Shown in pieces: positions 1 through 64,000 of a stretch of DNA of 64,000 nucleotides. Numbering within the stretch: the stretch's first letter is position 1; the number at the start of each line of letters is the position of its first letter. The translations under genes and the position numbers were made by a program. The notes below the pieces were generated by a model. That model had not been told where the DNA came from and searched no databases. It was given only the letters and a program-made list of their open reading frames with translations. The stretch is from contig LCGL01000001.1 of the NCBI GenBank assembly GCA_000999715.1, forward strand, positions 323,139 to 387,138. Reading direction: 5' to 3'. This stretch comes from Candidatus Falkowbacteria bacterium GW2011_GWF2_43_32. GTDB taxonomy: Bacteria > Patescibacteriota > Patescibacteriia > Patescibacteriales > UBA12465.

Positions 1-304
1 CGACCACGACTTGTCTGTTTCCGATCTGAACCGAAACCGTGGGCGACATCTTTTTCAAACCGCGAAAACTGAAAGCTTTTTTTAAACCGTCTTTTCTCCG
101 ACCGGACGCTTTGGCCGCCGAATAAGCATAACCCAATTTATTAAGTAAGGTTATGCCCACCATGGGAAATTTTTGATCGGCCGCCGCTTTAAGAATGTCT
201 CCGGCTAAAATTCCCAGCCCGCCGGCATAATTATTCAAGTCCTCGGCCACGGCTATTTCCATGCTGAAATAGGCGACCACCGGCTGTTTCTTTTTCAAGG
301 TCAT
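1..304 (-). CDS. glgP: alpha-glucan phosphorylase (GlgP/GT35 family), N-terminal fragment; the gene continues beyond the window start
   Basis: Own translation from the ATG at 304 (minus strand): MTLKKKQPVVAYFSMEIAVAEDLNNYAGGLGILAGDILKAAADQKFPMVGITLLNK... This carries the YFSME..GGLG.LAGD N-terminal signature of alpha-glucan phosphorylases. It is missing from the ORF track because there is no stop codon in the window. Confidence 0.7.
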   Translation of the reverse strand, partial: MTLKKKQPVVAYFSMEIAVAEDLNNYAGGLGILAGDILKAAADQKFPMVGITLLNKLGYAYSAAKASGRRKDGLKKAFSFRGLKKMSPTVSVQIGNRQVVV

Positions 305-318
305 ATTTTTCCATTAAT

Positions 319-1560
319 TTAACCGAACATCAACACTTGCGGCCAAAATATCAACAACAAACCGATGGCCAGCATTAACAGGCCGCCAATCAAACGGGAG
401 GCGCGCGTATATTTGGTGGTCACGCCGGTTACCCGCAAAGTAATCATGGCCGCGAAGAAAACAAACAAATCATCCAACATGAAAATAAAAATATATAATG
501 CGATATAAGAATAGTGTTGCCATTTGGTCAGATCGCTCAACGCCAAGATCTGCGTATACACCGCCGGCAAACCGGCCGAACAAATCAACTCCACTAAATT
601 AACGGCAAAAGCCAAAATGATTATGCCTCCCAACGCCAACCAAAAACTAGGCAACTGCGTAATCGCCCGTAATCTCCCAAAAACTCTCTGTCTTTTTTCG
701 CCGCTGACAACTTTACAGCTGTCGTCTTTACGGACAAAAAATTCTTTCAAGCTGTACGCTCCGCCCAAGAGAGCAACCAATCCAATCAATATTCTCACCC
801 ACAAAACAAAACCTAAAAATAAAATCAAATTAAGCCAGGCGGCCATGAATACAAAATAAACCGAAGCCGAAGCGACAATGAAGGCAATTCCCAAAATCCA
901 CATCCTTTTCCGGTTCTGCATGCCCAATAACAAGCCGATTAAAAACAAAAGGGTCCACATGGCACAGGGGTTAAAACCGTCCAAAGCGCCCATAATCACC
1001 GTCAATACCGGTAAAGAAAAAGAATTTAAATCCACTCGTCCCAAGAAAGGAATGTCCATTTCCTTTTTTTCTTGTCCGCCCTCTTCCGTGACGTTCGCCG
1101 CTGTTTGGACATCATCGCCCGAAATCTCTTGATCAAACGTTGCCTCATCCTCCTTGTCCAAGCCGACAATGCCGGCCGTTACATTCGGACAAGTTTGTTC
1201 CAAACAAAAAGCGACGCGATCGCCAAGCTCCGCGGGACTGGAAGATTCGGAAAAACCGACAAAACTTTTATCGCCGATAATGGTAAACGGAATGCCCTCG
1301 ACTCTCGCGCCCAACTCTCGTCCGACTTTCTGCAAAAGCAAAGCGTTGCTCCGATTATTATAGATTTCAAAATCATGAACGCGTATTTGCGGATATTGTT
1401 GTTCCAACTTATCAAGATAAATTTCCTCTTTGGCACAATGCGGGCAACCGTCTCCCCAAAAAAAATAAATATCCAATTCATCGCCGGCCGAAGCAAAATT
1501 TGCGGTCGACAACAAAATAACGATTGCTATCAAAAAACCCCATATTTTTATTCTTTTCAT
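319..1560 (-). CDS. thioredoxin-fold domain fused to a CcdA/DsbD-like membrane thiol-disulfide transporter
   Basis: ORF track 319..1581. The N-terminal part has a signal/TM segment and WGDGCPHC (a CxxC thioredoxin/glutaredoxin motif). The C-terminal part has multiple TM segments with the FNPCAMW motif typical of the DsbD/CcdA family. I prefer the ATG at 1560 (MKRIKIWGF...) because the longer start overlaps the upstream gene. Confidence 0.65.
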   Translation of the reverse strand: MKRIKIWGFLIAIVILLSTANFASAGDELDIYFFWGDGCPHCAKEEIYLDKLEQQYPQIRVHDFEIYNNRSNALLLQKVGRELGARVEGIPFTIIGDKSFVGFSESSSPAELGDRVAFCLEQTCPNVTAGIVGLDKEDEATFDQEISGDDVQTAANVTEEGGQEKKEMDIPFLGRVDLNSFSLPVLTVIMGALDGFNPCAMWTLLFLIGLLLGMQNRKRMWILGIAFIVASASVYFVFMAAWLNLILFLGFVLWVRILIGLVALLGGAYSLKEFFVRKDDSCKVVSGEKRQRVFGRLRAITQLPSFWLALGGIIILAFAVNLVELICSAGLPAVYTQILALSDLTKWQHYSYIALYIFIFMLDDLFVFFAAMITLRVTGVTTKYTRASRLIGGLLMLAIGLLLIFWPQVLMFG

Positions 1561-1570
1561 ATTTTCTGTT

Positions 1571-2311
1571 TTAGTGATCAAGCAATTTCACGGCCGACAT
1601 CAAAACTATTCCCAAAATAAACACCACAAACAAGCTCATGGATTTTTTCAAGTTGGCTTCTTTCCGTATTTCCGGCATCAAGTCGGAGGCGGCGATATAA
1701 ATAAACCCGCCGGCGGCAAAAGGCAAAAGATACGGAATAATGCCCTCCAAAGAAAAGGAAATAAAATATCCGACTACGCCGCCCGCCACGACGGTCAGGG
1801 CGACCAAATAATTTACCAACAAAGCCTGGCCTCTTTTCAATCCGGCATGAATCAAAACGCCGAAGTCGCCTATCTCTTGAGGAATTTCATGCAAAGCGAT
1901 CGCTAAAGTTGTAGCCAGACCCAAACGAAAATCCACCAAAAAAGTGCTGGCGATAACCAAACCGTCAATAAAATTATGCAAAGAATCTCCGACCAAATTC
2001 ATATATCCGAAAGTGTGTACCGAACAATCGCCTTTATGACAATGGTGCCAAAACAATAACTTTTCCATGAAGAAAAAGAAAATAAAAGAGGCCAAAACTA
2101 TCAAATAAAGCCGATCGGCGGCGATTTTTCCGGCTGCTTCCGGCAAAAGATGCAAAAAAGCTCCGCCCATCAAAACTCCGGCCGAAAGAGCCAAAAGAAA
2201 TATCGTAATTTTATTCAAGGTTGTTTCTTTAAAATACAAAAACAAAACCGCCAGCCAAACACAAAGACTGATCGCCAGACAAGCTAAAATAATAATGAGC
2301 AACACTCCCAT
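1571..2311 (-). CDS. ZIP-family divalent metal (zinc) transporter
   Basis: 246-aa polytopic protein with the HEIPQEIGDFGVL motif and an HHCHKGDCSVH His-rich loop, both characteristic of ZIP/ZupT transporters. Confidence 0.8.
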   Translation of the reverse strand: MGVLLIIILACLAISLCVWLAVLFLYFKETTLNKITIFLLALSAGVLMGGAFLHLLPEAAGKIAADRLYLIVLASFIFFFFMEKLLFWHHCHKGDCSVHTFGYMNLVGDSLHNFIDGLVIASTFLVDFRLGLATTLAIALHEIPQEIGDFGVLIHAGLKRGQALLVNYLVALTVVAGGVVGYFISFSLEGIIPYLLPFAAGGFIYIAASDLMPEIRKEANLKKSMSLFVVFILGIVLMSAVKLLDH

Positions 2312-2329
2312 AGATTTATGTTAGAAGAT

Positions 2330-3019
2330 TTATTTTTTTATCACGGCCACATCAAAAGAAATCACCACCTGGTCGTCAATAACGTTATCGGCTAAATTAT
2401 CAAAAAAATTTCCCGATCCGTATTTGACTTCCCATTGCGTTCTATCCCAAGAAAATTGCGATTTAATTCTGGTCTCCTCGCCTTGTTGATAAATCGTCAA
2501 GGGCAAAGAAAGCTCCCGAACAGTATCTTTAACGGTTAATTCTCCGTTTACCGACACCACTCCGTCAATCATAATTTCAAACGATTCTAAAACTTGAAAT
2601 TTAATTGTCGGAAAATCGCTAACGGCGAAAAAATCTGCCGATTGCAAATGATTGGCCAAACCGTCTTGACCGCGACCGGATCCCGTCACATCAACGCGCA
2701 AACTGTTCATATCCAAAACTATCAGCCCGTCGCTAACCCTTCCCTCTTGAACCGTAAACGCCCCGGAACGAATAGCTACTGTGCCCAAATCGGAATAATC
2801 GGTTTTCAACGGCTTGCGCCCACTCCACATAATTCTGTCGCCTTTCTGAAAAAAATATTCTCCATCCGATAAATTCACGCCTCGCGCCGATTCCTTTTCC
2901 TGTTTTTCCGCATCGCCGACCAAAGCGGCTAAATTTTGATTATTCCCCTTATTTCTCAAAACCAAAAACCCAATCACCAACACAACTATGATCAACAAGC
3001 TATATAAAAAATATTTCAT
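2330..3019 (-). CDS. YceI-like domain protein with an N-terminal membrane anchor
   Basis: 229 aa with an N-terminal TM segment. The pattern F.....S.I.W.G.K.....H.G...NGELT..D..R...L.. resembles YceI-family lipid-binding proteins. Confidence 0.6.
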   Translation of the reverse strand: MKYFLYSLLIIVVLVIGFLVLRNKGNNQNLAALVGDAEKQEKESARGVNLSDGEYFFQKGDRIMWSGRKPLKTDYSDLGTVAIRSGAFTVQEGRVSDGLIVLDMNSLRVDVTGSGRGQDGLANHLQSADFFAVSDFPTIKFQVLESFEIMIDGVVSVNGELTVKDTVRELSLPLTIYQQGEETRIKSQFSWDRTQWEVKYGSGNFFDNLADNVIDDQVVISFDVAVIKK

Positions 3020-3103
3020 AAGTTAAAATGATTAAATTTAAATTAGATTTTAGTTATTATATGATAGCAAAAATATCATATTTTGAAAACCCGCCTCAAA
3101 TCC

Positions 3104-4306
3104 CTACAGATACCGCGGTAAACGGCGCTTGGTTTTCAGGCTGGGAACCTTGATACAATAGATTAAAGCCCAAAAAATCCGGGCCAAACGACTTCGCAAA
3201 TGCCAGCCCCAGAGATTGCCTAAGGCCGATTTTTTACCCAAAGTCAAAAATTCACCGCGATGCTTATAAACAAAAGGCCGCAAGGGTTTGTTGAGCACAA
3301 GTGCTTCAATGTTTCTCGCCGCCACGACAGCCTGTTGATTGGCTACTTGCGCCAATCCGGGAAGAGGTCCCCCGTTTACCAGCAAACAAGAACTGTCCCC
3401 TAAACACAGAACGTTACGATGACCTTTCATTAATAATTCCGGAGTAATTTCCAGCCGGCCATTAACCGCCACCGGCTGATTGCCTAAAAATTCAGGAGTT
3501 TGCGCTTTAAGACCCGCGGCCCAAATAATATTTTCGGCCATAATTTCTTGACCGTTTTGCAAAACAATCCCTCGCGGCGACAAAGATTCCGCCAAAGAAT
3601 TAAAAATAATTTCCACGCCGATTTTATCAAAACATTTTCGAGCTTCGGCTCTCATCCAAGCGGGAAAAGAGGCCAAAATTTCCTGTCCGCGACTAATCAG
3701 TTTTACCGAAAACTCATTATCGCGCAAATGACTGCCCGCACTCAAAAAATGTTTCTGTTGATTCAACAATTGTTCTTGAATATGGGCCGCCAGCTCGACT
3801 CCGGTGGGACCGGCGCCTAAAACGGCAAAAGATAACAGTTGTCGCCGACGTTGTTCGTCACTTTCTTGAGAAGCAAGCAATAAAGCTTTTTCAATTTTGT
3901 CGCTTAAGCGAAGGGCGTCGTCAATGTCTTGAAATTTATAAATTCGGGAGCTTTCTGCCGGAAAAAAAATATCAGCTTTAGCTCCGGTGGCAATAACCAA
4001 AATATCAAAAGTCAAAATCGTTTTTTTCAATCGGACTTGACGCCGCTCCAGATCAACGGCGATTATTTCTTGATGATAAAAAGTCGTCCGCTTATCCAAT
4101 AAGCTCACCAAAGGAATGGCCACCTCGTCCGATCGCAAACGACCGAAAATCAATTCGGGCAACAAAGGAGTAAACAAAAAATAATCTCGCCGATCTACCA
4201 AAGCCAGCTCTATCAGTCCGCGACGCTGAAGCGGCTTTAACAGTTTGGCGGTTTTAATCCCGCCGAATCCCGCTCCCAAAATGACGACTCTTTGTTTATT
4301 TGTCAT
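3104..4306 (-). CDS. ndh: type II NADH dehydrogenase / FAD-dependent pyridine nucleotide-disulfide oxidoreductase
   Basis: 400 aa with an N-terminal VVILGAGFGG Rossmann motif and a second GAGPTGVE dinucleotide-binding motif. The length and layout fit NDH-2. Confidence 0.75.
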   Translation of the reverse strand: MTNKQRVVILGAGFGGIKTAKLLKPLQRRGLIELALVDRRDYFLFTPLLPELIFGRLRSDEVAIPLVSLLDKRTTFYHQEIIAVDLERRQVRLKKTILTFDILVIATGAKADIFFPAESSRIYKFQDIDDALRLSDKIEKALLLASQESDEQRRRQLLSFAVLGAGPTGVELAAHIQEQLLNQQKHFLSAGSHLRDNEFSVKLISRGQEILASFPAWMRAEARKCFDKIGVEIIFNSLAESLSPRGIVLQNGQEIMAENIIWAAGLKAQTPEFLGNQPVAVNGRLEITPELLMKGHRNVLCLGDSSCLLVNGGPLPGLAQVANQQAVVAARNIEALVLNKPLRPFVYKHRGEFLTLGKKSALGNLWGWHLRSRLARIFWALIYCIKVPSLKTKRRLPRYL

Positions 4307-4334
4307 GGCCGAATTTTATCATAAATTGTCTTAA

Positions 4335-4364
4335 TAAAAAAGAGCTCCCGAAAGCTCATTTTTT
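4335..4364. terminator. bidirectional intrinsic terminator upstream of ndh
   Basis: Hairpin GAGCTCCCGAAAGCTC (4342-4357), flanked by an A-run on the left and TTTTTT on the right. Confidence 0.6.
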
Positions 4365-4416
4365 GTAAATATGGTATTTTCACCAACTATTTTTGGGCAT
4401 TAAACCATAAATTAAT

Positions 4417-4444
4417 ATAAAAAGCCCACGTTTTATAGTGGGCT
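4417..4444 (-). terminator. intrinsic terminator of mini-unit 1
   Basis: Minus strand reads AGCCCAC-TATAAAAC-GTGGGCT followed by TTTTTAT. Confidence 0.6.
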
Positions 4445-4480
4445 CTTGCCTTCTCCTTTAAAGGCATTAAACAGTTTGTG

Positions 4481-4582
4481 TTAATAACAACCCTGTTTCC
4501 CAGTCGTTTTCAACAACTCCCTCTTTTGGTGATTTCGTGGCGAGCCGCGAGAATTTTTAACACTTTTTCTAATGTACTTCAT
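4481..4582 (-). CDS. 33-aa highly basic small protein (mini-unit 1), function unknown
   Basis: Own translation: MKYIRKSVKNSRGSPRNHQKRELLKTTGKQGCY*. A GGAGG sequence lies 8 nt upstream of the ATG, which is rare in this window. The ORF has its own TTGACA-17-TATTAT promoter and its own terminator. It is too short for the ORF track. Confidence 0.45.
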   Translation of the reverse strand: MKYIRKSVKNSRGSPRNHQKRELLKTTGKQGCY

Positions 4583-4623
4583 GTCTTTTTCCTCCATATT
4601 AAGTTAATACTAAAGACATTTAA

Positions 4624-4652
4624 ATAATATATCTGTTATACCTTCTTGTCAA
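4624..4652 (-). promoter_or_regulatory. sigma70-type promoter of mini-unit 1
   Basis: Minus strand: TTGACA (4652-4647), 17-nt spacer, TATTAT (4629-4624). Confidence 0.6.
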
Positions 4653-4733
4653 TTGGTTTACTTTCTCACAAAGAATCTATATTTTTAAAACAAAAAATGA
4701 CCATAAAATTATTTTTATACACCCCCTTACGGG

Positions 4734-4793
4734 GTGGCTAACCGCAAAACTTGGCAAACTTTTTTGATGGAGTGCTTGATACATTAAAAAAAA
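4734..4793. repeat. conserved inter-unit module, copy M1
   Basis: Plus strand: gtggctaaccgcaaaacttggcaaacttttttgatggagtgcttgatacattaaaaaaaacc. The first 40 nt differ from M4 at only 2 positions. All four copies share the core AAACTTG(G/A)(C/A)AAACTTTTTTGAT. Confidence 0.85.
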
Positions 4794-5013
4794 CCACCTA
4801 CATGAGATGGTTTTTGTAAAATAGTTCTTTAAGATACCGCAGTGATATCGCAATCCGCAAAGAGCTTCGGCCCACCCTCACAGGATGATTTTTTTATGCC
4901 TTAGCTACAATTCTGGGTTATCAACTCTTAGTGAGGACTTCCCCTTTAATTAGGTTAACCATCTTGCGAGTGATGGTCAGATACTTTGCCTAACTTTCTC
5001 AAAAAGAACTATA
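4785..5013 (-). ncRNA. candidate non-coding RNA A (mini-unit 2), about 229 nt, unknown family
   Basis: A promoter (TTGACT-16-TAAGAT) lies upstream. The terminator hairpin AACCATCT-CATGT-AGGTGGTT plus a U8 run is at 4812-4784. No start codon with a usable ORF is present. The 5' end (5012-5003) is perfectly complementary over 10 bp to 4830-4821, just before the terminator. There is also an internal hairpin ACCATC/GATGGT. Confidence 0.5.
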
Positions 5014-5018
5014 TTTAA

Positions 5019-5046
5019 ATCTTAACATTAGTATTCAAAAAGTCAA
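5019..5046 (-). promoter_or_regulatory. sigma70-type promoter of mini-unit 2
   Basis: Minus strand: TTGACT (5046-5041), 16-nt spacer, TAAGAT (5024-5019). Confidence 0.5.
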
Positions 5047-5112
5047 TAGATTGTACAACATTAAACTTAAAACAAAAAATAATTCCTAAAAAGAAATTGT
5101 TTTTATATATGA

Positions 5113-5176
5113 GTGGCTATTCGAGAAACTTGAAAAACTTTTTTGATTAAATATTTGATAAATTGATATAAAAAAG
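5113..5176. repeat. conserved inter-unit module, copy M2
   Basis: Plus strand: gtggctattcgagaaacttgaaaaacttttttgattaaatatttgataaattgatataaaaaag. It differs from M3 at about 1 position over roughly 48 nt. Confidence 0.85.
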
Positions 5177-5199
5177 ACCCGCGATATTGTTACGGATCT
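5170..5199 (-). terminator. intrinsic terminator of mini-unit 3
   Basis: Minus strand: AGATCCG-(11-nt loop)-CGGGTCT followed by TTTTTTA. Confidence 0.6.
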
Positions 5200-5245
5200 T
5201 ACAGTTTTTATTTAAACATATTTTGAGGGCATGAGCTAATAGTGA

Positions 5246-5398
5246 TTAAACCTCAAAATTTTCCCTAATGGAGTAAAGAAACGCCAACATGAAAGCTGCG
5301 CCAGCGCAAGCTAGAGTTATAACTGATGCTTCAGACTTCCAGTAAAAAACAAAAATGCCAAAAAGAATTGCTGTAAAATAATTAAAGAATGTTTTCAT
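5246..5398 (-). CDS. 50-aa two-TM hydrophobic peptide (mini-unit 3)
   Basis: Codon-by-codon translation: MKTFFNYFTAILFGIFVFYWKSEASVITLACAGAAFMLAFLYSIRENFEV*. An AGGAG sequence lies 9 nt upstream of the ATG. The ORF has its own promoter, a roughly 115-nt leader and a terminator. Confidence 0.5.
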   Translation of the reverse strand: MKTFFNYFTAILFGIFVFYWKSEASVITLACAGAAFMLAFLYSIRENFEV

Positions 5399-5430
5399 AA
5401 CTTATGACTCCTATTTTTAATGTTAAATAT

Positions 5431-5486
5431 AATTAGATTAATTATTAAGTTTACTAACATTAATAGACTTAATAATTAATCTAATT
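5431..5486. promoter_or_regulatory. perfect 20-bp inverted repeat in the 5' leader of mini-unit 3
   Basis: aattagattaattattaagt (5431-5450) is the exact reverse complement of 5467-5486, with a 16-nt loop. It lies between the predicted start site (about 5512) and the SD/ATG (5398). Confidence 0.8.
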
Positions 5487-5519
5487 TTAACCTTTTTGTA
5501 ATGAACTATATAACTAAAT

Positions 5520-5548
5520 AATATATCACATATATTATATTTTGTCAA
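5520..5548 (-). promoter_or_regulatory. sigma70-type promoter of mini-unit 3 (extended -10)
   Basis: Minus strand: TTGACA (5548-5543), 17-nt spacer ending in TGTGA, TATATT (5525-5520). Confidence 0.6.
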
Positions 5549-5635
5549 TCAATTTATATTATTTAATACTGTTGAGCCACATTTTAACCTTACATAATAG
5601 AAAAACCGAGCTTTCGGACCCGTGCTTTCCTTAAT

Positions 5636-5929
5636 CTATTCCCAAAAAATTAATACCAATGAAACAACCCCCAACAAGAAACCGATGATTTGAATTCTAT
5701 TAATCGGCTCCTTATAAAGCACCATCCCCAATATTACTGCGATAATAGCCGACGCCACAGAAAAAATAATTGCTCCTCTTCCTAGTCCGGCTCCATTTTT
5801 AAGAGAAAACAACCAAAAAGAATTTGCCACCAAATAAAGAGCAAGGCTGATTATTGCAAACCAAATTATTTTTTTTAGCGACCACTCTTTTGCAAATACG
5901 TCAGCAACTGCTTCAAAAATTATTAACAA
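5636..5929 (-). CDS. SMR/EmrE-like small multidrug-resistance-family membrane protein, possibly 5'-truncated
   Basis: 97 aa with four TM segments. The motif IIFEAVADVFAKEW aligns with the EmrE TM1 segment ILAEVIGTTLMKF, including the membrane-embedded Glu. The start is a TTG with no SD, only 5 nt from module M3. Confidence 0.5.
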   Translation of the reverse strand: MLIIFEAVADVFAKEWSLKKIIWFAIISLALYLVANSFWLFSLKNGAGLGRGAIIFSVASAIIAVILGMVLYKEPINRIQIIGFLLGVVSLVLIFWE

Positions 5930-5934
5930 TAAAA

Positions 5935-5988
5935 GCGGAAAACTTGAAAAACTTTTTTGATTAAGTATTTGATAAATTGATATAAAGA
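5935..5988. repeat. conserved inter-unit module, copy M3 (left part missing)
   Basis: Plus strand: gcggaaaacttgaaaaacttttttgattaagtatttgataaattgatataaagag. It lacks the GTGGCTA.. left end found in M1, M2 and M4. The SMR-like ORF starts where that end would be. Confidence 0.85.
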
Positions 5989-6238
5989 GAGGGCTAATTG
6001 CTTAGCCCTCAAAAATTTAGAACTCGTTGAACTGCTTTCAAGGCTATTTCACTCTATTCGCCCCTTCGATTAATAAGGACGGTATCTTATTTTTGACTCC
6101 GCTAAAGCTGGCGCCCTAGGTTCACAGTCTCCCGCCTATTCTGCACATTACTAATCTATCTTCAAGCCAACATACAGGAATTGGACCCGCTGGAGATATA
6201 ATCTCTTGCGCCCATTGCGCTACATTGTTTCTAAATTT
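5985..6238 (-). ncRNA. candidate non-coding RNA B (mini-unit 5), about 255 nt, unknown family
   Basis: The promoter is TTGACA-17-TAATAT. The terminator-like hairpin GAGGGCTAAGCAATTAGCCCTC (6010-5989) has only a weak U-tract. No ORF longer than 9 codons is present. The 5' end (6238-6228) pairs over 11 bp with 6023-6013, just before the terminal hairpin, which is the same architecture as RNA A. Confidence 0.45.
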
Positions 6239-6244
6239 AATTAA

Positions 6245-6273
6245 ATATTATAAATAAAATCAACTTTTGTCAA
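6245..6273 (-). promoter_or_regulatory. sigma70-type promoter of mini-unit 5
   Basis: Minus strand: TTGACA (6273-6268), 17-nt spacer, TAATAT (6250-6245). Confidence 0.6.
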
Positions 6274-6346
6274 CAAAAATACAGCAAGATCTATTTTAAC
6301 CCTCATATCCCAGAAAAAAGCAAAATAGTTCATTTTTCCCAAATAG

Positions 6347-6410
6347 GTGGTTAATCGCAAAACTTGGCAAACTTTTTTGATGGAGTATTTGGTGAGTTGA
6401 TAAAAAAGAG
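6347..6410. repeat. conserved inter-unit module, copy M4
   Basis: Plus strand: gtggttaatcgcaaaacttggcaaacttttttgatggagtatttggtgagttgataaaaaagag. Confidence 0.85.
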
Positions 6411-6433
6411 ACCCTTGATGTTATCGCGGGTCT
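6402..6433 (-). terminator. intrinsic terminator of mini-unit 6
   Basis: Minus strand: AGACCC-(12-nt loop)-GGGTCT followed by CTTTTTTAT. Confidence 0.6.
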
Positions 6434-6459
6434 AGAAATTAGGTAATAAAATCTTTAAT

Positions 6460-6609
6460 TTACATAAACATCAGAGACATCAAAATAAATACCGCAGCAA
6501 TAGCCCACGCAAGCGATGATTTTTTAGATTTTTTTTTAAAACTAAAATATAAACAAAGAATACCGGTAATGAATACTAACACTTTTAAAATTAGAATAAA
6601 AATTTCCAT
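6460..6609 (-). CDS. 49-aa two-TM hydrophobic peptide (mini-unit 6)
   Basis: Codon-by-codon translation: MEIFILILKVLVFITGILCLYFSFKKKSKKSSLAWAIAAVFILMSLMFM*. It has the same TM-charged loop-TM layout as the 5246-5398 peptide. Its leader carries a degenerate version of the unit-3 palindrome. The SD is weak (AGAAA). Confidence 0.4.
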   Translation of the reverse strand: MEIFILILKVLVFITGILCLYFSFKKKSKKSSLAWAIAAVFILMSLMFM

Positions 6610-6717
6610 TATTTCTATTTTTTAATTTAACAATTCGATTAATTCTTAAATTTACTATTTATAATAAACTTAATAATTAACCCAATCGTTTTTTGTAAAA
6701 GAACTATATAACGAAAT

Positions 6718-6746
6718 ATCATATCACATTTACTATTTTTTGTCAA
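6718..6746 (-). promoter_or_regulatory. sigma70-type promoter of mini-unit 6 (extended -10)
   Basis: Minus strand: TTGACA (6746-6741), 17-nt spacer ending in TGTGA, TATGAT (6723-6718). Confidence 0.6.
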
Positions 6747-6838
6747 TTAATTTGTCTTCCCACTAGGGGGTAACAAGACCAAAACAAAAAATAACCCCAA
6801 TCCGCCAGCCGGCGGAGGAGTTATTTTCGCTAATATTA

Positions 6839-7057
6839 GGGTGCCTACTGGGAGTATCTCACTCAGCCGCCGCCGGAAACGCGGCGGCTTCGCTCGTCCT
6901 GGGTTGGCGCCGAGCCCTGCGCCAGCTCGGGTTCGTCGACGCTCGTCCGCTCATTTCGGCTTCCGCCTCAACTCGCGTCTCGCTTCCAACCTGTTCAACT
7001 TCCCGGCTAACGCCGACAGTAATAAAAGAACGCGCAAATGCGCGTTTTTTTATTACT
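6839..7057 (-). repeat. tRNA-His trailer module: hairpin, inverted T-arm copy, GC-rich spacer, 17-bp repeat of the tRNA 3' end
   Basis: gggtgcctactgggagt occurs at 6839-6855 and again at 7058-7074 inside the tRNA (17/17). The hairpin is at 7018-7057. gttcaacttccc (6993-7004) is an inverted T-arm copy. The spacer at 6856-6992 is GC-rich. Confidence 0.85.
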
Positions 7058-7058
7058 G

Positions 7059-7130
7059 GGTGCCTACTGGGAGTTGAACCCAGACTATCGGGACCACAAC
7101 CCGACGTTCTACCGCTAAACTATAGGCACC
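7059..7130 (-). tRNA. tRNA-His (anticodon GUG) with encoded G-1
   Basis: Cloverleaf read by eye: GGTGCCTA acceptor including G-1:C73, anticodon stem TCGGG/CCCGA, loop TTGTGGT, T-arm TGGGTTCAACTCCCA. Confidence 0.85.
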
Positions 7131-7169
7131 ATGATTATATTTTAACGTATCTTTAACGATCGTTAAACG

Positions 7170-7241
7170 TACGCCCGGGGGGAGTCGAACCCTCATCTAG
7201 AGCTTAGAAGGCTCCCGTTCTATCCGTTGAACTACGGGCGC
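7170..7241 (-). tRNA. tRNA-Arg (anticodon UCU)
   Basis: Acceptor GCGCCCG/CGGGCGT, anticodon stem GGAGC/GCTCT, loop CTTCTAA, T-loop TTCGACT. Confidence 0.8.
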
Positions 7242-7363
7242 AAAAATAATCCGTAAAAAATAATTAGGAAATTTTCCTCCCTAATTATTGTCTTATATTA
7301 ATAAAAATATTCATTTTTGTCAAACTGCTAATAAATCATTATCTGTTTGCCGATAAGCCTCTT

Positions 7364-8173
7364 TTATTCTATCACTTCTCTTTGCCGTAAGACCTCAAAA
7401 ATAATGACCGCGGCCGCCACTGAAACATTGAGGGAGTCGATTCCCTTGTTCATCGGAATTTTAATCAGCTCGTCGGCGTCTTTCAACCACTTAGCACTTA
7501 AGCCTTCGGACTCCGATCCTAAAATAATCGCCGTCGGCCCGCTCAAATCAACTTGCGTATAATTTTTAGAAGCGCCGGTGGCCGCGCCAAAGCTTTTTAT
7601 TTTCTTTTCTTTCAACCATTTAATCGTTTCGACGATAGACGCGCTGACGACTTTTTCCGTAAAAACAAGTCCTTCGCTGGCTCTAATAACATTCGGATTA
7701 TAAATGTCCGTTTGATTGTCGTTAACAATCACCGCCGCCGCGCCGGCCGCATAGGCGGTTCGGATTATCGCCCCGAGGTTTCCCGGTTTTTCCACCGCCT
7801 CCAGAACAACAATTAATGGATTATCGTTTAGTCTGATGTCTTTAAAGGTCGTTTCTTTTGTTTCGGCAATCGCCAAAAATCCCTCCGGCTTTTCTTTATA
7901 TGAAATCTTATGAAAAGCCGATTCGGAAACTTCAATTATTTTTTCCGTAGCCACTCCGAAAAATTTATCGCTGTTCCCGACAGTGCCCTTTATCAAGCTC
8001 GGACAATAAAACAAATTATTGATTTTCAATCCGGCCTCAATCGCCAATTCAATTTCGCGCGCACCGTCAATAATAATCAAACCGCGAGTTTTTCTTTCGC
8101 CGGTCTTTTTAAGTCGCACCGCTTCCTTGATTGTCTGATTGCTCAGGCTATTTATTGTTTTCATAATTTTCAA
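7364..8173 (-). CDS. SpoU/TrmH-family RNA 2'-O-methyltransferase (RlmB-like)
   Basis: 269 aa. The C-terminal part has the SpoU motifs LEAVEKPGNLGAIIRTA, ILGSESEGLS and IPM.G.IDSLNVSVAAAV. Confidence 0.8.
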   Translation of the reverse strand: MKIMKTINSLSNQTIKEAVRLKKTGERKTRGLIIIDGAREIELAIEAGLKINNLFYCPSLIKGTVGNSDKFFGVATEKIIEVSESAFHKISYKEKPEGFLAIAETKETTFKDIRLNDNPLIVVLEAVEKPGNLGAIIRTAYAAGAAAVIVNDNQTDIYNPNVIRASEGLVFTEKVVSASIVETIKWLKEKKIKSFGAATGASKNYTQVDLSGPTAIILGSESEGLSAKWLKDADELIKIPMNKGIDSLNVSVAAAVIIFEVLRQREVIE

Positions 8174-8263
8174 ACTGCTTTTATTATATCAACAAACCCT
8201 CGGCATTACAAAAGCCCCCGAAAACTCGGGGGCCCTGAATAATCAAATTATAAAAACTAAATC

Positions 8264-8851
8264 TTATTTACTGCCCATAGCGCGAGTATAGGCGCTGGTA
8301 CCGACACTATAATTTTTATTACTTTTCTCCGGCAAATCGGCCAAGTCAACCTCAATGTCAACATATTTTTTAACGGAATCTAAAACCGAAAACATGTCCA
8401 CTTCTTTCCCCGAATTAAATAAGGTAATAGCATTTTTTAACACTCCAAAAGATTTGGCCCTTTTTTCTTCAACCAATTTTTCGCTACCCAGGGCTTTGCC
8501 GATGCCTTTTAAAATTCCACCCAAACCATGTTTAACTTCTTTTTCTTTGTCCGACCAAGCTTTAATTTTTTCTTTAATTTCGTTAAGCTTCAGCGCGGTC
8601 AATTCTCTGATTTTTTCCTTATCTTCGCCTTTTTCCTGACCGCCGATTTCCTTGATTTCTTCCCGTGTTTTTCCTAAACTTTGTTTTTCCGAGGCCGCAA
8701 TGGCCGCCGCTTGCTCTACGGAGCGATTATCCGCCGAAGAATCCGCTTCTAAAACCTCCGTCATTGTGGCCGAAAGATCTTTAGAAATCTCCTTTTCTTT
8801 GGAAGCTTCTTGGTTGCTAACGCCGGGCACTTTTTCAAAATTGTCTAACAT
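8264..8851 (-). CDS. hypothetical K/E-rich protein
   Basis: 195-aa ORF that is charged and probably coiled-coil. I recognised no family. Confidence 0.4.
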   Translation of the reverse strand: MLDNFEKVPGVSNQEASKEKEISKDLSATMTEVLEADSSADNRSVEQAAAIAASEKQSLGKTREEIKEIGGQEKGEDKEKIRELTALKLNEIKEKIKAWSDKEKEVKHGLGGILKGIGKALGSEKLVEEKRAKSFGVLKNAITLFNSGKEVDMFSVLDSVKKYVDIEVDLADLPEKSNKNYSVGTSAYTRAMGSK

Positions 8852-9054
8852 ATGCTTTTGATTATCTATAATAAGGCTTTTTCAAGCATTTTTAATAATG
8901 TTATTATAACACAAAACTCAAAAATAATCAAGAGCAACCAATTAAGCGCTTATTATGGCCCTAATATCAGCTAAAATTATTAAAAATTTCTAAAAAATCG
9001 ACTAAAATGATATAATAAAAAGGCTATTTTAAATTCTACCTCTTTAACTATTAT

Positions 9055-11844
9055 ATGCCTATTCCTCAGCTACGTTCAAGAAGTTACGGCTCTTGGCACA
9101 ATCAAAAAAATTATTCTCGCCCCAAAAATTCTCCTTTGATCCACCGCAAAAAGAAGCAAAAATTAATAAAAAAATTGATTTCCTTCGCCTTGGTGTCGGG
9201 GCTTTTCTTGCTAATTTTCGGATCAATTTATATTTCCTTGATTTCCCGTAATCTGCCTAACCCGAATGAATTGATTAACCGCGAGGTGGCACAAAGCACC
9301 AAAATATATGATCGCACCGGCGAACATGTTTTATATGAAATCAGCGGCGATCAAAAAAGAACTTTGGTCGCGCTTCAAGATATTCCCGACAACGTCAAGC
9401 AGGCAACAATCGCGATTGAGGACAAAAATTTTTATACTCACGGCGCTTTCAGCGTTTGGGCCATGTTTCGCACCGCCGTCACCAATGTTTTGTTTGGACG
9501 CAGTGCCGGCGGCTCCACCCTCACTCAACAATTTATAAAAAATGCCGTTCTGACTCCGGAAAAAACCATTACCAGAAAAATCAAAGAGTTGATTCTGGCT
9601 TATCGTCTGGAAAAGAAATTTTCCAAAGACGAAATCTTACAGATGTATTTAAATGAAATTCCTTACGGTTCCAACGCTTACGGCGTGGAAGCTGCCAGTC
9701 AAAAATACTTCGACAAGAATGTGAAAGATTTAGCTCTGGAAGAAGCGGCCATCTTGGCGGCTATAGTACAAATGCCGACCCGCTATTCTCCCTATGGCCC
9801 CAACAAGGACATTCTTTTGGGACGTAAAGATTATGTTTTAACTTTGCTGGCCGAACAAGGTTATATTTCCGAGCAAGAGCGCGATGAAGCGCAAAAAAAA
9901 GAAATAGTCTTCAAAAATCCGGGGACCAAAATTACCGCCCCCCATTTTGTCATGTACATAAAAGAAATTGTCGCCGAAAAATACGGCGAACAAATGGTTG
10001 AACAAGACGGTTTAAAAATTTATACCACCCTTGATCTTTACAAACAAAAAATTGCCGAAGAGGTTATCGCCGCACGTTCCGAAGATTATCCTAAAAAATA
10101 TAATGCCAATAACGCCGCCCTGATTTCTCTCGATCCCAAAACCGGACAAATTCTGGCCATGGTCGGTTCGCGAGATTATTTTGACGATTCCATCAACGGT
10201 CAGGTAAATGTCACCACGCGTCCCCGTCAACCGGGCTCTTCCATGAAGCCGATAGTATACGCCGCTTTATTTGAAAAAGGTTACACTCCAAACACAATTT
10301 TATATGATACTCTCACCAATTTCTCCACCAACAGCACCCCTTATTCTCCCCATAATTACGATGATAAAGAGCGTGGTCCGGTAACCGTTCGTCAGGCTCT
10401 GGCTGGCTCTTTAAATATCCCCGCTGTTAAAGCGATTTATTTAGCCGACATCAACACCGTTATCGATTTGGCTGAAAATATGGGCTACACCACTCTTTAT
10501 CCGCGCAATCGCTTCGGGCTCTCGTTGGTATTGGGCGGCGGAGAAGTTAAACTTTTGGAACATACAAACGCCTATAGTGCCTTCGCCCGCGACGGTCAAA
10601 TCAGCGCTGTAACGGGAATTTTGAAAATTGAAGACAAAAACGGCCGCATTATTGAAGAATACCGGGCGACCGAAAAAAAGGCTTTGAGTTCCAAGGTCGC
10701 CAGAATGATTAACAATGTTTTATCGGACAATCAGGCGCGCGCCTATATTTTCGGCGAAAAAAACTACCTGACGCTAGGTAATCGGCCGGTAGCCGCCAAA
10801 ACCGGTACCACCAACGACTATCATGATGCTTGGACGATTGGTTACACCCCTTCGTTGGTAACGGGCGTCTGGGTGGGCAACAGCGACAATAAAGCGATGA
10901 CCGGACGTGCCGACGGCAGTATTTTAGCCGCTCCCATTTGGCACGATTTTATGGACAAAGTTTTAGGCGACACCCCACAGGAAACATTCAAAGAACCGGA
11001 AGACTATAAAACCGGAAAACCTGTTTTAGACGGAGAAGTTTCCCTGGGACAAAACGGCTCGCCGATTCATCACAGCATTCTTTATTACGTGAATAAAGAT
11101 GATCCTCTTGGTTCAACACCAAATAACCCCGATAAAGATCCGCAATTTACCGCTTGGGAAAATTCTGTTCAAGAATGGGCAAATAAAAACGCCACTTCTT
11201 CTCCGGACGGCTCCGGCAACGGCGAGTTTAATGTCCCGGAAAACCTTCCGACGCTTAAAATAGATTCCCCGACAGCCAACGAAACCATTACCGTCAGCGA
11301 ACTAAAAATATCTTTAACGGCGGACGCGCCGCGTGGCATCAACCGGACGGAATATTATATTAACGGCAACCTCTGGGAATCTCGTTGGAATCACCCGGAA
11401 CCGTTTATTAAAGAAATAAATTTTTTAAATAACGGTTATCATTCTCTCCGGGTCAAGGTTTGCGATGATGTTAAAAATTGCCGCGAAGAAGAAATTAACT
11501 TTAATCTTTTAATAAAAAATAATCCGGTCAGTGCCGGAAAAAATTCTCTTATTCTGTCCGGTCTAACGACCGGAGTGGCCGCCACCGCCCTTGATTTTCC
11601 TCTCGCCCTGGAATTGCAAATTGCCAAGCCGGAACGTGTGGCTGAAATCCGTTTATTTTCCAGAAATTCCGATACCGGCGAAGTTCTTCTTATCGGCGAA
11701 TTTGCCGGACCGTTCGGACAAACAATTTCTACCGATACGGGGCCGGCTCCGGCCGTCGGCTCTTACGCCGTTTATGGAGAACTCAAAGATTGGAACGGAG
11801 AAACGATAACCAGTAATGAAATAAAAATAACCGTCAGCCAATAA
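9055..11844 (+). CDS. class A penicillin-binding protein (PBP1A-type transglycosylase/transpeptidase) with a C-terminal extension
   Basis: 929 aa with an N-terminal TM segment. GT51 motifs are EDKNFYTHGAFS and RKIKELILAYRLE. Transpeptidase motifs are SSMKP and KTGTT. Confidence 0.9.
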   Translation: MPIPQLRSRSYGSWHNQKNYSRPKNSPLIHRKKKQKLIKKLISFALVSGLFLLIFGSIYISLISRNLPNPNELINREVAQSTKIYDRTGEHVLYEISGDQKRTLVALQDIPDNVKQATIAIEDKNFYTHGAFSVWAMFRTAVTNVLFGRSAGGSTLTQQFIKNAVLTPEKTITRKIKELILAYRLEKKFSKDEILQMYLNEIPYGSNAYGVEAASQKYFDKNVKDLALEEAAILAAIVQMPTRYSPYGPNKDILLGRKDYVLTLLAEQGYISEQERDEAQKKEIVFKNPGTKITAPHFVMYIKEIVAEKYGEQMVEQDGLKIYTTLDLYKQKIAEEVIAARSEDYPKKYNANNAALISLDPKTGQILAMVGSRDYFDDSINGQVNVTTRPRQPGSSMKPIVYAALFEKGYTPNTILYDTLTNFSTNSTPYSPHNYDDKERGPVTVRQALAGSLNIPAVKAIYLADINTVIDLAENMGYTTLYPRNRFGLSLVLGGGEVKLLEHTNAYSAFARDGQISAVTGILKIEDKNGRIIEEYRATEKKALSSKVARMINNVLSDNQARAYIFGEKNYLTLGNRPVAAKTGTTNDYHDAWTIGYTPSLVTGVWVGNSDNKAMTGRADGSILAAPIWHDFMDKVLGDTPQETFKEPEDYKTGKPVLDGEVSLGQNGSPIHHSILYYVNKDDPLGSTPNNPDKDPQFTAWENSVQEWANKNATSSPDGSGNGEFNVPENLPTLKIDSPTANETITVSELKISLTADAPRGINRTEYYINGNLWESRWNHPEPFIKEINFLNNGYHSLRVKVCDDVKNCREEEINFNLLIKNNPVSAGKNSLILSGLTTGVAATALDFPLALELQIAKPERVAEIRLFSRNSDTGEVLLIGEFAGPFGQTISTDTGPAPAVGSYAVYGELKDWNGETITSNEIKITVSQ

Positions 11845-11853
11845 AACTATAAC

Positions 11854-12978
11854 TTATTGTCCGATAGGCATAACGATATAAAGATAGTTATTGTCTTTTT
11901 CCGGTTTTAATAAAAACGGTTGTTTGTCGTTAAGAAGTCCGATTTTAACACGATCGTCATCAATATTATTTAGGCCGTCAAGTAAATAGCGGAAATTAAT
12001 GGTAATCTCGTTATCGCCACCGCTTACTTCCGCGGCCACTTCTATCTGACTTTCTCCGCTTGCCCCGGAAGACGCGGAAACGATAACTTTATTTTTATTA
12101 AAATTCAAAGTGACATCATTAAGGCCGGTTTTGGAAAACAGGGCGGCGGCTTTAACAGCGCGAAGTAGTTCTGTGCGTTCAATAATTGCCTCCATTTGGC
12201 TTTGCGCGGGAATGATTTGCTTATAGTCCGGATAATGACCGTTAACCAGACGGGAAATCAGACTAACCGAATCAATTGTAAATAAAATTTGATTATCGGA
12301 TAAATAAATTTTAATTTCCGGCGTTCCTTCGATATTACCGGAATCAAAATTATTTAAGATTCTCAATAATTCTTGAATCGTCTTGGCGGGAACAATAACT
12401 TTATGTTCTGCACTACTTTCATCTGCTAGAGCGGCAATTTCTTTTTCCGCCAAACGATAACTGTCCGTGGCCGCCAAACTTAGGCGGTTTTTAATAAAAG
12501 AAAACAAAACGCCGGTTAACTCTACCCTGTTTTCGCTGGTCGCGACCGCAAAAACAACGCTATTAAGGGCTCTCTTTAGGTCGTCCGCCTGACAAACATA
12601 GGGATTGTCTTTGGGAATGGTGGGGATTAAAGGAAATTCTTTGGCCTCCTCACCTTTTATTTTTGTTTTATAGTTTCCGCACTCAACCGCCAACTCGCTT
12701 TCTTTAACTTCAACTTTTACTTTTTCTCCGCTATTCAATAAATTAACATATTCGGTAATCAGTTTGGCGTCCACCGTAAACTGTCCGTCTTTTTCGATTT
12801 TTCCGCGAACCTGATGAACGACCCCAATTTCCAGGTTGGTGCTTACCAGTTCAATATTTCCTCCCTCGACTTTAATTAAAATATTATTAAGAATCGGAAG
12901 ATTAATATTCTTGGCGGTGGCATGACCGACAATATTTAAACCGCGTTTTAAATTTTCTTGTAAACCGATGAAACGCAT
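11854..12978 (-). CDS. dnaN: DNA polymerase III beta sliding clamp
   Basis: 374 aa located immediately downstream of dnaA. It has the typical MRF....L...L start and the three-domain length of a sliding clamp. Confidence 0.9.
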   Translation of the reverse strand: MRFIGLQENLKRGLNIVGHATAKNINLPILNNILIKVEGGNIELVSTNLEIGVVHQVRGKIEKDGQFTVDAKLITEYVNLLNSGEKVKVEVKESELAVECGNYKTKIKGEEAKEFPLIPTIPKDNPYVCQADDLKRALNSVVFAVATSENRVELTGVLFSFIKNRLSLAATDSYRLAEKEIAALADESSAEHKVIVPAKTIQELLRILNNFDSGNIEGTPEIKIYLSDNQILFTIDSVSLISRLVNGHYPDYKQIIPAQSQMEAIIERTELLRAVKAAALFSKTGLNDVTLNFNKNKVIVSASSGASGESQIEVAAEVSGGDNEITINFRYLLDGLNNIDDDRVKIGLLNDKQPFLLKPEKDNNYLYIVMPIGQ

Positions 12979-13241
12979 ATAGTTATAATTGTTATATTAT
13001 TTATTATATTAATTAATAATAACAATAAGGGAGTGGATAATTTTTACTTTTGGCGATTTTTTTAAAATTTATTAAGGATTTTTTAGATTTTCATGTTGAT
13101 AACTCTCGGGGCGTTTTGTTGATTACTTTTGACAACCGGTGGACAGAAAAAATATTTTTTAAGTTATTCACAAAACACTTTTTTTATCCACAAAGAAATT
13201 AACAAGATATCAACAAAATATTTGGTTAAAAACGGGCGGTT
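12979..13241. other. candidate oriC (DnaA-box cluster plus AT-rich tract) in the dnaA-dnaN intergenic region
   Basis: One perfect TTATCCACA lies at 13184-13192. Near-matches (8/9) are TTATTCACA at 13164-13172, aGTGGATAA at 13032-13040 and TGTtGATAA at 13094-13102. The tract at 12979-13030 is almost pure A/T. Confidence 0.6.
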
Positions 13242-14630
13242 TTAATAAGCGGCGGTAAATAACTGTCGGATAGAATCTACCTCTTGCTTTATCTTTTTGT
13301 TTTCCAACTCTTTTATTTCTTGGGAAATTTTGTTGTAAGAGTGCATGGCGGTGGTGTGGTCGCGCCCGCCCAGTTCGGCTCCGATTGCCGGATAAGACGT
13401 TCCCAGCTCTTCTCTAATCAAGAAAATGGCGATTTGTCTGGGCCAAACCAACTCCTTTTTGCGACTTTCCCCGGTCAGATCTTTATAATTTAAATTATAA
13501 AATTTGGCGGTTGTTTCAATAATTTCTTTGGGAGTCAGGGACCTTAATTGAATATTGGAAACATAGTCATTAAGAATCTCTTTGACCGTTTTAAGAGACG
13601 GAGACAATCCTTTAAATTGGTGCGAGGCAATAACCTTTGTTAAAGCTCCTTCCAGTTCTCGAATGTTGTTTTGAACGTGATCAGCAATGTAGGATAAGAT
13701 TTCTTTATCTAAAGGAAAGTTTTTTTCCAATGACTTTTTTTCTAAAATAGCAATTTTAGTTTCTATGTCCGGCTTGCCGATGTCGGCCACCATCCCCGAT
13801 TCAAACCGGGAAATCAGCCGTTTTTCAATCGCCGGCAAGGATTTTGGCGGACGATCGGAGGTCAAAACAATTTGCTTGTCGTTTTGTTGCAGTTCATTGA
13901 AGGTATGAAAGAATTCTTCTTGAGTTCCGTCTTTCCCACCCATAAATTGCACGTCGTCCACCAAAAGCAAGTCAACATTACGATAAAGATTTTTAAATTC
14001 TTTTGCTTTTCCGGTTTTTACGGCCTGGATATAATTATTGGTGAATTTTTCACTGGTGGTATATAATATTTTGTCACTGGTTTTGGCCACGACGCCGCCG
14101 ATCGCCTGAAGAAGATGGGTTTTTCCCAAGCCGACACCACCGTAAATAAACAAAGGGTTGTAAGATTTACCGAGATTTTCCGCCACAGCCAAGCAAGCGG
14201 CATGGGCCAACTCGTTGCCGCGTCCGACAATAAAATTTTCAAAGACATAGCGCGGATTTAGCCCGAAGCGGTTGCTTCCGCCATTCGATTCCCGAGAAAC
14301 GGAAGAATCGTTTTTAATCGTTTGAATGGGAGTCTCGATTTTTGTTTCACTTTTAGTCGCGAGAGGCGCTTGTCCGCCGCGTCGTAACTCGATTTTATAA
14401 ATAATTTCTTGGATCGGTTTTTTGGAAACGTTTTCCAGCGCACCGAGAATGTTTTTATGATATTTTTCCTCCAGCCATTTTTTTACAAAGGCGTTGGGAA
14501 CGCAAATAATGACTCGGTCATTTTCAAAAGAGGAAAGAAAGGTATCTTTAAACCAGGTAACAAAATTTGCTCGAGACAGCCCTATTTCAATTTCACCCAA
14601 AACGGCTTGCCATATTTGTTCGTTGGTCAT
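13242..14630 (-). CDS. dnaA: chromosomal replication initiator DnaA
   Basis: 462 aa with Walker A GGVGLGKTHL, the DDVQF box and the C-terminal DNA-binding motif GGRDHTT..H. Confidence 0.95.
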   Translation of the reverse strand: MTNEQIWQAVLGEIEIGLSRANFVTWFKDTFLSSFENDRVIICVPNAFVKKWLEEKYHKNILGALENVSKKPIQEIIYKIELRRGGQAPLATKSETKIETPIQTIKNDSSVSRESNGGSNRFGLNPRYVFENFIVGRGNELAHAACLAVAENLGKSYNPLFIYGGVGLGKTHLLQAIGGVVAKTSDKILYTTSEKFTNNYIQAVKTGKAKEFKNLYRNVDLLLVDDVQFMGGKDGTQEEFFHTFNELQQNDKQIVLTSDRPPKSLPAIEKRLISRFESGMVADIGKPDIETKIAILEKKSLEKNFPLDKEILSYIADHVQNNIRELEGALTKVIASHQFKGLSPSLKTVKEILNDYVSNIQLRSLTPKEIIETTAKFYNLNYKDLTGESRKKELVWPRQIAIFLIREELGTSYPAIGAELGGRDHTTAMHSYNKISQEIKELENKKIKQEVDSIRQLFTAAY

Positions 14631-14841
14631 AAGCGTGAAGTTGATAAGAATCCTTAATCGGAAAATATTAATAAATTTATAGTAGTCTAATTATATTAGA
14701 TAAACAAGTTCTTCACAAGTCGGAGTAATGTTTATAAGGTGTTGATAAGCGGGGGAAAACTATTTGGCGAGGTTTTAATCGGTTGACTTCGCCAAATAAA
14801 GGTGTTATGTTATAAAAATAATAAAGCATTTAATCATTAAT

Positions 14842-14979
14842 ATGCCCAAAAGAACTTATCAGCCCAATAAACGTCGCGCTAAAAAGAAACATGGTTTTAT
14901 CAAGAGAATGGAAACCAAGGACGGGCGCAAGGTTTTAAAACGTCGTCGTCAAAAAGGCCGTAAAAAAATAAGCAAATAA
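14842..14979 (+). CDS. rpmH: 50S ribosomal protein L34
   Basis: Own translation: [45 protein letters not shown]. This is the canonical L34 sequence and sits upstream of rnpA. It is too short for the ORF track. Confidence 0.95.
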
Positions 14980-14995
14980 GCTAGACAAGCGTCGC

Positions 14996-15340
14996 ATGCT
15001 TCCTAAAAACAAAAGAATTAGACTTAATAAAGATTTTGACCATACTTTTAAGACTGGTCAATCTTTTTATGGGCAAATTTTAGGCATTAAAGCGGCTAAA
15101 AACATTCTCCCCGGCAATCGCTTGGGAATTATTATTAATACGAAAGTTAGCAAAAAAGCTGTTGTCAGAAATCGTTTAAAACGGCAAATTAGAGAAATCG
15201 TTAAAAAAGAATTTTCTCTGCTGACAACCGGACATGACCTGGTTATTATCGTTTTTCCGCCAATAATAGATAAAAATTTTTTAGAAATTACCGCGGTCAT
15301 AAAAACCGGCTTAAAGCGTTTGGGCTTATATAAAGGATAA
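14996..15340 (+). CDS. rnpA: ribonuclease P protein component
   Basis: 114-aa basic protein in the conserved rpmH-rnpA-yidD-yidC order, with the RNR.KR..RE motif. Confidence 0.85.
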   Translation: MLPKNKRIRLNKDFDHTFKTGQSFYGQILGIKAAKNILPGNRLGIIINTKVSKKAVVRNRLKRQIREIVKKEFSLLTTGHDLVIIVFPPIIDKNFLEITAVIKTGLKRLGLYKG

Positions 15341-15358
15341 TTGGAATTGATTAACAGT

Positions 15359-15616
15359 ATGTTAAATTATATAAAGCACGGGCCCAGAAGATTGGTGGTT
15401 AAATTGATTAGAATTTATCAAAAAACCCTGTCCTTTGATCATGGCCCGTTAAAAGTTTATTATCCGCACGGTTTTTGTCGTTTTTCTCCCACCTGTTCCG
15501 ACTATGGGGCGGAAGCGATTACTAAATATGGCTTAATCAAGGGAGGGTTGATGGCTGGTTGGCGGATTTTACGTTGCAACCCCTGGAATAAGGGTGGACA
15601 CGATCCCGTAAAATAG
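15359..15616 (+). CDS. yidD: membrane protein insertion efficiency factor YidD
   Basis: Motifs CRF.PTCSDYG and [14 protein letters not shown] prefer the ATG at 15359 over the TTG at 15341 listed in the track. Confidence 0.85.
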
Positions 15617-15663
15617 ACAAGTTATTGAATTTATAATTTTAATACTCAAGCGAGAATAATCGT

Positions 15664-16419
15664 ATGAACAACCTTTTTACAAGTATTTTTTATCAACCGA
15701 TTCTTAATTTATTGGTCTTTTTATACAATACCGTTTCTTTCCATGACCTGGGCGTATCCATTGTTTTGTTGACCGCGATCATCAAATTGGTTTTTTGGCC
15801 CCTGGGAAAATCATCCATTAAATCTCAAAAAGCTTTACAAGACTTACAACCGAAATTGGAGGAGTTGAAAAAAACCTATGCCGGTGATAAAGCCGGGTTG
15901 AGCCGGGCCACTATGGATTTGTATAAGGAAAATAAAGTTAATCCTTTTTCTTCTTGTTTGCCCTTGTTAATTCAATTACCTTTCTTGTGGGCGGTGTACC
16001 GCGTTTTTCGCGATGGCGTAAATAATAAACTGGACTTGGTTTATTCTTTTATTACTCGACCGGAAACGATGAATGTTATTTCTTTCGGACTCTGGGATTT
16101 ATCTCAGCGCAGTATTGCCTTGGCGATTTTAGCCGGGCTGGCTCAATTTTGGCAAGCAAAGATGTTGATGTCCAAAAAACCGGTTGTGACCACTCCCGGA
16201 TCTAAAGATGAAAGCATGGCCGCCATCATGAATAAGCAAATGCTTTATTTTATGCCGGCCATTACCGTTTTTATCGGCCTTTCTCTTCCGGCTGGCCTGA
16301 CTTTATATTGGTTTTTCTTTACTTTGTTTACCGCTTTACAGCAAGTGCTCACTTTTCGTGAAAAAAATACTCCGGAAAACCGGAGTAAAAACACCATTGA
16401 GGGTGAGTTGATAAAATAA
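15664..16419 (+). CDS. yidC: YidC/Oxa1-family membrane protein insertase (short form)
   Basis: 251 aa with multiple TM segments. It has the K...LQP....K motif and sits in the conserved position after yidD. Confidence 0.85.
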   Translation: MNNLFTSIFYQPILNLLVFLYNTVSFHDLGVSIVLLTAIIKLVFWPLGKSSIKSQKALQDLQPKLEELKKTYAGDKAGLSRATMDLYKENKVNPFSSCLPLLIQLPFLWAVYRVFRDGVNNKLDLVYSFITRPETMNVISFGLWDLSQRSIALAILAGLAQFWQAKMLMSKKPVVTTPGSKDESMAAIMNKQMLYFMPAITVFIGLSLPAGLTLYWFFFTLFTALQQVLTFREKNTPENRSKNTIEGELIK

Positions 16420-16459
16420 ATAGTCAGCTATTTTAAAACGACCGGAATTCCGGTCGTTT

Positions 16460-17287
16460 TTAGTTAGAGGAAGAATCGGGAGCGGTCTCTCCGGAAACAG
16501 CCGTTTCTGAGGGCGGAGTTGTTTGGGAGGTTGAAGTGGCGACAGAGTCGGCCGGACTATCAGTGTTGTCTGTGGCGGGCGTTGAGGTGGCGGTAACACC
16601 GACCAGACAGACGGCCTGCCAGGGCACGTAGTGAGAACTGAAGCGTCGTTCTTGGACGGAGGTGGTGGTGGCTCCCTCCGGATAAACCACGGTGTAATCA
16701 AAATAAGCGTCGGCGCCGTTATGAGAGCTTTCCGTGCATTTTTTTTCTCCCGGCGCCAGATCCGTGGTTTCAATTATTTTTGTCGGTTCCGGTTTGACTA
16801 TATTGTAAATTACCGGAGTAGTGGTAGTTACCAGGCGACCGTCTCGTACTCCCCAAAAATCAAAATATAAATCGTCTTGAACAATGCGCGATTGAATAAG
16901 AATGTAATTACCGGTATCGTTTATGAAGCGAAAATCCGGAGCGGGATCGTAAATTGTTGCGTCTGTTCCGGCCGGCTCGTAGTAAGAAACGCGATAAGAA
17001 TGGTTGCGGCGAGCGGTTACCGGCAGTCCCGAGGCTAAAACGGTACGGAAGAGAGTGGTGCCGATTTGGCATAATCCGCCGCCGAATTCCGGAATGGTTT
17101 TATTGTCTTTGATAACCAACTCCGGCAAATATCCGGTTTCACCGGTGATTTCTCCCAGAGCTTTTAACAGTGAAAATTCTTCACCGGGCTTGATTAACAA
17201 ACCGTGTAAAGCTTTCGCGCCGACATTTATATTATGGCGGCGGTTGGCGGGAGAGCCGGCGAAGCGCGAAGAGCCGGTGCCGACCAC
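16460..17287 (-). CDS. VanW-family protein, C-terminal part (VanW domain plus S/T/P-rich tail); apparently split from 17293..18375
   Basis: The GGGLCQ..TTLF......GLP...R..HS core is the VanW domain. The reading frame stays open upstream of the listed start and reads ...ADNDFQIKEVVGTGSSRFAGS, which continues the upstream ORF in another frame. Confidence 0.6.
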   Translation of the reverse strand: MVGTGSSRFAGSPANRRHNINVGAKALHGLLIKPGEEFSLLKALGEITGETGYLPELVIKDNKTIPEFGGGLCQIGTTLFRTVLASGLPVTARRNHSYRVSYYEPAGTDATIYDPAPDFRFINDTGNYILIQSRIVQDDLYFDFWGVRDGRLVTTTTPVIYNIVKPEPTKIIETTDLAPGEKKCTESSHNGADAYFDYTVVYPEGATTTSVQERRFSSHYVPWQAVCLVGVTATSTPATDNTDSPADSVATSTSQTTPPSETAVSGETAPDSSSN

Positions 17288-17292
17288 TTCTT

Positions 17293-18375
17293 TTATTTGA
17301 AAATCATTATCGGCCGTAAATCCAGTTCCCTTTCGGCGGTAAAAATTATTTCGGCTATTTTGGTAATAGTCAGTTCTTGATTTATTTGTCGACCATTTTC
17401 TCCCACCTGCCAGCTGGTTACTCGATCATTTTTCATTTCAAAGCGCGGTCGGACGGCCTCTTTATTTACTTCGGGAGAAACGACGTCGTTCAGATATTGT
17501 TTAATTTTTTCCGAATTCAAAGACAAGGTTGCTCGGTCGTTGTTTTTTTGCGCGCCTAACCAGCCGATCAACTCGGTCGGTGTTATTTTCCAATATTTGG
17601 CCGTACTAGTGCCTTTTTCCGGTTCAAAAAAACGTAAGACCAGTTCTCCGCCGCTAAGAATGTTTTGTGCGCGCTCTTCTTGGCCGATTAAATCTTCTTG
17701 TCTGACCGTCGGATATTGAGTTTTGGTTTTAACTGCAATGATTTCATTTTTCAGGTTTTCCAAATTGGCGGAGAGTTCCGTTAAAATCGCCGCGTAGTTG
17801 ATTTCTTTGCCCAATTTTTCCGGACGAACTTCCAAGCGGAAATCGTTATCTTCGTTTTGCTTGTCAGTTACGGCGAAATAAGCGTCCGACGATGTTATGT
17901 TGAGCTCCGTAAAATTATCAGTTAAAAATTTGTTTATTCTCTCCGCATCCAAAGTGTAAAGAGCTTTGATTTTTTGTGAAGCTTGCGGACGGAAACGAGC
18001 GGATAAATAGGTAAAAAAATTGCGATCGGAAGGTTCTCCAAAAGCCGCCAGGGCGGTTTCGGCGGGATGAAAGGCTAATGAGAGATAAGAAAGATCGGAG
18101 TCAAAAGAGGCCACGGCCGGTGTCAGGGTGGCCGTTTTTTGTCCGGCCTGAAAAACTAAGCCGACGGTTTCTATTTTTTGCATTTCTTCGGTCAGCACTA
18201 TTTTGGCTTCATCCAAAGTCAATCCGCTTAATTCCGTTTCGCCGACCCTTACCCCGGGGTAAATCCGAGTGATATATTTATTTTTCCAAATCGAATAGTT
18301 AAGAATCAAAAAAAGAGCCAATAAAAAAATCGCCAAGAAGGAGATAATTTTAATTACTCGGGACTTCTTTTCCAT
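17293..18375 (-). CDS. VanW-family protein, N-terminal part (TM anchor plus YoaR-like region)
   Basis: 360 aa with an N-terminal TM segment. It ends 5 nt before the VanW-domain ORF, which is in a different frame. Confidence 0.55.
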   Translation of the reverse strand: MEKKSRVIKIISFLAIFLLALFLILNYSIWKNKYITRIYPGVRVGETELSGLTLDEAKIVLTEEMQKIETVGLVFQAGQKTATLTPAVASFDSDLSYLSLAFHPAETALAAFGEPSDRNFFTYLSARFRPQASQKIKALYTLDAERINKFLTDNFTELNITSSDAYFAVTDKQNEDNDFRLEVRPEKLGKEINYAAILTELSANLENLKNEIIAVKTKTQYPTVRQEDLIGQEERAQNILSGGELVLRFFEPEKGTSTAKYWKITPTELIGWLGAQKNNDRATLSLNSEKIKQYLNDVVSPEVNKEAVRPRFEMKNDRVTSWQVGENGRQINQELTITKIAEIIFTAERELDLRPIMIFK

Positions 18376-18398
18376 AGAAGTGTTTGCTTGATGCCGGC

Positions 18399-18818
18399 CT
18401 AGTCTTTTATTTTGACTTTAATTTGGCCGGGATTGTTTTTATAAAGAGTGACGGTCAGAATGCCGTCTTCTAATTCCGCTTCAATGCGTTTGGAATCCAC
18501 TTCCGCCGGAAGAATAATGGAGCGTGAGAAAGAGCCCCAATAACATTCTTTATAGAGATAATCCTCTTCTTTTATTTCTTTGGCGGATGAACGGCTTCCT
18601 TTAATGGTCAAAAGATCGTGATGCAGGGAAATTTTTAGGTCTTCCGGTTTAACGCCGGCGATGGTGGATTTAATGATAATTTTTTTGTCCGCCTGGTAAA
18701 CGTCAATTGCCAACTGTCCTTCGGTTTCCATTTCATCGCGATCCAGCCAGCCCGCCGGCGGAATTGATTCGGCTTCGGCGCGTAAATTGATTTTTTTATT
18801 TTTTTTAGGGAAAAACAT
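18399..18818 (-). CDS. Hsp20/alpha-crystallin small heat-shock protein
   Basis: 139 aa with the alpha-crystallin domain pattern and the C-terminal GILTVTL.K motif. Confidence 0.85.
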   Translation of the reverse strand: MFFPKKNKKINLRAEAESIPPAGWLDRDEMETEGQLAIDVYQADKKIIIKSTIAGVKPEDLKISLHHDLLTIKGSRSSAKEIKEEDYLYKECYWGSFSRSIILPAEVDSKRIEAELEDGILTVTLYKNNPGQIKVKIKD

Positions 18819-18909
18819 ATTTTTTTATTCTGTATATAATTTACCAATAATCGGGCAAAAAGTAAATGATCTTTACAAAAACACGTCGGTTTAAGACGTG
18901 TTTTTAGGG

Positions 18910-18983
<74 letters not shown>

Positions 18984-18991
18984 TCTTCCTG

Positions 18992-19065
18992 TGCGCCTAG
19001 ATGGACTTGAACCATCGACCCCCGCTTTATAAGAGCGGTGCTCTAACCACCTGAGCTATAGGCGC
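18992..19065 (-). tRNA. tRNA-Ile with anticodon UAU
   Basis: Read as GCGCCTA-TA-GCTC-AGGTGGTTA-GAGC-A-CCGCT-CTTATAA-AGCGG-GGGTC-GATGG-TTCAAGT-CCATC-TAGGCGC-A. The anticodon loop CTTATAA gives U34 A35 U36. Confidence 0.75.
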
Positions 19066-19098
19066 ATTCGGCGTTGGACTGCAATTTATTTTATACCA

Positions 19099-20241
19099 TT
19101 ATGAAGTTAATTTATCAAGTTTGTTTCGCAAATTGACGACAACTTCCACCGTGGCCGTTTCTAGGTCTTGATTGATTAGGGCTTGAGCAATTTTTATCGT
19201 GCCTCGGGCCGCATATTCTTTGATAAAATCAAGAGCATTGATGTTTTTAAGAGAATAAATCAATAATTTGGTTTTATCGGTGGCCTCTTCCCGCAAGATG
19301 GCGACGATTTTGGCGCTGGGAACATTGGCGATCAATTCGTCCACGATTTCCGTTAATTTATCGTCGGCGGTATCGACTCCTTGGCAATCAAGCGCGCTTA
19401 AGCGGGACCATAAAAATTCTCCGTTCCTTTCCGATTTGAGATTGGACAGCACTTTCCCCCATAATTTCAGAGAAACGAAATCTCGGGAACGATATAGATG
19501 GTTGACTATTTCTTCGCGTCGGGCGCCGAGAGAAATAAGCTGAGAAGTGGTCAGCAAGGTGCGCGGCGTCAAGTTTGCGGTTTTGAAGTTTTTGGTTTCT
19601 AAAATTATTCCCGCCAACAAACAAGAGGCGATATCCTCGTCGATTAATTGCGGTTTATAATTTTTTAACAGATAAAAAAGAATTTCCGCCGTAGCGACCG
19701 CGTTTAGGTCCACAAAATTTATTTGTCCGAAGTCTTCGTTGGCGGAGCGATGATCGATATTAACGATGGTTGTTTTATAAAAAAATTCCACGTTATCGTC
19801 ATAGATTTTTCCTAGCGCTTCCAGGTCGCTGGTACCGAGAGCAAGAATTAAATCATATTTGAATTCTCCGGCGCGTGTCGTAACGTCCTCCGATTTAAAC
19901 CAGCCGCTGGCCGGAGAAATGATAAAATTCAATTGCTCTCTGTCTACGGTGTATTTGATTTGATTAACCTTGGACTGGCTGATATTCAGAGAAACGATGA
20001 AACGACGCAAATTATGAAGATCGTCCCGAATTTCGGTGCTGGCCGGCAAGAAAGATAAAAGTTTGTTTTTTCCTTTATTGTTCGCGCCGACAATTTCCAC
20101 TTCTTTCCCCAGTTTTTTTAAAAATAAGAAAAAAGCCAAAGCCGAGGCGGTGGTGTCGCCGCTCTGATCGGCCGGAAAAACAAGCAAAATATTTTTTGAT
20201 TTTTCCAGTTGGCGAAAAATTTGTTGTTCTAAATCAAGCAT
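19099..20241 (-). CDS. DHH/DHHA1-family phosphoesterase (NrnA-like)
   Basis: Motifs DGD(T)..SALA, the IDHR-type NIDHRS motif and a C-terminal DHHA1-like region. I prefer the ATG at 20241 (MLDLEQQ...) over the longer start in the track. Confidence 0.65.
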   Translation of the reverse strand: MLDLEQQIFRQLEKSKNILLVFPADQSGDTTASALAFFLFLKKLGKEVEIVGANNKGKNKLLSFLPASTEIRDDLHNLRRFIVSLNISQSKVNQIKYTVDREQLNFIISPASGWFKSEDVTTRAGEFKYDLILALGTSDLEALGKIYDDNVEFFYKTTIVNIDHRSANEDFGQINFVDLNAVATAEILFYLLKNYKPQLIDEDIASCLLAGIILETKNFKTANLTPRTLLTTSQLISLGARREEIVNHLYRSRDFVSLKLWGKVLSNLKSERNGEFLWSRLSALDCQGVDTADDKLTEIVDELIANVPSAKIVAILREEATDKTKLLIYSLKNINALDFIKEYAARGTIKIAQALINQDLETATVEVVVNLRNKLDKLTS

Positions 20242-20361
20242 TTTTTCAATTTTAAACCGTCCACCCCGGCAATCAGGGCGACCTTTCAATATATAGTTAT
20301 TCGCGGCTAAAGTCAAGATAATCGCATTGACTTAAAGGTCTTTTTTTGGTAATTTTAAAGT

Positions 20362-23004
20362 ATGAAACAAGACTTGGATAAGATTTATAACCCCGGAGAG
20401 AACGAGGATCAAATTTATGAAAAATGGGAAAAATCCGGCTATTTTAACCCGGATAATTTAAATTTGTCCGCGAAAGCGCCGAATTACACCATTGTCCTGC
20501 CGCCGCCGAATATTACCGACAAATTGCACATGGGCCATGCGGCCACAGTGGCGATTGAAGATTTATTGATTCGCTATCATCGTTTGTCCGGTTTTAGAAC
20601 TTTATGGTTGCCCGGCACCGATCATGCCGCGATCGCCACTCAAAATGTTGTCGAAAAAAAACTGTGGCGCGAACGGAACAAAACTCGGCATGATTTGGGA
20701 CGCGAGAAATTTCTGGAAGAAGTTTGGGCTTTTCTGAAAGTGACGCAAGGCAAGATTCTGCATCAAACCCGGAAACTGGGAGCGTCTTTGGATTGGTCGC
20801 GCATCGCCTTTACTCTGGACGAACCGCGTCGCCTGGCCGTCCGAACCATGTTTAAGGAGATGTACGACGAGGGGATTATTTATCGCGGAGAAAGAATCGT
20901 CAACTGGTGTCCGCGTTGTCATTCCACTTTAGCCGACGATGAAGTGGAATATCAGGAACAGTCCGCGAAATTATATACTTTTCAATATGATAAAGATTTT
21001 CCGATTGCCATTTCCACTACCCGCCCGGAAACTAAATTGGGCGATACGGCTGTGGCAGTTAATCCCAAAGACGAACGTTATAAAAAATATATCGGTCAAG
21101 AACTTGACGTTGATTTTTGCGGTCAAAAATTGAAGATAAAAATTATTGCCGATCGCAACGTTGAAGCCTCTTTCGGCACGGGAGCGTTGGGGGTTACGCC
21201 GGCGCACTCTTTGATTGACGAACAGATGGCGCGAGAAAACGATTTGCCGATTATTAAAGTTATCAACGAAGATGGGTTGATTCATTCCGGTTTCGGACAA
21301 TATTCCGGTCTGAGCGTCGCGGCCGCTCGGGAAAAAATAGTGGCCGAATTGATTAAGCGCGGATTATTGAAAAAAGAAGAAGACATCAATAACAATTTAT
21401 CGGTTTGTTATCGTTGTGCCACGCCGATAGAGCCGCTGCCTTCGCGGCAATGGTTTATTTCCGTGGATAAAAAATTGAAACGATTAGGCAATCTTTCCTT
21501 GAAGGAGCGAGCGCTAGAAGCCGTGCGAACGGATGATTTAAAAATAATTCCCGCCCGATTTACGAAAAGATATTCTGATTGGATGAGCAATTTACACGAT
21601 TGGTGCATTTCCCGACAAATTTGGTTCGGACATCAGATTCCGGTTTGGTATCAAGGAGAGAAAATTTTTGTCGGTTCGGAGGCGCCGGACGGCGCAGGCT
21701 GGACGCAAGATCCCGACACCTTGGATACTTGGTTTTCTTCCGGCATGTGGACTTTTTCCACTCTCGGTTGGCCGGAAAATTATAAAAATGGCCGAAAAAG
21801 CGGAGATTTAAGCAAATTTCATCCGACGCAGATGTTGGAAACCGGATATGAGATTTTAACTCTCTGGGTGTCGCGCATGGTGATGATGTCCTTTTTCGCT
21901 TTAGGTGAAGTTCCGTTCGAAAAAGTTTATTTGCATGGTATGGTTTTGGATGAAAACGGCAAGAAAATGTCCAAGTCCAAAGGTAACGGCGTGGACCCTT
22001 TGGATATTATCGCCAAGTTCGGTGCCGATGCGGCGCGACTTTCCCTTTTGATGGGGGCCACTCCCGGAAACGATTCTCGGTTCAGCGAAGAACGGGTGGA
22101 GGCGAAAAGGAATTTTATCAATAAATTTTGGAATATCGCTCGGTTTATCATCGGTAATATCGATGCAACATATTTATCGGCTGCACCCGATCGGTTGCCC
22201 GACGGTAAAACGGCGGCGGACATTTGGATTTTGGAAGAGTTCGCCAATTTGATCGAAAGAACGACCGCATTTTTGGATAATTTTGATTTTTCTCTCGCCG
22301 CCGAAGAGCTGACTCAATTCACCAAAGAGACGCTGGCCGATTGGTATTTGGAAATCGCTAAATTTGAAAAAGATAAAGAAGAAATTCTTGTTTATTTGTT
22401 AAAAAACCTTTTGATTCTCTGGCACCCTTTTATTCCTTTCGTGACCGAAAAAATTTGGAGCTCTTGGAATGAAGCCGAAGACCATTTGCTGATGGTCAGT
22501 CATTGGCCGAAAAAGACGGGCTCAAAAAAAACCAAAAAGATTCAACAAAATTCGGCCGACTTTCGAAAAGTAATTCGCTTGATTCAAAAAATCAGGGAGT
22601 TGCGGGCGGAACATAAAATTGAACCGGGAAAGAAATTGCAGGCGGTTATTCGCGCGGGTCGGGAGCATGCGCTGATCAAGGAGCAGGAGCTGTTGATTAA
22701 AAGTTTGCGCACCGGCATCGCCGGTTTAGAAATTACGGTTGACGGCCCCGGTCCCGAAGGCGCGATTGTCGGCTTGAGCGACGATTTGGAAATATATTTG
22801 CTTGGCGCCGTCGATGAAGAAAAAGAAAAAGCGCGCTTGGCCAAAGAAAAAGAAAATCTAAAAAAACTGATTGCCGGTCAAAAAAATAAATTGGCCAATA
22901 GCGATTTTGTGTCTCGAGCCCCGGAAAAAATCGTGGCCGCCGAAAAAGATAAATTGGCCGGCTATGAAGCGGCCTGGGAAAAGATAAATAAAATTAATTT
23001 ATGA
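20362..23004 (+). CDS. valS: valyl-tRNA synthetase
   Basis: 880 aa with the HIGH-type motif (PNITDKLHMGHA), KMSKS and a C-terminal coiled coil. Confidence 0.95.
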   Translation: MKQDLDKIYNPGENEDQIYEKWEKSGYFNPDNLNLSAKAPNYTIVLPPPNITDKLHMGHAATVAIEDLLIRYHRLSGFRTLWLPGTDHAAIATQNVVEKKLWRERNKTRHDLGREKFLEEVWAFLKVTQGKILHQTRKLGASLDWSRIAFTLDEPRRLAVRTMFKEMYDEGIIYRGERIVNWCPRCHSTLADDEVEYQEQSAKLYTFQYDKDFPIAISTTRPETKLGDTAVAVNPKDERYKKYIGQELDVDFCGQKLKIKIIADRNVEASFGTGALGVTPAHSLIDEQMARENDLPIIKVINEDGLIHSGFGQYSGLSVAAAREKIVAELIKRGLLKKEEDINNNLSVCYRCATPIEPLPSRQWFISVDKKLKRLGNLSLKERALEAVRTDDLKIIPARFTKRYSDWMSNLHDWCISRQIWFGHQIPVWYQGEKIFVGSEAPDGAGWTQDPDTLDTWFSSGMWTFSTLGWPENYKNGRKSGDLSKFHPTQMLETGYEILTLWVSRMVMMSFFALGEVPFEKVYLHGMVLDENGKKMSKSKGNGVDPLDIIAKFGADAARLSLLMGATPGNDSRFSEERVEAKRNFINKFWNIARFIIGNIDATYLSAAPDRLPDGKTAADIWILEEFANLIERTTAFLDNFDFSLAAEELTQFTKETLADWYLEIAKFEKDKEEILVYLLKNLLILWHPFIPFVTEKIWSSWNEAEDHLLMVSHWPKKTGSKKTKKIQQNSADFRKVIRLIQKIRELRAEHKIEPGKKLQAVIRAGREHALIKEQELLIKSLRTGIAGLEITVDGPGPEGAIVGLSDDLEIYLLGAVDEEKEKARLAKEKENLKKLIAGQKNKLANSDFVSRAPEKIVAAEKDKLAGYEAAWEKINKINL

Positions 23005-23390
23005 CTTTGAAAAGTTATTTGTCGGTGATGGCCGTTTTAACCGCTTTTTGTTGGGGTATTTTCTTGTTCGTCGCCAGGCTGGTTGATCCGACGGCGACCA
23101 ATTGGCTGGGGTTCTTGTTGTTTTATTTGGCCCTGTTCGCTTCTTTGAGCGGAACTGGCGCTCTGGCGGGGTTCGTGATTCGCTTTGTGGCTTTAAAAAA
23201 GGAATTGGCCTTTAATCTGGTTAAAATCGCTTTTCGCCAATCTTTCTTGTTTTCCTTATTTATCATTTTTCTTTTGATTTTGAAGTCACAGCACTTGTTC
23301 AATTGGTTGAACTTGTCTTTGTTGATAATAATTTTTACGATTTTTGAATTATTTTTAATTAGTTATAAGAAAAACCGTTATGAAAAATAA
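23001..23390 (+). CDS. hypothetical integral membrane protein
   Basis: 129 aa with 3-4 TM segments. It is translationally coupled between valS and pheS. Confidence 0.5.
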   Translation: MTLKSYLSVMAVLTAFCWGIFLFVARLVDPTATNWLGFLLFYLALFASLSGTGALAGFVIRFVALKKELAFNLVKIAFRQSFLFSLFIIFLLILKSQHLFNWLNLSLLIIIFTIFELFLISYKKNRYEK

Positions 23391-24408
23391 ATTGCAAAAA
23401 TTGCGAGACGATTTTTTGCGGCAATTGTCGACGGTTGATACGAGCGAGCGTTTGCGCGATTTGGAGCTTAAATATCTTTCTCGCAAGGGAGAGCTTAGCG
23501 AGATAATGCATGAATTGAAAAATTTAAGCGGAGAATTGAAAAGAGATATCGGCGGATTGGCCAATGCCGTCAAAACGGAATTGCAGGATAAGTTTACGGA
23601 AGCGCGACGTCTTTTGGATAAGCGCTCCGGAGGCGAACGGATGACGGACGTCAGTTTGCCGGGAGAAAAAATTATTAACGGGCACTTGAATCCGATCACC
23701 CTGGTTCAAAACGAATTGGAAGATTTGTTTACTTCCTTGGGCTTTATGGTTTTGGACGGTCCGGAATTGGAGAGCGATTATTATAATTTTACCGCCTTGA
23801 ACCTTTCGCCGGATCATCCGGCGCGCGATATGCAAGACACTTTCTATATTGATTATAAAAATAAGAGCGGACAATATGATTTGTTGATGCGGACACAAAC
23901 CTCGCCGGTGCAAATACGGGCGATGAGAAAATATGGCGCACCGTTGAAGGCCATCATTCCCGGGCGCTGTTTCCGCAACGAATCTACCGACGCTCGCCAT
24001 GAACACACCTTTTATCAAGTGGAAGGAATTTTGGTCGACAAGAATATCAATTTTGCCAATTTAAAAAGTTTTTTGGAAATTGTCGGTCAGAAATTATTCG
24101 GTCCGGACACTAAACTGCGGATGCGTCCCAAGTTTTTTCCTTTCGTGGAGCCGGGAAATAATGGTGAATATTCTTGTTTTTTATGCGGAGGAAAAGGTTG
24201 TCGCGTTTGTAAAAATACCGGTTGGCTGGAAATTGTCGGCGCCGGATTGATTCATCCCGATGTTTTGCGCGCCGGCGGCATCGACCCGGAGGTTTATTCC
24301 GGCCTGGCGTTCGGTTTCGGTTTAAATCGTTTGGCGATGCTTAAATATAGCATTAATGACGTCCGCTTGTTTAATAGCGGCGACCTCAAATTTTTAGAAC
24401 AATTTTAA
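23380..24408 (+). CDS. pheS: phenylalanyl-tRNA synthetase alpha subunit
   Basis: 342 aa with class II motifs (HPARDMQDTFY, FRNE..D..H...F.Q.EG). It is followed by pheT. Confidence 0.95.
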   Translation: MKNKLQKLRDDFLRQLSTVDTSERLRDLELKYLSRKGELSEIMHELKNLSGELKRDIGGLANAVKTELQDKFTEARRLLDKRSGGERMTDVSLPGEKIINGHLNPITLVQNELEDLFTSLGFMVLDGPELESDYYNFTALNLSPDHPARDMQDTFYIDYKNKSGQYDLLMRTQTSPVQIRAMRKYGAPLKAIIPGRCFRNESTDARHEHTFYQVEGILVDKNINFANLKSFLEIVGQKLFGPDTKLRMRPKFFPFVEPGNNGEYSCFLCGGKGCRVCKNTGWLEIVGAGLIHPDVLRAGGIDPEVYSGLAFGFGLNRLAMLKYSINDVRLFNSGDLKFLEQF

Positions 24409-24412
24409 ATCT

Positions 24413-26845
24413 ATGTATATTTCTCTCAATTGGCTTAAAGATTTCGTTAAAATACCGGCTAAAATCAATCCGGCGGTGTTGGCGGAAAAATTAACCGGGC
24501 ATACGGTTGAAGTCGAGGGTTTTGTGAATTCCGGAGAGCAGTTCGATCGAGTCGTGGTCGGAAAAGTTTTGGAAGTCGCCAAACATCCCAATGCCGATCG
24601 TTTGCGATTGACCGTCGTGGATGTGAAAAAAACTAAATTGAATATTGTTTGCGGCGCACCCAATGTCGCGCCCGGTCAACTGGTGGCGGTGGCTTTGGTG
24701 GGCGCCATTTTGCCCAATGGTTTGGAAATAAAGGCGGCGGAAATTCGCGGCGAGAAATCGGCCGGCATGATTTGTGCCGAAGATGAATTGGGTTTGGGAA
24801 AAGATCATGAGGGCATTATGGTTTTGAATGGCGACGCCAAAATCGGAGAGCCGTTCGCCAAATACTTGAAAGCCGAAGACATCGTTTTGGAAATAGACAA
24901 TAAGTCATTGTCCAATCGTCCCGACCTGTTGAATCACTACGGCTTGGCGCGCGAGGTGGCCGCTATTTTTAGTTTGCCGCTTAAGCCCTATGATAAATTT
25001 TTTCAGAAAAAATGGAATTTTGCGGAGGCCAAAGAAAACACTCTGGAAGTTAAAGTTAAGGAGCCCGAACTTTGTGCGCGTTATCAAGCGCTTAAAGTGG
25101 AAAATATCGAAGTCAAAGAATCGCCGGCCTGGCTCAAAGAAAGACTGGTGGCCATCAATCAGCGGCCGATTAATAATATTGTGGATTTGACCAACTATGT
25201 CATGTTTGACTGTGGTCAACCGATGCATGCGTTTGACGCCGCCAAAGTGACAAAAATAGTTGTCAGACGGGCCGAGGATAATGAGGTTTTGGAAACATTG
25301 GACGAAAAAGAACGGGTTCTAGACAATCAAGATTTATTGATTACCGACGGCAAGGAAGCGATCGCGATTGCCGGGGTCATGGGGGGACGTCATAGCGAAA
25401 TCGGCCCGGACACTACTGCTTTGATTTTGGAGTCGGCTAATTTTCTGGGTTCGTCGGTGCGTCGTACCGCGCAAAAGTTCGGTTTGCGCACTGAAGCATC
25501 GGTGCGTTTTGAAAAATCTTTGGCACCGAATTTAACCGAATTTGCTTTATGGCGGTTTTTGACTCTGCTTAAAGAAATTTGTCCGAAGATGAAAATTGCC
25601 AGCGCTTTGGCGGACATCAATAATGCGGCCGACAAAGAAACGAAGATCGTTTTAGATTTAAATTGGTTGACCGTCAAAATCGGGCAAGAAATTTCTCGTT
25701 CCGAGGTGGCGGATATTTTAAAAAGATTGGGCTTTATTTTAGCCGATGAAGACGGGGACATTCTGACGGTGACGGTTCCCGCTTGGCGAGCGATCAAGGA
25801 CGTCACGACGCGAGAAGATTTGGCCGAGGAGATTCTGCGATTATTCGGCTACAATAATGTCGTTTCACGTTTGCCGATTTTAGAAATGCGCTTGCCGGAG
25901 ACCAATCAAGAAAGAGTTTTAGAGAGGAAGATTAAATCTTTGTTGGCCGGCAAACACGCTTTGAATGAAGTTTATAATTATTCCTTCGTGGGAGAGGAAC
26001 AATTGAAGAAATTAGACATTGATTTTTCCAATCATTTGAAATTGGCCAATCCGTTGACGGATTTACAAACGATGTTGCGCCAATCGCTGGTTCCGGGCTT
26101 GATTAATAATATCAAAACCAACCAGTCTCGGCCCGGCGACTTGGGGTTTTTCGAAATCGGCAGTATTTTTTGGCCCGCTCCGGGTAATTTCAAGAAAGAA
26201 ATAGCCGGTGATGAAACTTTGCCTTATCAGGAAAAGCATTTAGGAGTTGCCATGGCCGGAGAAGACGGCAATGCGCTCGGTCGCGTGAAAGCCGTCGTTA
26301 ACAATATGTTGCAGAATTTGCTGGGCTATGAAGAAGAGGCGGAATTTTCATTATTAGAAAATATCCCCGGTTGGGCGAATAAAAAAGCGGCTGTCAGCAT
26401 CAAAATTTATGAAAAAGAAATCGGTTTTGCGGCCATCATCAGCCCGGAAACGACGGAAAAAGTTAATTTGAAAAAAGAAGCGGCCATAGCGGAATTGAAT
26501 TTTACTTTTTTGGTTCAGCTTGTTCTCGGTCGCTCATCTTTCGATTTTCGAGAGCCGGCCAAGTACCCGCCGATTATTCGCGATCTCGCCTTTGTAGTAA
26601 ATCAAAAAATATTGTATAATGATTTAAGGAGTGAATTTTTAAAATTTAATCCTTTAATCAAGAAAGTAGAATTGTTTGACGTTTATAGCGGCAGTAAATT
26701 GCCGGACGGACAGAAGAGCTTGGCTTTTCACTTGGTTTATCAAGACGATTCTCGGACTTTGACGGCGCCGGAAGTCAATAAAATTCAGGAAGAATTAATG
26801 GTGCATCTGGCGAAGAAATTTGAAGCTAAATTGAGAGATTTTTAA
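24413..26845 (+). CDS. pheT: phenylalanyl-tRNA synthetase beta subunit
   Basis: 810 aa with an N-terminal tRNA-binding domain (KHPNADRL..C.VD), B3/4 and B5 domains and an anticodon-binding C-terminus. Confidence 0.95.
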   Translation: MYISLNWLKDFVKIPAKINPAVLAEKLTGHTVEVEGFVNSGEQFDRVVVGKVLEVAKHPNADRLRLTVVDVKKTKLNIVCGAPNVAPGQLVAVALVGAILPNGLEIKAAEIRGEKSAGMICAEDELGLGKDHEGIMVLNGDAKIGEPFAKYLKAEDIVLEIDNKSLSNRPDLLNHYGLAREVAAIFSLPLKPYDKFFQKKWNFAEAKENTLEVKVKEPELCARYQALKVENIEVKESPAWLKERLVAINQRPINNIVDLTNYVMFDCGQPMHAFDAAKVTKIVVRRAEDNEVLETLDEKERVLDNQDLLITDGKEAIAIAGVMGGRHSEIGPDTTALILESANFLGSSVRRTAQKFGLRTEASVRFEKSLAPNLTEFALWRFLTLLKEICPKMKIASALADINNAADKETKIVLDLNWLTVKIGQEISRSEVADILKRLGFILADEDGDILTVTVPAWRAIKDVTTREDLAEEILRLFGYNNVVSRLPILEMRLPETNQERVLERKIKSLLAGKHALNEVYNYSFVGEEQLKKLDIDFSNHLKLANPLTDLQTMLRQSLVPGLINNIKTNQSRPGDLGFFEIGSIFWPAPGNFKKEIAGDETLPYQEKHLGVAMAGEDGNALGRVKAVVNNMLQNLLGYEEEAEFSLLENIPGWANKKAAVSIKIYEKEIGFAAIISPETTEKVNLKKEAAIAELNFTFLVQLVLGRSSFDFREPAKYPPIIRDLAFVVNQKILYNDLRSEFLKFNPLIKKVELFDVYSGSKLPDGQKSLAFHLVYQDDSRTLTAPEVNKIQEELMVHLAKKFEAKLRDF

Positions 26846-26861
26846 ATTTAAATAAAATATT

Positions 26862-27167
26862 ATGTTTGCCACTTCTTATGATGTTTTAAACTTAGTGCTA
26901 TCGATATGTGCCATCGCTCTGGCTTTCTTTCTTTGCTGGGCGCTCTATTATTTCATCGCCAGCGTGCAAAAAATTCATCGTTTGGTGAAGCGAGTGGAGG
27001 CCGGTGTCGATAAGGCGGAAGAAATCGTGGACACGGTTAAAGATAAAATAAAAAATAGCTCGGCTTACGTGATGATTTTGAGCGAGCTGGCCAGAAAAGC
27101 GATAGAATTTATTCAAACGAAGCGAGCGGGGGCGCAGAAAAAAAAGAAAACAGGAAAAAAGAAATAA
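26862..27167 (+). CDS. hypothetical small membrane protein with a Lys-rich tail
   Basis: 101 aa with one N-terminal TM segment. A strong terminator follows. Confidence 0.4.
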   Translation: MFATSYDVLNLVLSICAIALAFFLCWALYYFIASVQKIHRLVKRVEAGVDKAEEIVDTVKDKIKNSSAYVMILSELARKAIEFIQTKRAGAQKKKKTGKKK

Positions 27168-27209
27168 GATTATATTTACAGTTTGCTAAAAAAGGCGCCT
27201 ATTGATAGG

Positions 27210-27253
27210 GCGCCTTTTTTGTGAGAGAGATGATTGATCTTCTTTTTATTTAT
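27210..27253. repeat. left copy of the 44-bp direct repeat bracketing the sortase/surface-protein block
   Basis: gcgccttttttgtgagagagatgattgatcttctttttatttat compared with 31709-31752 gives 40/44 identity by hand alignment. Confidence 0.8.
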
Positions 27254-27927
27254 TCTTTATCCGCAAACACAATCAGTCGTCGAGGAAAAGTTCCGGAGAG
27301 CTTATCATAAGCGCCGTCGCAAGTAATCAAATTGAGATGAGCTTGTCCGTCGGTTGAGAAAAAAATCTCCGAGGCCTCCGCCTGGGCCTTATATTTTTGT
27401 ATTTTACGTACTATAAAGGCAACTCTTTCTCCCTCAGCGGTTTCTACATATATTTTATCCCCCTTTTTCAGTTTGTTCAGATTGTCAAAGACCGATCCTT
27501 GTCCGTTTTTCCAACGACCGTAGTGTCCGGCGATAACCGCGCTTCCTTCGTCTCCCGGAAGCGTGCCCAAATTATACCAGGCGGCGTTGGCGGGATTTTT
27601 AGGAATGTCCATGGCGCCTTTCGGAGTTAAGCCGACCGATTCCAATAAGGCGTTAACTTGGATTTTCGGAATTATCAAGCGCACCGGAAGGCCGGAATCG
27701 GTCGTCGTGCCCGGGGCTATCAAAGGAACAATCTCAACAGATTTTTTATCAAGCTGTCGGTCGACCAATCTCAAGGCCGGTTGTTTATCGGTTGAGAAAG
27801 TTGTTTTTAGATTGGCTCCCTGAGCGGGCAGATTGAAAGACAAAAACAAAACAATAGTTAAAGAGAGGGTGGTTATTGTCAGGCCGGGGATTAAAAGAGA
27901 GTGTTTTAATAATTTTTTCAATAACAT
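27250..27927 (-). CDS. sortase-family transpeptidase
   Basis: It has an N-terminal TM anchor, an active-site-type LITCDG (TLxTC) motif and a conserved His in the AGH context. I prefer the ATG at 27927. Confidence 0.8.
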   Translation of the reverse strand: MLLKKLLKHSLLIPGLTITTLSLTIVLFLSFNLPAQGANLKTTFSTDKQPALRLVDRQLDKKSVEIVPLIAPGTTTDSGLPVRLIIPKIQVNALLESVGLTPKGAMDIPKNPANAAWYNLGTLPGDEGSAVIAGHYGRWKNGQGSVFDNLNKLKKGDKIYVETAEGERVAFIVRKIQKYKAQAEASEIFFSTDGQAHLNLITCDGAYDKLSGTFPRRLIVFADKE

Positions 27928-28008
27928 AAATTTTGCGCATCTTTCAGTCAAGATGAAATAAGAAGTCGGAATAAATTCAGAGCCCCGTGTTGGCGGGGCT
28001 CTGGAAGG

Positions 28009-28149
28009 CTATTTGCCTCTGATGATTCGTATTAGAAATAGGATAATCGCCAGAGCTAACAGAAAATGAATAAATCCGCCGAGTATCGGAAAAACGATGA
28101 ATCCCAACAACCACAACACAACGAGCACGCCGCCGATAATATAAAGCAT
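28009..28149 (-). CDS. lmo0937-family small membrane protein (46 aa)
   Basis: Codon-by-codon translation: MLYIIGGVLVVLWLLGFIVFPILGGFIHFLLALAIILFLIRIIRGK*. The pattern VLWLLGF...GG.IH.LL..AI.LF...I.RG is typical of this family. Confidence 0.65.
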   Translation of the reverse strand: MLYIIGGVLVVLWLLGFIVFPILGGFIHFLLALAIILFLIRIIRGK

Positions 28150-28167
28150 AAAGTTGGTGTTAAGGGG

Positions 28168-29967
28168 TTAATTATTTAATTGATTTTTTCTCAGAACGGC
28201 GGTTAAGGCGACGGAGGATAAGACTAAAAATCCGGTGGCAATAATAATGCTCCACAGCAAGGTTCCTCCGGCGGATGTTCCCGTGTTAGGTAAAGACGGC
28301 ACGACTGAGGCGACGACTACGGTGGCGAGAGCAAAATCTCTGACGGTCAGGCCGTTAGCTTCACCGACTGCCACAGCGGTATTGGTCGTAGTTTTAACGA
28401 GCTTGGTTGAGCAGGTATATGTCCAAGTTTCGGTAGTGTCTAATTTGGCGTCATTATTCGTATCGCCGGAAATGTATTTCATCGGACTGCATTTGTCATC
28501 CGTGAGGCGAACATTGCTTAAGGCCACCGCACCCGGATTGGTGATTTTTTCCGTATAAGTGACCATGCCTCCTCCGGCCGGCAAGGTTAAGGGGCTGGGA
28601 GATTTTGTGACATGGATTAATGGCGGGATGATCGGTAAACCGACCACCACCCTCGCGCTGGCAATATCCGTGGCGCTGATGCCGTTGGCCCAGCCGGTAG
28701 CGACAATCGTATTGGTATGCGTTTCCGAAAGAATTGTAGAGCAAGTATAAACCCAGGTTTCGTTGAGATCAAGCTTAGCGTCGCCGTTTGTATCGCCGGT
28801 CGCTAAATTTATCGGACTGCAGGTGTCGCCGACCATCGTGATATCGGTTACCGGAACCGTGCCGATGTTGCGAAGTGTGTAAGTATAAGTAACCGCGCCC
28901 GGGCCGTTCGGTAAAGACAAGGGGCTAGGCACTTTAACGACATCAATTATCGGCGGTACCGGAGGGATGGCCGTGGGAGCGCCGATATCATCATTGGTAA
29001 TGATGCAGAATTTAGCCTCATCCGGATTAAGGGTCACAATGCCGTTGCTGTCGCAATCGCCGGAAAACGTTTGAGTATATTGAGGGTCGGTAGTTTCGGT
29101 TACGGTATAATCATAAGTGACGATATTGGAGGTGCCGAAACGGTTAGTAATGCCGGAAGCGATGAAACCGCCGTTAATAAATAGCGGAAAATCGGCGACA
29201 GTTTTAGTTCCGCCGTTGTCATTAATTACTGTTTTAACGACATTGATTGTTCCATATTTGGTGGTGCCTCCGCTCGTGCTCGCGACGGCACAAATCGGTT
29301 CGGTGATTTGGTTTCTGATTAAAGTCACCTGAGCGTTGCGCGATAAGGCCCGACCTTCAAGAGTGGCACTGTCTCCGAATGAAATAAGGGCCGTGTTGGT
29401 AATAATCGTACCGACCAGTTCTGCTCCGGCACCGATAGTCATGGCTGTCGGCACTTGCCAAAAGACATTGCAAGCATCGGCTCCGTTGATCATGACGACT
29501 TCAGCGCCCGGGTCGACGGTGATGCTTGAGTCGCTGCGGAAAATATAAACACCGGCGCCGTCAAGAGTTACTGTGCCGTTTAACAAGGCCGCTCCGACGG
29601 TATAGACTCCCGGCGTGACCGTAACTACTCCGGATAAATTTTGTACTCCGTCAGCCGCTTGAGCGTTTAACGCGCCATAAGCCGTTAAAATTGCCGCTTC
29701 TACGCCGGCTCCGGCATCTATTACTCCGTCTACTTGGGTCGCGTCGTCAAGGTTAGTGACATTAACGGCATCGGCACCGACATTTCCCCAAATGTGAGTC
29801 GTGACCGAAAGATCATTGGTCACTCCCGTTTTACCGAAGACCGCATAAGTGGCCGCCGCGCCCAGATCCGGAGCTACTCCGGCCGCAGAAACGGAAATTG
29901 TTCCGAGCGGACTGAGTACGAACGTTATGGCTAAAAGGATTGTTGAAAAACCTTTAAATAGCTTCAT
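28168..29967 (-). CDS. LPXTG-anchored surface protein (DUF3494/ice-binding-like beta-solenoid N-domain plus two tandem roughly 110-aa repeat domains)
   Basis: A signal peptide starts at the ATG at 29967 (MKLFKGFSTILLAITFVLS). The C-terminus has LPNTG, a hydrophobic stretch and an RK tail. GDTN.DAKLD..ETW.YTCST occurs twice. The N-terminal region resembles DUF3494. Confidence 0.75.
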   Translation of the reverse strand: MKLFKGFSTILLAITFVLSPLGTISVSAAGVAPDLGAAATYAVFGKTGVTNDLSVTTHIWGNVGADAVNVTNLDDATQVDGVIDAGAGVEAAILTAYGALNAQAADGVQNLSGVVTVTPGVYTVGAALLNGTVTLDGAGVYIFRSDSSITVDPGAEVVMINGADACNVFWQVPTAMTIGAGAELVGTIITNTALISFGDSATLEGRALSRNAQVTLIRNQITEPICAVASTSGGTTKYGTINVVKTVINDNGGTKTVADFPLFINGGFIASGITNRFGTSNIVTYDYTVTETTDPQYTQTFSGDCDSNGIVTLNPDEAKFCIITNDDIGAPTAIPPVPPIIDVVKVPSPLSLPNGPGAVTYTYTLRNIGTVPVTDITMVGDTCSPINLATGDTNGDAKLDLNETWVYTCSTILSETHTNTIVATGWANGISATDIASARVVVGLPIIPPLIHVTKSPSPLTLPAGGGMVTYTEKITNPGAVALSNVRLTDDKCSPMKYISGDTNNDAKLDTTETWTYTCSTKLVKTTTNTAVAVGEANGLTVRDFALATVVVASVVPSLPNTGTSAGGTLLWSIIIATGFLVLSSVALTAVLRKNQLNN

Positions 29968-30209
29968 AAATTTATAATTATTTGTTAAATTATTTTTTAA
30001 GACCAACACTATATGTTATTTTTAATTTAGCTTATATAGTATATCACACTCTGGACAACTTAACAATTTTTTAGTAATTTTTTTTATTTTTAGTCAAATT
30101 TTGGGCGAGATTACAAAAAGCTAAAAAAATGTTATAATTAAATTAGAAGAAAAATAGGAAATAATAAAGAATAGCGGTTAATTGATTTATTGCATTTTTA
30201 TTTTTTTAT

Positions 30210-31628
30210 ATGAAAAGAAAAATAATTTTTGGTCTTCTATTTAGAAGAATGGCCGATAATAAATCGAATTTAAATAATAAACGGGGCTTAAATTTAGGAA
30301 TTTGTATTTTAACATTTACGGTCCTTTTTTCTTGGCCTTTAGTCGCGCTTAAAGCGGGAGGAGAAATAGAATTGATAACCCAACCAATATTGTCTAAAGT
30401 CGAAACAACGGAAACGGAGTCGGAATCGGAGGTTGAAATAATTAGTTTACAGGAACAGATAGTAATGGCCTTAGCTTCGTTTACTAAGACTTTACAAATA
30501 GGGGCGACGGGTGACGAAGTTCGGCAGTTGCAAACAATTTTAAAAATTTATCCGGAAATTTATCCGGAAGGAGTGGTGACCGGTTATTATGGTCCACTTA
30601 CCGAAATGGCTGTACGACGTTTTCAAATTAAAGAAGAAATAGAGGTTGCCGGGGTTGTCGGTCCGTTGACTAGAGATAAATTAAATGGATTAATAGCTAA
30701 GGAAACGACCGGGACAGTCGGTCCGACCGGGGCCACCGGCGAAACAGGCGCGACTGGTGCGGTTGGGACTACCGGAGCGGTTGGCGAAACTGGCGCGACC
30801 GGAGCTATCGGCGAAACCGGAACAACGGGTGCAATTGGCGAAACAGGAGCGCGAGGCAGGTCCGGTTCTTCCGGCTCAACCGGGGCCACCGGTGAAACAG
30901 GAGCGACCGGTTCCGTTGGAGCGACCGGGACAGAAGGTGCAGCCGGTGCTGTCGGCGACGCTGGGGCAGAAGGTGCGGCTGGCGTTGCTGGCGTTGCTGG
31001 CGACACTGGGGCAGAAGGTGCGGCTGGCGCTGTCGGAGCAGCTGGAGCAGAAGGTGCGATTGGTGCAACCGGTATTGAGGGCGCCGCCGGTGAAGCTGGC
31101 GTTGCTGGCCCGGCTGGGGCAATCGGCGAAACCGGGGCCACCGGCGAAACAGGCGCGACTGGAGCGACTGGAGTTATTTTGTCCGCTCAATATGTTCAGC
31201 TGGGAGCACAGCCGGCAACAGTGGGCGCCGGTCAACCATTTACTTATACTACCGAGGTCTTATCCACGCCGGGCATTACTTTTGAAACCGCGGTATTTAA
31301 TCCGCCGTTTATTACGAGCGGCACAATTTTTACTTTAGCCAATGTCGGACGGTATGAAATAAATTATCAAATGACCTACCCGACGGACGGTGGCATTGTC
31401 TTATATTTTGGCTCGACCATTCCGACAATGTTGCCGCTTCCTTATACGATGATCGGGAAAACCACAGACGGATCGGTTAGCGGTAGAATAATCATTCAAA
31501 CCACGACGCCAAATTCATTTTTAAGCGTTAATGCCGCGGCCGGAAACGCGGCGGCAATTGATATACCGGCGAATACCAGCACCACCAATCAAAGCGCGAC
31601 CACAATATCGTTTAAGCAGATTCAATAA
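30210..31628 (+). CDS. collagen-like (Gly-X-Thr/Ala triplet repeat) protein with a PG_binding_1-like domain and a C-terminal globular domain
   Basis: 472 aa. It has an N-terminal TM/signal segment, a peptidoglycan-binding-like stretch ([11 protein letters not shown]...[15 protein letters not shown]), about 150 aa of uninterrupted G-x-y triplets (nt 30711-31172), and then a roughly 150-aa non-repetitive C-terminal domain. Confidence 0.75.
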
Positions 31629-31708
31629 AGAGGGTGGTTTTACGCCAGGTTCTTCATTAAGCTATCAAAAATATTTAACACCAATAAAAAAAGACGCTGT
31701 TTAATCAA

Positions 31709-31752
31709 GCGCCTTTTTTGTGAGAGATATGATTGATATTCTGTTTATTTTT
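31709..31752. repeat. right copy of the 44-bp direct repeat bracketing the sortase/surface-protein block
   Basis: gcgccttttttgtgagagatatgattgatattctgtttattttt. See the left copy at 27210-27253. Confidence 0.8.
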
Positions 31753-31936
31753 AGTCAATATTAGTTAATTTGCCCGGGCTTGACTGCAAGTTATTTTTGT
31801 GATTTAATTGAAAGTCGATTGGTGTGGCCCTTTAACAACAATGAATTAATCAATGATTTGATTATCGGTTAAAGCTTTAATAATTAGAGTTTTGTCCGAT
31901 AATCAGATCTAGTATTAATTTAAAATAGAAAATGTC

Positions 31937-32470
31937 ATGAAAAAAGTGTATTTATCGTTACTTGTTGCGGTCGTTATTATTGCCGGTCTTTATATTTATA
32001 AAAAATCAACCAGTATTTTGGAACTCGTTTCTGTCGGCCAAGAGCTGACAATAGAAATTCCGCGAGATCGATTGTTTCTTGCCGAAGCCGACAGGATGTT
32101 CAAACATATTGATCCTCGATTGCTGGCGATGGAAAAAAATAAAATTAACCATTCAAACTGCCAAATCACGTTTGACGTTTACGACGCCGACTGTAAAGTC
32201 GGACAAAATTTAGCCGATATTTTTGCCGCTCTTCCTCAGACGAATCGGGAAACGTTAACCTGGGAAGAGGTCAAGATTTTTTGCGTTAAACATTACGCCT
32301 CCTTGGCTCAAGGAGGAAGAGTTAATTTATTTTTAGTGGAAAGCAGCGAACAACAATCAAAAGTTTTTGTCTATGTTGACCCGGACGGATTTTATGTTCT
32401 TTTCCAGTTGTTTGAATATGACGATTTTTGGATCGGTGAAAGTTCCTGGCGCCTGATCGTGCCTCGTTAA
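31937..32470 (+). CDS. hypothetical protein with an N-terminal TM/signal segment
   Basis: 177-aa ORF with a TTGACT-17-TTTAAT promoter near 31778. I recognised no family. Confidence 0.4.
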   Translation: MKKVYLSLLVAVVIIAGLYIYKKSTSILELVSVGQELTIEIPRDRLFLAEADRMFKHIDPRLLAMEKNKINHSNCQITFDVYDADCKVGQNLADIFAALPQTNRETLTWEEVKIFCVKHYASLAQGGRVNLFLVESSEQQSKVFVYVDPDGFYVLFQLFEYDDFWIGESSWRLIVPR

Positions 32471-32517
32471 ATCACTCCACCCTCGGATTAAAGCAAACGC
32501 TTTTAAATCCGGGGGTT

Positions 32518-34749
32518 TTATTTATTTTGCGTGTAACCGCAATCCCGATTACTGCATTTTACTTGGCCGCTTTTATCGGTGACCAATAAGGCTTGGCAAT
32601 CCGGACACTTATCGCCGGTCGGTTGCCCCCAATAGGCATTTTTGCATTTCGGATAAGCGGAGCAGGCCCAAAATGCGCCGCGACGACTGAATTTTTTAAC
32701 GATTTTGCCTTCGCCGCAAACCGGACAGTCCACTTCTTTCCCGTCTCCCGGTTGAGCGATATTTTTGATGTTTTTACATTTCGGGTAAGCGGAGCAAGCC
32801 AGGAAAGGCCCGTATTTTCCGGTGCGGACTTTCATGGGCGCACCGCATTTATCGCAAACTTCGCCGGCATATTTTTTTTCCAGTTCCAGAGTTTTGGCGT
32901 CCGGCTCTTTTTTTTCACCGCCGTTTTCGCCGGGCATTTTTTTGATGTTGCGGCAATCCGGAAAAGCGCTGCAGGCCAAAAATTTTCCATAACGTCCGGT
33001 TTTGATAACCATGGCCGCGCCGCATTTATCGCAGATTTCGCTGGATTTTTCTTCAGGCATAATATCTTTTTTATTAATTTCTTCGTATTTGATTTGTAAA
33101 TTATCGTGAAATTCTTTATAAAACTCGCCCATCACCGGTTGCCATTCTTTTTTTCCCGCGGCGATAAGATCCAGATCGTCTTCCAATTTGGCCGTAAATT
33201 CATAATTAACTATTTTGGGAAAATGATTAATCAATAAATCGGTCACGACAAAGGCGATGCTGGTCGGCTTCAATTTTTTATTTTCATCCCGCTCCACGTA
33301 ATTGCGAACGATAATGGTATTGATGGTCGGAGCGTAAGTGGACGGTCGGCCGATGCCGTGTTTTTCCAATTCTTTGACCAAGCCGGCGTCGGAATAACGG
33401 GCCGGCGGATTGGTGGCATGTTGTTCGGCCCGCAAGTCCAACAAAATCAGCGCTTGTTTTTCGGTTAAGACCGGCAATTCTTGCTCTTTGGTTTTTTCCG
33501 GCCAAATTTTCAGATAGCCCGGGAAAATCAAAATTTGTCCGTTGGCACGAAAAATATAAACTTCCTTTTTTATCTGAGCCTTGATATCAATCGTTGTCGC
33601 CGCCAATTTTGCGGGAGCCATTTGACTGGCGATTGCTCTTTGCCAGATTAAACGATATAAGCGTTCTTGATTTTTATCCAGTTTTCCCGCCAGCAATTCC
33701 GGAGTGGTATTGGCCTCGGTCGGTCGAATGGCTTCATGAGCTTCTTGAGCGTTGCGACTTTTGTTTTTAAAGACGCGCCCTTTTTCCGCCGCGTATTCCG
33801 GTCCGAGATTAGTTTTTAACCAAGCGGCCGCTTCCGTCAAAAATTTCGGCGAGAGGTCCAAGGAGTCGGTGCGCATGTAGGTGATGTGGCCTTGCTCGTA
33901 TAATTTTTGCGCCACCATCATTGTTTGTTTGGCGCTGAAGCCCAAATAACGATTGGCCGATTGCTGTAAGGTGGAAGTCGTAAACGGCGCCGCCGGATTT
34001 TTGTTGATTTGTTTTTTGTCTATTTTATCAACGGCGTACTCCGCGCCGGTTAACAATTTTTTTAGACTGTCGGCTTCCGCTTTTTTGATATCCAGCTTAT
34101 TGAAAGTTTTATTTTTTATTTTATAAAGATCGGCCGTGAAAGCGGTTTCTTTTTTGTCGGCCGTAAAATCGGCCGACAGACTCCAGTATTCTTCAACTTT
34201 GAAGTTTTGTATTTCTCGTTCCCGCTCCACGATTAAGCGGGTAGCTACGCTTTGCACTCGTCCGGCCGACAAACCTTTGGCCACTTTTTTCCATAAAAAC
34301 GGAGACAGTTCATAGCCGACCAGGCGGTCCAAAAGGCGTCGGGTTTGTTGAGCATCCACCAAGTTGAGATCAATTTTTCGCGGCGTTTTTAAGGCCGCCA
34401 AAATCGCCTCTTTGGTGATTTCATGGAAGACGATTCTTTTGTTTTTGTTTTCATCCAAGTTCAAGGCTTTCACCAAATGCCAAGCGATCGCCTCGCCTTC
34501 GCGGTCTTCGTCGGAAGCCAAGATAACTTCCGTGGCCTTTTTGGCGGCCGATTTTAAAGCGGCCACGGTTTTTTTTGCCTTGGCGGGGATGATGTATTTC
34601 GGTTCAAAACCGTGTTCAATGTCTATGCCCATCTCGCTTTTCGGCAAATCGCGAATATGACCGAAAGAAGATTCAACCTGGTATTCTTTGCCCAGGAATT
34701 TACCGATGGTTTTCGCCTTAGTCGGCGATTCAACGATGATTAAATTCAT
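32518..34749 (-). CDS. topA: DNA topoisomerase I
   Basis: 743 aa with an N-terminal Toprim domain (MNLIIVESPTKAKTI), active-site region and four C-terminal CxxC...CxxC zinc ribbons. Confidence 0.95.
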   Translation of the reverse strand: MNLIIVESPTKAKTIGKFLGKEYQVESSFGHIRDLPKSEMGIDIEHGFEPKYIIPAKAKKTVAALKSAAKKATEVILASDEDREGEAIAWHLVKALNLDENKNKRIVFHEITKEAILAALKTPRKIDLNLVDAQQTRRLLDRLVGYELSPFLWKKVAKGLSAGRVQSVATRLIVEREREIQNFKVEEYWSLSADFTADKKETAFTADLYKIKNKTFNKLDIKKAEADSLKKLLTGAEYAVDKIDKKQINKNPAAPFTTSTLQQSANRYLGFSAKQTMMVAQKLYEQGHITYMRTDSLDLSPKFLTEAAAWLKTNLGPEYAAEKGRVFKNKSRNAQEAHEAIRPTEANTTPELLAGKLDKNQERLYRLIWQRAIASQMAPAKLAATTIDIKAQIKKEVYIFRANGQILIFPGYLKIWPEKTKEQELPVLTEKQALILLDLRAEQHATNPPARYSDAGLVKELEKHGIGRPSTYAPTINTIIVRNYVERDENKKLKPTSIAFVVTDLLINHFPKIVNYEFTAKLEDDLDLIAAGKKEWQPVMGEFYKEFHDNLQIKYEEINKKDIMPEEKSSEICDKCGAAMVIKTGRYGKFLACSAFPDCRNIKKMPGENGGEKKEPDAKTLELEKKYAGEVCDKCGAPMKVRTGKYGPFLACSAYPKCKNIKNIAQPGDGKEVDCPVCGEGKIVKKFSRRGAFWACSAYPKCKNAYWGQPTGDKCPDCQALLVTDKSGQVKCSNRDCGYTQNK

Positions 34750-34761
34750 ATATTCGGAAAC

Positions 34762-35892
34762 TTAGATTAGTTTATAGCCGAATTCGGCGGAGCTTATCAC
34801 TCCTTTAATCTCCAATATACTTAGTGTACTATTTATCGTCGCGGTGTCAAGTTTGGTGTTTTTTATAATTTCATCCGCGCTCAGTGCTTCCGCCCGCTCT
34901 TCGGCCGATTTCAATAAATTGCAGATTGTCGCTTCGTTTTGATTTTCCGGTTGATAAGAGGAATGAGCCTTTAATTTTTTAGAGGGCGTTGACGCGGATG
35001 ACGTTAATTTAAAAACTTCCAGAATATCGTCGACATTAATGACGGTCTTTGCTCCGGAGCGGATTAAATCGTTCGGTCCGGCGGAAAATTCCGAGAAGAT
35101 ATTTCCCGGAATCGCCAACACTTCCCTATTTTGTTCCAAGGCGTAGGCGGCGGTAATCAGCGCTCCGGATTTGGCTTTTGCTTCCACGACCAAAGTCGCT
35201 TGCGCCAAGCCGGCGATAATGCGGTTGCGTTGCGGGAAGTTTTGTTTGTAGGGAGGCGTGCCGGGCGGGAATTCCGACAGCAAAAGGCCGCCGTTGGCGA
35301 TGATATTTTCCGCCAAACGCCAATTGGCGGACGGATAAATATTTTTAGCATCTAAGCCGGAACCGAGAATCGCCCAGGTCTTCCCTTTCAAGTCTAAAGT
35401 TTTATGATGCGCCAAGGCGTCTATTCCCAGAGCCAAGCCGCTGATAATTTCTATTTCGGCGGCGATCAGCGGCGGCAACAGTTCGGCAATTATTTTTTCC
35501 GCGTAGGCGCTGTGTTGTCGGGAGCCGACGACGGCCAAGCGATTTTTTATTTTTCCCGCAAATTCTTCGGAACAACCTTTATAATATAAAACCGGCGGCG
35601 GCGCGGATATTTCTTTTAACAACGGCGGATATTCCGGATCGTGCCAAGTGATGAAAGAAATATTTTCTTTTTCCAATTCGGTCAGGACGTTTTCTATCCG
35701 CCAATTTCGTCGCCAGGCAATAAATTCGCCGGCTAATTTAGGATTCAAACCGGCTTTTTCCAAAGCAAAACTAGAGGCCGTAAAAGCGTTTTTTAAATCC
35801 GAAAAATAATTTTCTAATCTTTTCGTCGCCATCGGGCCGATTTTTTGGAAACAGTTGAAGGCGAGATAATAATGTTTATTTTCGTAAGTCAT
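34762..35892 (-). CDS. dprA: DNA-processing protein DprA
   Basis: 376 aa with the Rossmann-like DprA core (VVGSR..S.YA, GLA.GID..AH, LSE.PPGT.P....FP.RNRIIAGL). Confidence 0.9.
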   Translation of the reverse strand: MTYENKHYYLAFNCFQKIGPMATKRLENYFSDLKNAFTASSFALEKAGLNPKLAGEFIAWRRNWRIENVLTELEKENISFITWHDPEYPPLLKEISAPPPVLYYKGCSEEFAGKIKNRLAVVGSRQHSAYAEKIIAELLPPLIAAEIEIISGLALGIDALAHHKTLDLKGKTWAILGSGLDAKNIYPSANWRLAENIIANGGLLLSEFPPGTPPYKQNFPQRNRIIAGLAQATLVVEAKAKSGALITAAYALEQNREVLAIPGNIFSEFSAGPNDLIRSGAKTVINVDDILEVFKLTSSASTPSKKLKAHSSYQPENQNEATICNLLKSAEERAEALSADEIIKNTKLDTATINSTLSILEIKGVISSAEFGYKLI

Positions 35893-35962
35893 ATTTTTAT
35901 TTTTAACCGGTTATATTTTGAATAAATAAAATCCCCCTAAGATTTTTAGGGGGATTTTATGA

Positions 35963-36511
35963 TTATTTTAGATTTTTGATGTTCAGTCCGGCGAGTAATT
36001 TTTGCAGGCGTTCTTTTTCTTCCGGGCTAAAAGCGCCGAGGACGAATTTGTCGGGTGGAATGTGGGTTCTCAATAATTCGTTTTTAACGCCGAGGCGAAG
36101 GCGGGTGATTTTTTTGGTTTTCAGATAATCAATGATGGATTGGACGCCGCGATGTCCGGCGCTGGCGGAATCGACAGCCACCTTATAATCGCCCAAATTT
36201 AAATCCAGGTCGTCATGAACGACAATCAGTGTTTCGCTCAAATCGGCATTTTTCTTTTTTATCAAACCGAAATTTTTTGGTAAAAGTTTGTAATAGTTGA
36301 GAATTTTTTGTACTGCCATGCCGGAGTTATTCATGAAGGTCAGCGGTTTGACGAATAAAAACTCGCCGCTTTCATGAAGTAAAGCGTTGAATTTTTTGTT
36401 TTCCGACCAATTAACGTCGCCTAGCCAGTTATCCAGGGCTAGCCAGCCGGCGTTATGGCGCGTATTTTTGTATCGTTCCCCGGGATTGCCCAGGCCGACT
36501 ACGATTTGCAT
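35963..36511 (-). CDS. pth: peptidyl-tRNA hydrolase
   Basis: 182 aa with VGLGNPG..Y..TRHN.G at the N-terminus. Confidence 0.9.
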   Translation of the reverse strand: MQIVVGLGNPGERYKNTRHNAGWLALDNWLGDVNWSENKKFNALLHESGEFLFVKPLTFMNNSGMAVQKILNYYKLLPKNFGLIKKKNADLSETLIVVHDDLDLNLGDYKVAVDSASAGHRGVQSIIDYLKTKKITRLRLGVKNELLRTHIPPDKFVLGAFSPEEKERLQKLLAGLNIKNLK

Positions 36512-36512
36512 A

Positions 36513-37988
36513 TTATTTTTTATTTTTTATTTTCTTGGGACGAGAGGGCTCGTTATAGGTTGTATGCGATTTTTTATTCTTAGTGACGCGAATGCTCAGA
36601 GGTGTGCCGATAAATCCGTGTCGTTCGCGTAAACGATTTTCCAAGAAACGCACGTAAGAAAAATGCAAATTATCGTTGGGCCCGATACGCAGAACAAAAG
36701 AAGGCGGATTATTTTTGGTTTGGCGGAATTCGTAAATGTGCGGAGCCTTCAATCCCTTGCCTTTGGCCGGTTTATGAATTTTTACCACATGTTTGAGAAA
36801 CTTCTCCGTTTGCGAATCGCTCAATAATAATTGTCGTTGAGTGGCCACGGCGATAATCGACTCCAGAATTTTATTGACCTTTTCTCCGGTTTTGGCGGAA
36901 ATGAATTGAGTCGGCGCCCAAGTGGCGAAAGGTAATTTATCATACAAAATAGCTGCCCATTTTTTGGTGTCGCGTCCTTCCACCAAATCCCATTTGTTGG
37001 CGATGAATATCAAGCTCTTCTGGCGATCAACGATTTCTTGCACCAACTTGGCGTCTTGATGAGTTAAGGGCTCGCTGATATCCATCACTAATAGAGCAAT
37101 GTCCGCTTTTTCCAAAGATTTTAAAGATTTGACGATCCCGTCTTTTTCAAAACCGGTGACATTGCGGCTATGTCGGGCGATGCCCGCAGTATCCACCAAA
37201 GTAATTTTTTTGTCTTGATAAGTTATTTCCGTATTTTGCGGTTCTCTGGTCGTATGCGGCACCGGACTGACAATAACGCGCTCATAGCCGAGAATAGCAT
37301 TCAATAAAGATGATTTGCCGACATTCGGTTTGCCGATCAGACAGGCGGAAATTCCTTTATCCGGATTAACGATTATTTCTTCATCTGAATTTGTGTTTTT
37401 ATTGGCCGGTTTTGATATGTTTTTTCTTTTGGCCAGTTTTTCGGTAATTAAATCCAAAAGATCGCCGGTACCCAAACCGCTGGCCGCCGAAATGATTATC
37501 GGGTCGCCCAGGCCAAGGCGATGAAAAGGAGCCGCTTCTCCGGCGGTCCGGAAACTGTCAACTTTGTTGGCCACCAATAATACCTTTTCTCGATATTTCG
37601 GATTTTTCTTTAGCTCCGCCGCCAATTTCTTGTCTTCCGACAAGAGACCGGCTTTGGCGTCCACGATAAATAAAATCAAGGCCGCTTCCCATAGATAGGA
37701 ACGGGCTTGTTTTTGTGTTTGGCTGTCGATATCTTCGCCCGAAATTTTTTTATCGGTCAGAATTTGCGAATCCAACAATCCGGCAGTATCCACCAATTCA
37801 AAGGATTGTCTCGCCCATTCCACGAAGCCCAGGTTACTGTCCCGCGTCGTGCCGGCGATATCGGAAATCAGCGCCTGTTTTTTTTCCGTCAGACAATTAA
37901 AAAGAGTGGACTTGCCGACGTTGGTTCGTCCGCAAATGGCCACCAGCGGCAATTCTTGATTTATTTTTTTCCGAAGGTTTTTAGTCAT
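36513..37988 (-). CDS. der: ribosome-associated GTPase Der/EngA (two GTPase domains plus KH-like domain)
   Basis: 491 aa with two P-loops (GRTNVGKST and GKPNVGKSS), DTAG motifs and NKxD motifs. Confidence 0.9.
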   Translation of the reverse strand: MTKNLRKKINQELPLVAICGRTNVGKSTLFNCLTEKKQALISDIAGTTRDSNLGFVEWARQSFELVDTAGLLDSQILTDKKISGEDIDSQTQKQARSYLWEAALILFIVDAKAGLLSEDKKLAAELKKNPKYREKVLLVANKVDSFRTAGEAAPFHRLGLGDPIIISAASGLGTGDLLDLITEKLAKRKNISKPANKNTNSDEEIIVNPDKGISACLIGKPNVGKSSLLNAILGYERVIVSPVPHTTREPQNTEITYQDKKITLVDTAGIARHSRNVTGFEKDGIVKSLKSLEKADIALLVMDISEPLTHQDAKLVQEIVDRQKSLIFIANKWDLVEGRDTKKWAAILYDKLPFATWAPTQFISAKTGEKVNKILESIIAVATQRQLLLSDSQTEKFLKHVVKIHKPAKGKGLKAPHIYEFRQTKNNPPSFVLRIGPNDNLHFSYVRFLENRLRERHGFIGTPLSIRVTKNKKSHTTYNEPSRPKKIKNKK

Positions 37989-38004
37989 GTTGATGTTATT
38001 TCGT

Positions 38005-39459
38005 TTATTCGGCGTTGGCGCCCAGGATGAGCAGAAAATCCGCCTGATAAGTTTCGTTGATTTTATAATTTTGAATCCATTCCGGAGAATCGAAAGATTG
38101 ATTGGCGCCGGTTATTCTTTTTAACGCTTCCAAGGATTCGTTTTTCTTGCCGTAGGTCAGGTCATAGAAAGTGGTTTGCGAAAAGTCTCTTAAGGGAGCA
38201 TTGCCAACCTCCACAACATTAAATTTTGATAAAGTCAGTTGACTGGCGCTTTTAGTGGCCAGGCCGGTAATCCAGGTACCGTTGAGAACGATAATTTTGG
38301 CGTTGTCGTTGATAGTTTCTCGCGGTTCGGAAGATTTTTGTTCCAGCGGCGCGGCGGAAAAAATATTACGCACCAGATTTTTTATTTCCGCAAAATTGCC
38401 GGAACGGGGCACCAGAATGTAAGCGCCGTCTTCGCCTTGGCCGGCCACCAATAAACCGTCGGGAGCGTCGCTTAACACTTTATTGATAATTTGATCGCGG
38501 TTGATGTCCTTGAACAAATCCCAAAGCCGCAATATTTCCCAGGCGCTCAGATTGGTGGAAATGTTTTTGTTGAATTCATTGATTAATTTGGCGATGATAG
38601 TGGGGTTGAGCAGAATTTTGCTGGAAAGAATTTTATTTTTTATCGCCTCAAGTACCAATTGTTGTCGACGGGAACGCGCGAAATCGGAACCTTCCGAGCT
38701 GAGAGCGTGACGACTGCGCGCATATTTCAGAGCTAAAGAGCCGTCCATATTTTGTACCCCTTTATCAATATGCAGATGTTCAAAGCGTGCATAGTAATTG
38801 GGATTATCTTCTTGGCCGAAAATCGGATAAGTATAATCATCCAAAGTATTTTCTACATTGACTTCAATGCCGCCCAGTTCGTCTATAATTTTGGCGAAAC
38901 CGCTGAAATCGACTCGAACATAATAAGTAATCGGAGTCTCCAATAGTTCGCTTATTGCTCGAGTGGTTGCCTCGCCGCCACTGCCTTGGTTTTTTTGTTC
39001 GGCATAAGCATTGATGCTGTTTATTTTTCTCCAGCCGTTGACCGGCGAAACCAAATCGCGCGGCAGAGATATCATGGCCACTTGTTTGGTGGATGGTTTC
39101 AGACTGGCAAGGATTATCGTGTCGGTTAAGTAGGCGCCTTCGTGCCCCTCTCCGCCCATGCCTAATAATAAAATATTGATTTGATCTTCGTCCTCGCCGG
39201 CCAAAAGTTTATCGTGACTGGTAATCAGATGTTTTATTTTGCCGAAGAAAGTGTCTTCCGGAAACCAATTGGTTGCATTTTGACTGGATACTAAAATTCG
39301 TCCGGAAAAAATTAGCGCCACGACAACAATCGCGATGGTATAGGTGATAAATCTTTTTCTTTTTTTATTATTAATAATGAGCTCCGGTTGCTCCCAAGTC
39401 AGAGAAGCTCGGTTGGCATGACGCTCCTCCTCTTCTATTTGTTTTTTAAAATCAATCAT
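38005..39459 (-). CDS. LytR-CpsA-Psr (LCP) family cell-envelope phosphotransferase with a C-terminal LytR_C-like domain
   Basis: 484 aa with an N-terminal TM segment. LCP core motifs are NILLLG.D..., DTIILAS, SLPRD and RSR...S.GSDF.R..RQQ. Confidence 0.8.
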   Translation of the reverse strand: MIDFKKQIEEEERHANRASLTWEQPELIINNKKRKRFITYTIAIVVVALIFSGRILVSSQNATNWFPEDTFFGKIKHLITSHDKLLAGEDEDQINILLLGMGGEGHEGAYLTDTIILASLKPSTKQVAMISLPRDLVSPVNGWRKINSINAYAEQKNQGSGGEATTRAISELLETPITYYVRVDFSGFAKIIDELGGIEVNVENTLDDYTYPIFGQEDNPNYYARFEHLHIDKGVQNMDGSLALKYARSRHALSSEGSDFARSRRQQLVLEAIKNKILSSKILLNPTIIAKLINEFNKNISTNLSAWEILRLWDLFKDINRDQIINKVLSDAPDGLLVAGQGEDGAYILVPRSGNFAEIKNLVRNIFSAAPLEQKSSEPRETINDNAKIIVLNGTWITGLATKSASQLTLSKFNVVEVGNAPLRDFSQTTFYDLTYGKKNESLEALKRITGANQSFDSPEWIQNYKINETYQADFLLILGANAE

Positions 39460-39522
39460 AAGAATACTAACGATGATAGAGTCGTTTCTGGGCTTGTCAT
39501 CCAGAACGTTTAAAGTTTATTG

Positions 39523-39593
39523 TCGGGCCGCCGGGAATTGAACCCGGGTCACACGCACCCGAAGCGTGTATAATGCCGTTATACCACGGCCCG
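39523..39593 (-). tRNA. tRNA-Pro (anticodon CGG)
   Basis: Acceptor CGGGCCG/CGGCCCG+A, anticodon stem CACGC/GCGTG, loop TTCGGGT, T-loop TTCAATT. Confidence 0.75.
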
Positions 39594-39601
39594 ATTTATT
39601 A

Positions 39602-39700
39602 GTGGACTTGAGGGGACTTTCGCGCTCGTTCGCCGCTTGTTCGAGTTCCTTTCGATCAGTCAATAAATTATTCAGACAAAGCCTGAATAATTTATTGATG
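39602..39700 (-). repeat. tRNA-Ala(CGC) trailer module: hairpin, inverted T-arm copy, GC-rich spacer, 17-bp repeat of the tRNA 3' end
   Basis: gtggacttgaggggact occurs at 39602-39618 and at 39700-39716 in the tRNA (17/17). A 16-bp-stem hairpin is at 39661-39697. gttcgagttcc (39639-39649) is an inverted T-arm copy with 1 mismatch. The spacer is ttcgcgctcgttcgccgctt. Confidence 0.85.
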
Positions 39701-39773
39701 TGGACTTGAGGGGACTCGAACCCCTTACCTCTGCAATGCGAATGCAGCGCTCTACCAGATGAGCTACAAGCCC
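39701..39773 (-). tRNA. tRNA-Ala (anticodon CGC)
   Basis: Acceptor GGGCTTG/CAAGTCC with G3:U70, anticodon stem CTGCA/TGCAG, loop TTCGCAT. Confidence 0.85.
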
Positions 39774-39862
39774 TTGTGGAGTTTAAATTAGCCTGGATTC
39801 GTCATTCCCCATCCACTATCCGTTATTTGTCGCTGACGGAGGCGGAGAATCAAGACCATTTG

Positions 39863-39933
39863 TCGGGCTGCCCGGAATCGAACCGAGGCTACATGCACCC
39901 CATGCACGCGTACTACCATTATACTACAGCCCG
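39863..39933 (-). tRNA. tRNA-Pro (anticodon GGG)
   Basis: Acceptor CGGGCTG/CAGCCCG+A, anticodon stem CGTGC/GCATG, loop ATGGGGT, T-loop TTCGATT. Confidence 0.7.
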
Positions 39934-40091
39934 GGTTAAGGAAAAAGAATCAATAAAAAAAGGCTGGCGACCCTTTATCTCATATTAACATAAAACTCTA
40001 ATTTTTCAAGGTGTGTTTTTAATGCGATTTACCGCTTATTTTAACAATATCTTGACAAAAATATTAGGATAAGTAAATATGTCTCATAGGT

Positions 40092-40372
40092 GGGGCGCGA
40101 GTTAGTTCTAAAGTTCAGTAGATACGTGCAGAACTTTAATGTTCAAGCCTTAAAAAGCTAGTTAGTTCTACTGCAAAAGAATAGTCTGACTGATGTGATT
40201 ATATTTGTGAATTTCTGAGGCTAGCGACCTCGGTGCTCCGTTTAGTATAATCGTTTCTATTGTTGATAAGTCGGCAACATCCCGGACCGTACCAGTCTTT
40301 GGCCGTATCGACGAAAAGGAACAGCACAGTCAAGAAAGGTTGGAGGGTTCGAATCTCTTCCGGTTCGCCCCA
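40092..40372 (+). ncRNA. tmRNA-like RNA (ssrA candidate) with a tRNA-like 3' end
   Basis: The promoter is TTGACA (40052-40057), 16-nt spacer, TAAATA. The 5' GGGGCG pairs with the 3' CGCCCC-A. A GGTTCGAATC T-loop lies near the 3' end. A strong terminator is at 40398-40428. The RNA is about 281 nt and sits beside tRNA genes. Caveats: position 3:70 reads G:C rather than G:U, there are extra nucleotides between the T-stem and the acceptor, and I could not assign a tag ORF with confidence. Confidence 0.45.
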
Positions 40373-40484
40373 CATTTTTGTTCTTTCATCTAAATCAGGG
40401 CCCGCTTATATCAAAAGCGGGCCTTTTTATTAATTTGCTAAAAACGGCCGATTAAATTACAATATTGATATAAAATAAAATTAT

Positions 40485-41474
40485 ATGCCAGCGCAAAAAA
40501 TCATTTTTTCCGGTATCCAGCCTAGTGGCCGTCTTAATATCGGCAACTACATCGGAGCGATTTCTCAATGGGTGGAAATGCAAAAAAATTATAATTGCAT
40601 TTTTTCCGTGGTCGATTATCACGCCATTACCGTCAAACAGGATCCCGAGGAATTAAGAAAAAGAATTATTGAAGTCACTAAAATTTATTTGGCCGCCGGA
40701 ATTGATCCGGAAAAATCTGTTATTTTTCAGCAATCCGCCATCCCGGCTCATACCGAGTTGGCTTGGATTTTTAATTGTTACGGAACGCATATCGCCGATT
40801 TGAATAAGATGACGCAGTTTAAGGATAAGTCCGGCAAAAATCAAGAATCGGTTAGTGTCGGTCTTTACGACTACCCCGTGTTGATGGCCGCCGACATCTT
40901 GTTATACGATACCGATATTGTTCCGGTCGGAGAAGATCAAGTTCAACACGTGGAATTGGCTCGCGATATCGCTCGTCGTTTCAATAATGAATTCGGCGAA
41001 ACTTTTAAAATACCGCAATCGGTAATACGTAAAGAAGGCGCGCGAATTATGTCTTTGCTTGATCCGGCTAAGAAAATGAGCAAGAGCGATGTTAATCAGA
41101 ATAATTGCCTTGCCTTATTGGATGCGCCGGAAGTTGCCAGGAAGAAAATTATGCGCGCCGTGACCGATTCCGGCTCGGAAATCAGTTATGATCTTAAGAA
41201 TAAACCGGCGTTAGCGAATCTCTTGACGATTTATGCTCAGCTGGGCAATCGCGAAATAAAAAGATTGGTGAAAGATAATTCCGGACGAGGATATGGTGAT
41301 TTTAAAAAAGACTTGGCCGATGTGGTTGTTAAATTTTTAGAAGATTTTCAGAAGAAATATAATAAGATTTCCGATAATGATGTTAAAACGATTTTAGAAA
41401 ACGGGCGTCAGAGAGCGGAAGAGATTGCGCAAGTAAAATTGGAACAAGTTAGAAAATTAATTGGGGTGAGATAA
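40485..41474 (+). CDS. trpS: tryptophanyl-tRNA synthetase
   Basis: 329 aa with class I motifs: GIQPSG.L.IGNY (HIGH-like) and KMSKS. Confidence 0.95.
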   Translation: MPAQKIIFSGIQPSGRLNIGNYIGAISQWVEMQKNYNCIFSVVDYHAITVKQDPEELRKRIIEVTKIYLAAGIDPEKSVIFQQSAIPAHTELAWIFNCYGTHIADLNKMTQFKDKSGKNQESVSVGLYDYPVLMAADILLYDTDIVPVGEDQVQHVELARDIARRFNNEFGETFKIPQSVIRKEGARIMSLLDPAKKMSKSDVNQNNCLALLDAPEVARKKIMRAVTDSGSEISYDLKNKPALANLLTIYAQLGNREIKRLVKDNSGRGYGDFKKDLADVVVKFLEDFQKKYNKISDNDVKTILENGRQRAEEIAQVKLEQVRKLIGVR

Positions 41475-41494
41475 TCAATTAGTATAAGATAATC

Positions 41495-41522
41495 AAAAAA
41501 CCGCTAAAATAAGCGGTTTTTT
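41495..41522. terminator. bidirectional terminator shared by trpS and the 16S rRNA transcript
   Basis: AAAAAA-CCGC-TAAAATAA-GCGG-TTTTTT. Confidence 0.6.
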
Positions 41523-41657
41523 GTATAGTCAATCATGAAATGAATTTTGAGTCTAATCGGCACCAATTCGTTGTTGTCTTGCGACAACCACTCCGACAGC
41601 TAAGTCAGAGGCGACTGATTCTTCTTTCCACGTGGAAAAGAAGAATTTTTCTCCCTA

Positions 41658-43065
<1,408 letters not shown>

Positions 43066-43286
43066 TGATTGACTCTGTTTGAAAGCTTACGCTTTCTATA
43101 TAGATTCCGTTTTTAGAAACGGACAAAATTTATTCTTACCGAATTGATGCCGATTAGCATCAAAATTAAACCATCACCATGATTGTTTGTTATAGAATTT
43201 TTAAGGTTCCAAATAGACAGAAAAAAACAGAGATATAAAATATATCTTGTTTTTATTGAAATATTCCGTTTATTTTTAATAACCTT

Positions 43287-43315
43287 ATTTTATATTAATT
43301 AAAAAGAGCTGTCAA
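43287..43315 (-). promoter_or_regulatory. 16S rRNA promoter
   Basis: Minus strand: TTGACA (43315-43310), 17-nt spacer, TAAAAT (43292-43287). Leader 43161-43140 is complementary (about 19/22) to trailer 41575-41554, which would form a processing stem. Confidence 0.6.
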
Positions 43316-43339
43316 GAGGCGCAGATCTTTCGTTTTAAA

Positions 43340-43368
43340 TTGACTTTTCGGTATTTTTAAGATATAAA
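43340..43368 (+). promoter_or_regulatory. infC-rpmI-rplT promoter
   Basis: TTGACT (43340-43345), 17-nt spacer, TATAAA (43363-43368). Confidence 0.55.
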
Positions 43369-43449
43369 TATATTTAAGCTAGTTATTGTAAAAAAAATCA
43401 TCATTAAGCGGTTGCGGGTTCGGTTATTGAAATACTTATTATAAAAACC

Positions 43450-44007
43450 ATGCGGATTAAATTCCATCGTTTAGAAAGAAAAAAAGAAGTGCCGATTTTT
43501 AGAGCCAATACTCAGATACGAGTACCGGAAGTATTTTTAATAGATGAAAACAATGAAGCGATCGGCAAGATGTCGACGGCCGAGGCGATTGCCAAAGCTC
43601 AGGAAAGCGATTTGGATTTAGTGGAGGTTAATCCTAAAGCCAATCCGCCGGTAGTTAAAATCGTGAATTTGGGTCAATTGAAGTATGAACGGGAGAAGCA
43701 GGCGCATAAGCAAAAAATGCAACAGAAGAAAATTGATACCAAAAATATTCGTCTGTCTTTCCGCATCAGCGAACATGATTTGGGCATGCGTGTTTCTCAG
43801 GCCGAGAAATTTTTGTCTAAAGACAATAAAATCAAAGTAGAGCTGATTTTACGCGGACGAGAGAGACAATATCCCCAGAAGGCCGCGGAAATCGTTAATA
43901 ATTTTGTGGCCAAGTTGAAAGCCAATTCGGAATTAGTCATAGAAGCTGAACAGGCCTTGACAAATCAGGGCGGAAGATTTACTATTATATTGATTAATAA
44001 AAAGTAA
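43450..44007 (+). CDS. infC: translation initiation factor IF-3
   Basis: 185 aa with the N-terminal IRVPEVFLIDENNEAIG motif. It sits in the conserved infC-rpmI-rplT order. The exact start is uncertain because IF-3 genes often use unusual start codons. Confidence 0.9.
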   Translation: MRIKFHRLERKKEVPIFRANTQIRVPEVFLIDENNEAIGKMSTAEAIAKAQESDLDLVEVNPKANPPVVKIVNLGQLKYEREKQAHKQKMQQKKIDTKNIRLSFRISEHDLGMRVSQAEKFLSKDNKIKVELILRGRERQYPQKAAEIVNNFVAKLKANSELVIEAEQALTNQGGRFTIILINKK

Positions 44008-44052
44008 TATCGTTAAATTCAGGTGTTCACCTGTTTTTTAATCGGTAAAATT

Positions 44053-44250
44053 ATGCCCAAGATCAAGACTCATAAGGCCACCGGCAAGCGCTTTACCAGA
44101 ACGGCTACCAAGAAGTTAAAACAACGGAAAGCCGGGCAGGATCATTTTAATTCCCGCGATACCGGAAACGCGACTCGCAAGAAACGTTTGGATATTTCCA
44201 CTCATAAGACTTTGGAGAAAACCATCAAAATGCTGACTCCTTATAATTAA
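44053..44250 (+). CDS. rpmI: 50S ribosomal protein L35
   Basis: MPKIKTHKATGKRF... is the canonical L35 N-terminus. I chose the internal ATG at 44053 within track ORF 44023..44250. Confidence 0.9.
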   Translation: MPKIKTHKATGKRFTRTATKKLKQRKAGQDHFNSRDTGNATRKKRLDISTHKTLEKTIKMLTPYN

Positions 44251-44298
44251 TTTAAAGATTATATTAATTCGGTTTAATACGGATCATAATTTTATCAT

Positions 44299-44649
44299 AT
44301 GCCTAGAGTAAAACGCGGTACGACCCATGTTAAAAAGAGACGAAAATTGCTTAAAGCCGTTAAAGGTTATAAGTGGGGTCGTAAAAAATTGATTAGACTG
44401 GCTAAAACCGCTCGGACTCATGCCGGAGCGCATGCTTATATTGATCGTCGCAAGAAAAAAAGAACGATGCGCGGTTTATGGCAAATGAAAATTAACGCTT
44501 TTGTTCGCGAGCACGGTTTGTCGTACTCCAAATTCATCGATATTTTAAAAAAGAACAAGGTTGAGGTTGACCGGAAAATTTTGGCCGATTTGGCGGTTAA
44601 CGATAAGGAAGTATTGACGGCGTTGATTACTAAACTTCATCAGAAATAA
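44299..44649 (+). CDS. rplT: 50S ribosomal protein L20
   Basis: MPRVKRGTTHVKKRRKLLK... is the canonical L20 sequence. Confidence 0.95.
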   Translation: MPRVKRGTTHVKKRRKLLKAVKGYKWGRKKLIRLAKTARTHAGAHAYIDRRKKKRTMRGLWQMKINAFVREHGLSYSKFIDILKKNKVEVDRKILADLAVNDKEVLTALITKLHQK

Positions 44650-44650
44650 T

Positions 44651-44866
44651 ATGATTTTTTGGATTAAAATCGGGCAAATTGCGGTGGCGGTGCTTTTGAT
44701 GCTCTCGATTTTAATGCAAAATCGCGGTTCGGGTTTGGGCGGCGTTTTTGGCGGTTCCGGCGGAGTATATCTCACCAAACGCGGATTAGAAAAAAAACTT
44801 TTTGTCGCGACTATCGTGTTAGCCGTGATTTTCATCCTTTTATCTTTATTCGTTTTCCTTATATAA
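44651..44866 (+). CDS. secG: preprotein translocase subunit SecG
   Basis: 71 aa with two TM segments separated by the Gly-rich loop NRGSGLGGVFGGSG. Confidence 0.75.
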   Translation: MIFWIKIGQIAVAVLLMLSILMQNRGSGLGGVFGGSGGVYLTKRGLEKKLFVATIVLAVIFILLSLFVFLI

Positions 44867-44901
44867 AGATTAAGCGTTGTTAGGGCGCGTTAAGATTTTT
44901 T

Positions 44902-46680
44902 GTGTCTTCACTTCAGAATAAAATTATTTCTTTTTGGCGAAAGTTGAGAAACGCTCGACTATTTTCTAATTGGTTAAAGAGCGATTCTTTCAGTCAGGAA
45001 AGCGCGGACAGAAAACTTATTTATGCATTGTCGCCCCGGAAGATTCCGAATGGGGAGCAAATCAAGCATTTGAATAAATTTTTGAATCCTCGGGAATTTT
45101 TGCTTATTAAAATATGTATTTTAATCGTTTTGGTGAACGGTGTTTATTTGGGAACGGTTTTTCTAAAAAAACATTTGCAGTATCTGCCGGTAATCGGCGG
45201 TGAATACATTGAAGGAGTGGTGGGCTCCCCGAAAACAATCAATCCGCTTTACGCGGTTAATCGCGATATAGATAGCGATCTGAGTCGCTTGATTTATTCC
45301 AGCTTATTTAAATATGATATTCACGGGCGTTTAAGTCATGACTTGGTCGAGACGATGGAAATCGGCGGCGAGAACAAAGAATATATCATTAAAATCAAAG
45401 AAGGCGTTAGCTGGCATACCGGCGGCAATTTGACTGCCGAAGATATTGTTTTTACCGTTAATCTTATTAAAAGCGCCGAATACAATTCCCCGCTCCGTTC
45501 CGCTTTTACCAATATTACGGTGGAAAAAATTGATGATCTGACTCTTAAATTTGTTTTGGCCGAGCCATATGCTCCGTTTCCGGATCTTTTGACCTTTGGC
45601 ATTTTACCGGCCAATCTTTGGAAAAACATCGCCCCGAATGCGGCGGTTTTGGCCGATTTAAATTTGAAGCCCGTCGGCTCCGGTCCATATAAATTCAAAT
45701 CTCTGGTTAAAAGTAAAACCGGCGACTTGAAAGAATATCGCCTGGAGGCCAATGCCGATTATTACGGCGGCCAAGCGTATTTGAAAAATATTACTTTTAT
45801 TTTTTTCGTAGATTACATTGAGGCCATCAAGGCTTTCAATGATAATCAAATCATGGGTTTGAATTATTTGCCCTTTACTTTACGCCAAGAAATTTTGGCC
45901 CAGAATTCCGTGAAATTTCGGGAATTGGCTCAACCGCAGATTATTTCTCTTTTTTTCAACAGTGTCAAAAATAAAACTTTGGCCGACAAAGACGTTCGGG
46001 TGGCTTTGGCGACGGCCTTGGATAAAAATCAAATCATTCAAGAAGTTTTTGCCGGTATTCATTCTCCGGCGGACGGACCGATTTTAAAAGAAAGCTTCGC
46101 TTATAACGAAGAAATTAAAAAATATGATTATGCTCCGGCCACAGCCGCCGAGACGATTAAAACTAAGCCGGTAACCGCGATTTTAACCGTTATTGATTCC
46201 GGAAACAACGTGGCGGTAGCGGAAAAGGTTAAAGACTATTGGACGAAGGCCGGCGGACAAATTAGTTTGAATATCGTTTCGGGTGATCAGGCGGCCGAAA
46301 TTGTCAAAAATCGTAATTTTGAAATCTTGTTATACGGTGAATTTATCGGTGGCGATCCGGACGTTTTTGTTTTTTGGCACTCCAGTCAAGCTGGTGAAAG
46401 AGGTTTTAACTTGACCGGGTATAACAATCCGGAAGCGGATAAATTATTGGCGGAAGCCAGAGTAAGCACAGATCAGGCCGAGCGCATCAGTCGATATAAA
46501 AAATTTCAAGAAATAGTCGTCGCGGATTTGCCGGCCATATTTTTATACTCTCCGAGTTATACTTATGTACAGAGCAATAAACTTAAGGGGTTTTCCGGAA
46601 CGGCGATTGTTGATCCCGGCGATCGATTTAGCGGCGTCGGCGGCTGGTATTTAAAGACTAAGAAAAAATTAACTTGGTAA
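44902..46680 (+). CDS. ABC-transporter family-5 (peptide/nickel type) solute-binding protein
   Basis: 592 aa with an N-terminal TM anchor. The SBP_bac_5-like core pattern is L......P.LA........D...Y.F.LR.GV.WHDG. No permease genes lie adjacent. Confidence 0.65.
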   Translation: MSSLQNKIISFWRKLRNARLFSNWLKSDSFSQESADRKLIYALSPRKIPNGEQIKHLNKFLNPREFLLIKICILIVLVNGVYLGTVFLKKHLQYLPVIGGEYIEGVVGSPKTINPLYAVNRDIDSDLSRLIYSSLFKYDIHGRLSHDLVETMEIGGENKEYIIKIKEGVSWHTGGNLTAEDIVFTVNLIKSAEYNSPLRSAFTNITVEKIDDLTLKFVLAEPYAPFPDLLTFGILPANLWKNIAPNAAVLADLNLKPVGSGPYKFKSLVKSKTGDLKEYRLEANADYYGGQAYLKNITFIFFVDYIEAIKAFNDNQIMGLNYLPFTLRQEILAQNSVKFRELAQPQIISLFFNSVKNKTLADKDVRVALATALDKNQIIQEVFAGIHSPADGPILKESFAYNEEIKKYDYAPATAAETIKTKPVTAILTVIDSGNNVAVAEKVKDYWTKAGGQISLNIVSGDQAAEIVKNRNFEILLYGEFIGGDPDVFVFWHSSQAGERGFNLTGYNNPEADKLLAEARVSTDQAERISRYKKFQEIVVADLPAIFLYSPSYTYVQSNKLKGFSGTAIVDPGDRFSGVGGWYLKTKKKLTW

Positions 46681-46802
46681 GTTCTCGTTAAGCTTCGGCC
46701 GAGAGAGCTTACCCATTCATATAACTCATCGAGGGGAACCTCGAATTATCGGTGTCCGTGTCCTTAAAATAGACTCGCCCGATACATTAATAATTAAATA
46801 AA

Positions 46803-48596
46803 ATGTTTGCAAAACAACACACTCCGACGCCAACGCCTCGGAAAAGCTTTTCCGGCCGCGGCCGGGAAGCTTCGTATAGTCCAGTTCGTGTCGATAAAAA
46901 AGAATTCGGCCCGGCCACCAATCCCCTGAAGGTCATGGTGGTCGGCGGTTTGGAAGAAGTCGGGCGGAATATGACGATTATCGAGTATCGCAAAGAAATC
47001 ATCATCATTGATATGGGTTTGCAGTTCCCGGAAGAAGATATGCCGGGCATCGATTATATCATTCCTGACGTTACTTACTTGAAAGACAAGAAAGACTGGG
47101 TTAAAGGCGTGATTATCACGCATGGTCATTATGATCATATCGGCGGCATTCCTCATATTATGGGAGAAATAGGCAATCCGCCGATGTTCATGGGTAAAAT
47201 GACCGCCGGTTTGGTCAGAAAACGTCATCAAGAATATAAAACCGCGCCCGCTTTGAAAATCAAAGAAATAGACGAAACAAGTTCGGTTAAACTGGGCTCG
47301 TCTTTTCAGATTGATTTTTTACGGGTTAACCATTCTATTCCCGATTGTTTCGCCATTATCGTGAAAACCGCTTTGGGAACAATTATTCATACCGGCGATT
47401 TCAAAATAGATTTTTCTCCGGTGAACGATAAGCCGGCCGATTTGAACAGAATCGCTCAATTGGGCGCTCAAGGCGTTTTGATGCTTATGTCCGATTCCAC
47501 CGACTCCACTCATCCCGGTTATCAGATTTCCGAATCGGCCATCGGCGAAGAGTTGGGAAAATTGTTTGATAAAATCGAAGGACGCATAATTATCGGCACT
47601 TTCGCTTCGCAGTTAAGTCGTGTTCAGAAGATTTTTGAGTTGGCCGAAAAATACGGTCGTCGCGTCAATCTTCAGGGGCGAAGCATGAATTCCAACGTTG
47701 AGGTCGCTCATCAGATCGGTTATCTTAAATTTGATCCGCGCATTTTGGTGGAAGATAAAGATTTAAATCGACTGTCCGACAATAAAGTCATTATTATCGG
47801 TACCGGCGCTCAAGGAGAAGCAAACGCCTTTCTGAATAGAGTCGTCAATAACGAACACCGTACCGTATCGTTAAAACAAGGAGATACGGTGCTCTTTTCT
47901 TCTTCCATTATTCCCGGCAATGAGCGCAGTGTTCAAAATATCATGGATATGTTGGTTAGACAGGGTGCCAAGATTATCAATTACAGAATGTTGGACATTC
48001 ATGCCGGCGGTCACGCGAAAGAAGAAGACTTGAAATTAATGATGCGCTTGATTAAACCGGAATATTTTATGCCCATTGAAGGCAATCATTATATGTTGAA
48101 GGCTCATGCCGATTTGGCCGAAATCGTGGGTATTCCGAAAGATCATATTTTTGTGGCCGATAACGGTCAAGTAGTTTCTTTCCATAAAGCCGTCGACAAT
48201 AAAATTGTCGGTACGTTGACGAAAGAAAAAATCCCCTCCGCTTATGTCATGGTTGACGGTTTGGGTGTCGGCGACGTTTCGGAAATCGTTCTGCGTGATC
48301 GGCGCATGATGGCCGATGACGGCATGATTGTCATTATTGCCACCATTGATAATAAAACCGGTACCATCATCGGTAATCCCGATTTGATTTCTCGGGGGTT
48401 TGTCTACATGAAAGGCAATCGTGATTTGATTGAGAAAACCAGAATGAAAGTTAAGAAGATCGTTAAAGATAAAAATCCGATGACTCCGGCGGATGACGAT
48501 TATATCAAGAATAAAATCAGAAATGATATCGGACAATTTTTATTTAACGCCACCAAACGACGCCCGATGGTTTTGCCGGTGGTGATTAAGGTTTAA
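46803..48596 (+). CDS. rnj: ribonuclease J
   Basis: 597 aa with the metallo-beta-lactamase motif HGHYDHIGG, a beta-CASP region and a C-terminal domain. It also has a roughly 40-aa N-terminal extension. Confidence 0.9.
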   Translation: MFAKQHTPTPTPRKSFSGRGREASYSPVRVDKKEFGPATNPLKVMVVGGLEEVGRNMTIIEYRKEIIIIDMGLQFPEEDMPGIDYIIPDVTYLKDKKDWVKGVIITHGHYDHIGGIPHIMGEIGNPPMFMGKMTAGLVRKRHQEYKTAPALKIKEIDETSSVKLGSSFQIDFLRVNHSIPDCFAIIVKTALGTIIHTGDFKIDFSPVNDKPADLNRIAQLGAQGVLMLMSDSTDSTHPGYQISESAIGEELGKLFDKIEGRIIIGTFASQLSRVQKIFELAEKYGRRVNLQGRSMNSNVEVAHQIGYLKFDPRILVEDKDLNRLSDNKVIIIGTGAQGEANAFLNRVVNNEHRTVSLKQGDTVLFSSSIIPGNERSVQNIMDMLVRQGAKIINYRMLDIHAGGHAKEEDLKLMMRLIKPEYFMPIEGNHYMLKAHADLAEIVGIPKDHIFVADNGQVVSFHKAVDNKIVGTLTKEKIPSAYVMVDGLGVGDVSEIVLRDRRMMADDGMIVIIATIDNKTGTIIGNPDLISRGFVYMKGNRDLIEKTRMKVKKIVKDKNPMTPADDDYIKNKIRNDIGQFLFNATKRRPMVLPVVIKV

Positions 48597-48714
48597 GGTC
48601 GGTATTGATAAAGAGATTATCTTGATATTTAGCTAATATTCATTTAAAAAAGACCAATAATAAGTTGGTCTTTTTGCTTGTGGTTAAATTGTGGATAAAA
48701 GTATGTGGAAAGTA

Positions 48715-48743
48715 TTGACAAGCAATGTTTTATATGCTATAGT
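48715..48743 (+). promoter_or_regulatory. promoter of the orphan sRNA candidate
   Basis: TTGACA (48715-48720), 17-nt spacer, TATAGT (48738-48743). Three DnaA-box-like sites lie immediately upstream at 48679-48712. Confidence 0.6.
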
Positions 48744-48749
48744 AATAAG

Positions 48750-48907
48750 TCGTTTAAAAATACATAAAAGACATCTTTAGAAAAGACCGCTTTAAACGGG
48801 TCAGGCACGACAAGCATGGGGATTTTCTTGTAGGTTTTTCTGGCTCCGCGCTCGAAAGTGCCTAGAAGAAATTTTCTTGCCTACCCGTTTAAGTCGGTCT
48901 TTTTTTA
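48750..48907 (+). ncRNA. orphan structured sRNA candidate (about 158 nt), unknown family
   Basis: It lies between a consensus promoter and a U7 run. 48784-48801 pairs with 48883-48900 (16 of 18 positions Watson-Crick, the other two a T:G wobble and a C:T mismatch). This stem encloses the helices AGGCAC/GTGCCT, ACAAG/CTTGT and AAGAA/TTCTT. No ORF is present, and the next gene is on the opposite strand. Confidence 0.5.
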
Positions 48908-48927
48908 TAGAAAATATTTATTTTATC

Positions 48928-49665
48928 TTATTCAAACATTCTGTCTTTACCGACGATTACGTTAACGCGATCTTTGCTGATACCCACTTCAATCGGCGTG
49001 GCCATCTCGATAACGCCGTCAACCAGTAATTTGTTATTCGGATTGGTTATCAATAATTTTTTGGCGCTCAAATAAGTTTGGTCTTTTCTTTTGGTTTTGA
49101 TGTAAATATCCAATTTGCCGTCATGCGGATTGGATTTGATGCTTTGATTTTTGTCGCTGAGCAAATTAATAATACTTACTTCCCCTCTTTTGATAATCTC
49201 CAAAGAATAATCGTCAATTTCCAAAATCGTTCCCAGGCTTTGAATGGTGGCTTGGTTTAAAAAATAATATTGCCCGACTATCCCCAAATCTATTTTTTCC
49301 ACGCGGCGCGCCAGCAGGATATTGCAGGCCTCTTCTTCATTTTTAATGCCGAAAGAAGCGGCAATGGAATTGTCTCCGCCGACCGGAATGATGCCTAAAA
49401 TAGTTTTCTTTTGGAAATCGCTATAGATATCCGTATCAATAACCGCTCCGATTATTTTATTGATCGTTTGGTTGTTGCCCACGGCGACGATCGTTTTTGC
49501 GCCCAGTTTTATTTCGTTTTGGATAGTTCCCTTGATATTCTTAATACCGCCTAAACGAATAATTTTACCGTTCAATCCCAAATCAGTCAGCCGAATTTCT
49601 ATTCGGTTAATCGTTTTATTATATTTGCTTTTATTTAAATAGTCGTCGTAAATGTAGACGTGCAT
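48928..49665 (-). CDS. diacylglycerol/lipid kinase catalytic-domain protein (YegS/BmrU-like, short)
   Basis: 245 aa with VAVGNNQTINKIIGAV and GIIPVGGDNSIA (the GGDG-type motif of the DAGK_cat domain). Confidence 0.6.
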   Translation of the reverse strand: MHVYIYDDYLNKSKYNKTINRIEIRLTDLGLNGKIIRLGGIKNIKGTIQNEIKLGAKTIVAVGNNQTINKIIGAVIDTDIYSDFQKKTILGIIPVGGDNSIAASFGIKNEEEACNILLARRVEKIDLGIVGQYYFLNQATIQSLGTILEIDDYSLEIIKRGEVSIINLLSDKNQSIKSNPHDGKLDIYIKTKRKDQTYLSAKKLLITNPNNKLLVDGVIEMATPIEVGISKDRVNVIVGKDRMFE

Positions 49666-49679
49666 AGGGTTGCGCCCGT

Positions 49680-50090
49680 TTATTTATCTGTCGCTACCGC
49701 CTTTTCTTCCGGTTTTAATTTATCGTTGCGTTTATGTTCTTCGCTCAACATCATGAGTTGACCGTTAATGATCGCACCTTTGGCCACAGAGATTTCTCCA
49801 TATTGGATATCGCCGAAGATTTTGGCCGTTCCGCCGATGGCCAAATAATTTTTAGATTTAATATTGCCGCGGACCTCCCCGTTGACAATGGCATCCTTCG
49901 ATTCTATGTTGGCGGTTACTTTCGCCCGATCGCCGATAAACAGATTGGCATCGGTCTTTAAAGAGCCTTCTAACGAGCCTTCAATGATAATGCTTCCCTG
50001 TCCCTGGAAATTTCCTTTGACCTTGATGGAGGCGCCAATAATCGTTTCCGCATCCTTAAACTTTTCCAATTGATTGTCTTTATTAAACAT
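49680..50090 (-). CDS. bactofilin-family cytoskeletal protein
   Basis: 136 aa with repetitive beta-helical G.V.G.I....L.I...A.V.G.I pattern typical of bactofilins. Confidence 0.8.
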   Translation of the reverse strand: MFNKDNQLEKFKDAETIIGASIKVKGNFQGQGSIIIEGSLEGSLKTDANLFIGDRAKVTANIESKDAIVNGEVRGNIKSKNYLAIGGTAKIFGDIQYGEISVAKGAIINGQLMMLSEEHKRNDKLKPEEKAVATDK

Positions 50091-50280
50091 ATGGTTAATT
50101 TAATTATTAGGCTAAATTCTTATAAATAGCGGATAAATAAAAAGGCAGGATTATATTCTTATCTTAGTTTAATCTTAGCCGCTTGTCAAAAGCCGAATTG
50201 TCTTCAAAAACATTAATTTTAATTGTAAAAGTTATTTAATTATTATAGAATTAAAGCTGGTTATCCAATATTTTGTAAAT

Positions 50281-50355
50281 GTCCTCGTAGTTCAACGGAT
50301 AGAACGAGAATCTCCTAAGTTCTAAATCCAGGTTCAATTCCTGGCGGGGACACCA
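50281..50355 (+). tRNA. tRNA-Arg (anticodon CCU), CCA encoded
   Basis: Acceptor GTCCTCG/CGGGGAC, anticodon stem AGAAT/GTTCT, loop CTCCTAA, T-loop TTCAATT. The gene ends in ACCA. Confidence 0.8.
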
Positions 50356-50523
50356 GTTTTAGTATTATCATAATAAATTTGGTTTATTGTCAAGTATTTG
50401 ACAGAATTCCATAATTATTACATTGGTTCCCTCTTGACTTTTATTTTTATTCTAGTATGATATAGATAGTTTTTATAGTAGTTTTGGCTATAAAATAGCA
50501 ATTGTTCCTTGAGGAACAATTTT

Positions 50524-50584
50524 GGGTTATTAGCTCTTCCCTCGCTTCCCGTTCATTAATTGACGAAGGCGGAGGCTAGAGCGC
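50524..50584 (+). repeat. pseudo 5' fragment of tRNA-Ala(GGC) with a 37-nt insertion at the D-loop position
   Basis: GGGTTATTAGCTC (50524-50536) matches the tRNA 5' end GGGCCATTAGCTC at 11/13. GGCTAGAGCGC (50574-50584) is identical to the tRNA D-arm at 50616-50626. The two pieces are separated by ttccctcgcttcccgttcattaattgacgaaggcgga. Confidence 0.7.
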
Positions 50585-50598
50585 CTCAATGTGTTTAA

Positions 50599-50672
50599 GG
50601 GCCATTAGCTCAGTTGGCTAGAGCGCTTCCATGGCATGGAAGAGGTCAAGGGTTCAAGTCCCTTATGGTCCA
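50599..50672 (+). tRNA. tRNA-Ala (anticodon GGC)
   Basis: Acceptor GGGCCAT/ATGGTCC with G3:U70, anticodon stem CTTCC/GGAAG, loop ATGGCAT, T-loop TTCAAGT. Confidence 0.85.
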
Positions 50673-50919
50673 CTAAAAAAAAGAACCCCACCTGCGTGGG
50701 GTTCTTTTTTTAAGATTGAAAGCATAAGGGACTTGAAAGCCGGAGGCGATGCGCACTTGTGCGCCGCCGAGGCCGGGTCGGGGCGCTTAGCGAGTGAGAC
50801 TTGCGAAGCAAGCGAGCGAGGCTTAGCGACCGTGACCAAGTCCCTTATGGTCCACTAATGAAAACAACCCGAACTGCTTTGGGTTGTTTTCATTAAAGAT
50901 AAAAATAAGGGACTTGAAC
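50673..50919 (+). repeat. tRNA-Ala(GGC) trailer module, doubled: hairpin, inverted T-arm, GC-rich spacer, 22-bp 3'-end repeat, second hairpin, second inverted T-arm
   Basis: caagtcccttatggtccactaa occurs at 50655-50676 and 50837-50858 (22/22). cataagggacttgaa (50723-50737) and ataagggacttgaac (50905-50919) are 15-nt exact inverted copies of the T-arm. Hairpins are at 50676-50712 and 50859-50895. The GC-rich spacer is at 50738-50836. Confidence 0.85.
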
Positions 50920-50965
50920 GGATGGCTATTATAGTATATTATTTAGGTGTACTAATTTAATTAAT

Positions 50966-51556
50966 ATGAAAAAAAGAGTTTTTATAATACATGGTTGGGA
51001 TGGGTCTCCGCAAGAGAATTGGTTTCCATGGTTAAAAAGGGAATTAGAAGTTAGAAACTTTGAGGTAATTGTGCCTCAACTTCCTAAACCGGAAGAGCCA
51101 CGGATCAGTAATTGGATTCCCTTTTTAGAAAAAATTGTTATTAATCCGGACATTAACACTTATTTCATTGGTCATAGTATGGGTTGCCAAGCGGTAGCTC
51201 GTTTTTTAGAAAGATTACCAAATAACATTATTGTTGGTGGAGCGATTTTTGTGGCTGGATTTTTTAAACGTCTAACGAATCTTGAGGATGACGATGTAAC
51301 TAACAGTGTTGCGAAAGAATGGTTAGTCTCTTCCTTAGATTTAAAAAAAGTTAAAACTCATTTAAAAAATAGTGTTGCTATTTTTTCCGACAACGATCCG
51401 TATGTTCCATTAGATAACCAAGAAGAGTATATAGATTATCTGGAATCCAAAATAGTGGTTGAACATAATAAGGGGCATTTCAACAGTGGTGCTGGTATTA
51501 CTGAATTGCCGTTTGTTTTAGAAGCCGTATTAGAGATTAGCAAGAGAGGGAATTGA
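50966..51556 (+). CDS. alpha/beta hydrolase of the YdeN/RBBP9 serine-hydrolase type
   Basis: 196 aa with FIIHGW.GSP..NWFPWL and the nucleophile elbow GHSMG. The gene is visibly AT-richer than its neighbours. Confidence 0.65.
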   Translation: MKKRVFIIHGWDGSPQENWFPWLKRELEVRNFEVIVPQLPKPEEPRISNWIPFLEKIVINPDINTYFIGHSMGCQAVARFLERLPNNIIVGGAIFVAGFFKRLTNLEDDDVTNSVAKEWLVSSLDLKKVKTHLKNSVAIFSDNDPYVPLDNQEEYIDYLESKIVVEHNKGHFNSGAGITELPFVLEAVLEISKRGN

Positions 51557-51821
51557 TATAAATATTGATATAAATAATGTAATGCACATGCCGCTAAGAT
51601 TAGTCTACAATAATGTAGACTTTTCTTTTTTATTTAGCTAATATTAAATAAATAACACGTTTAGACAAATTGTGGAAAAGTTGTTATTATCTAGTAAATT
51701 TTTCGCTAAAATTAAATAGACATCAATTTAAAGATCAATAATTTTTTTTAAATTTCGTTGATTTGCTTTTAATAAAAAAAGAAATTATAATTAAGCTATT
51801 AAAATTAATTTTATTATATTT

Positions 51822-52760
51822 ATGTATGATTTAATCATCATTGGTGCCGGTCCGGCCGGCATGACTGCCGGTATTTTTGCCACCAGGCGGGAAATGAAAA
51901 CTCTGATTATCGGTCGAGAGGTCGGAGGACAGTTAGTCTGGGCCAGTGAAATTGAAAATTATCCCGGGTTTCTTACAATAGACAGTTTGGATTTGATTAA
52001 TAAAATGAAAGAGCAGGCTACAACTTTCGGAGTTGAGCTGAAAGAAGATGAAGTGCAAAAAATCCAAAAGACCGAATATAACAGTTTTTTGGTTTATACC
52101 GGTCGGGAAAAATTTGAGGCCAAGACCGTGGTTATTGCCATGGGTTTATCGCCGCGACGTTTATCGATTCCGGGAGAGACCGAGCTTAATGGCCGAGGCG
52201 TTTCTTATTGCGCGAATTGCGACGGACCACTATTTCGCGGTAAAACCATTGCGGTTGTCGGTGGCGGAAACTCCGCTTTAGACGCCGCAGAAATGATGTC
52301 TAAAATCGCCAAAGAAGTTTACTTGATTCATCGTAGCGATAGTTTCAAGGCTTTTGATGTACTGGTAGATGAAGTAAAAAATCGTCCTAATATAAAAATT
52401 TTGATGAATACGGAAGTTAAATCAATTGGGGGAGAAGGGAAGGTGGAAAAAATAAAAATCATGGACAAACAGACAAGCGAAGAAAAAGATATTGTTTTGG
52501 ACGGCGTTTTTGTGGAAGTCGGCCGTTTGGCCAGTACGGAATTGGTTGCCGGCTTGGTGGAGCGTGACGCCAAACAACAAATTATTATAACCAACAAAGG
52601 AGAAACAAAGACCCCCGGATTGTTTGCCGCCGGCGATGTCACTAATTGCGAATTTAAACAAATTCCTATCGCCATGGGAGAGGCAACTACGGCGGCTTTA
52701 AGCGCCTATCAGTATTTGCAGTCAAAACAAGGCGGGACTTTTGTCGCCAAAGATTATTAG
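51822..52760 (+). CDS. trxB: thioredoxin-disulfide reductase
   Basis: 312 aa with GAGPAG, the redox-active CANCDG (CxxC) and GGGNSA motifs. Confidence 0.9.
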   Translation: MYDLIIIGAGPAGMTAGIFATRREMKTLIIGREVGGQLVWASEIENYPGFLTIDSLDLINKMKEQATTFGVELKEDEVQKIQKTEYNSFLVYTGREKFEAKTVVIAMGLSPRRLSIPGETELNGRGVSYCANCDGPLFRGKTIAVVGGGNSALDAAEMMSKIAKEVYLIHRSDSFKAFDVLVDEVKNRPNIKILMNTEVKSIGGEGKVEKIKIMDKQTSEEKDIVLDGVFVEVGRLASTELVAGLVERDAKQQIIITNKGETKTPGLFAAGDVTNCEFKQIPIAMGEATTAALSAYQYLQSKQGGTFVAKDY

Positions 52761-52831
52761 TATTCGGCGGTTATTTTGGCATCTTGGCGGTTATTTTGGT
52801 ATAATAGAGGCAGAAGAAACATTTTTAAAGT

Positions 52832-54121
52832 ATGGACTCAAAAAAAATAAATCTTGTGGCCGCCGACATGGGATACGGTCATCAGCGAGCCGCTTATCCT
52901 TTAATGGATTTGAGCGGGGGAGAAGTTATCACCATCAATAATTATCCGGGAATTCCCGATTGGGAAAAAGAATATTGGGTTAAGAGCTTGCGTTCTTACG
53001 AACGGATTTCTCGCTTTAAAAAAATTCCATTTTTGGGCGGTTTGGTTTTTGAAATTATGGACGCTTTTCAAAAAATCAAACCGTTTTATCCGTTTCGCGA
53101 CTTATCGCGGCCGACCGTTCAACAAAAATATTTTTTTAAGTTTATCAAAAAAGGCTTGGGAAAAGCCTTGATTAAAAAATTAAATCCCAGCGGCTTGCCG
53201 TTTGTCACGACTTTTTTCGTGGCCGCTTATATCGCGGAATACTACGATTATCAGGGCGATATCTATTGTATTATTTGTGATACCGATGCTTCGCGCGCTT
53301 GGGCGCCGCTTAATCCCGGAAACAGCCGTACTAAATTTTTAGTGCCGAACGCCAAAGTCAGAGAAAGATTTTTGATGTATGGCGTTAAAGCGGAAAATAT
53401 TTTTGTTTCCGGATTCCCTTTGCCGAAAGAAAATATTGGTGCCGACAAAAAGATATTAAAGACGGCCATTGCTCGCCGCTTGGCGGCGCTTGATCCGCAA
53501 GGAGTTTATCGTCAGCAGTATCAGGCCTTATTAAAAGAAATTTTGCCCGATTTTGCGCAAGAAGCCGTTTTGGAAATGGCTCATCCGTTGACAATTACTT
53601 TTGCGGTCGGCGGTGCCGGCGCGCAGGCGGAAATCGGCTCGGCTATCATGACTAAACTGGCGGAGGCCATTAAGCAAAAGAAAATAAATTTAAATTTAAT
53701 CGCCGGCAATCGTCCGGAAGTCAAGGATTATTTTATTGAAGAAATCCGCCGGCTTAAATTGGAGGCGGTGGCCGGTATTCAGATAATTTTTGATGCGGAT
53801 AAAGTTGAATACTTTAAAAAATTCAATCAATGCTTGAATCAAACCGATATTCTTTGGACCAAGCCTTCGGAATTGTCTTTTTATTGCGCCTTGGGCTTGC
53901 CGATCATCATGTCCGTGCCGGTCGGCAGTCAAGAAAATTTTAATCGAGAATGGTTGTTGACGATTGGCGCCGGCATTGACAGTTTGGAGCCGCAATATAT
54001 TGACGAATGGTTGCCGGATTTATTAGAGTCGGGACGATTGGCGCGAGCGGCGATAGACGGATTTTTGAATGCCGAACAATCGGGAGCCTATAATGTTGAA
54101 AAGTTGCTGTTAGAAAAATAA
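52832..54121 (+). CDS. putative glycosyltransferase (MGDG-synthase/MurG-like fold); assignment uncertain
   Basis: 429 aa. The N-terminal DMGYGHQRAA resembles the GxGH motif of GT28-type enzymes. The gene lies in a cluster with another GT, a GH and a DMT transporter. Confidence 0.35.
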   Translation: MDSKKINLVAADMGYGHQRAAYPLMDLSGGEVITINNYPGIPDWEKEYWVKSLRSYERISRFKKIPFLGGLVFEIMDAFQKIKPFYPFRDLSRPTVQQKYFFKFIKKGLGKALIKKLNPSGLPFVTTFFVAAYIAEYYDYQGDIYCIICDTDASRAWAPLNPGNSRTKFLVPNAKVRERFLMYGVKAENIFVSGFPLPKENIGADKKILKTAIARRLAALDPQGVYRQQYQALLKEILPDFAQEAVLEMAHPLTITFAVGGAGAQAEIGSAIMTKLAEAIKQKKINLNLIAGNRPEVKDYFIEEIRRLKLEAVAGIQIIFDADKVEYFKKFNQCLNQTDILWTKPSELSFYCALGLPIIMSVPVGSQENFNREWLLTIGAGIDSLEPQYIDEWLPDLLESGRLARAAIDGFLNAEQSGAYNVEKLLLEK

Positions 54122-54152
54122 TTTTAACGGTCGGTAATTAATTTTATAATTT

Positions 54153-55088
54153 ATGTCTTGGGTTTTTGTGGCCCTGGCCGCTTACTTGTTGTTAGCCATC
54201 GTCAATTTATTGGATAAATTTTTGGTGGATAATGTTTTAAAAAGCAGTAAAGCTTATGCTTTTATCGTGTGCACCCTCGGCTTGGCGGTTTTTTTGGCCG
54301 CTCCCTGGCTTTTGGAATGGCCGGGCTGGTTCCTGTTTCTTTTTAATATCGTCAACGGAGTGATTTTTGCCATTGCCTTGTGGTTGTTATATGAAGCTTT
54401 GCGACGCGGCGAGGCGGCGCGAATCCTGGTTTTTATCGGTGGAGTTACCCCGGTTTTTTCCCTGATTTTTTCTATTTTATTCTTTAAGGAACAATTTTCC
54501 CTTAGCCAATGGGCGGGAATAGTCGCCTTGCTTTCCGGAGTTTTCATCGTCGCTCTTTTGCCGGTGCAACGCAGTTTTTTGAAACGGGTTTTTAAAAAAT
54601 TGAGATTGACGCAAGAGGCGCGGCGGGGCGGTTTGGGGGCGGCCTTATTTTGCGCCTTGGCTTATTCCGTTTATTTTTTAGGCACAAAATACGCTTATAC
54701 CGGGCAGTCTTTCGCGAGCGCTTTTATTTGGACTCGTTTGGGGGCGGGATTATTCGTTTTATTGTTTTTAATCAAACGTGTCGATCGTTTGGCGATTACG
54801 GCGACTTTTTCCAAATCCAGCCCAGGAAAAAATAAATTTTTGGTGCTTTTTAATCAACTGATGGGCTCTACCGGATTCATTTTGCAAAATTATGCGGTTT
54901 TTTTGGGTTCGGTGGTTTTGGTCAACGCCTTGCAAGGCGTGCAATATGCCTTTCTTTTGATTGTCAGTACCGGCTTGGCTCTGTTTGCGCCGAAGTTATT
55001 GAAGGAAAATTTTTCTTGGCGAATTACGATTCAAAAAGCGGCCGCGGTTTTGGTGATTGTGTTGGGATTTTATTTTGTCACTCTTTAG
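54153..55088 (+). CDS. EamA/DMT-superfamily membrane transporter-like protein
   Basis: 311 aa with about 10 TM segments arranged as two EamA-like halves. Confidence 0.5.
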   Translation: MSWVFVALAAYLLLAIVNLLDKFLVDNVLKSSKAYAFIVCTLGLAVFLAAPWLLEWPGWFLFLFNIVNGVIFAIALWLLYEALRRGEAARILVFIGGVTPVFSLIFSILFFKEQFSLSQWAGIVALLSGVFIVALLPVQRSFLKRVFKKLRLTQEARRGGLGAALFCALAYSVYFLGTKYAYTGQSFASAFIWTRLGAGLFVLLFLIKRVDRLAITATFSKSSPGKNKFLVLFNQLMGSTGFILQNYAVFLGSVVLVNALQGVQYAFLLIVSTGLALFAPKLLKENFSWRITIQKAAAVLVIVLGFYFVTL

Positions 55089-55108
55089 AACGTATCATGC
55101 TTTAAAAT

Positions 55109-56167
55109 ATGCCCGTCGTTAAATCTTCTCAAATAAATATTAACGGTTCATCGCCTCGCCGAGGCACCTGGTTCAGAGTGGCGATGGCGATTTTTGTTCT
55201 TATTTTAATCGGGCTTCTTTATATTTTTAAAATCGCCGAATATCGTCCGGAAAAAGAGGGACTGGAACATCGGGCGGATTTTTTTGGCATCACTTTTTCT
55301 ACAAAATTCTGCGACGAACTCGGCTTGGGTTGGAAAGAGACTTATCGGGCGATATTGGACGAATTGCAGGTGAAATACATTAGAATTCCGGTTTATTGGG
55401 ACGAGATTGAAAGAGAAGAGGGCGTGTATGATTTTTCCGATTACGATTATCTTTTGGACACCGGAGAAAAAAATGATGTCAAATTTATTTTGAGCATCGG
55501 TCGTCGTATTCCGCGTTGGCCGGAATGTCATAGCCCGGCTTGGCTTAATCGTCAAAGCGAAACTGAAGCGCAGGCGGCGACGTTGAAGATGATTGCGACG
55601 GTTATTGAACGTTATCGCGATCGCGCCAGCATCGAATATTGGCAGATAGAGAATGAACCGTTTTTGGGAACCTTCGGCGTTTGCCCGCCCTTAGATGAGG
55701 AGTTCTTGCAACAAGAGTTCGCGTTGGCGCGCTCATTGGACGATCGTCAACTTATCATCACCGGCTCGGGAGAGTTAAGCTCGTGGAAAAAAGAGGCCGC
55801 CGTCGGTGACATTTTTGGCAGTACGTTATATCGCTCTATCCACAATAAAGTTGTCGGTCATATCCGATACCCTTTTTCCACTTGGTTTTATGAAACTAAA
55901 GCGAAAATGGCCGGGTTGACTCCGGAACGATTAATGGTTTTGGAATTGCAAGCCGAGCCTTGGGTGCCGCAAGGGAAAATGATTTATTTGTCCGACAGTG
56001 AAATCAACAGAACGATGAGTATTCAACAATTCAAGAATAACATTCAATATGCGGTTGATTTGGATTTCCGACGCGCTTATTTTTGGGGAACGGAGTGGTG
56101 GTATTGGCAAAAAAAATACGGCAATCCAGAATATTGGCGGATCGCCGCGAGCTTGTTTGCAGATTAA
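55109..56167 (+). CDS. glycoside hydrolase, clan GH-A TIM-barrel type (GH5/GH42-like), membrane anchored
   Basis: 352 aa with an N-terminal TM segment. IRIPVYWDEIEREEGVYDF and WQIENEP (the catalytic NEP acid/base motif) are present. Confidence 0.55.
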   Translation: MPVVKSSQININGSSPRRGTWFRVAMAIFVLILIGLLYIFKIAEYRPEKEGLEHRADFFGITFSTKFCDELGLGWKETYRAILDELQVKYIRIPVYWDEIEREEGVYDFSDYDYLLDTGEKNDVKFILSIGRRIPRWPECHSPAWLNRQSETEAQAATLKMIATVIERYRDRASIEYWQIENEPFLGTFGVCPPLDEEFLQQEFALARSLDDRQLIITGSGELSSWKKEAAVGDIFGSTLYRSIHNKVVGHIRYPFSTWFYETKAKMAGLTPERLMVLELQAEPWVPQGKMIYLSDSEINRTMSIQQFKNNIQYAVDLDFRRAYFWGTEWWYWQKKYGNPEYWRIAASLFAD

Positions 56168-56168
56168 A

Positions 56169-57245
56169 TTATTTTTCCAATAAAGACAATATTTTATTGT
56201 CGTTTTTATCAACCCATTCTTTGAAAGCGCGACGCGCTTCCGGAGAAGGGGTTTTTTGATGGTCGGTTATCAAAGAGAGATTAAAATTCGTCGCCGTTAT
56301 GGCCAATCCGGCTCGCTCGGCGTCAAAGGCGTTGCTTTTCTGTTCAAAATGGTTGATGGTCGGAATCATTAAAATCGGTTTTTGCAAATAAGCGGCCTCG
56401 GCGATAGAGTCAAAACCGGCGGTCGCGACGTAAGCGCGGCAAGAAGATAAATTATCAATAAATTGTTGGCCGCTGAGCTGATAAAAAACTAAATTAGGAC
56501 CGAAGATCGTTTTCTCTTCTCCGGGATTGTTCCAAAAAGCGCGGACGGAGCTTGTCGGATTGGCTTTCGCCCAGGAAATTATTTCTTCGCTATATCCGGA
56601 ATTCAACAGATAAACCAAAAGAAAGTTTCCAGTCACGGGGACGGTTTGTTTTATGGCCTGACGAATCAGCGGCGGACAAACAAACAGATTTTTTTCCGGG
56701 CAGTCATTTTCCGCCGTGAAAGACAGAGCGATTTTTATGGTCCGGCGCGGCGCGGTCAAACGGTTATATAAACGAAAGGAAAGCTTGGTCAGCCAGTGAA
56801 GCGGCGGGAAACGGAAAGCAGGATGAGCGATAAAATGCTGATGTCCGATACAAAACATCGGTCGTCGATCACGGGAAAATCGGTAGTAATTGCCGGCCAA
56901 AGGTTCATAGAAATTGACAAAAATATCCGGCGGAAATTCGGTCACGATTTTTTTTATTTTTTTAATTGACGCCAGATAATTCGGGAGACGCCAAAACGCT
57001 TGCCGTGCGCTGGCAAAGATTTTTATTCCTTTTTTGCCGGCATCGACTATAAAACGAGGACTGTCGACAGTGAAGAGAGGGCTTTTGATTTGTTCTTTGA
57101 AGAAAGTCGGCAGTTCGTCGCGGGAAGCGGAACCGACGACGACCGCCACGACCGCATGACCTCGGTTTTCCAGTTTTTCCTTTAAAGCCAGGGCTTGGGT
57201 CATATGGCCGCGTCCTTCGCCTTGAATGAAGAAGAAGTATTTCAT
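56169..57245 (-). CDS. glycosyltransferase (GT1/GT28 MurG-like family)
   Basis: 358 aa. The N-terminal FFIQGEGRGHMTQALAL is a G-rich GT-B motif, and there is a C-terminal nucleotide-sugar-binding-like region. Confidence 0.6.
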   Translation of the reverse strand: MKYFFFIQGEGRGHMTQALALKEKLENRGHAVVAVVVGSASRDELPTFFKEQIKSPLFTVDSPRFIVDAGKKGIKIFASARQAFWRLPNYLASIKKIKKIVTEFPPDIFVNFYEPLAGNYYRFSRDRRPMFCIGHQHFIAHPAFRFPPLHWLTKLSFRLYNRLTAPRRTIKIALSFTAENDCPEKNLFVCPPLIRQAIKQTVPVTGNFLLVYLLNSGYSEEIISWAKANPTSSVRAFWNNPGEEKTIFGPNLVFYQLSGQQFIDNLSSCRAYVATAGFDSIAEAAYLQKPILMIPTINHFEQKSNAFDAERAGLAITATNFNLSLITDHQKTPSPEARRAFKEWVDKNDNKILSLLEK

Positions 57246-57349
57246 AAGGAGCGCTGAAATTTATTGCGGTAAATTCGCTTTTATTATAGTAATAATCGGT
57301 TCAAAAAGCAAACCCGGAGTCAGGCGGTTTGAGAAGATAAAAAACGTTT

Positions 57350-58585
57350 TTATTTGAATGTCCGGCGCCTTCGGTTGAATGTCCGTTTCGTTTTCGGACG
57401 AGCGACATTAGGTTCCGATTTTTTGGACAAGCTGACAAATTCCGTTCGCTTGATATTTTTATTGATCAACCGTTCAATTTCTTTGATTTCTCGCGCTTGA
57501 TTGGCGGTGGCAAAAGTAATGGCTTTTCCCGCTTTGTCGGCGCGTCCCGTGCGACCGATGCGATGAACATAGTCTTCGGAATTGTCCGGCATATTATAGT
57601 TCACCACCAATTCAATATTATTGATGTCCAGGCCGCGCGCCGCCACATCCGTCGCCACCAGAATGCGCTTTTTTCCGGATTTAAAATCATTAAGTGCCGC
57701 GCGGCGACGATTTAAAGACAGATTGGAATGAATTTCCGTGGCTCGATGTCCGCCTGCCTGTAATTTTAGAGTTAAAGCTTTTACGCCGTGCTTGGTTCTG
57801 ACAAACACCAGAACCGAGCCGGCATAACGAGCCAGAATTTTTTCCAGATGGCTGAGCCGTTCTTCGCCGTTAATGATAAATATTTCTTGATCGACTTGAG
57901 CGGCCGTCGTTCCCGGTGGCGCGACTTCAATACTGACCGGCAGTTTCATATATTCGGTGGCGATTTTAACAATTGCCGCCGGCATCGTCGCCGAGAATAA
58001 CATGGTTTGACGTTCTGCCGGTGTTTGATTGAGGATTTCCTTAATCTGGGGAGCAAAACCTAAATCCAACATCATATCCGCTTCATCCAACACCAAAATA
58101 GTTATTTGATCCAATTTGAAAGTCCGGCGTTTTAAATGATCCAACAGTCTTCCCGGAGTGGCCACGACAATATGAGGTTTTTTGCGCAAACAAAAAAGCT
58201 GGCGGTCCAGGGATTCTCCGCCGATTAAACTGGCCGTGCGAAGCCCTAAAGATTGACCCAGTTTTTTCAAGCTTTCTTCAACCTGTAAAGCCAATTCACG
58301 GGTGGGCGCGATAACCAGTCCCTGCCCTTTGTTTAAGCCCAAGCGTTGTAACATGGGGATGCCGAAAGCAAAAGTCTTGCCGGTGCCGGTTTGTGCCACG
58401 CCAATCAAATCCTGACCGCTTATGGCCACGGGGATGGTTTTTTCTTGAATAGGCGTCGGTGTTTTGAGATTCAGTTTGGTCAAGGCCTCTAAAATTGATT
58501 GACTGATGCCCAAATCGGAAAATTGTTTTAAAGGTTGAGCCAAGCTTGTCCGGTCAACCCGGCTAGTGTTAATAGTGTGTTTCAT
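57350..58585 (-). CDS. DEAD-box ATP-dependent RNA helicase
   Basis: 411 aa with the Q-motif, AQTGTGKT, DEAD, SAT and HRIGRTGR motifs, plus a basic C-terminal tail. Confidence 0.95.
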   Translation of the reverse strand: MKHTINTSRVDRTSLAQPLKQFSDLGISQSILEALTKLNLKTPTPIQEKTIPVAISGQDLIGVAQTGTGKTFAFGIPMLQRLGLNKGQGLVIAPTRELALQVEESLKKLGQSLGLRTASLIGGESLDRQLFCLRKKPHIVVATPGRLLDHLKRRTFKLDQITILVLDEADMMLDLGFAPQIKEILNQTPAERQTMLFSATMPAAIVKIATEYMKLPVSIEVAPPGTTAAQVDQEIFIINGEERLSHLEKILARYAGSVLVFVRTKHGVKALTLKLQAGGHRATEIHSNLSLNRRRAALNDFKSGKKRILVATDVAARGLDINNIELVVNYNMPDNSEDYVHRIGRTGRADKAGKAITFATANQAREIKEIERLINKNIKRTEFVSLSKKSEPNVARPKTKRTFNRRRRTFK

Positions 58586-59024
58586 AATAAAAATAAGTGA
58601 CCCGATTATTCAAGGTCACTTAATATATGACGAAGATTCGAATCTTAATTTAATAGATTAATTATGGCATATAATTATAATTAAGTCAAGGATTATACGT
58701 TTTCGTTTCTTCGTTCTTTTGTCATTTTTCGTCAGCTTTAAGTTCTATCATTGTTAAACCAGCTTTTATTTGGACATATAAAAAGGTGCGAAAGGTTATT
58801 TAAGCGACGGTTTAATTATATAGGTAGCTTATCCATAGCGGCAGTTTATTAAAAAGTTAAAAAAGACCAGAATCATTGACATTTTTTATGATGTATGTTA
58901 ATTTATAACATTAAAACCGTTCTTTCAAAAATAGGGTTAAATTGGATTAATTATCAAATCCACCTGTTCAGGCGAATTTGTAGTTAATCTAATTATTCTT
59001 AAACCTTTATAAAATTGATAAATC

Positions 59025-59843
59025 ATGAAAAAAATTAGTGTATTGCTCGTAATGTCAGTTATTTTAGTTTGTCAGTGCTTCGGCCAGCAATATAAAATTG
59101 ATTATGAAAAAAATCGTTCCGGTAAAGACATTTACTATGTATCTAAAATTAAAATTGAAATTGAAGATGCAGATACTTTATTTTTTATCGATCAAGCTAT
59201 TCCTGGCATCAAACGAATTGAAGCTTATGAAGAAGGCATCGCCTTTTACGACACCAGTAGAGTGTCGAGCAATTATAATGCTAATCATTTTTGGCTAACT
59301 CGATATTATAATATGGAGTATAAAATTGCTAAATTTGATAAAGCCAAAAAAGAGATTAGACAAACTGTCGCAACTACGGTGTCATCAGATTCCTCTGTGT
59401 CTGTTGAAATTATAGTAATTTTGTTCCTGGCCATTATTTTGGTATTATCAATATTTTTAACAGAGACCGGTGATTGTTCTGACAAAGATATTGAAAAGCC
59501 GGAATTTGGACTCGTTTTTCTTCTTCCGTGGCTGGGTTATTCCATTTGTTTATTAGTTAGTTTTTTTGGTTCTTTTCATAATCCAGAATCACAAATATTT
59601 GTTGGAGTTCTCATGAGCGTAGCAGGTATATTTTTTGTTGTTTCAATGTTTACAACAAAGTGGAATAAAAATAAATATATTGTTTTCCAAACCGTGAACC
59701 TGTCTATTGCCTTGATGTCAATTGGTGCCATTACCGGAAGTTGGTGGGCATCTTTTGTCTCCATACTAGCTTCTTTATTTTGTTATTCAGTATTTGTAAT
59801 TGTTCGCCGGGCAGCTATTGCAATAACAGAGAAGATCAAATAG
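59025..59843 (+). CDS. hypothetical membrane protein (signal peptide, extracytoplasmic domain, 4-5 C-terminal TM segments)
   Basis: 272-aa ORF that is visibly AT-rich. A TTGACA-17-TAATTT promoter lies roughly 130 nt upstream of the ATG. I recognised no family. Confidence 0.45.
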   Translation: MKKISVLLVMSVILVCQCFGQQYKIDYEKNRSGKDIYYVSKIKIEIEDADTLFFIDQAIPGIKRIEAYEEGIAFYDTSRVSSNYNANHFWLTRYYNMEYKIAKFDKAKKEIRQTVATTVSSDSSVSVEIIVILFLAIILVLSIFLTETGDCSDKDIEKPEFGLVFLLPWLGYSICLLVSFFGSFHNPESQIFVGVLMSVAGIFFVVSMFTTKWNKNKYIVFQTVNLSIALMSIGAITGSWWASFVSILASLFCYSVFVIVRRAAIAITEKIK

Positions 59844-59919
59844 CTCAAAATTTACTCTGGTAATAAAATTGAAGTCTCAAAGGTATTTAAGAGGCCTTAA
59901 ACCAGCCTCTTTTTTATTT

Positions 59920-60060
59920 AGAGCGGGTAAGGGGAATAGCGTGCTCGATTATTCGTCGTCGCTTCCGCTCCTCCTCATATCTCGCTCGCTACCTGTCCGA
60001 TTCCCGGCTCGACTCTTATAAAATAAAACAGCCCCTGACGAGGCCGTTTCATTTTATAAG
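59920..60060 (-). repeat. tRNA-Gly trailer module: hairpin, inverted T-arm copy, GC-rich spacer, 18-bp repeat of the tRNA 3' end
   Basis: agagcgggtaaggggaat occurs at 59920-59937 and 60059-60076 (18/18). The hairpin is at 60015-60060. gtccgattccc (59995-60005) is an exact inverted T-arm copy. The spacer at 59938-59994 contains ctcgctcgct and cgtcgtcgcttccgc. Confidence 0.85.
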
Positions 60061-60132
60061 AGCGGGTAAGGGGAATCGGACCCCTCTCATAAGGTTGGAA
60101 ACCTTAGGTAATAACCACTATACGATACCCGC
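60061..60132 (-). tRNA. tRNA-Gly (anticodon UCC)
   Basis: Acceptor GCGGGTA/TACCCGC, anticodon stem TAAGG/CCTTA, loop TTTCCAA, T-arm GGGGTCCGATTCCCC. Confidence 0.8.
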
Positions 60133-60194
60133 CTATTTTTAGTTAATTATTTCGGATTATGACTAATATTATAAAATTAAACCCCGAAAGTCAA

Positions 60195-61376
60195 TTATTT
60201 GCTGTCTTTTAAGGAGAAAGTGAAAGCGAGACCGCTTAACATGATAATGGCCACAAACAAGAAAAGATAATTTAAAGGCCAAAAGGATAGAATCAAAAAA
60301 GCGATTCCCGGGCCGAGAATGTAACTTAAGGGTACGGCCAAACGAAAAAGATTGATTTGATTGATATTTTCGGCATCTACTAATTTAAAAAAATAACTTT
60401 CGCGCATCGCCTCTATCAAAGAAGCACCGATACGACTGAAAAACAACAATAGCGTCCAAAGCCAAACCAGCGGTATGCTGAGATAGGAAAAAAGAAACAG
60501 TGCCACGATTAAAATAACAAAACCGACAGTCAAAATCTCTTTTTCTCCCAGGTATTTATCGGCGATGATGCCGGCGGGAATTTCAAAAATAATGAAAGGA
60601 ATCAGCATGATAGAAAACATCGGGCCCAAAACGCTCCAGCTCATGTTTAGATTTTGATGAAGATAAAGAGGAATATACACTACGGCCGAACTGTAAAATA
60701 ATTGCAGGAGCAAAGAAATAAAGAAAATGCCGCGTAAATTTTTGTTATGCCACATTTTTCGGATCACGACGCCGATTTTTTCTTGGCGATATTTATTTTT
60801 GTCTTTCAGGTTCTTTTTTTGATAAGCGAAAATCAGAAAAACGGGGATAACCAATGCGGCGGCAATTAAAAATGGCAACGAATAATCGCTATAACCGATC
60901 AAGGAAGTGGCCGCTACCGGTGCCAAGATCCAACCGAGATTGATAAAAGTGAAATAAACCGCCCGAGTGCGCCCGGTGGAAGCGTTGTCCGAGAAACTTT
61001 CTACGGCGATGTCCATATTTATCCAAAGCAAATTGACGCTGACGGTAAAGAGAATGATGGCCAGGAGAGCGGCCCAGGGCCCGGTGGAAACGGCTAGTCC
61101 CAGGAGAGCCAAAGCGTAAAAGACAAGAACTATTTTCGTTAAAGAATAATTGGTCAGTCGTTTGATAAGTTTCGGGAAAAACCAAATGGCTATGGCCGCC
61201 GCCAAATTGGCGGTCATGAAAAATAGGCTGACGGATTTGATGTTGACGAACTGGCCCAAAAAATTGGATTGAGTATAAGCGGGCAGAGCCGTGGAAACAG
61301 CCAGCAGACAGCCCAAAAGATACAGAATAGCCAGACGTCGTTGGTTTCGTTTTTTAGTTTTTTTTGTAGAAAACAT
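60195..61376 (-). CDS. MFS-family transporter
   Basis: 393 aa with about 12 TM segments in two halves separated by a basic central loop. Confidence 0.7.
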   Translation of the reverse strand: MFSTKKTKKRNQRRLAILYLLGCLLAVSTALPAYTQSNFLGQFVNIKSVSLFFMTANLAAAIAIWFFPKLIKRLTNYSLTKIVLVFYALALLGLAVSTGPWAALLAIILFTVSVNLLWINMDIAVESFSDNASTGRTRAVYFTFINLGWILAPVAATSLIGYSDYSLPFLIAAALVIPVFLIFAYQKKNLKDKNKYRQEKIGVVIRKMWHNKNLRGIFFISLLLQLFYSSAVVYIPLYLHQNLNMSWSVLGPMFSIMLIPFIIFEIPAGIIADKYLGEKEILTVGFVILIVALFLFSYLSIPLVWLWTLLLFFSRIGASLIEAMRESYFFKLVDAENINQINLFRLAVPLSYILGPGIAFLILSFWPLNYLFLFVAIIMLSGLAFTFSLKDSK

Positions 61377-62172
61377 GAGGATTAAAAATTATGGCGACAG
61401 AAAAAATAATTATGGCCAAACTGATGATTTGCGGCCAGCGCAACCCAAGCCAAGAGGGCGTGGCGTCGATTCTGATAAATTCCAAAGAGAATCTTAATAT
61501 GGAATATAATATCATATAAAGAGCCGTTAACCAAACATAGCGGCGCTCGTTTAATTTTTGACGACGAATCAGATAAACGTTGGCCGCCAGCAAGATTGAG
61601 CCGATCGCCAAACAGCCGAGGCTTTCGTATAAAAAGGTGGGGTGGAAAAAACGATTGGCAATATATTCCGCCGGACGGTTAAGCGGATTGACGGGAATGC
61701 CCCAGGGAAGATTTGTGGGACGGCCGAATAATTCCTGGTTAAAATAATTTCCCCAGCGGCCGATGGCTTGAGCGAAGGCTAAGCCGGGAACAATCAGAGC
61801 GCTCAGTTTCCAGAAATTTATTTTTTGGCGACGGGAGAAAAAATAAATGATTAGCAAACCGGCGATGATGCCGCCGTGAATGGCCAGCCCGCCTTTCCAA
61901 ATCGCCAGAGTTTGCCAAGGATGCTGAAAGTAGTAGGGTAAATTTAAGCCGATGTCGTATAAGCGTGCGCCCAGCAGTCCGCCGATAATCAACCAAAAAG
62001 ACAAATCAAAAATCGTTTCTCTTCTTAGGTGATAATATTTGGCCAAATGGAAAGTTAACGATAAAGCGACTATCATGCCCAGGACAACAAAAAACCCGTA
62101 CCAGTAAACGGTTAGCGGGCCGAAAGAAAATAAAATCGGTTGGGGAGAAAAATAATGAAGAAAATTAAACAT
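61354..62172 (-). CDS. lgt: prolipoprotein diacylglyceryl transferase
   Basis: The Lgt motifs are present (YG....LG, GGLGARLY, GG...HGG..G, RWGN..N.E..G). I trimmed the start to the ATG at 62172 because the track's N-terminal extension overlaps tRNA-Leu. Confidence 0.85.
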   Translation of the reverse strand: MFNFLHYFSPQPILFSFGPLTVYWYGFFVVLGMIVALSLTFHLAKYYHLRRETIFDLSFWLIIGGLLGARLYDIGLNLPYYFQHPWQTLAIWKGGLAIHGGIIAGLLIIYFFSRRQKINFWKLSALIVPGLAFAQAIGRWGNYFNQELFGRPTNLPWGIPVNPLNRPAEYIANRFFHPTFLYESLGCLAIGSILLAANVYLIRRQKLNERRYVWLTALYMILYSILRFSLEFIRIDATPSWLGLRWPQIISLAIIIFSVAIIFNPHVFYKKN

Positions 62173-62181
62173 AAATTCGGT

Positions 62182-62262
62182 GCGGACGGAGAGACTCGAA
62201 CTCTCAAGGGTTGCCCCGTTTGGTCCTAAGCCAAGTGCGTCTACCAATTTCGCCACGTCCGC
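62182..62262 (-). tRNA. tRNA-Leu (anticodon UAG), long variable arm
   Basis: GCGGACG-TG-GCGAAATTGGTAGACGC... closely resembles E. coli leuW. The anticodon loop is CTTAGGA, the variable arm is CGGGGCAACCCTTG, and the T-loop is TTCGAGT. Confidence 0.8.
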
Positions 62263-62382
62263 CAAGCGACGCTCATCAAGCGTCCATTTTTATCTTAAAC
62301 AATTATTCTTATAAAGTAAAGTTTGTGTTATAATGAGAATGATTAAAATTGTTGTAATAAATTTTCATATTTTTATAAATTT

Positions 62383-64000
62383 ATGTCCAAGAATAAATTC
62401 ATTCAGTTTTTCAGCGAGCTCTCCATTAAAGATGTGCCGCGAGTCGGCGGAAAAAATGCTTCCCTGGGAGAAATGTACAGGCATCTGGCTAAATACGGGA
62501 TTAGAGTGCCTAACGGTTTTGCCACCACCGCCTATGCTTATGATCATTTTTTGGAAGCGACCGGCTTGAAGAAAAAAATCAAGGAAATTTTGACCGGCTT
62601 GAATACTCATGACGTTAACGATTTGGGAAAACGCGGTGCGGAAATCAGAAAATTAATCGTTGCCGCCAGTTTTCCGACGGATTTTACCAAAGAAATTACG
62701 ACAGCTTATAGAAAATTGTCGGCCGGTTATAAAGCTAAAAATGTGGACGTGGCCGTTCGTTCCAGCGCGACCGCCGAAGATTTGCCTGACGCTTCTTTCG
62801 CCGGACAGCAGGAAACTTTTTTAAATATCAGCGGCGAGAAAGACTTGTTGCTGGCCGTTAAAAAATGTATTGCCTCGCTGTTTACCAATCGCGCCATTTC
62901 TTATCGCGTCGACAAAAAATTCGATCATTTTTCCATCGCTCTTTCGGTGGGCGTTCAGAGAATGGTACGCGCCGATCTCGGTTCTTCCGGCGTCGCCTTT
63001 ACGATTGACACGGAGTCCGGTTTTAAAGACATCGTTTTAATCAATTCTATTTTCGGACTGGGCGAAAATATCGTTCAGGGGCACGTTAATCCGGACGAAT
63101 ATTATGTTTTTAAGCCGACCGGAAAAATTATTTCTAAAACTATCGCTAAAAAGCAGATTAAAATGGTTTATAATTCGCGCGGTCTGCGTCCGGTCAAAAA
63201 TATCGCCTTGTCGCCGGCTGAGCAAATAAAACCGGCTCTCAGCGATAAGCATGTTTTGCAATTGGCTCGCTGGGCGATGATTATCGAAAAGCATTATCGG
63301 AAACCGATGGATATTGAATTCGCCGTAGACGGGCGAACCAATGAATTATATATCATTCAAGCTCGTCCGGAGACGGTTCAGAGTATTAAAGACTGGAAAA
63401 TAATCGAGCGCTATCGCTTAATGAAAAAAGGAAAAATCATCGTTTCCGGTCAAAGCGTCGGCAGTAAGATCGGTGCCGGAACGGCCAATCGTATTATGGG
63501 CGTTAAAGATATCGACACGTTCAAGCCCGGTCAAGTGTTGGTCACCGATATGACGGATCCGGATTGGGAGCCGATTATGAAAATCGCTTCCGCCATTGTG
63601 GCCGATAAAGGCGGTCGGACCTGTCATGCCGCCATTGTTTCTCGCGAATTGGGGATTCCCTGCGTTGTCGGAACGCAAAATGCTTCCACGAAGATTAAAT
63701 CCGGTCGCGAGATTACCGTCAGTTGCGCCGAAGGGGACGAGGGAGAAGTTTATGAGGGCAAATTGCCGTTTAAAATAGAGAAGACCAACATTAAAAATTT
63801 TCCGCGGCCGCGAACCAAAATCATGATGAATGTCGCCGAGCCGGATTTGGCTTTGACCAATTCTTTTATTCCCAATGACGGCGTCGGGTTGGCGCGCCTG
63901 GAATTCATTATCAATAATTACATTAAGATTCATCCTTTAGCTTTGGTAAATTACAGCCGTTTGAAAGATCGCGCCGTCAAGAAACAGATTGATAAGCTGA
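62383..64000 (+). CDS. ppsA: phosphoenolpyruvate synthase (PEP/pyruvate-binding, phosphohistidine and PEP-utilising domains), 3'-truncated by the window end
   Basis: Own translation from the ATG at 62383: MSKNKFIQFFSELSIKDVPRVGGKNASLGEMYRHLAKYGIRVPNGFATTAYAYDHFL... Later it has the phosphohistidine motif GGRTCHAAIVSRELGIP. It is missing from the ORF track because there is no stop codon in the window. Confidence 0.9.
   Translation, partial: MSKNKFIQFFSELSIKDVPRVGGKNASLGEMYRHLAKYGIRVPNGFATTAYAYDHFLEATGLKKKIKEILTGLNTHDVNDLGKRGAEIRKLIVAASFPTDFTKEITTAYRKLSAGYKAKNVDVAVRSSATAEDLPDASFAGQQETFLNISGEKDLLLAVKKCIASLFTNRAISYRVDKKFDHFSIALSVGVQRMVRADLGSSGVAFTIDTESGFKDIVLINSIFGLGENIVQGHVNPDEYYVFKPTGKIISKTIAKKQIKMVYNSRGLRPVKNIALSPAEQIKPALSDKHVLQLARWAMIIEKHYRKPMDIEFAVDGRTNELYIIQARPETVQSIKDWKIIERYRLMKKGKIIVSGQSVGSKIGAGTANRIMGVKDIDTFKPGQVLVTDMTDPDWEPIMKIASAIVADKGGRTCHAAIVSRELGIPCVVGTQNASTKIKSGREITVSCAEGDEGEVYEGKLPFKIEKTNIKNFPRPRTKIMMNVAEPDLALTNSFIPNDGVGLARLEFIINNYIKIHPLALVNYSRLKDRAVKKQIDKL

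Follow-up and report, generated by a model that had tools for sequence, protein, structure and literature searches.

A tRNA-His-anchored array of small cassettes in a Falkowbacteria genome, probably an integration hotspot marked by scars of large serine recombinase elements

Downstream of a conserved gene order consisting of a SpoU methylase gene, tRNA-Arg and tRNA-His, the window analysed here (the whole 64-kb stretch of DNA from Candidatus Falkowbacteria bacterium GW2011_GWF2_43_32) carries a series of short minus-strand units, whose coordinates are listed in Table 1. As stated in the initial annotation, the region 4307-6838 is AT-rich, with a GC content of 0.25-0.37 over 4400-6800 vs 0.41-0.49 in the flanks, and ORF-poor, the 97-aa ORF of cassette W3 being the only one of at least 60 aa. 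A consensus scan recovered all five of the minus-strand promoters proposed there, with a total of 18 promoter-like sites vs 11.0 ± 3.6 in shuffles, and the proposed hairpins were likewise recovered; terminator-like hairpins amount to 11 vs 2.3 ± 1.7 in shuffles, an enrichment of about 5-fold. The predicted promoters and terminators of the array are presumably used. All three small-peptide payloads are present as ORFs, and the gene described as SMR-like gave an EamA match above the cut-off (30.9 bits) but only a weak SMR match; it covers EamA profile positions 56-134 only, and may be N-terminally truncated. The repeat reported between units 1 and 2 is a real similarity, but a short one (23 nt at 83% identity) that could be due to chance.

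Table 1. Features of the tRNA-His locus, in tRNA direction (unit numbers are those of the initial annotation; hairpins marked "scan" were recovered as terminator-like, those marked "I3" were picked up as repeat I3)
Feature	Position	Strand	Details
tRNA-Arg(TCT)	7169-7241	-	conserved upstream neighbour
tRNA-His(GTG)	7058-7129	-	ARAGORN; Rfam tRNA 66 bits; anchor of the array; 3' end (..GTAGGCACCC) is the proposed attachment core
GC-rich structured-RNA unit	6839-7057	-	219 bp, between duplicated tRNA end and tRNA-His; terminator hairpin 7029-7046; GC-rich body ~170 nt; 17-nt tRNA-His 3' copy at tip (6839-6855, repeat D12)
Cassette W1 (unit 6)	6346-6838	-	hairpin + T-run ~6789-6828; AU-rich, palindromic 5' UTR 6632-6693; 49-aa two-TM peptide ORF 6460-6609; terminator 6409-6433 (I3); ELEMENT 6346-6406
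Predicted promoter, W1	6746-6718	-	GGGAAGACAAATTAATTGACA; consensus match 11/12
Cassette W2 (unit 5)	5933-6345	-	RNA ~250 nt, 5989-6238; terminator 5989-6010 (scan); ELEMENT 5933-5986, core end missing
Predicted promoter, W2	6273-6245	-	consensus match 10/12
Cassette W3 (units 4 + 3)	5111-5932	-	EamA/SMR-like 97-aa ORF 5636-5929, start within truncated ELEMENT, no promoter of its own; terminator 5607-5622 (scan); then palindromic 5' UTR 5428-5489; 50-aa two-TM peptide ORF 5246-5398; terminator 5175-5199 (I3); ELEMENT 5111-5172, degenerate, in-frame stop
Predicted promoter, W3 second part	5548-5520	-	consensus match 11/12
Cassette W4 (unit 2)	4731-5110	-	hairpin 5081-5098 + T-run; ORF-less transcript ~200 nt, 4789-5012; terminator 4789-4815 (scan); ELEMENT 4731-4793, near consensus
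Predicted promoter, W4	5046-5019	-	consensus match 9/12
Terminal unit (unit 1)	4307-4730	-	no ELEMENT after unit; hairpin 4720-4736 overlaps last ELEMENT core; GGAGG + 33-aa basic peptide ORF 4481-4582 (33/38 aa, 4481-4597); terminators 4420-4447, 4342-4357 (both scan)
Predicted promoter, terminal unit	4652-4624	-	consensus match 11/12
ELEMENT copies as direct repeat D1	4733-4793, 5112-5172, 5926-5986, 6346-6406		61-nt direct repeat

The initial annotation had overlooked a direct repeat of 55-61 nt (D1), which will be named hereafter ELEMENT. Its four copies, each located directly 3' of the terminator of a unit, are the only ones in the window; four matches to the 22-nt core are found in the 64 kb vs 0.01 expected, and the ELEMENT end (..TTAGCCACCC) mimics the 3' end of tRNA-His. 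The copies delimit cassettes of 0.4-0.8 kb that are uniformly built. The six units described earlier are present, but their boundaries differ. That is, four cassettes are ELEMENT-bounded, one of them holding two of the earlier units, a terminal unit stands without an ELEMENT, and a GC-rich unit lies outside the coordinates given before. The terminal unit, which has no Pfam match and no homologue in the other loci, is either a native gene downstream of tRNA-His or the last cassette. Cassettes with the promoter, 5' UTR and small peptide of the W1 type have homologues in four loci (L013, L020, L055 and L010), whereas W4, the transcript of which has a fold z-score of -1.95, has none among the fetched loci.

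The duplication of the tRNA-His 3' end proved correct, the last 17 nt being copied exactly, and the sequence between this copy and the tRNA gene is itself an inserted unit, also missed earlier. Members of the same GC-rich family occur in L078, L033, L025 and L092-L101; their consensus structure comprises 53 pairs, 30 of which show compensatory changes, and 93.6% of cells are paired vs 35-49% in slid controls. One other Falkowbacteria species carries one, two or at least three copies in tandem. At an empty site (L109), the native sequence 3' of tRNA-His is an A-run, a hairpin and a T-run, like the left ends of the window's cassettes.

Exact-core scans identified 86 ELEMENT copies (69 unique) in 43 other loci (17 of 24 genome loci and about 26 metagenome loci), nearly all of them from Patescibacteria. 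The copies share one orientation within any locus and number one to five per fetched locus, or up to seven when two adjoining fetches of one contig (L040 and L044) are combined. In 25 other loci, as in the window, the array directly follows SpoU, tRNA-Arg(TCT) and tRNA-His(GTG), with cargo that differs from genome to genome, so that the earlier suggestion of an islet acquired at tRNA-His was essentially right. The payloads, 48 of 51 of which share the orientation of the tRNA, include five GNATs, an AbiEi/AbiEii pair, SET, HNH and Fer4 proteins and many unknowns, with no recombinase among them, and homologous payloads do not keep the same array position from one genome to the next. The left ends of cassettes are either LSR-derived (class A, found in 14 loci), being remnants of residues about 445-487 of a large serine recombinase (LSR), or native-terminator-like (classes B and C). 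For ELEMENT arrays, the variation between strains envisaged earlier was not seen: seven independent assemblies of the window species all carry an identical array, and no strain-level variation of such arrays was found in several assemblies of two other species either, so that these comparisons do not demonstrate recent mobility.

The origin of ELEMENT is indicated by four loci in which the first unit after tRNA-His is an element of 7-11 kb encoding an LSR. In L043, tRNA-His is followed directly by the gene of a 499-aa LSR (Resolvase, Recombinase and Zn_ribbon_recom domains), 3' end first, with the ORF continuing into the tRNA antisense, and an ELEMENT is found at the opposite end of the LSR element, 9.9 kb away. 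L082-L085 show the same chromosomal site and architecture, with element sizes of 7.4 kb, 10.0 kb and more than 11.4 kb. Apart from the LSR, these elements encode an AAA_25 helicase and another serine recombinase, a small one. Their right end is identical with ELEMENT, which thus probably represents the P arm, or attR scar, of these Patescibacteria LSR integrative elements. When ELEMENT and the LSR side were fused through the conserved ACC, giving a reconstructed attP, a continuous ORF with an ELEMENT-encoded tail was obtained for three of three elements (ending ..GVANRKTWQTFLMDYLVN in L083, ..GVANCKTWKTILMEYLIN in L043 and, in degenerate form, ..GVASGEAWKTFLINYTTK in L084). At natural junctions between ELEMENT and class A left ends within arrays, nearly all copies preserve an uninterrupted frame between the NELL..SSF motif and the ELEMENT stop. 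Of the catalogued LSR homologues (56 matches at E<=1e-20), 34 were inspected; most of these, among them nearly all with more than about 50% identity, end in ..SSF..GV..GN(RT), that is, in tRNA antisense. The protein database contained neither an excised circle nor an LSR ORF of the intact attP type, and no relative was found in IMG/VR.

The sequence of ELEMENT itself is strongly conserved at the DNA level (nhmmer E-values as low as about 1e-18 over 55 nt; identity estimated by eye at roughly 85-95%), whereas the SpoU and PBP1 proteins of its hosts are only 45-62% and 58-68% identical, respectively, to those of the window. Its variation is 3-nt periodic, with 119, 103 and 191 deviations at codon positions 1, 2 and 3, and one position alternates between TAA, TGA and TAG. 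ELEMENT contains 17 codons (VANRKTWQTFLMEYLVN*) corresponding to the tail of the LSR ORF, and the codon-like variation is explained by these being the last 17 LSR codons, which would complete the ORF only in the excised circle. No inverted-repeat structure of the attC type is present in ELEMENT.

Taken as a whole, 4307-7057 is probably an integration hotspot 3' of tRNA-His that accretes small accessory cassettes, with ELEMENT as the attR scar of LSR elements; the degenerate or truncated state of two of the four window copies counts against this reading, as do the absence of an LSR from the window, the class B/C left ends of its cassettes and the lack of strain-level variation and of an excised circle. 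In the tRNA direction, each ELEMENT-type cassette would open with a terminator-like hairpin, followed by a sigma-70-type promoter of its own and by the payload, which is a non-coding RNA, a transporter fragment or a small membrane peptide, and would close with a terminator and the 55-nt ELEMENT. LSR elements would insert at the tRNA-His 3' end, with an attachment core that forms part of the LSR gene's own 3' end. Once an element is integrated, its LSR ORF reads on into the tRNA antisense, and in the excised circle the ELEMENT-carried codons would complete it. Recombination presumably takes place at the core, and the small cassettes appear to be, or to have been, mobile as units. Since neither an LSR nor an LSR remnant lies within the 64-kb window, and no integrase is among its annotated genes, the window cassettes must be non-autonomous; they could be leftovers of past integrations, or mini-elements moving only with help, either from an LSR in trans or from homologous recombination between the conserved tRNA, ELEMENT and hairpin modules after DNA uptake. 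The left ends in the window are of class B/C and not A, and the canonical attP x attB reaction alone does not account for the formation of these cassettes. Literature searches yielded no previous description, and the initial annotation's view that the layout matches no described system was therefore fair; its idea of a modular accessory locus was essentially right, the modules ending in the conserved right-end scar of a serine recombinase element.

Serine integrases such as those of phiC31, Bxb1 and TP901-1 insert elements and prophages unidirectionally and site-specifically between attL and attR, and the LSR family described here has the Resolvase, Recombinase and Zn-ribbon domains in common with them. 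Its target, however, is a tRNA gene 3' end, a site usually chosen by tyrosine integrases; moreover, the att core here lies inside the recombinase ORF, integration swaps the last 17 codons, and sub-kb P-arm cassette arrays are left behind or coexist, the window holding scars only. An attP inside the int gene, which is split upon integration into a tRNA gene, is known from SSV1-type archaeal viruses. The likeness lies in a tRNA-homologous core within the recombinase coding sequence and in a gene that differs between free and integrated states, but the enzyme here is a serine and not a tyrosine recombinase, the host is bacterial (Patescibacteria), and just the C-terminal 17 codons are exchanged, the integrated ORF staying long via the tRNA antisense. 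Tandem accretion at tRNA genes is also known from the cis-mobilisable elements (CIMEs) of streptococci and from the tycheposon islands of Prochlorococcus. In both cases, cargo-only att-flanked units pile up at a tRNA gene which serves their autonomous relatives as well; here, in contrast, the recombinase is a serine recombinase, the units are unusually small and uniform, and the repeat, more than just a partial tRNA, derives from the recombinase ORF. On tycheposons, see bioRxiv 10.1101/2020.12.28.424599.

A different, rather unlikely reading is that of an integron-like platform, in which cassettes running from hairpin to ELEMENT circulate as units and insert next to tRNA-His or an existing ELEMENT, by a trans-acting recombinase or RecA-dependently after natural transformation, with tRNA-His and the ELEMENT-plus-hairpin modules serving as portable homology and the LSR elements being merely one user of the site, or its donor. 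Like integrons, the arrays consist of small cassettes in one orientation, each ending in a recombination-site remnant, next to a fixed anchor, and their cargo (GNATs, toxin-antitoxin pairs, many unknown small proteins) resembles integron cargo. In favour of this reading, left ends of class B/C adjoin the core exactly and occur together with class A in one array, every cassette carries a hairpin, and different genomes have kept the promoter module CCCCTAAnGGGAAGACAAACTnnTTGACA. Some cassette families, namely the L1-stalk RNA, the small peptides, a GNAT and a 184-aa protein, recur in distant hosts, where their place in the array is not the same; tandem amplification of the GC-rich unit at the tRNA-His site involves no ELEMENT, and a DprA gene is present in the window. 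However, the LSR family is the only recombinase linked to the arrays, IntI being absent from them, the coding periodicity of ELEMENT makes sense solely within the LSR ORF, ELEMENT lacks the inverted repeats of attC, and neither a circular cassette nor strain-level cassette polymorphism was seen. Compared with integrons, ELEMENT is conserved in sequence and without the hairpin symmetry of attC, the cassettes bring their own predicted promoter and terminator, and the anchor is a tRNA gene.

Much less probable is a native regulatory or toxin-antitoxin islet, in which the peptides would be type-I toxins, the non-coding transcripts and repeats antitoxin or regulatory RNAs, and the 55-nt repeat a shared 3' regulatory element. 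The long, conserved and highly structured AU-rich 5' UTRs of both two-TM peptides (49 and 50 aa) would fit, as would weak plus-strand promoter-like sites opposite them (5404-5433 and 6693-6722). Yet only two units are small hydrophobic peptides, neither matching any Pfam toxin family; no antisense partner was demonstrated and no complementarity between non-coding and peptide units was found, and the repeat lies past the terminators, therefore probably outside the peptide mRNAs, while elsewhere it follows ordinary cargo (enzymes, transporters and RNAs) and ends LSR elements. The type-I array proposed initially is thus not borne out. Least probable, by a small margin, is neutral debris of decayed ordinary genes with chance promoter- and terminator-like strings, to which the two degenerate ELEMENT copies, the possibly truncated EamA/SMR-like ORF, the homologue-less, weakly folding unit 2 and the 11 promoter-like matches expected in shuffles of such AT-rich DNA could be assigned, but which the terminator enrichment, the conservation with compensatory base changes of the GC-rich unit and of the RNA of unit 5, the promoter modules kept across genomes and the identity of the array in seven assemblies all speak against.

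Two cargo RNAs are notable, the GC-rich unit described above and the RNA of W2. The latter combines a tRNA-like arm (T-arm) with a homologue of the 23S L1 stalk at 6068-6156 (Rfam LSU match, model 2126-2215, 50.4 bits), and homologous cassettes are found in L055, L044/L063 and L010, with 11 compensatory pairs. A profile of four W2-RNA homologues matches E. coli 23S rRNA at 2080-2181 only (E 9e-12), a segment that includes GGGAG...GGAG...AUACC and the H76-H78 helices. L1 is known to bind 23S rRNA helices 76-78 and an L1-regulated mRNA mimic in the L11 operon leader. The W2 RNA, in contrast, is not the leader of any r-protein gene; it is free-standing on its cassette from predicted promoter to terminator, and its L1-stalk segment is fused to the T-arm domain in a structure closed by a long-range stem.

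The stretch between ndh and the tRNA-His gene, initially annotated as AT-rich and poor in ORFs, has a GC content of 0.25-0.37 versus 0.41-0.49 in the flanks, and only one ORF within it reaches 60 aa or more. A consensus scan recovered all five of the minus-strand promoters that had been read there (11 of 12 matching positions in three, 10 of 12 in one and 9 of 12 in one), and the terminator hairpins were likewise borne out, with 11 terminator-like hairpins versus 2.3 +/- 1.7 in shuffled sequences. The duplication of the tRNA-His 3′ end is exact over 17 nt (6839-6855 = 7058-7074). The proposed layout of six mini transcription units (units 1-6) stands in part: the units are present, but the boundaries between them define four cassettes (W1-W4), one of which joins two units. 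These boundaries correspond to a 61-nt direct repeat found four times in the window (4733-4793, 5112-5172, 5926-5986 and 6346-6406), whose 22-nt core, AAACTTGRMAAACTTTTTTGAT, has 4 matches in 64 kb versus 0.01 expected. All units are borne on the minus strand, and every copy of the repeat is located directly 3′ of a terminator. The conserved 55-nt part of the repeat is called the ELEMENT in what follows. A predicted near-consensus promoter and a predicted terminator belong to every cassette of the window, and the promoter modules are conserved in other arrays. Two of the window ELEMENTs (4731-4785 and 6346-6396) are near consensus, that at 5111-5163 is interrupted by an in-frame stop, and one is without the core end and fused to an EamA/SMR-like ORF, a fusion that would explain why this ORF has no promoter of its own.

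Features of the region between ndh and tRNA-His, in window coordinates
Feature	Position	Strand	Remarks
ndh	3104-4306	minus	flank of the region
Terminal unit without ELEMENT	4307-4730	minus	beyond the last ELEMENT
Cassette W4 (unit 2)	4731-5110	minus	ELEMENT-bounded
Cassette W3 (units 4 and 3)	5111-5932	minus	ELEMENT-bounded; two initially annotated units inside
Cassette W2 (unit 5)	5933-6345	minus	ELEMENT-bounded
Unit 5 RNA	5989-6238	minus	about 250 nt, cassette-borne
Cassette W1 (unit 6)	6346-6838	minus	ELEMENT-bounded
GC-rich unit	6839-7057	minus	separate, adjoining the tRNA
tRNA-His	7058-7129	minus	other flank of the region

Scans with the exact core found 24 genome loci, 17 of which hold a true ELEMENT, and 48 metagenome loci, and an nhmmer profile collected 86 ELEMENT copies (69 unique) in 43 loci plus the window. 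Within a locus all copies lie in one orientation on one strand, with one to five per fetched locus (two adjoining fetches of one contig, L040 and L044, hold seven in sum). The records are from Patescibacteria, or from MAGs that have other titles and the same synteny. In 25 loci and in the window, PBP1, SpoU-type methylase, tRNA-Arg(TCT) and tRNA-His(GTG) come in this order and are followed by repeats of payload plus ELEMENT. Payload ORFs are co-oriented with the tRNA in 48 of 51 cases, and their content varies between genomes: five GNAT acetyltransferases, an AbiEi/AbiEii pair, SET, HNH, a 4Fe-4S protein, lipoproteins and membrane proteins, as well as some 30 proteins that match no Pfam family. 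None of the 46 payloads tested is a recombinase or integrase. Homologous payloads occupy different array positions from host to host. The ELEMENT DNA (nhmmer E-values down to ~1e-18 over 55 nt; about 85-95% identity, judged by eye and not computed) is far better conserved than the host proteins, which are 45-62% (SpoU) and 58-68% (PBP1) identical to those of the window.

Several loci merit separate mention. A 423-aa 4Fe-4S protein recurs in three settings: in L109 (4895-6166), where the tRNA-His site is empty, its gene is native and comes first after the tRNA; in L044 (2184-3455) it is a cassette between two ELEMENTs; and in L077 it is the first post-array gene. Seven loci (L011, L014, L017, L025-L027 and L029) come from TPA MAGs titled 'uncultured Gammaproteobacteria' (one 'Bacilli') with Patescibacteria-type SpoU/tRNA-Arg/tRNA-His/ELEMENT synteny, and their taxonomic labels look wrong. 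No tyrosine integrase or transposase was found beside the arrays except for one IS481-like gene (rve, rve_3, HTH_28) located directly after the last ELEMENT of the L071 array (1969-2853 minus in tRNA-oriented coordinates), so that the hotspot also gathers insertion sequences. Two Logan contigs from the window's species (L003 and L004) end exactly in ELEMENT copy 1, at window position ~4772. Strain variation was rejected as the cause of these breaks, since the 31-nt identity between ELEMENT copies breaks k=31 assemblies, and ELEMENT arrays are probably under-assembled in public data.

The end of the ELEMENT, ..CGATTAGCCACCCC, closely resembles the tRNA-His 3′ end, CGATAGGCACCCC (a substitution and an indel in ~14 nt, judged by eye), and is identical to it in L084. 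The sequences that follow tRNA-His or an ELEMENT begin with one of three types of left end. Class A reads ..TTGGAAAAGACGAGTCTAAAAGCTCGTTTTTTCTGTTATATAAGG..GGTTTGCC; class B consists of an A-run, a hairpin, a T-run and GTTTTAG, followed by CCCCTAAnGGGAAGACAAACTnnTTGACA-17-TATGAT; and class C has the class B pattern with another hairpin. The three classes are mixed inside single arrays. The left ends of the window cassettes are of the B and C types, and at the empty site of L109 the native sequence downstream of tRNA-His is B-type.

Class A and the ELEMENT are found at opposite ends of a family of integrative elements inserted at tRNA-His. In L043, the tRNA-His 3′ half is followed by class A, which is the 3′ end of a gene on the opposite strand for a 499-aa large serine recombinase (LSR); the protein, ...EWQTTFLPLYNRKNELLDSSFPNG|VARGNRTLIF, runs on into the tRNA antisense, and an ELEMENT lies at the other end of the integrative element, 9.9 kb off. 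Three further contexts (L082, L083 and L084/85) have the same site and order, namely tRNA-His, LSR, a 247-266-aa second serine recombinase, an AAA_25 helicase, small genes, cargo and ELEMENT; the two recombinases and the helicase point back to the tRNA and the cargo points away from it. The element sizes in these contexts are 7.4 kb, 10.0 kb and >11.4 kb. All 56 database matches of the LSR family at E<=1e-20 contain Resolvase and Recombinase domains, and Zn_ribbon_recom is present in nearly all. The second serine recombinase, directly upstream of the LSR in every autonomous element (L043 and L082-L085), has Resolvase and Recombinase but no Zn ribbon, and could serve as a partner subunit or directionality factor.

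We reconstructed attP by joining the ELEMENT to the LSR side at a conserved ACC. In all three elements so treated this gave one continuous ORF with an ELEMENT-encoded tail: ...GVANRKTWQTFLMDYLVN in L083, ...GVANCKTWKTILMEYLIN in L043 and a degenerate ...GVASGEAWKTFLINYTTK in L084. At natural ELEMENT|class-A junctions inside arrays, nearly every copy has this frame uninterrupted between the NELL..SSF motif and the ELEMENT stop, and in 14 loci the class-A left end is what remains of LSR residues ~445-487. The L043 layout, the in-frame attP joins and the class-A remnants together indicate, from sequence comparison, that the ELEMENT is the P arm of attP (the attR scar) and class A the P′ arm, with the crossover core within the LSR gene. 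The window ELEMENTs are homologous to the far ends of the LSR elements.

The ELEMENT itself bears the imprint of coding. Its frame, which runs on the other strand from the payloads, is GTG GCT AAT CGC AAA ACT TGG MAA ACT TTT TTG ATG GAA TAT TTG GTA AAT TRR. Deviations at codon positions 1, 2 and 3 of this frame number 119, 103 and 191 over the 69 unique copies, a periodic variation, and one position alternates between TAA, TGA and TAG. An antisense frame with matching wobble contains stops in L026. Reading the ELEMENT as a 17-aa micro-ORF, or as the C-terminus of a resident plus-strand gene, was rejected, as the copies lack a conserved start and many of them have a stop at a distance of 0-9 codons upstream. 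No long protein ending in the ELEMENT peptide was found in a set of 5.8 billion proteins, where a 40-aa junction peptide matched two short ORFs only. This is explained by the tails of the LSRs in the catalogue: most of the 34 inspected, including nearly all with more than ~50% identity, end in a tRNA-antisense tail instead (..GV(P/A)xGN(RT)), as expected of integrated copies; the most divergent of the 34 are without it. In L028, a GNAT payload ORF (3252-3845) without a stop of its own runs into an ELEMENT in the tRNA direction (..NLPNIPSKKFSKFCA) and stops at the TAG of ..TTAGCCACC, so an ELEMENT is able to give cargo a C-terminal tail and a stop codon.

Neither an LSR nor an LSR remnant was found in the window by tblastn with the L043 LSR, and no integrase was found among the annotated genes of the window and the flanking ORFs tested, suggesting that the cassettes are non-autonomous. 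The recombinases linked to the arrays are of the serine type only. The best reading of the window is an old array, built up by accretion at a docking site for an LSR. B and C left ends resemble the native B′ arm, so that a tRNA|B junction would stay attB-like, and in L084 an LSR element is inserted before a B-type cassette. Cassettes of these types could have arisen by the action of an LSR in trans on attR-like circles, or by homologous recombination of ~100-bp ELEMENT-plus-hairpin modules with the tRNA, perhaps after DNA uptake; DprA is encoded in the window. Variation in unit number or content between strains, which the initial annotation had raised, did not appear: arrays are identical in seven assemblies of the window's species, and look-ups by identical SpoU (three species in all) revealed no ELEMENT-cassette turnover in several assemblies of two other species. 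No excised circle was found when the protein set was searched with the 40-aa junction peptide. The identical arrays, the lack of a circle and the lack of an IMG/VR relative argue against recent mobility. A bolder proposal, which we hold only tentatively and consider rather improbable, is that Patescibacteria run an integron-like platform at tRNA-His, in which an LSR with an integration-rewritten reading frame captures and shuffles self-expressed sub-kb cassettes with protein and structured-RNA cargo; there, the LSR might work either by itself or in concert with homologous recombination that follows DNA uptake.

Among known systems, LSR integrative elements come close, in that the bounding halves rebuild attP and the ELEMENT is the far end; however, the gene with Resolvase, Recombinase and Zn_ribbon_recom, present in L043 and L082-L085, is absent from the window. 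Tycheposon-like tRNA islands also have cargo bounded by partial tRNA repeats (here the ELEMENT end and the 17 nt of the GC-rich unit), but their recombinase is a tyrosine recombinase, whereas those linked here are of the serine type. Integrons share the same-orientation array at a fixed anchor, which here is tRNA-His. However, the IntI-type tyrosine recombinase beside the array is absent here (window genes, 46 payloads and flanking ORFs tested); integron cassettes are mostly promoterless with a common Pc, unlike the window cassettes with their own predicted promoters and terminators; and attC sites are inverted repeats that form hairpins and are conserved in structure, whereas the ELEMENT is conserved in sequence over the 69 unique copies and its internal repeats are direct, not inverted. 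IS200/IS605-like or Xer/dif-like ends, suggested by the hairpins and direct repeats, were dropped upon the link to the LSR, and a phage origin was rejected, as the ELEMENT core had one chance match in IMG/VR and the LSR profile no relative there. The parts recall serine integrases, SSV1-type split integrase genes, integron arrays, and the accretion of cis-mobilisable elements or tycheposons at tRNA genes. To our knowledge, no system has been described that combines a serine recombinase carrying the att core within its ORF, tRNA-His as the target, and mini-cassettes that are uniform and self-expressed, and a full-text literature search returned no account of cassette arrays at tRNA-His, nor of this family of LSR elements, for Patescibacteria/CPR.

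The initial suggestion of type-I toxin-antitoxin-like cassettes would apply to two of the peptides. Units 3 and 6 have in common a promoter, a TSS motif and a 60-nt AU-rich palindromic 5′ UTR, belong to a cassette family also found in L013, L020, L055 and L010, and, with 49-aa and 50-aa two-TM ORFs behind a structured 5′ UTR, match the form of type-I toxins. On the opposite strand there are only weak plus-strand promoter-like sites (9-10 of 12 matches), no complementarity was found between the non-coding units and the peptide units, and the array as such is not explained by this reading.

The Rfam comparison proposed initially covered the region at the gathering cut-off and at E<=1. The only matches were tRNAs, leader matches of a terminator-like kind put down to chance, and one threshold-level LSU fragment; unit 1, unit 2 and the GC-rich unit had none. 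Fold z-scores of three cargo RNAs are unremarkable (-1.95, -0.43 for the single unit 5 sequence, and -1.49); structural support for the cargo RNAs comes from covariation.

The LSU fragment lies in unit 5, where 6068-6156 match positions 2126-2215 (the L1 stalk) of the LSU rRNA model with 50.4 bits, just at the threshold; the match was absent from Rfam scans of the sub-range and of the homologues. The four homologous cassettes (L055, L044/L063 and L010) align over their full length with 83% mean column identity, and a profile of the four sequences matched E. coli 23S rRNA at 2080-2181 only (E 9e-12). Judged by this match, a segment of the unit 5 RNA is homologous to 23S rRNA helices 76-78. A consensus fold of 63 pairs, 11 of them compensatory among four sequences only, is suggestive of three parts: a closing stem of 10 bp; a tRNA-like domain with a T-arm, a loop UUCGAUU and covariation from CGGG/CCUG to CUGG/CCAG; and helices matching H76-H78. 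Our hypothesis is that this RNA would be an L1-binding decoy or regulator; such a mimic of the L1 stalk plus a tRNA could titrate out ribosomal protein L1 or serve as a decoy for a factor that targets the ribosome. The rplA gene is not in the window, and the full-text literature search found no description of a free-standing L1-stalk mimic RNA.

The GC-rich unit, outside the initially annotated array, is a second, independent kind of unit on the same tRNA-His site. It comprises ~220 bp directly 3′ of tRNA-His, and its own end is an exact copy of the tRNA's 3′ 17-20 nt (17 nt in the window). Relatives were found in L078, L033 and L025, and in a Falkowbacteria species (L092-L101). Five members support a multi-helix structure of 53 pairs, 30 of them compensatory, with 93.6% of cells paired versus 35-49% when partners are slid, and the observed values were reached in none of 500 shuffles. 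G-U pairs indicate that the functional strand is co-oriented with the tRNA. One helix, GGGAAU/AUUCCC, is formed with the tRNA-His-like 3′ tail. In the Falkowbacteria species, tRNA-His is followed by a single 222-bp unit, by two in tandem or by at least three, depending on the sample, and the ELEMENT is absent from these sites. Strain-level variation was thus seen for the GC-rich unit only, the ELEMENT arrays being constant in the three species.

Descriptions of gene-exchange mechanisms are few for the Patescibacteria (CPR), whose genomes are tiny. A docking site that is conserved, lies near the origin and is served by a dedicated serine recombinase family would, together with ready-to-express arrays, be a major entry and exit route for accessory functions, and the 55-nt ELEMENT beside tRNA-His offers a simple marker for the flexible gene pool of Patescibacteria in metagenomes. 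With the att core inside the LSR ORF and a tRNA as target, free and integrated forms would encode different C-termini, a possible directionality switch, and new LSR/att pairs are of practical interest for genome engineering. Two RNA families absent from Rfam are added: the putative L1-stalk/tRNA-like mimic, a testable tie of mobile elements to the ribosome, and the tRNA-His-tailed GC-rich RNA, whose copy number varies within a natural population.

Elsewhere in the window, a 16S rRNA gene stands alone at 41659-43065 minus (1407 nt matched of a 1533-position model), with no 23S or 5S gene in the 64 kb, suggesting that the rRNA genes are unlinked. AUA is usually decoded in bacteria by a CAU-lysidine tRNA; ARAGORN predicted a tRNA-Ile with anticodon TAT (UAU) at 18991-19065 minus, adjoining tRNA-Val(GAC), and one is also present in L048.

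Follow-up and report, generated by a model that had tools for sequence, protein, structure and literature searches.

Conserved 60-nt modules in the cassette arrays behind tRNA-His of Patescibacteria are probably distal att arms of serine recombinase elements

The window analysed here, 64,000 nt of Candidatus Falkowbacteria bacterium GW2011_GWF2_43_32 (LCGL01000001.1, positions 323,139-387,138), contains a module of 55-60 nt in four co-oriented copies on the minus strand (M1 to M4), and the question raised by the locus is what this repeat does. A repeat search of the window returned a single 4-copy family at 4733-4793, 5112-5172, 5926-5986 and 6346-6406, in which M2, M3 and M4 are 74%, 69% and 84% identical, respectively, to the reference copy M1. 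The bounds of the 60-nt module were refined with a family profile to 4731-4790, 5110-5169, 5933-5983 (truncated) and 6344-6403. The sequence AAACTTGNNAAACTTTTTTGAT occurred exactly 4 times in the 64 kb with 3 mismatches tolerated, whereas 0.05 occurrences are expected by chance and 0 of 100 shuffles reached four, which confirmed the four conserved copies claimed in an earlier note on this DNA. The two subfamilies described there were also recovered, M1 and M4 having 2 differences across their first 40 nt, exactly as stated, and M2 and M3 having 1 difference in the 47 nt of their shared part. The GC content of the array is 28-37%, against about 44% for the genome.

Each copy had been described as lying directly after a terminator. 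In the window this holds for all four, a hairpin with a T-run preceding each of them in minus sense (4815-4789, 5199-5175, 6010-5989 and 6433-6409), but it fails as a rule for the family, since in related loci an ORF often stops right at the module with no terminator in between, and the hairpin that is nearly universal follows the module in minus sense instead of preceding it. At several loci where an ORF ends at the module without a prior terminator, a terminator always follows, so that the module is probably transcribed as 3′ UTR. This observation is what a payload-sense RNA element (a 3′ UTR or small RNA, for example a protein-binding site or stabiliser) would predict; we nevertheless consider such an element extremely improbable, because the module has no predicted structure, no Rfam match and no promoter of its own, and because the reading leaves unexplained the anchoring, the tRNA-like core, the shared flanks and the link to a recombinase that are described below.

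The earlier note had looked to copies elsewhere as a check, and many were found in other genomes: the module is present in 43 further loci, all on Patescibacteria-type contigs, with about 69 distinct copies that are about 90% identical across genomes. This abundance argues against simple local tandem duplication. The copies are co-oriented within every locus, and single loci carry 1 to 5 modules, all behind tRNA-His, while contig Ga0209125_1000018 has 7 modules across two stretches (L030 and L032). In 27 of the 44 loci, the first module is preceded at a distance of 0.36-1.2 kb by the pair tRNA-Arg(TCT)-tRNA-His(GTG), in the same orientation; the other loci begin too near their first module to show the pair. 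Wherever the sequence reaches far enough upstream, the array begins immediately behind this pair. The neighbours upstream of the array are a SpoU methylase, tRNA-Arg and tRNA-His. Because the motif is confined to arrays behind tRNA-His, it is not a generic terminator flank either; the earlier note had named both outcomes, local duplication and a generic flank, as refuting, and neither applies. One locus, L007, contains the cargo of a large element.

The enlarged family also bears on the main proposal of the earlier note, according to which the module is a plus-strand antisense promoter, TTGAT(G/T)-18-TGnTATAAA, whose RNAs would control genes for small hydrophobic peptides much as type I antitoxins do. 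The pattern TTGATx-18-TGaTAnAAA is indeed found in M2, M3 and M4, the payloads include two hydrophobic peptides of 49-50 aa whose leaders are long and structured, the plus strand has a hairpin at about 5225-5262, and TTGAT(G/T/A) is kept in 59 of the 69 distinct copies. However, a −10-like hexamer (at least 4/6) at 16-19 nt was found in only 29 of the 69 copies, the TG extension in only 17 and TAnnnT in only 7, so the extended −10 promoter is not supported as a feature of the family, although the individual copies M2, M3 and M4 may possess promoter activity. Moreover, the strongest conservation, at the invariant positions 26-45, is found for the most part upstream of the proposed −35 hexamer (positions 22-27), in a region that promoter function does not require, and the apparent −10 element coincides with the T-run of the preceding terminator. 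Modules come after payloads of all kinds (enzymes, RNAs and one 9.9-kb element), and antisense transcription would leave both the tRNA-His anchoring and the recombinase link unexplained. We therefore regard this function as very unlikely, and annotators should not read antisense regulation into the promoter-like appearance of the repeat.

A different function is suggested by the end of the module, TTAGCCACCC(C), which is a near copy of the tRNA-His 3′ end (acceptor 3′ strand). The tRNA-His 3′ ends similar to this core read (A)TAGGCACCC and TAGCTACCC, and in one lineage (L070) core and tRNA-His 3′ end are identical. Immediately 3′ of tRNA-His stands one of the few conserved sequence variants that are also found after modules, and the similarity of the post-tRNA and post-module flanks begins at CACCC. 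Within the module, an invariant block, AAAAAAGTTTKCCAAGTTTT, is likely a recombinase-binding half-site. The left end (P-prime) on the other side of the core comes in several unrelated variants, of which only variant 2 has an inverted copy of the TTTTCCAA motif; a serine integrase normally requires two defined half-sites. Comparison of the two junctions in L031 and in L065 places the crossover within ACCC, whereas the dyad symmetry of the reconstructed attP and a chimeric core in L037 place it within TAG, and the exact crossover point deduced from these comparisons is ambiguous between the two.

Larger relatives connect the module to a recombinase. Five related elements of 7-10 kb have a large serine recombinase gene that adjoins tRNA-His and a module at the far end, and the autonomous members encode the large serine recombinase (about 500 aa), a smaller one (247-266 aa) and an AAA_25 protein. 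The Pfam domains Resolvase, Recombinase and Zn_ribbon_recom were detected in the recombinases of L031 and L064-L071. In L031, a partial tRNA-His is followed by left-end variant 2 and by a gene for the large serine recombinase that runs on the opposite strand; the whole element is 9.9 kb long and is terminated by a module. The large recombinase gene reads into the adjoining tRNA-His, and among 34 homologues compared (40-90% identical), most have C-terminal tails that translate left-end variant 2 and the antisense tRNA. All five recombinase homologues whose position was looked up adjoin tRNA-His in loci syntenic with the window. The distance from tRNA-His to the module is 7.3-10.2 kb in L031, L065, L066/L067 and L070; L068 has a weak, diverged module copy at its far end, and the far end of L064 is beyond the reach of the available sequence. 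These comparative data support an alternative that the earlier note had listed without preferring it, a recombination or junction site that delimits cassettes. The modules are probably the conserved distal att arms of integrative elements, and of recombinase-less mini-derivatives of these, at the 3′ end of tRNA-His.

The arrangement of single-gene cassettes in arrays, each with a site at its 3′ end, also resembles integrons, and the module could instead be a recombination site of a tyrosine recombinase (attC/attI or lambda-type arm sites), the serine elements merely sharing the hotspot. The module contains four co-oriented TTWNCCA repeats (TTTACCA, ATTCCA, TTTKCCA and TTAGCCA) as potential arm-type sites, and variable left ends would be tolerable for a one-armed site. 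On the other hand, hairpin potential is absent on both module strands (folding z −1.05 to +1.5), the consensus centroid structure is empty, and the module, unlike attC, is conserved in sequence and not in structure. The GTTRRRY core of attC is also absent, the core here being TAGCCACCC. IntI was not found beside the arrays, no tyrosine-family integrase adjoins any array, the sole XerC/D-like gene (L068) is not adjacent, and all module-ended elements with a recombinase carry a serine recombinase on the tRNA side. A tyrosine recombinase is thus very unlikely, and we infer that the serine recombinase is the acting enzyme.

The cassettes between modules are 0.2-2 kb long. Each has a left-end hairpin that resembles a terminator, and a payload; a TTGACA-type promoter is usual and a terminator occasional, and there are also GC-rich units without a TTGACA-type promoter. 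The cassettes are shuffled, the same ones occupying differing array positions in different genomes. Unit E of the window shares 80% identity with the first cassette of L045 and 76% with the third cassette in the L032 stretch, and a GNAT cassette recurs in L015, L022, L023 and L050. A record of change comes from two loci of one population. In L048, cassette Y stands immediately after tRNA-His; in L037, the order is module, cassette X, module and then Y, 99.6% identical to Y of L048, and the module ahead of Y has the tRNA-type core TTAGGCACCCCA, which is the chimeric core mentioned above. The two loci thus differ by the presence or absence of a cassette exactly at a module boundary. This variant and the shuffling of cassettes are indirect evidence for integration and excision at these sites. 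Neither an excised circle nor an empty site was observed, and searches of viral contigs gave distant recombinases only. We infer that the mini-cassettes may still be mobile at present.

The array of the window, all on the minus strand, can be followed from the tRNA end to the distal end. The anchor is tRNA-His(GTG) at 7058-7129, the attB-bearing gene, whose 3′ end ...CCCAGTAGGCACCC is similar to the module core TTAGCCACCC(C), and its conserved upstream neighbour is tRNA-Arg(TCT) at 7169-7241; both were found by ARAGORN and Rfam, and in a search with Rfam 15 over 3800-7800 only these two tRNAs passed at E ≤ 1 with meaningful scores. Between tRNA-His and the cassettes lies a mini-insertion outside the module family (6839-7057), which consists of an AT-rich hairpin, a GC-rich structured unit of about 160 nt and a 17-nt stretch identical to the 3′ end of tRNA-His (6839-6855). 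The left end of the first cassette (6750-6838), a P-prime of variant 1, comprises a terminator hairpin and a ACCCCCTAGTGGGAAG box before the promoter, and its homologues in other genomes stand directly after tRNA-His or a module. Cassette F (6404-6749) has a promoter (TTGACA-17-TATGAT, 6746-6718) and a conserved leader that contains a long AT-rich hairpin; its payload is an ORF for a 49-aa membrane peptide (6609-6460), and a terminator (6433-6409) closes the cassette. It is followed by M4 (6344-6403), which matches the family profile with 59 bits and has a degenerate core, TTAACCACCT. Cassette E (5984-6343) starts with a decayed P-prime variant 2 (weak match at 6319-6282) and has a promoter (6273-6245), a candidate structured non-coding RNA as payload (about 6235-6015) and a terminator (6010-5989).

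The next module, M3 (5933-5983), is truncated; it lacks its last 10-12 nt or so, including the core TTAGCCACCCC, as well as the left end of the next cassette, and is fused directly to a 97-aa ORF with a single EamA domain in the Pfam scan (5636-5929). This ORF lacks both a promoter and a recognisable ribosome-binding site of its own, and it is probably 5′-truncated; in one annotation it is called as 120 aa with a start inside M3. Beyond it, a relic of P-prime variant 2 (5567-5631; nhmmer, E = 5.6e-8), with no module before it, contains a hairpin and an antisense remnant of the 3′ end of the large serine recombinase gene, a second and weaker remnant of which is the 6319-6282 match in cassette E. 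Cassette C (5170-5566) has its promoter at 5548-5520, followed by a conserved leader with an AT-rich hairpin, an ORF for a 50-aa membrane peptide at 5398-5246 and a terminator at 5199-5175. It ends at M2 (5110-5169), a 46-bit match to the profile with the variant TTGAAAAAC and the degenerate core ATAGCCACTC. Cassette B (4791-5109) has a decayed left-end hairpin, a promoter (5046-5019) and a terminator (4815-4789), and the roughly 190 nt without an ORF between the latter two possibly specify an RNA. M1 (4731-4790; 61 bits) has the core TTAGCCACCCC at 4731-4741 and is the only copy in the window whose core is intact. The distal unit A (4340-4730) has no module after it; it comprises a variant-1-like left end, a promoter (4652-4624), a basic ORF of 33-38 aa (4597-4481) and two terminators (4447-4420 and 4357-4342), and may be the native flank of tRNA-His.

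The promoters downstream of M1, M2 and M4 lie 80-110 nt from the module core, a spacing to the next TTGACA promoter that is roughly constant within the window, and the module contains direct half-sites, AAGTTTKCC and AAGTTTTGC. Both features would suit the binding site of a host regulator or nucleoid protein that co-regulates or insulates the promoters. Such a site has very little probability in our view: in most family members a terminator hairpin stands between the module and the next promoter, terminal modules precede convergent or unrelated genes (L021 and L065), and the motif is restricted to one locus per genome.

No recombinase was detected among the 29 ORFs of the window scanned against Pfam, and tblastn of the whole window with the L031 recombinases gave no match, so that the copies of the window may be inert relics. 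Given this absence, the truncation of one module and the remnants of a recombinase 3′ end located with nhmmer at 5631-5567 and 6319-6282, we regard the array of the window, about five units in all, as a partly decayed relic. Its cassettes were most likely placed by the large serine recombinase of the bigger relatives known from other genomes.

For the integrative elements with a distal att arm, the following course of events can be proposed. The module would be the P arm of attP, and after integration it would become attR or an internal junction. Strand exchange within the shared core would join the incoming left end to the tRNA, and the same exchange would set the incoming module at the distal end of the element. 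Repeated insertions would then pile up units in tandem, and recombinase-less units of 0.2-2 kb would stay between modules, movable in trans. Insertion beside an occupied site differs from the canonical attP × attB reaction of serine integrases and has been reported for SCC-type and ssrA-island systems. A bolder possibility, which we put forward only tentatively and hold to be distinctly less probable than not, is an integron-like gene-capture platform at tRNA-His run by the serine recombinase, which would act in trans to insert, excise and reshuffle self-contained units of 0.2-2 kb, each with one gene or one RNA and typically composed of a terminator-like left end, a promoter, the payload and the module. 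The module would then complete the recombinase gene by supplying about 18 last codons, antisense GVANRKTWKTFLMEYLVN and then a stop, so that only the excised circle could yield full-length recombinase, an arrangement that would constitute an integration-coupled switch.

Read as arrays of att-delimited elements, the tRNA-His loci appear as a miniature version of the ssrA-specific genomic islands of Dehalococcoides, their closest published analogue (McMurdie et al., 2011; PMC3146451). Those islands stand in tandem behind a small-RNA gene present in a single copy, and repeats of the 3′ end of that gene mark their bounds; their integration module adjoins attL on the reverse strand and encodes a large (DsiB) and a smaller (DsiA) serine recombinase; the recombinase ORF overlaps attL, without a stop codon anywhere within the island; just ahead of each repeat there is a further conserved motif; and islands without recombinase are read as cis-mobilizable elements (PMC3146451). 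We count all five traits as common to the tRNA-His arrays, a likeness of anatomy. The two systems differ in target (tRNA-His in Patescibacteria versus ssrA in Dehalococcoides), in the shared core (about 9-10 nt versus 20 nt) and in the conserved arm beside it (50 nt versus 15 nt). The units here are mostly tiny single-gene cassettes of 0.2-2 kb, in contrast to islands of 10-30 kb, and usually have their own promoter and a terminator-like left end.

The SCCmec-type composite islands at rlmH (orfX), which are 20-60 kb long and occur in Firmicutes hosts, are built by the serine recombinases CcrA and CcrB. They have in common with the tRNA-His arrays a serine recombinase pair, integration at the 3′ end of a housekeeping gene, and tandem composites that include recombinase-less pseudo-elements delimited by integration-site repeats (a comparison also made in PMC3146451). 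Unlike the arrays, they target a protein-coding gene and have no 60-nt conserved arm. Likewise close is the concept of cis-mobilizable elements (CIMEs, cited in PMC3146451), together with the site-specific accretion of integrative elements (reviews: PMC5704250 and PMC7563491). A CIME is flanked by att sites, is devoid of recombination and transfer genes, and is mobilised by an autonomous relative beside which it sits in tandem. Within the window, cassettes F, E, C and B have att boundaries and no recombinase or transfer genes; the boundaries enclose a peptide gene or non-coding sequence and nothing else. The CIMEs described so far measure kilobases, occur in small numbers at a site and depend for the most part on tyrosine integrases, whereas an array here can hold at least 7 very small units. 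In integrons, attC is a structure-conserved hairpin, which the tyrosine integrase encoded beside attI recombines in its single-stranded form, and the cassettes are promoterless. Shared with integrons are the co-oriented, mostly single-gene cassettes with a recombination site at the 3′ end of each and the occurrence of the same cassette in various positions and genomes; the L037/L048 polymorphism, if an insertion, also fits integron-like insertion beside the anchor. By contrast, the site here is without structure and conserved at the sequence level, the arrays are anchored at a tRNA gene, the linked enzyme is a serine recombinase carried on mobile relatives, and most cassettes have their own promoter and a terminator-like left end.

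These arrays represent a recurrent, easily recognised and unannotated hotspot of gene flux in Patescibacteria (CPR), whose genomes are tiny and whose mobile elements are poorly charted. The cargo behind tRNA-His includes small membrane peptides, acetyltransferases, defence-like genes and at least two structured RNA candidates, and the 60-nt module can be used as a probe for such arrays. Two public contigs stop inside M1, and the module repeats thus explain these assembly breaks. The recombinase, the arm of 50-60 bp and the short tRNA core form a compact, well-delimited att system that is a candidate tool for genome engineering. Finally, islands of serine recombinases apparently shrink here to cassettes of integron size, a possible case of convergence.

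A repeat search of the window returned one direct-repeat family with four copies (M1 at 4733-4793, M2 at 5112-5172, M3 at 5926-5986 and M4 at 6346-6406), and the 22-nt core of this module, AAACTTGNNAAACTTTTTTGAT, occurred exactly four times in the 64 kb with 3 mismatches permitted, against a chance expectation of 0.05 matches. The four-copy module described in the earlier note was thus borne out, and its subfamilies M1/M4 and M2/M3 were recovered as described. All copies lie within a gene-poor islet (4300-6850) of 28-37% G+C, compared with ~44% elsewhere in the window. In payload sense, which is the minus strand, the order is tRNA-Arg(TCT) (7241-7169, -), tRNA-His(GTG) (7129-7058, -), a 219-nt insertion of another kind (7057-6839, -) and five units. 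A typical unit consists of a hairpin with a T-run, a TTGACA-17-TAnnnT promoter, the payload and a terminator, and four of the unit boundaries carry a module. Upstream of M4 and of M2 is a gene for a 49-50-aa membrane peptide with a long AT-rich hairpin leader, while an ORF-less stretch of ~200 nt lies upstream of each of M3 and M1; downstream of M1, one further small unit is followed by an NADH dehydrogenase-type gene (4306-3104).

To these units belong a conserved promoter and a ~110-nt 5′ leader with a 30-bp AT-rich hairpin (5399-5520 and 6610-6718, -). The same leader occurs in L015 (1860-1976 and 2520-2625), L008, L014 and L006, which are among the related loci and contigs from other assemblies (L001-L075), and in many cassettes it precedes unrelated small membrane-peptide ORFs of 49-79 aa; it could be a common expression or regulatory platform. 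Cassette B (4816-5010, -) carries a promoter and a terminator with no ORF and has no homologue among the related loci compared; this could be a further RNA gene, or a payload that has decayed. The positions of dnaN and dnaA (11854-14630) and of the cumulative GC-skew minimum (near 12-13 kb) put the replication origin ~6 kb from the tRNA-His array, and this origin-side neighbourhood is also present at three of the related loci that were inspected (L064, L065 and L066). A dif/Xer site was rejected, the array being on the origin side and the module showing no dif-like palindrome.

The earlier note had suggested looking for the core in related genomes, and the profile search did find it there, in 43 loci beyond the window. 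When one genome per species was scanned for the exact pattern, 24 stretches contained the core, of which Patescibacteria-type MAGs accounted for 16, and a metagenome scan added 38 further stretches; the profile built from the copies brought the family to ~90 copies, 69 of them distinct. The consensus in payload sense is (ATATC)AATTTACCAAATATTCCATCAAAAAAGTTTKCCAAGTTTTGCGATTAGCCACCCC; positions 26-45 are essentially invariant and conservation ends sharply after CACCC. Within any one locus all copies have the same orientation, and in 27 of 44 loci the first module is preceded, at a distance of 0.36-1.2 kb, by the pair tRNA-Arg(TCT)-tRNA-His(GTG), again in the same orientation. The remaining loci start too near the first module to show the upstream tRNAs, and no array anchored elsewhere than at tRNA-His was seen in loci with enough upstream sequence; in L007, the 6.8 kb upstream of the module is cargo of a large element of the recombinase-bearing L031 family.

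These 69 copies also bear on the reading that the earlier note preferred, in which the module is an antisense promoter on the plus strand. The TTGATx element is retained in 59 of the 69, but only 29 have a suitably spaced -10-like hexamer and 17 the TG extension, and most of the invariant block falls outside the promoter elements. With its -10 unconserved, an antisense promoter is not supported as a feature of the family, and we rejected it as the explanation of the conservation. A structured RNA or attC-like hairpin was likewise rejected, as the folding z-scores of the modules and of the consensus, computed for each strand, spanned -1.05 to +1.5; an Rfam scan of 3800-7800 at E <= 1 returned just the two tRNAs and terminator-type noise.

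Comparison of the boundaries indicated what the modules delimit. The module terminates in TTAGCCACCC(C) and tRNA-His in (A)TAGGCACCC(C), or TAGCTACCC in some lineages, and in L070 tRNA-His itself terminates in TAGCCACCCC. The 3′ flank of tRNA-His is one of a few conserved left-end variants that are also found after modules, and in L004, L008 and L015 it is nearly identical to a module flank in the same genome. These common flanks show that the junction of tRNA and cassette is equivalent to that of module and cassette, which is the expected product of site-specific insertion at the 3′ end of the tRNA. The intervals between boundaries measure 220-2125 nt, and intervals of identical type recur at differing array positions across genomes. 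Unit E of the window, for example, has counterparts in L045 (first cassette, 80% identity) and L032 (third cassette, 76% identity); a GNAT acetyltransferase cassette was found in L015, L022, L023/L031 and L050, and other recurring cassettes pair L021 with L051, L014 with L055 and L032 with L061. In L048 (= L002, L036), cassette Y directly follows tRNA-His, whereas in L037, from the same sample series, the order is module, cassette X, module and Y, with Y 99.6% identical and preceded by a module with the tRNA-type core TTAGGCACCCCA. Cassette X is the first cassette of L038 (87% identity). L048 and L037 thus differ by presence or absence exactly at the boundary, and this was the single population variant found.

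A link to a recombinase came from L031, a contig that begins within tRNA-His and continues through left-end variant 2 into an oppositely oriented gene for a large serine recombinase with Resolvase, Recombinase and zinc-ribbon domains. Further on are a 247-aa serine recombinase, an AAA_25 protein and cargo, and a module 9.9 kb from the tRNA. A database search returned 59 homologues of the L031 recombinase, and among the 34 whose sequence was read (40-90% identical) most have tails such as EWQTTFLPLYNRKNELLDSSFPNGVPTGNRT, which are left-end variant 2 in translation followed by antisense tRNA, so those genes occupy the same site. Five homologues were inspected in their contigs, and each abuts tRNA-His. 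L064, L065 and L066 share the gene context of the window, namely some of SpoU methylase, tRNA-Arg and tRNA-His, then PBP, dnaN and dnaA, while the contexts of L068 and L070 differ. Where the far end of these elements could be read, it is a module, 9.65 kb from tRNA-His in L065, 10.2 kb in L070 and 7.3 kb in L066/L067, where another cassette and module follow; L068, whose recombinase is 48% identical, has at 7.4 kb a diverged copy retaining GTTTTCCAA. Left-end variant 2 includes the final recombinase codons and is therefore a remnant of the gene; a clear copy is present in the window at 5631-5567 (E = 5.6e-8) and a weaker one after M4. A 3′-UTR element or a regulator site, the other roles considered for the module, would leave the tRNA anchoring, the tRNA-like core, the common flanks and the recombinase link unexplained. 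A tyrosine recombinase of integron or lambda type may act on the mini-cassettes, but no gene for one is linked to the arrays. The viral contigs searched contained neither an excised (attP) form nor a close recombinase, the best match being 32% identical.

We propose that, in the recombinase-bearing elements, the module forms the distal arm of the att site. The TTTKCCAA-containing invariant block is 10-30 bp away from the core, in the position expected for a serine integrase half-site, and variant 2 carries an inverted TTGGAAAA across the core from the module; left ends other than variant 2 have at most a loose AAAG-type motif in common. Strand exchange in the common core would join the left end of the element to the tRNA and leave the module at the far end, later insertions would stack units, and units without a recombinase would persist between sites like cis-mobilizable elements. 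We infer that the serine recombinase is the enzyme and that the mini-cassettes are mobilized in trans. As to the crossover point, the two junctions of L031 and L065 have only ACCC(C) in common, whereas TA(G), lying a few bases leftward, is indicated both by the centre of dyad symmetry in the rebuilt attP and by the L037 chimera. An IHF-type or sigma-54-type core fitted the consensus poorly, as judged by eye only, and was set aside.

The modules in the window are best seen as a relic array. No recombinase was detected among 29 window ORFs scanned against Pfam, and tblastn with the L031 recombinases against the whole window and L001-L063 matched L031 itself alone. The core of M1 is intact, those of M4 (…AACCACCT) and M2 (…ATAGCCACTC) are degenerate, M3 lacks its final 10-12 nt, and three left-end hairpins have decayed. 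M2 and M3 are identical at 46 of 47 positions and both carry the variant TTGAAAAAC, which is absent from other genomes, and this pattern points to local copying or gene conversion. A 97-aa single-EamA-domain ORF (5636-5929, -; 120 aa in one public annotation) begins inside or beside the truncated M3 (5933-5983), has no promoter of its own and is directly followed by the clear recombinase-gene relic; it resembles a cassette that was fused by a deletion and may be dead. The array is identical in every public copy of the genome, among them the Candidatus Falkowbacteria MAG GCA_003489845.1 and a 418-kb JGI contig, and no strain variation was seen. Two independent public assemblies, the Logan contigs L074 and L075, end inside M1 at window position 4772, showing that the repeat fragments short-read assemblies at this locus. 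The viral contig L025 (IMGVR_UViG_3300002091_000153, region 14147-14185) has in common with the M2/M3 variant an intergenic 26-nt stretch, ATCAAAAAAGTTTTTCAAGTTTTGCG, and no other part of the module.

The 219-nt insertion behind tRNA-His (6839-7057, -) belongs to a separate family, in which an AT-rich hairpin is followed by a GC-rich unit of ~40-160 nt and an exact 16-18-nt copy of the tRNA 3′ end. Such mini-insertions follow 4 of the 11 tRNA genes of the window (His, Gly(TCC), Ala(GGC) and Ala(CGC)), the further ones lying at 59870-60059 (-), 50674-50857 (+) and 39603-39699 (-); of these further ones the model picked up only the tRNA-Gly unit, and both tRNA-Ala units were identified by eye. 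The 5′ motif of the GC-rich unit is reverse-complementary to the T-loop and the 3′ strand of the T-stem of its own tRNA. The His-type unit also occurs as a cassette in three other arrays (L020 1108-1287, L027 3016-3193 (-) and L062 2018-2195), and alignment of the four copies revealed compensatory changes in 27 of 48 pairs. These mini-insertions have no Rfam match and no ORF. Unit E (5989-6235, -) is a second structured RNA candidate, non-coding and ~235 nt long. It is conserved in four genomes, with homologues in L045 (between tRNA-His and the first module), L032 (between the second and third modules) and L005. A stem UUUAGAA/UUCUAAA closes the structure, and one hairpin, GCGGGUUCGAUUCCUGU, is T-arm-like; the four sequences show compensatory changes at eleven pairs, and Rfam gave no match.

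The large serine recombinase ORFs (L031 101-1498, -; L064-L071) reach the att core without meeting a stop codon. When integrated, they run into antisense tRNA-His, giving variable C-terminal tails, and they also read through a hairpin resembling a bidirectional terminator. When the circle was rebuilt, the frame entered the module in antisense and stayed open for ~18 codons, with a stop where the conserved block ends (GVANRKTWKTFLMEYLVN-stop). This frame is open, with the stop at the conserved edge, in 62 of 69 module copies, and four recombinase-linked modules retain it despite their divergence; a permutation of codon periodicity gave p = 0.07, and the count of synonymous and non-synonymous changes did not single it out from the other frames. 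We hypothesize that the module encodes the tail of the recombinase in the circular form. The dsiB gene of the Dehalococcoides ssrA islands has the same stop-less peculiarity, for which the same suggestion has been published (PMC3146451).

Nearly all anatomical features of the Patescibacteria arrays are shared with those ssrA genomic islands, which lie in tandem downstream of a small-RNA gene present in single copy, have copies of the 3′ end of this gene as their borders with a conserved motif adjoining each repeat, and carry beside attL a reverse-strand integration module with a large and a small serine recombinase, whose recombinase ORF crosses attL; islands without a recombinase have been interpreted as cis-mobilizable elements (PMC3146451). 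SCCmec composite islands are the other analogue. Our search of the literature on integrons, serine recombinases and tRNA-His islands in Patescibacteria found nothing specific to this system. The Patescibacteria arrays differ from the known islands in the phylum and in the target, tRNA-His, in combining a short core with a long, 50-nt conserved arm, and above all in unit size, as the units are mostly single genes or RNAs that come with a promoter and a terminator-like left end of their own. With such small, self-contained units, the arrays are integron-like in organisation, though not in chemistry.

Follow-up and report, generated by a model that had tools for sequence, protein, structure and literature searches.

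A candidate structured RNA in an ORF-less cassette of a tRNA-His array in Candidatus Falkowbacteria

Introduction

Integron arrays carry small cassettes in the same orientation, with variable cargo and a conserved repeat of about 60-100 nt between them, and some of these cassettes are short non-coding units that lack an open reading frame (ORF). Integron arrays start at attI, their repeats have attC R''/R' ends, and they possess the integrase IntI. Several described RNAs also share features with the locus reported here. 6S RNA (RF00013) is about 190 nt long, with paired 5' and 3' ends and a rod-like fold that places a central bubble between two long stems. In the standard riboswitch layout a P1 helix closes the ends of the aptamer and a terminator follows directly, and the kink-turn (K-turn) motif occurs in several riboswitch and T-box leaders. 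Type I antitoxin sRNAs such as IstR-1 and OhsC come from small terminator-ended genes whose neighbours encode hydrophobic peptides about 50 aa long and have long structured 5' UTRs.

To our knowledge, almost nothing is known about the non-coding RNAs of Candidate Phyla Radiation (CPR) bacteria, and our literature search returned nothing relevant on CPR integron-like arrays, CPR structured RNAs, L1-stalk mimics or Falkowbacteria. Here we describe a candidate structured RNA, RNA A, from a Candidatus Falkowbacteria metagenome-assembled genome (MAG). It is one unit of a variable array that lies downstream of tRNA-His and whose cassettes all point the same way. The array resembles an integron in its repeat, its changing cargo and its short non-coding units, but it starts at tRNA-His, its repeats have no attC-type ends, and IntI is not among the 25 commonest Pfam families near arrays of this type.

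Results

A cassette array with a conserved module

The cassettes of the array are separated by a conserved ~60-nt module and a terminator, and many of them have a promoter and terminator of their own. We counted 67 copies of the module: 62 in 45 array loci retrieved by a module pattern scan of JGI metagenomes, four in the window (the whole 64,000-nt stretch analysed) and one on an IMG/VR contig. A related MAG locus (L014) holds two further copies outside this count. Like the protein cassettes, RNA A is flanked by two copies (modules X and Y, Table 1), and module Y begins at the U-run of the RNA A terminator. Cargo differs between strains and species and includes GNAT and small unknown proteins. 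Neighbouring cassettes show decay, in the form of a truncated EamA ORF (5636-5929) and degenerate module terminators. Two small hydrophobic ORFs each precede an RNA cassette: one of 49 aa lies ahead of a second candidate, RNA B, and one of 50 aa ahead of RNA A.

Within 3.5 kb of the modules, 135 ORFs fall into 81 Pfam families, and the 25 commonest of these include no integrase or recombinase. No integrase was seen near RNA A in the window, and the other array loci are short contig pieces. The attC R''/R' ends (RYYYAAC / GTTRRRY) are absent from the 55 unique module copies inspected. We rejected the module as a sigma-28-like or sigma-54-like promoter, because a terminator lies within ~10 nt and key bases vary between copies. 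One idea suggested by sequence is that the module may be att-like, its end TTAGCCACCCC resembling the 3' end of tRNA-His.

Transcription signals and coding potential of RNA A

All the elements that a prior sequence-only reading had assigned to RNA A are present where it placed them, on the minus strand. A consensus scan recovered both its TTGACT-16-TAAGAT promoter, in the expected order and on the expected strand, and its terminator and U-run, on the correct side and strand. The promoter matches the consensus at 9 of 12 positions, with a TG ahead of the -10 hexamer. It is weaker than five neighbouring TTGACA-17-TATxAT promoters and is the weakest of the island. Transcription is expected to start ~7 nt past the -10 hexamer, at ~5012. 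The terminator, AAAAACCAUCU-CAUGU-AGGUGGUUUUU (4815-4789), has 11 pairs, a 5-nt loop and a U-run after it. Without the terminator, the core of RNA A measures about 196 nt. Its unique part (RNA positions 29-180) has a GC content of 44%, and the flanking spacers 19% and 30%. The region had also been described as having no plausible ORF, and stop codons indeed break all six frames. The sole listed ORF that touches RNA A (4677-4853, TTG start, 58 aa) crosses its terminator and the next repeat module.

Table 1. Window coordinates of RNA A, its parts and its neighbours (P, ensemble pair probability).
Feature	Position	Strand	Details
RNA B cassette	5985-6243	-	two cassettes upstream of RNA A
Array repeat module X, upstream boundary of the RNA A cassette	5112-5172	-	HMM E = 2.6e-14
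Sigma-70-type promoter of RNA A	5019-5046	-	consensus scan and sequence
-35 and -10 hexamers	TTGACT 5046-5041; TAAGAT 5024-5019	-	16-nt spacer; TG-extended -10
Predicted transcript of RNA A	4786-5012	-	about 227 nt including terminator
Closing helix, 5' arm AUAGUUCUUU	5003-5012	-	RNA positions 2-11; P 0.89
Helix GCAAAG	4984-4989	-	RNA 25-30; partner CUUUGC 152-157, window 4862-4857; P 0.76
18-bp stem, 5' strand	4957-4976	-	CCAUC-A-CUCGCA-A-GAUGGUU (38-57); P about 0.9
Apical domain, 66 nt	4891-4956	-	RNA 58-123; hairpin and A7 run
18-bp stem, 3' strand	4872-4890	-	AAUCAUC-C-UGUGAG-G-GGUGG (124-142)
Possible kink-turn	4867-4871	-	by eye from helix table against published K-turn consensus
Closing helix, 3' arm AAAGAACUAU	4821-4830	-	RNA positions 184-193
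Intrinsic terminator of RNA A	4789-4815	-	consensus scan; P 0.96
Array repeat module Y, downstream boundary of the RNA A cassette	4733-4793	-	HMM E = 1.3e-19

Closing helix and predicted fold

The helix proposed to join the two ends of RNA A is an exact 10-bp match: ATAGTTCTTT (5012-5003) is the perfect complement of AAAGAACTAT (4830-4821), which ends 5 nt ahead of the terminator stem. A perfect helix of at least 10 bp between the two 20-nt ends arose in none of 2000 dinucleotide shuffles, and a perfect 10-nt inverted repeat at any place in RNA A arose in 4 of 300. The 5' arm and the next ~15 nt are part of a repeated island element. RNA positions 1-28 are 83% identical to a copy at 4681-4653, and TATAGTTC(T/A)TT also lies just 3' of the -10 hexamers at promoters 6746 and 5548. 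The helix is non-random, but with its 5' arm in this repeat it could stem from inverted duplication of island repeats rather than from selection for RNA structure. The sequence-only reading went too far in calling such a helix atypical of a UTR: the standard riboswitch layout has one, so the closing helix alone gives no ground against a cis-regulatory role for RNA A.

RNA A is predicted to fold as a rod: it would have a 66-nt apical domain, an interrupted stem of 18 bp and possibly a kink-turn, and its main helices have pair probabilities of 0.76-0.91. The 18-bp stem joins positions 38-57 to 124-142, and its 3' strand makes three G.U pairs that are possible on this strand only. An internal ACCATC/GATGGT helix had been proposed from the sequence. 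This hairpin exists within the 5' strand of the 18-bp stem, but the ensemble favours the long-range stem and gives the local pairing a probability of only 0.08. The apical hairpin GUCCUC-ACUAA-GAG..GAU (window 4938-4920) has a probability of about 0.87, and the unpaired positions of RNA A are rich in A (35 of 74). The whole unit has a fold energy of -62.2 kcal/mol (z = -2.96) and the core without the terminator one of -51.6 (z = -2.0), a modest value. The antisense strand reaches -42.0 (z = -1.15), and the sense strand is 9.6 kcal/mol more stable, owing to G.U pairs.

The kink-turn candidate was read by eye from the helix table, and the MFE fold has a shifted register there. It would consist of a bulge of G143, C144 and C145 beside the C-stem CCAUC/GGUGG, followed by G146.A37 and A147.G36 (A37 and G36 at window 4977-4978) and then by the pairs U35-A148 and C34-G149.

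Searches for families and relatives of RNA A

We found no match at 4785-5013 when the whole window was searched against Rfam 15 (4227 models) at the gathering score. At E <= 10, searches of 2.5 kb and of 261 nt gave RNA A no significant family match either. The Rfam check that the sequence-only reading had proposed thus assigns RNA A to no family. That reading had itself failed to match RNA A to SRP, RNase P, 6S or tmRNA, and our searches agree: none of these four models matched at E <= 10 in the 261-nt search, and ARAGORN detected no tmRNA. Its likening of RNA A to 6S, SRP or ribozyme scaffolds finds no support: no Rfam family matches, and RNA A is missing from the syntenic tRNA-His locus in 11 related species. 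Riboswitch, T-box and PyrR models likewise gave no match; the best score, to PyrR, was 16.9 bits (E = 4.7, gathering score 54). We rejected a PyrR leader (UCCUGUGAGG compared with UCCAGAGAGG), as the match is not significant and no pyr genes follow RNA A. Mimicry of rRNA by RNA A was likewise rejected: no LSU or SSU model matched, and as a control the permissive narrow Rfam scan re-detected the rRNA-like domain of RNA B. By blastn, RNA A had only chance matches to the 16S of the window and to the E. coli rrn operon.

No relative of the flanking NDH-2 gene exceeded 36% identity, which made this gene a poor synteny anchor. Anchoring on SpoU instead gave 13 syntenic loci (49-66% amino-acid identity), 11 of which keep the tRNA-Arg/tRNA-His pair. 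RNA A is missing from all 13, in the parts of those genomes that were searched, and from the 45 related array loci, where RNA B homologues are present. A single-sequence covariance model of RNA A reached at best 15 bits (E = 0.3) over 592 kb, exact or gapped patterns derived from it gave 0 matches in IMG/VR, and blastn against phage and plasmid collections gave nothing. Public contigs that carry the flanking genes and cover RNA A are all identical to the window across it; some others start downstream of RNA A or just within it. A six-frame tblastn search of RNA A against 0.5 Mb of related arrays found no similarity at the protein level. This speaks against a decayed coding gene, one of the findings that the sequence-only reading had said would overturn its proposal. 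Separately, a match between RNA A positions 85-120 and window 50538-50502 (E = 0.014) was set aside as chance level in AT-rich sequence in an unrelated context.

A second RNA cassette of similar design

RNA B shares its array and its strand with RNA A. It too has a sigma-70 promoter, no ORF and modules on both sides, and a 10-bp helix joins its first transcribed bases to those before the terminator; both RNAs are about 230-260 nt long. Unlike RNA A, RNA B has homologues and an rRNA-like domain. The homologues, at three loci from two other metagenomic lineages (L041, L027 and L045, two of them identical), share 77-80% identity with RNA B in other metagenomes, and we found nine compensatory pairs among them. 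Rfam identifies an L1-stalk-like domain, similar to that of 23S rRNA, and RNA B is a mimic of the 23S L1 stalk. In other genomes RNA B is followed by unrelated genes and is not next to small hydrophobic ORFs.

Neither blastn nor nhmmer detects sequence similarity between RNA A and RNA B, which have in common their overall architecture alone. An array-wide scan for a helix between promoter-proximal and pre-terminator bases returned 12 matches. Only RNA A and one RNA B homologue among these are ORF-free, not of low complexity, and preceded by visible -35 and -10 hexamers. Since RNA B is conserved and has the design of RNA A, ORF-less RNA cassettes of this design do exist in the arrays.

Alternative explanations for RNA A

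The best explanation, which we put forward tentatively and at somewhat less than even odds, is that RNA A is a stand-alone, strain-specific structured sRNA of about 200 nt, made from an independently transcribed ORF-less cassette. Its main rival, somewhat unlikely but closest to it, is that RNA A is a non-functional relic, a chimera that arose when repeated pieces of the array (promoter, leader, terminator and module) recombined or were duplicated. On this view part of a lost cassette might survive inside RNA A, a transcript would be made only incidentally, and the closing helix would stem from inverted copying of the repeated TATAGTTCTTT leader element, not from selection for structure. The identity of RNA positions 1-28 to the 4681-4653 copy fits this account. 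So does the 3' arm region: 19 nt of it show 84% complementarity to the 49-aa cassette's leader, with which it also has TTTTACAAAAA in common. In a hand alignment, positions 117-143 match the terminator of RNA A at 18 of 30 positions, as a U-less copy would, and this hints at an origin by duplication. RNA A also stands alone, as 0.59 Mb of related sequence contained no homologue, and neighbouring cassettes show signs of decay. Against a relic, about 150 nt of the core are unique and, at 44% GC amid spacers of 19-30%, unlike drifting sequence, and the known repeats do not account for the 18-bp stem with its strand-specific G.U pairs. We considered positions 116-172 as a degenerate module and rejected this: the profile HMM finds no module remnant inside RNA A, and the pairwise score was reached by 28 of 500 shuffles (p about 0.06 for the terminator-plus-module alignment). 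The promoter and terminator are intact, and there is no protein similarity in any frame.

Less probable still is a cis-acting leader, a riboswitch or attenuator with a sensor of ~180 nt closed by the 10-bp helix as its P1, and with the terminator serving as expression platform. AGAUGGUU (RNA 50-57) and the terminator 5' arm AACCAUCU (202-209) are exactly complementary; if the former were freed from the 18-bp stem, its eight nucleotides could act as an antiterminator by pairing with that arm, and read-through into what lies downstream (the 33-aa ORF and the NDH-2, YceI and ZIP genes) would come under their control. Like riboswitch and T-box leaders, RNA A has a closing helix right upstream of a terminator, a possible K-turn and an internal segment able to compete for the terminator arm. 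It also contains three interchangeable CCAUC / GRUGG arm pairs, the downstream genes are on the same strand, and more terminator-like hairpins lie ahead of NDH-2. Such leaders, however, have their gene directly after them, whereas module Y and a strong promoter at 4652-4624 (11/12) separate the RNA A terminator from the next ORF. With a module directly after its terminator, the unit should end there by the logic of the array. Forcing the antiterminator fold costs 11.5 kcal/mol (-50.7 against -62.2), its pair probability is about 0, and P1 does not overlap the terminator. Nor do the family models favour a leader, PyrR being the best at 16.9 bits, and RNA B, with the same layout, precedes unrelated genes in other genomes.

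We regard it as very unlikely that RNA A is an antisense regulator of the type I antitoxin kind, pairing with the mRNAs of the adjacent 49-aa and 50-aa membrane-protein cassettes. As with IstR-1 and OhsC, the gene is small, ends in a terminator and has neighbours that encode hydrophobic peptides of some 50 aa behind long structured 5' UTRs; both small ORFs precede an RNA cassette. The 5' ends of both cassettes carry the TATAGTTC motif, which the 3' arm of RNA A complements; for AAAGAACUAU the complementary stretch measures 10 nt in the 49-aa leader, where it lies at the start, and 7 nt in the 50-aa leader. Type I antitoxins, however, have about 18 nt or more of complementarity, whereas the 7-10 nt seen here belong to the same segment as the intramolecular clamp. 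Against every neighbouring leader, the duplex energy does not beat that of shuffled RNA (z from -0.3 to +1.2), and no antisense match of about 20 nt or more was found in the 64-kb window. RNA B is not beside such ORFs in other genomes, and the small peptides next to RNA A and RNA B matched no toxin family.

Extremely unlikely is a divergent housekeeping RNA (6S-like, or a reduced RNase P or SRP) missed by Rfam in a deep-branching lineage. At about 190 nt, with paired ends and a rod-like fold, RNA A recalls 6S RNA, and GGGGAAGUCC is loosely similar, by eye, to the RNase P CR-I motif. This CR-I-like stretch has no P4 partner, though, and the models for 6S, RNase P, SRP and tmRNA all failed to match. 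RNA A also lacks the central bubble of 6S RNA between long stems: its largest internal loop abuts a closing stem of 10 bp, and its apex is a 66-nt domain, not a stem-loop. Its absence from the SpoU/tRNA-Arg/tRNA-His neighbourhood in 11 related species argues against a housekeeping role, as do its absence from 45 arrays and its position within a variable accessory array.

Equally unlikely, finally, is a DNA-level element (MITE-like or an invertible segment) with the arms as terminal inverted repeats, because, for all its perfect 10-bp inverted repeat around about 190 bp of non-coding sequence in a repeat-rich region, RNA A occurs once in the 64-kb window and at none of the related loci, shows no target-site duplication in the sequence and no transposase or invertase nearby, has a 5' arm that belongs to a shared leader element rather than an inserted unit, and contains G.U-dependent internal stems that favour pairing of RNA over DNA.

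Discussion

If RNA A is a stand-alone sRNA, its transcription would begin at ~5012 from the extended -10 promoter and end at the terminator. The RNA is predicted to fold into a rod of five parts in order: a 10-bp end clamp, a short helix, the possible kink-turn, the 18-bp stem and the apical domain. Together, the clamp and the terminator hairpin would leave neither a 5' nor a 3' single strand free, an arrangement expected to stabilise the RNA by protecting it against end-dependent RNases. Its working surface would lie in the internal loops and the A-rich apical domain. RNA B shares this design and mimics the L1 stalk, and by that analogy only, RNA A would most likely act in trans as a protein-binding or decoy RNA rather than as an antisense regulator. 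The location of RNA A in a variable cassette array near tRNA-His marks it as accessory and strain-specific rather than housekeeping.

A bolder and rather unlikely proposal is that RNA A and RNA B represent an undescribed class of ORF-less "RNA cassettes" in the tRNA-His arrays of Falkowbacteria-like CPR bacteria, with RNA A a second mimic or decoy, possibly based on a kink-turn, that titrates a host or phage RNA-binding protein. Were this true, these reduced genomes would trade structured RNAs as mobile accessory cargo.

By itself RNA A is a singleton, and its chief value is as a pointer to RNA B and to the cassette array. The conserved, L1-stalk-like RNA B and a previously unannotated array with its ~60-nt module are open to comparative study. 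If RNA A is a real RNA gene, the variable accessory regions of CPR bacteria carry structured RNAs besides small proteins.

RNA A is a predicted ORF-less transcription unit with complementary ends

The sequence-only reading described RNA A, a candidate structured RNA, as a unit of about 229 nt that runs from promoter to terminator, has no plausible ORF and closes its two ends on each other. Our analysis confirms this observation in every detail. The promoter, the U-tailed terminator and the clamp, a 10-bp helix between the first transcribed bases and those just before the terminator, are all in place on the minus strand, and the two 10-mers of the clamp are exactly complementary. A perfect helix of at least 10 bp between the two 20-nt ends arose in 0 of 2000 dinucleotide-preserving shuffles of the 196-nt core, and a perfect 10-nt inverted repeat at any place in 4 of 300. 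Stop codons break all six frames; the sole ORF listed across A (58 aa, TTG start, 4677-4853) crosses the terminator into the next repeat, and six-frame tblastn against the related loci found no protein similarity.

Features of RNA A, its neighbours and its predicted fold (window coordinates unless marked)
Feature	Position	Strand	Remark
NDH-2-like oxidoreductase	3104-4306	minus	nearest relatives ≤36% identity among 5.8 billion proteins
33-aa very basic ORF (MKYIRKSVKNSRGSPRNHQKRELLKTTGKQGCY)	4481-4582	minus	strong GGAGG Shine-Dalgarno
Array module, four copies	4733-4793, 5112-5172, 5926-5986, 6346-6406	minus	separates the units
A, terminator AAAAACCAUCU-CAUGU-AGGUGGUUUUU	4815-4789	minus	starts five bases past 3' arm; further U follows
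A, 3' arm of clamp AAAGAACUAU	4830-4821	minus	
A, unique segment	~170 nt between clamp arms	minus	
A, 5' arm of clamp AUAGUUCUUU	5012-5003	minus	begins five bases after TAAGAT
A, promoter TTGACT / TAAGAT	5046-5041 / 5024-5019	minus	16-nt spacer with TG
RNA B	5985-6243	minus	strong promoter, 10-bp clamp directly before terminator, ORF-less
B homologues	L041:2344-2615, L027:1708-1977, L045:2109-2378	minus, plus, minus	77-80% identity
A, clamp	RNA 2-11 / 184-193		pair probability 0.89
A, GCAAAG / CUUUGC	RNA 25-30 / 152-157		pair probability 0.76
A, 18-bp interrupted stem	RNA 38-57 / 124-142		pair probability about 0.9
A, apical hairpin	RNA 76-81 / 87-94		pair probability about 0.87
A, terminator	RNA 199-209 / 215-225		pair probability 0.96

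RNA A is predicted to fold as a rod

The 229-nt unit has a minimum free energy of -62.2 kcal/mol (z = -2.96). Without the terminator the core reaches -51.6 (z = -2.0), and the reverse complement of the core only -42.0 (z = -1.15). The predicted helices stack into a rod whose 18-bp interrupted stem includes three G.U pairs. By eye, the strands between the second and third helices match the kink-turn consensus, and the candidate motif would comprise a C-stem (CCAUC/GGUGG), a bulge (G143 C144 C145), the pairs G146.A37 and A147.G36, then U35-A148 and C34-G149. The local hairpin ACCAUC/GAUGGU, an internal helix noted earlier, is only a secondary option (P 0.08). At 44%, the GC content of the unique core exceeds that of both flanking spacers (19% and 30%), and unpaired positions are rich in A; structured RNAs in AT-rich surroundings commonly show both traits, and neither is proof.

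RNA A matches no known family and has no relative in the loci searched

Rfam 15 gave no match to A at gathering thresholds, nor at E <= 10 in a 2.5-kb scan around it. With filters at their most permissive, scanning 261 nt returned only noise, led by the PyrR binding site (16.9 bits versus a gathering score of 54, E = 4.7); the same mode recovered the rRNA-like domain of RNA B, a neighbouring ORF-less cassette RNA, at E = 2e-12. The suggested likeness to 6S, SRP or ribozyme scaffolds thus finds no support in Rfam models. ARAGORN found no tmRNA, and on all membership tests run A was rejected as a 6S, RNase P, SRP, tmRNA, T-box or riboswitch member.

Anchoring on SpoU yielded 13 loci (49-66% amino-acid identity), 11 of which keep the tRNA-Arg/tRNA-His pair; blastn and nhmmer found A in none of them. 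A was likewise not found in 45 array-bearing metagenome loci (298 kb), a set that does include B homologues. A single-sequence covariance model run over 592 kb reached only 15 bits, and there was no match in three pattern scans of IMG/VR, in phage and plasmid collections (blastn) or, as a paralogue, within the window.

The source is a metagenome-assembled genome of Candidatus Falkowbacteria (CPR/Patescibacteria) with 42% GC and a short 16S rRNA (1407 nt), as is usual in the CPR radiation. The NDH-2-like protein flanking A is 100% identical on DNKM01000001.1 (GCA_003489845.1), a 418-kb JGI contig and several Logan and ENA contigs. All public copies that cover A match the window at every base there; some other contigs end before A or start just inside it. 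Three contigs of the same organism from public assemblies (L005, L003, L004) start at window 5010 and 4772, so that the breaks fall within A, 3 nt from its 5' end, and where its terminator meets the downstream module. Breaks at these cassette borders are consistent with repeat-induced breaks or population-level breakpoints. The best matches of the NDH-2-like oxidoreductase are scattered across unrelated phyla, a spread that suggests horizontal acquisition or extreme divergence; since it has no relative above 36% identity, a close relative of this species has apparently not yet been sampled. Elsewhere in the window, a 472-aa protein (30210-31628, plus strand) carries a long collagen-like G-X-Y repeat, which accounts for a 480-nt stretch above 62% GC.

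RNA A is one cassette of a module-delimited array at tRNA-His

The 3 kb from tRNA-His (7129-7058) to the NDH-2 gene form a row of small minus-strand units separated by a conserved module of ~60 nt. A module HMM detects four true copies in the window (E from 1e-19 to 7e-11). The module also occurs twice in a related genome (L014: 11963, 12467), in the same place downstream of tRNA-His, and once in an IMG/VR contig (L006:14160); a module pattern retrieved 45 JGI metagenome loci (L020-L064). The consensus, TATCAATTTACCAAATATTCCATCAAAAAAGTTTTCCAAGTTTTGCGATTAGCCACCCC, derives from 67 aligned copies (55 unique): 62 from the metagenome loci, four from the window and one from IMG/VR, with the two of L014 extra. 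Across these 67 copies the terminator hairpin after the module varies in sequence and keeps its pairing. The 3' half of A was considered as a decayed module and rejected: the HMM finds none inside A, and the pairwise alignment was equalled by 28 of 500 shuffles.

Modules separate same-orientation cassettes downstream of the SpoU/tRNA-Arg/tRNA-His genes in Falkowbacteria-like genomes, and the arrays occupy a conserved hotspot. SpoU methylases make up 13 of the module-adjoining ORFs, and most array loci scanned with Rfam contain the tRNA pair. Their cargo is small accessory genes, among them those for GNAT acetyltransferases, DUF5677, DUF4420, a SET-domain protein, a 4Fe-4S protein and tiny membrane proteins. 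The layout is integron-like, but the modules lack attC hallmarks and no IntI hallmark was seen: among the 25 most common of 81 Pfam families matched near the arrays, none is a recombinase or integrase.

Window payloads run in the order 49-aa membrane ORF, RNA B, truncated EamA ORF, 50-aa membrane ORF, RNA A and 33-aa basic ORF. This order, with one module upstream of A (5112-5172) and another downstream (4733-4793), makes A one cassette of a variable accessory array. The 33-aa ORF has no match in Pfam or NCBIfam; after it, two terminator-like hairpins (4340-4450) lie directly upstream of the NDH-2, YceI and ZIP transporter genes. A promoter-plus-leader unit is duplicated at 5425-5560 and 6632-6758 (minus strand, 81-82% identical), its 5' UTR forming a 30-bp near-perfect AU-rich hairpin. 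The copies appear to drive two unrelated tiny membrane ORFs, of 50 aa (5246-5398) and 49 aa (6460-6609), and their homology ends at the start codon.

The module ends in sequence similar to the 3' end of tRNA-His. At 6839-7074 (minus strand) and 50656-50857 (plus strand), the final 17-20 nt of tRNA-His (ACTCCCAGTAGGCACCC) and of tRNA-Ala(GGC) (AAGTCCCTTATGGTCCACTA), respectively, are duplicated ~180-220 nt downstream, each pair enclosing a terminator hairpin and an unusually GC-rich stretch of ~130-160 nt. The whole intervals have 60% (tRNA-His) and 56% GC (tRNA-Ala) versus 42% for the genome, and resemble small insertions at the 3' ends of tRNA genes. The related locus L014 has an insertion between tRNA-Arg and tRNA-His, a Cys-rich HNH-like ORF (10962-11468, plus strand); the two tRNA genes are otherwise 6-62 nt apart in relatives.

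The neighbouring RNA B shares the design and is conserved

RNA B has the same design as A, and two further metagenomic lineages retain it together with its promoter: L041, and L027, of which L045 is an identical copy. RNAalifold on these three sequences only gives 63 pairs, nine with compensatory double changes, and the clamp varies solely by A-U to G.U changes. Its segment 6068-6156 matches the bacterial 23S L1 stalk in full (model 2126-2215; 50.4 and 44.2 bits). B has the appearance of a genuine structured RNA not described before, and may act as a decoy for L1 or for the tRNA elbow. Two independent ENA assemblies (L069, L070) end at window 6068, the edge of this segment, which suggests a further copy of it elsewhere in the genome, presumably within the 23S gene.

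A search of all array loci for this layout, in which an upstream site pairs with the bases immediately preceding a terminator, returned 12 matches, mostly within ORFs or low-complexity A/T runs; A and one B homologue were the only ORF-free, non-low-complexity matches after a visible -35/-10. Together with the conservation of B, this indicates that ORF-less, end-clamped RNA cassettes exist in these arrays, which makes a gene reading of A credible by analogy without proving it.

Interpretation of RNA A

We lean, tentatively, toward A being a stand-alone, stable, trans-acting structured sRNA. Its end clamp would stabilise the RNA, which, by analogy with B, would bind a protein or serve as a decoy.

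Less likely, though still a serious possibility, A is a recombination relic. The segment 4681-4653, which lies upstream of the next promoter, shares 83% identity with RNA positions 1-28, and the promoters at 6746 and 5548 also carry TATAGTTC(T/A)TT just past their -10 hexamers. Over 19 nt, the region of the 3' arm and the leader of the 49-aa ORF show 84% complementarity, and both contain TTTTACAAAAA. In a hand alignment, positions 117-143 look like a U-less duplicate of the terminator of A itself (18/30). Recombination among island repeats may therefore have produced the clamp; ~150 nt of A stay unique.

That A is a riboswitch or attenuator-like leader is unlikely: AGAUGGUU at RNA 50-57 exactly complements the 5' arm of the terminator, but the forced antiterminator fold is worse by 11.5 kcal/mol, and a module and an independent promoter stand between A and the next ORF. 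An antisense or type I antitoxin-like regulator of the adjoining tiny membrane ORFs is improbable, as complementarity to the neighbours shows no excess. It is very improbable that A is a divergent 6S-like housekeeping RNA; that related species lack it at the syntenic locus speaks against this. A MITE or inverton is just as improbable.

The feature is real and non-random, and its best reading is an orphan gene for a small RNA, which would be a new and as yet unclassified representative of the terminator-ended bacterial sRNAs in the broad sense. Its surroundings offer more tractable leads: RNA B, which is conserved and L1-stalk-like, and the array of cassettes delimited by modules at tRNA-His.
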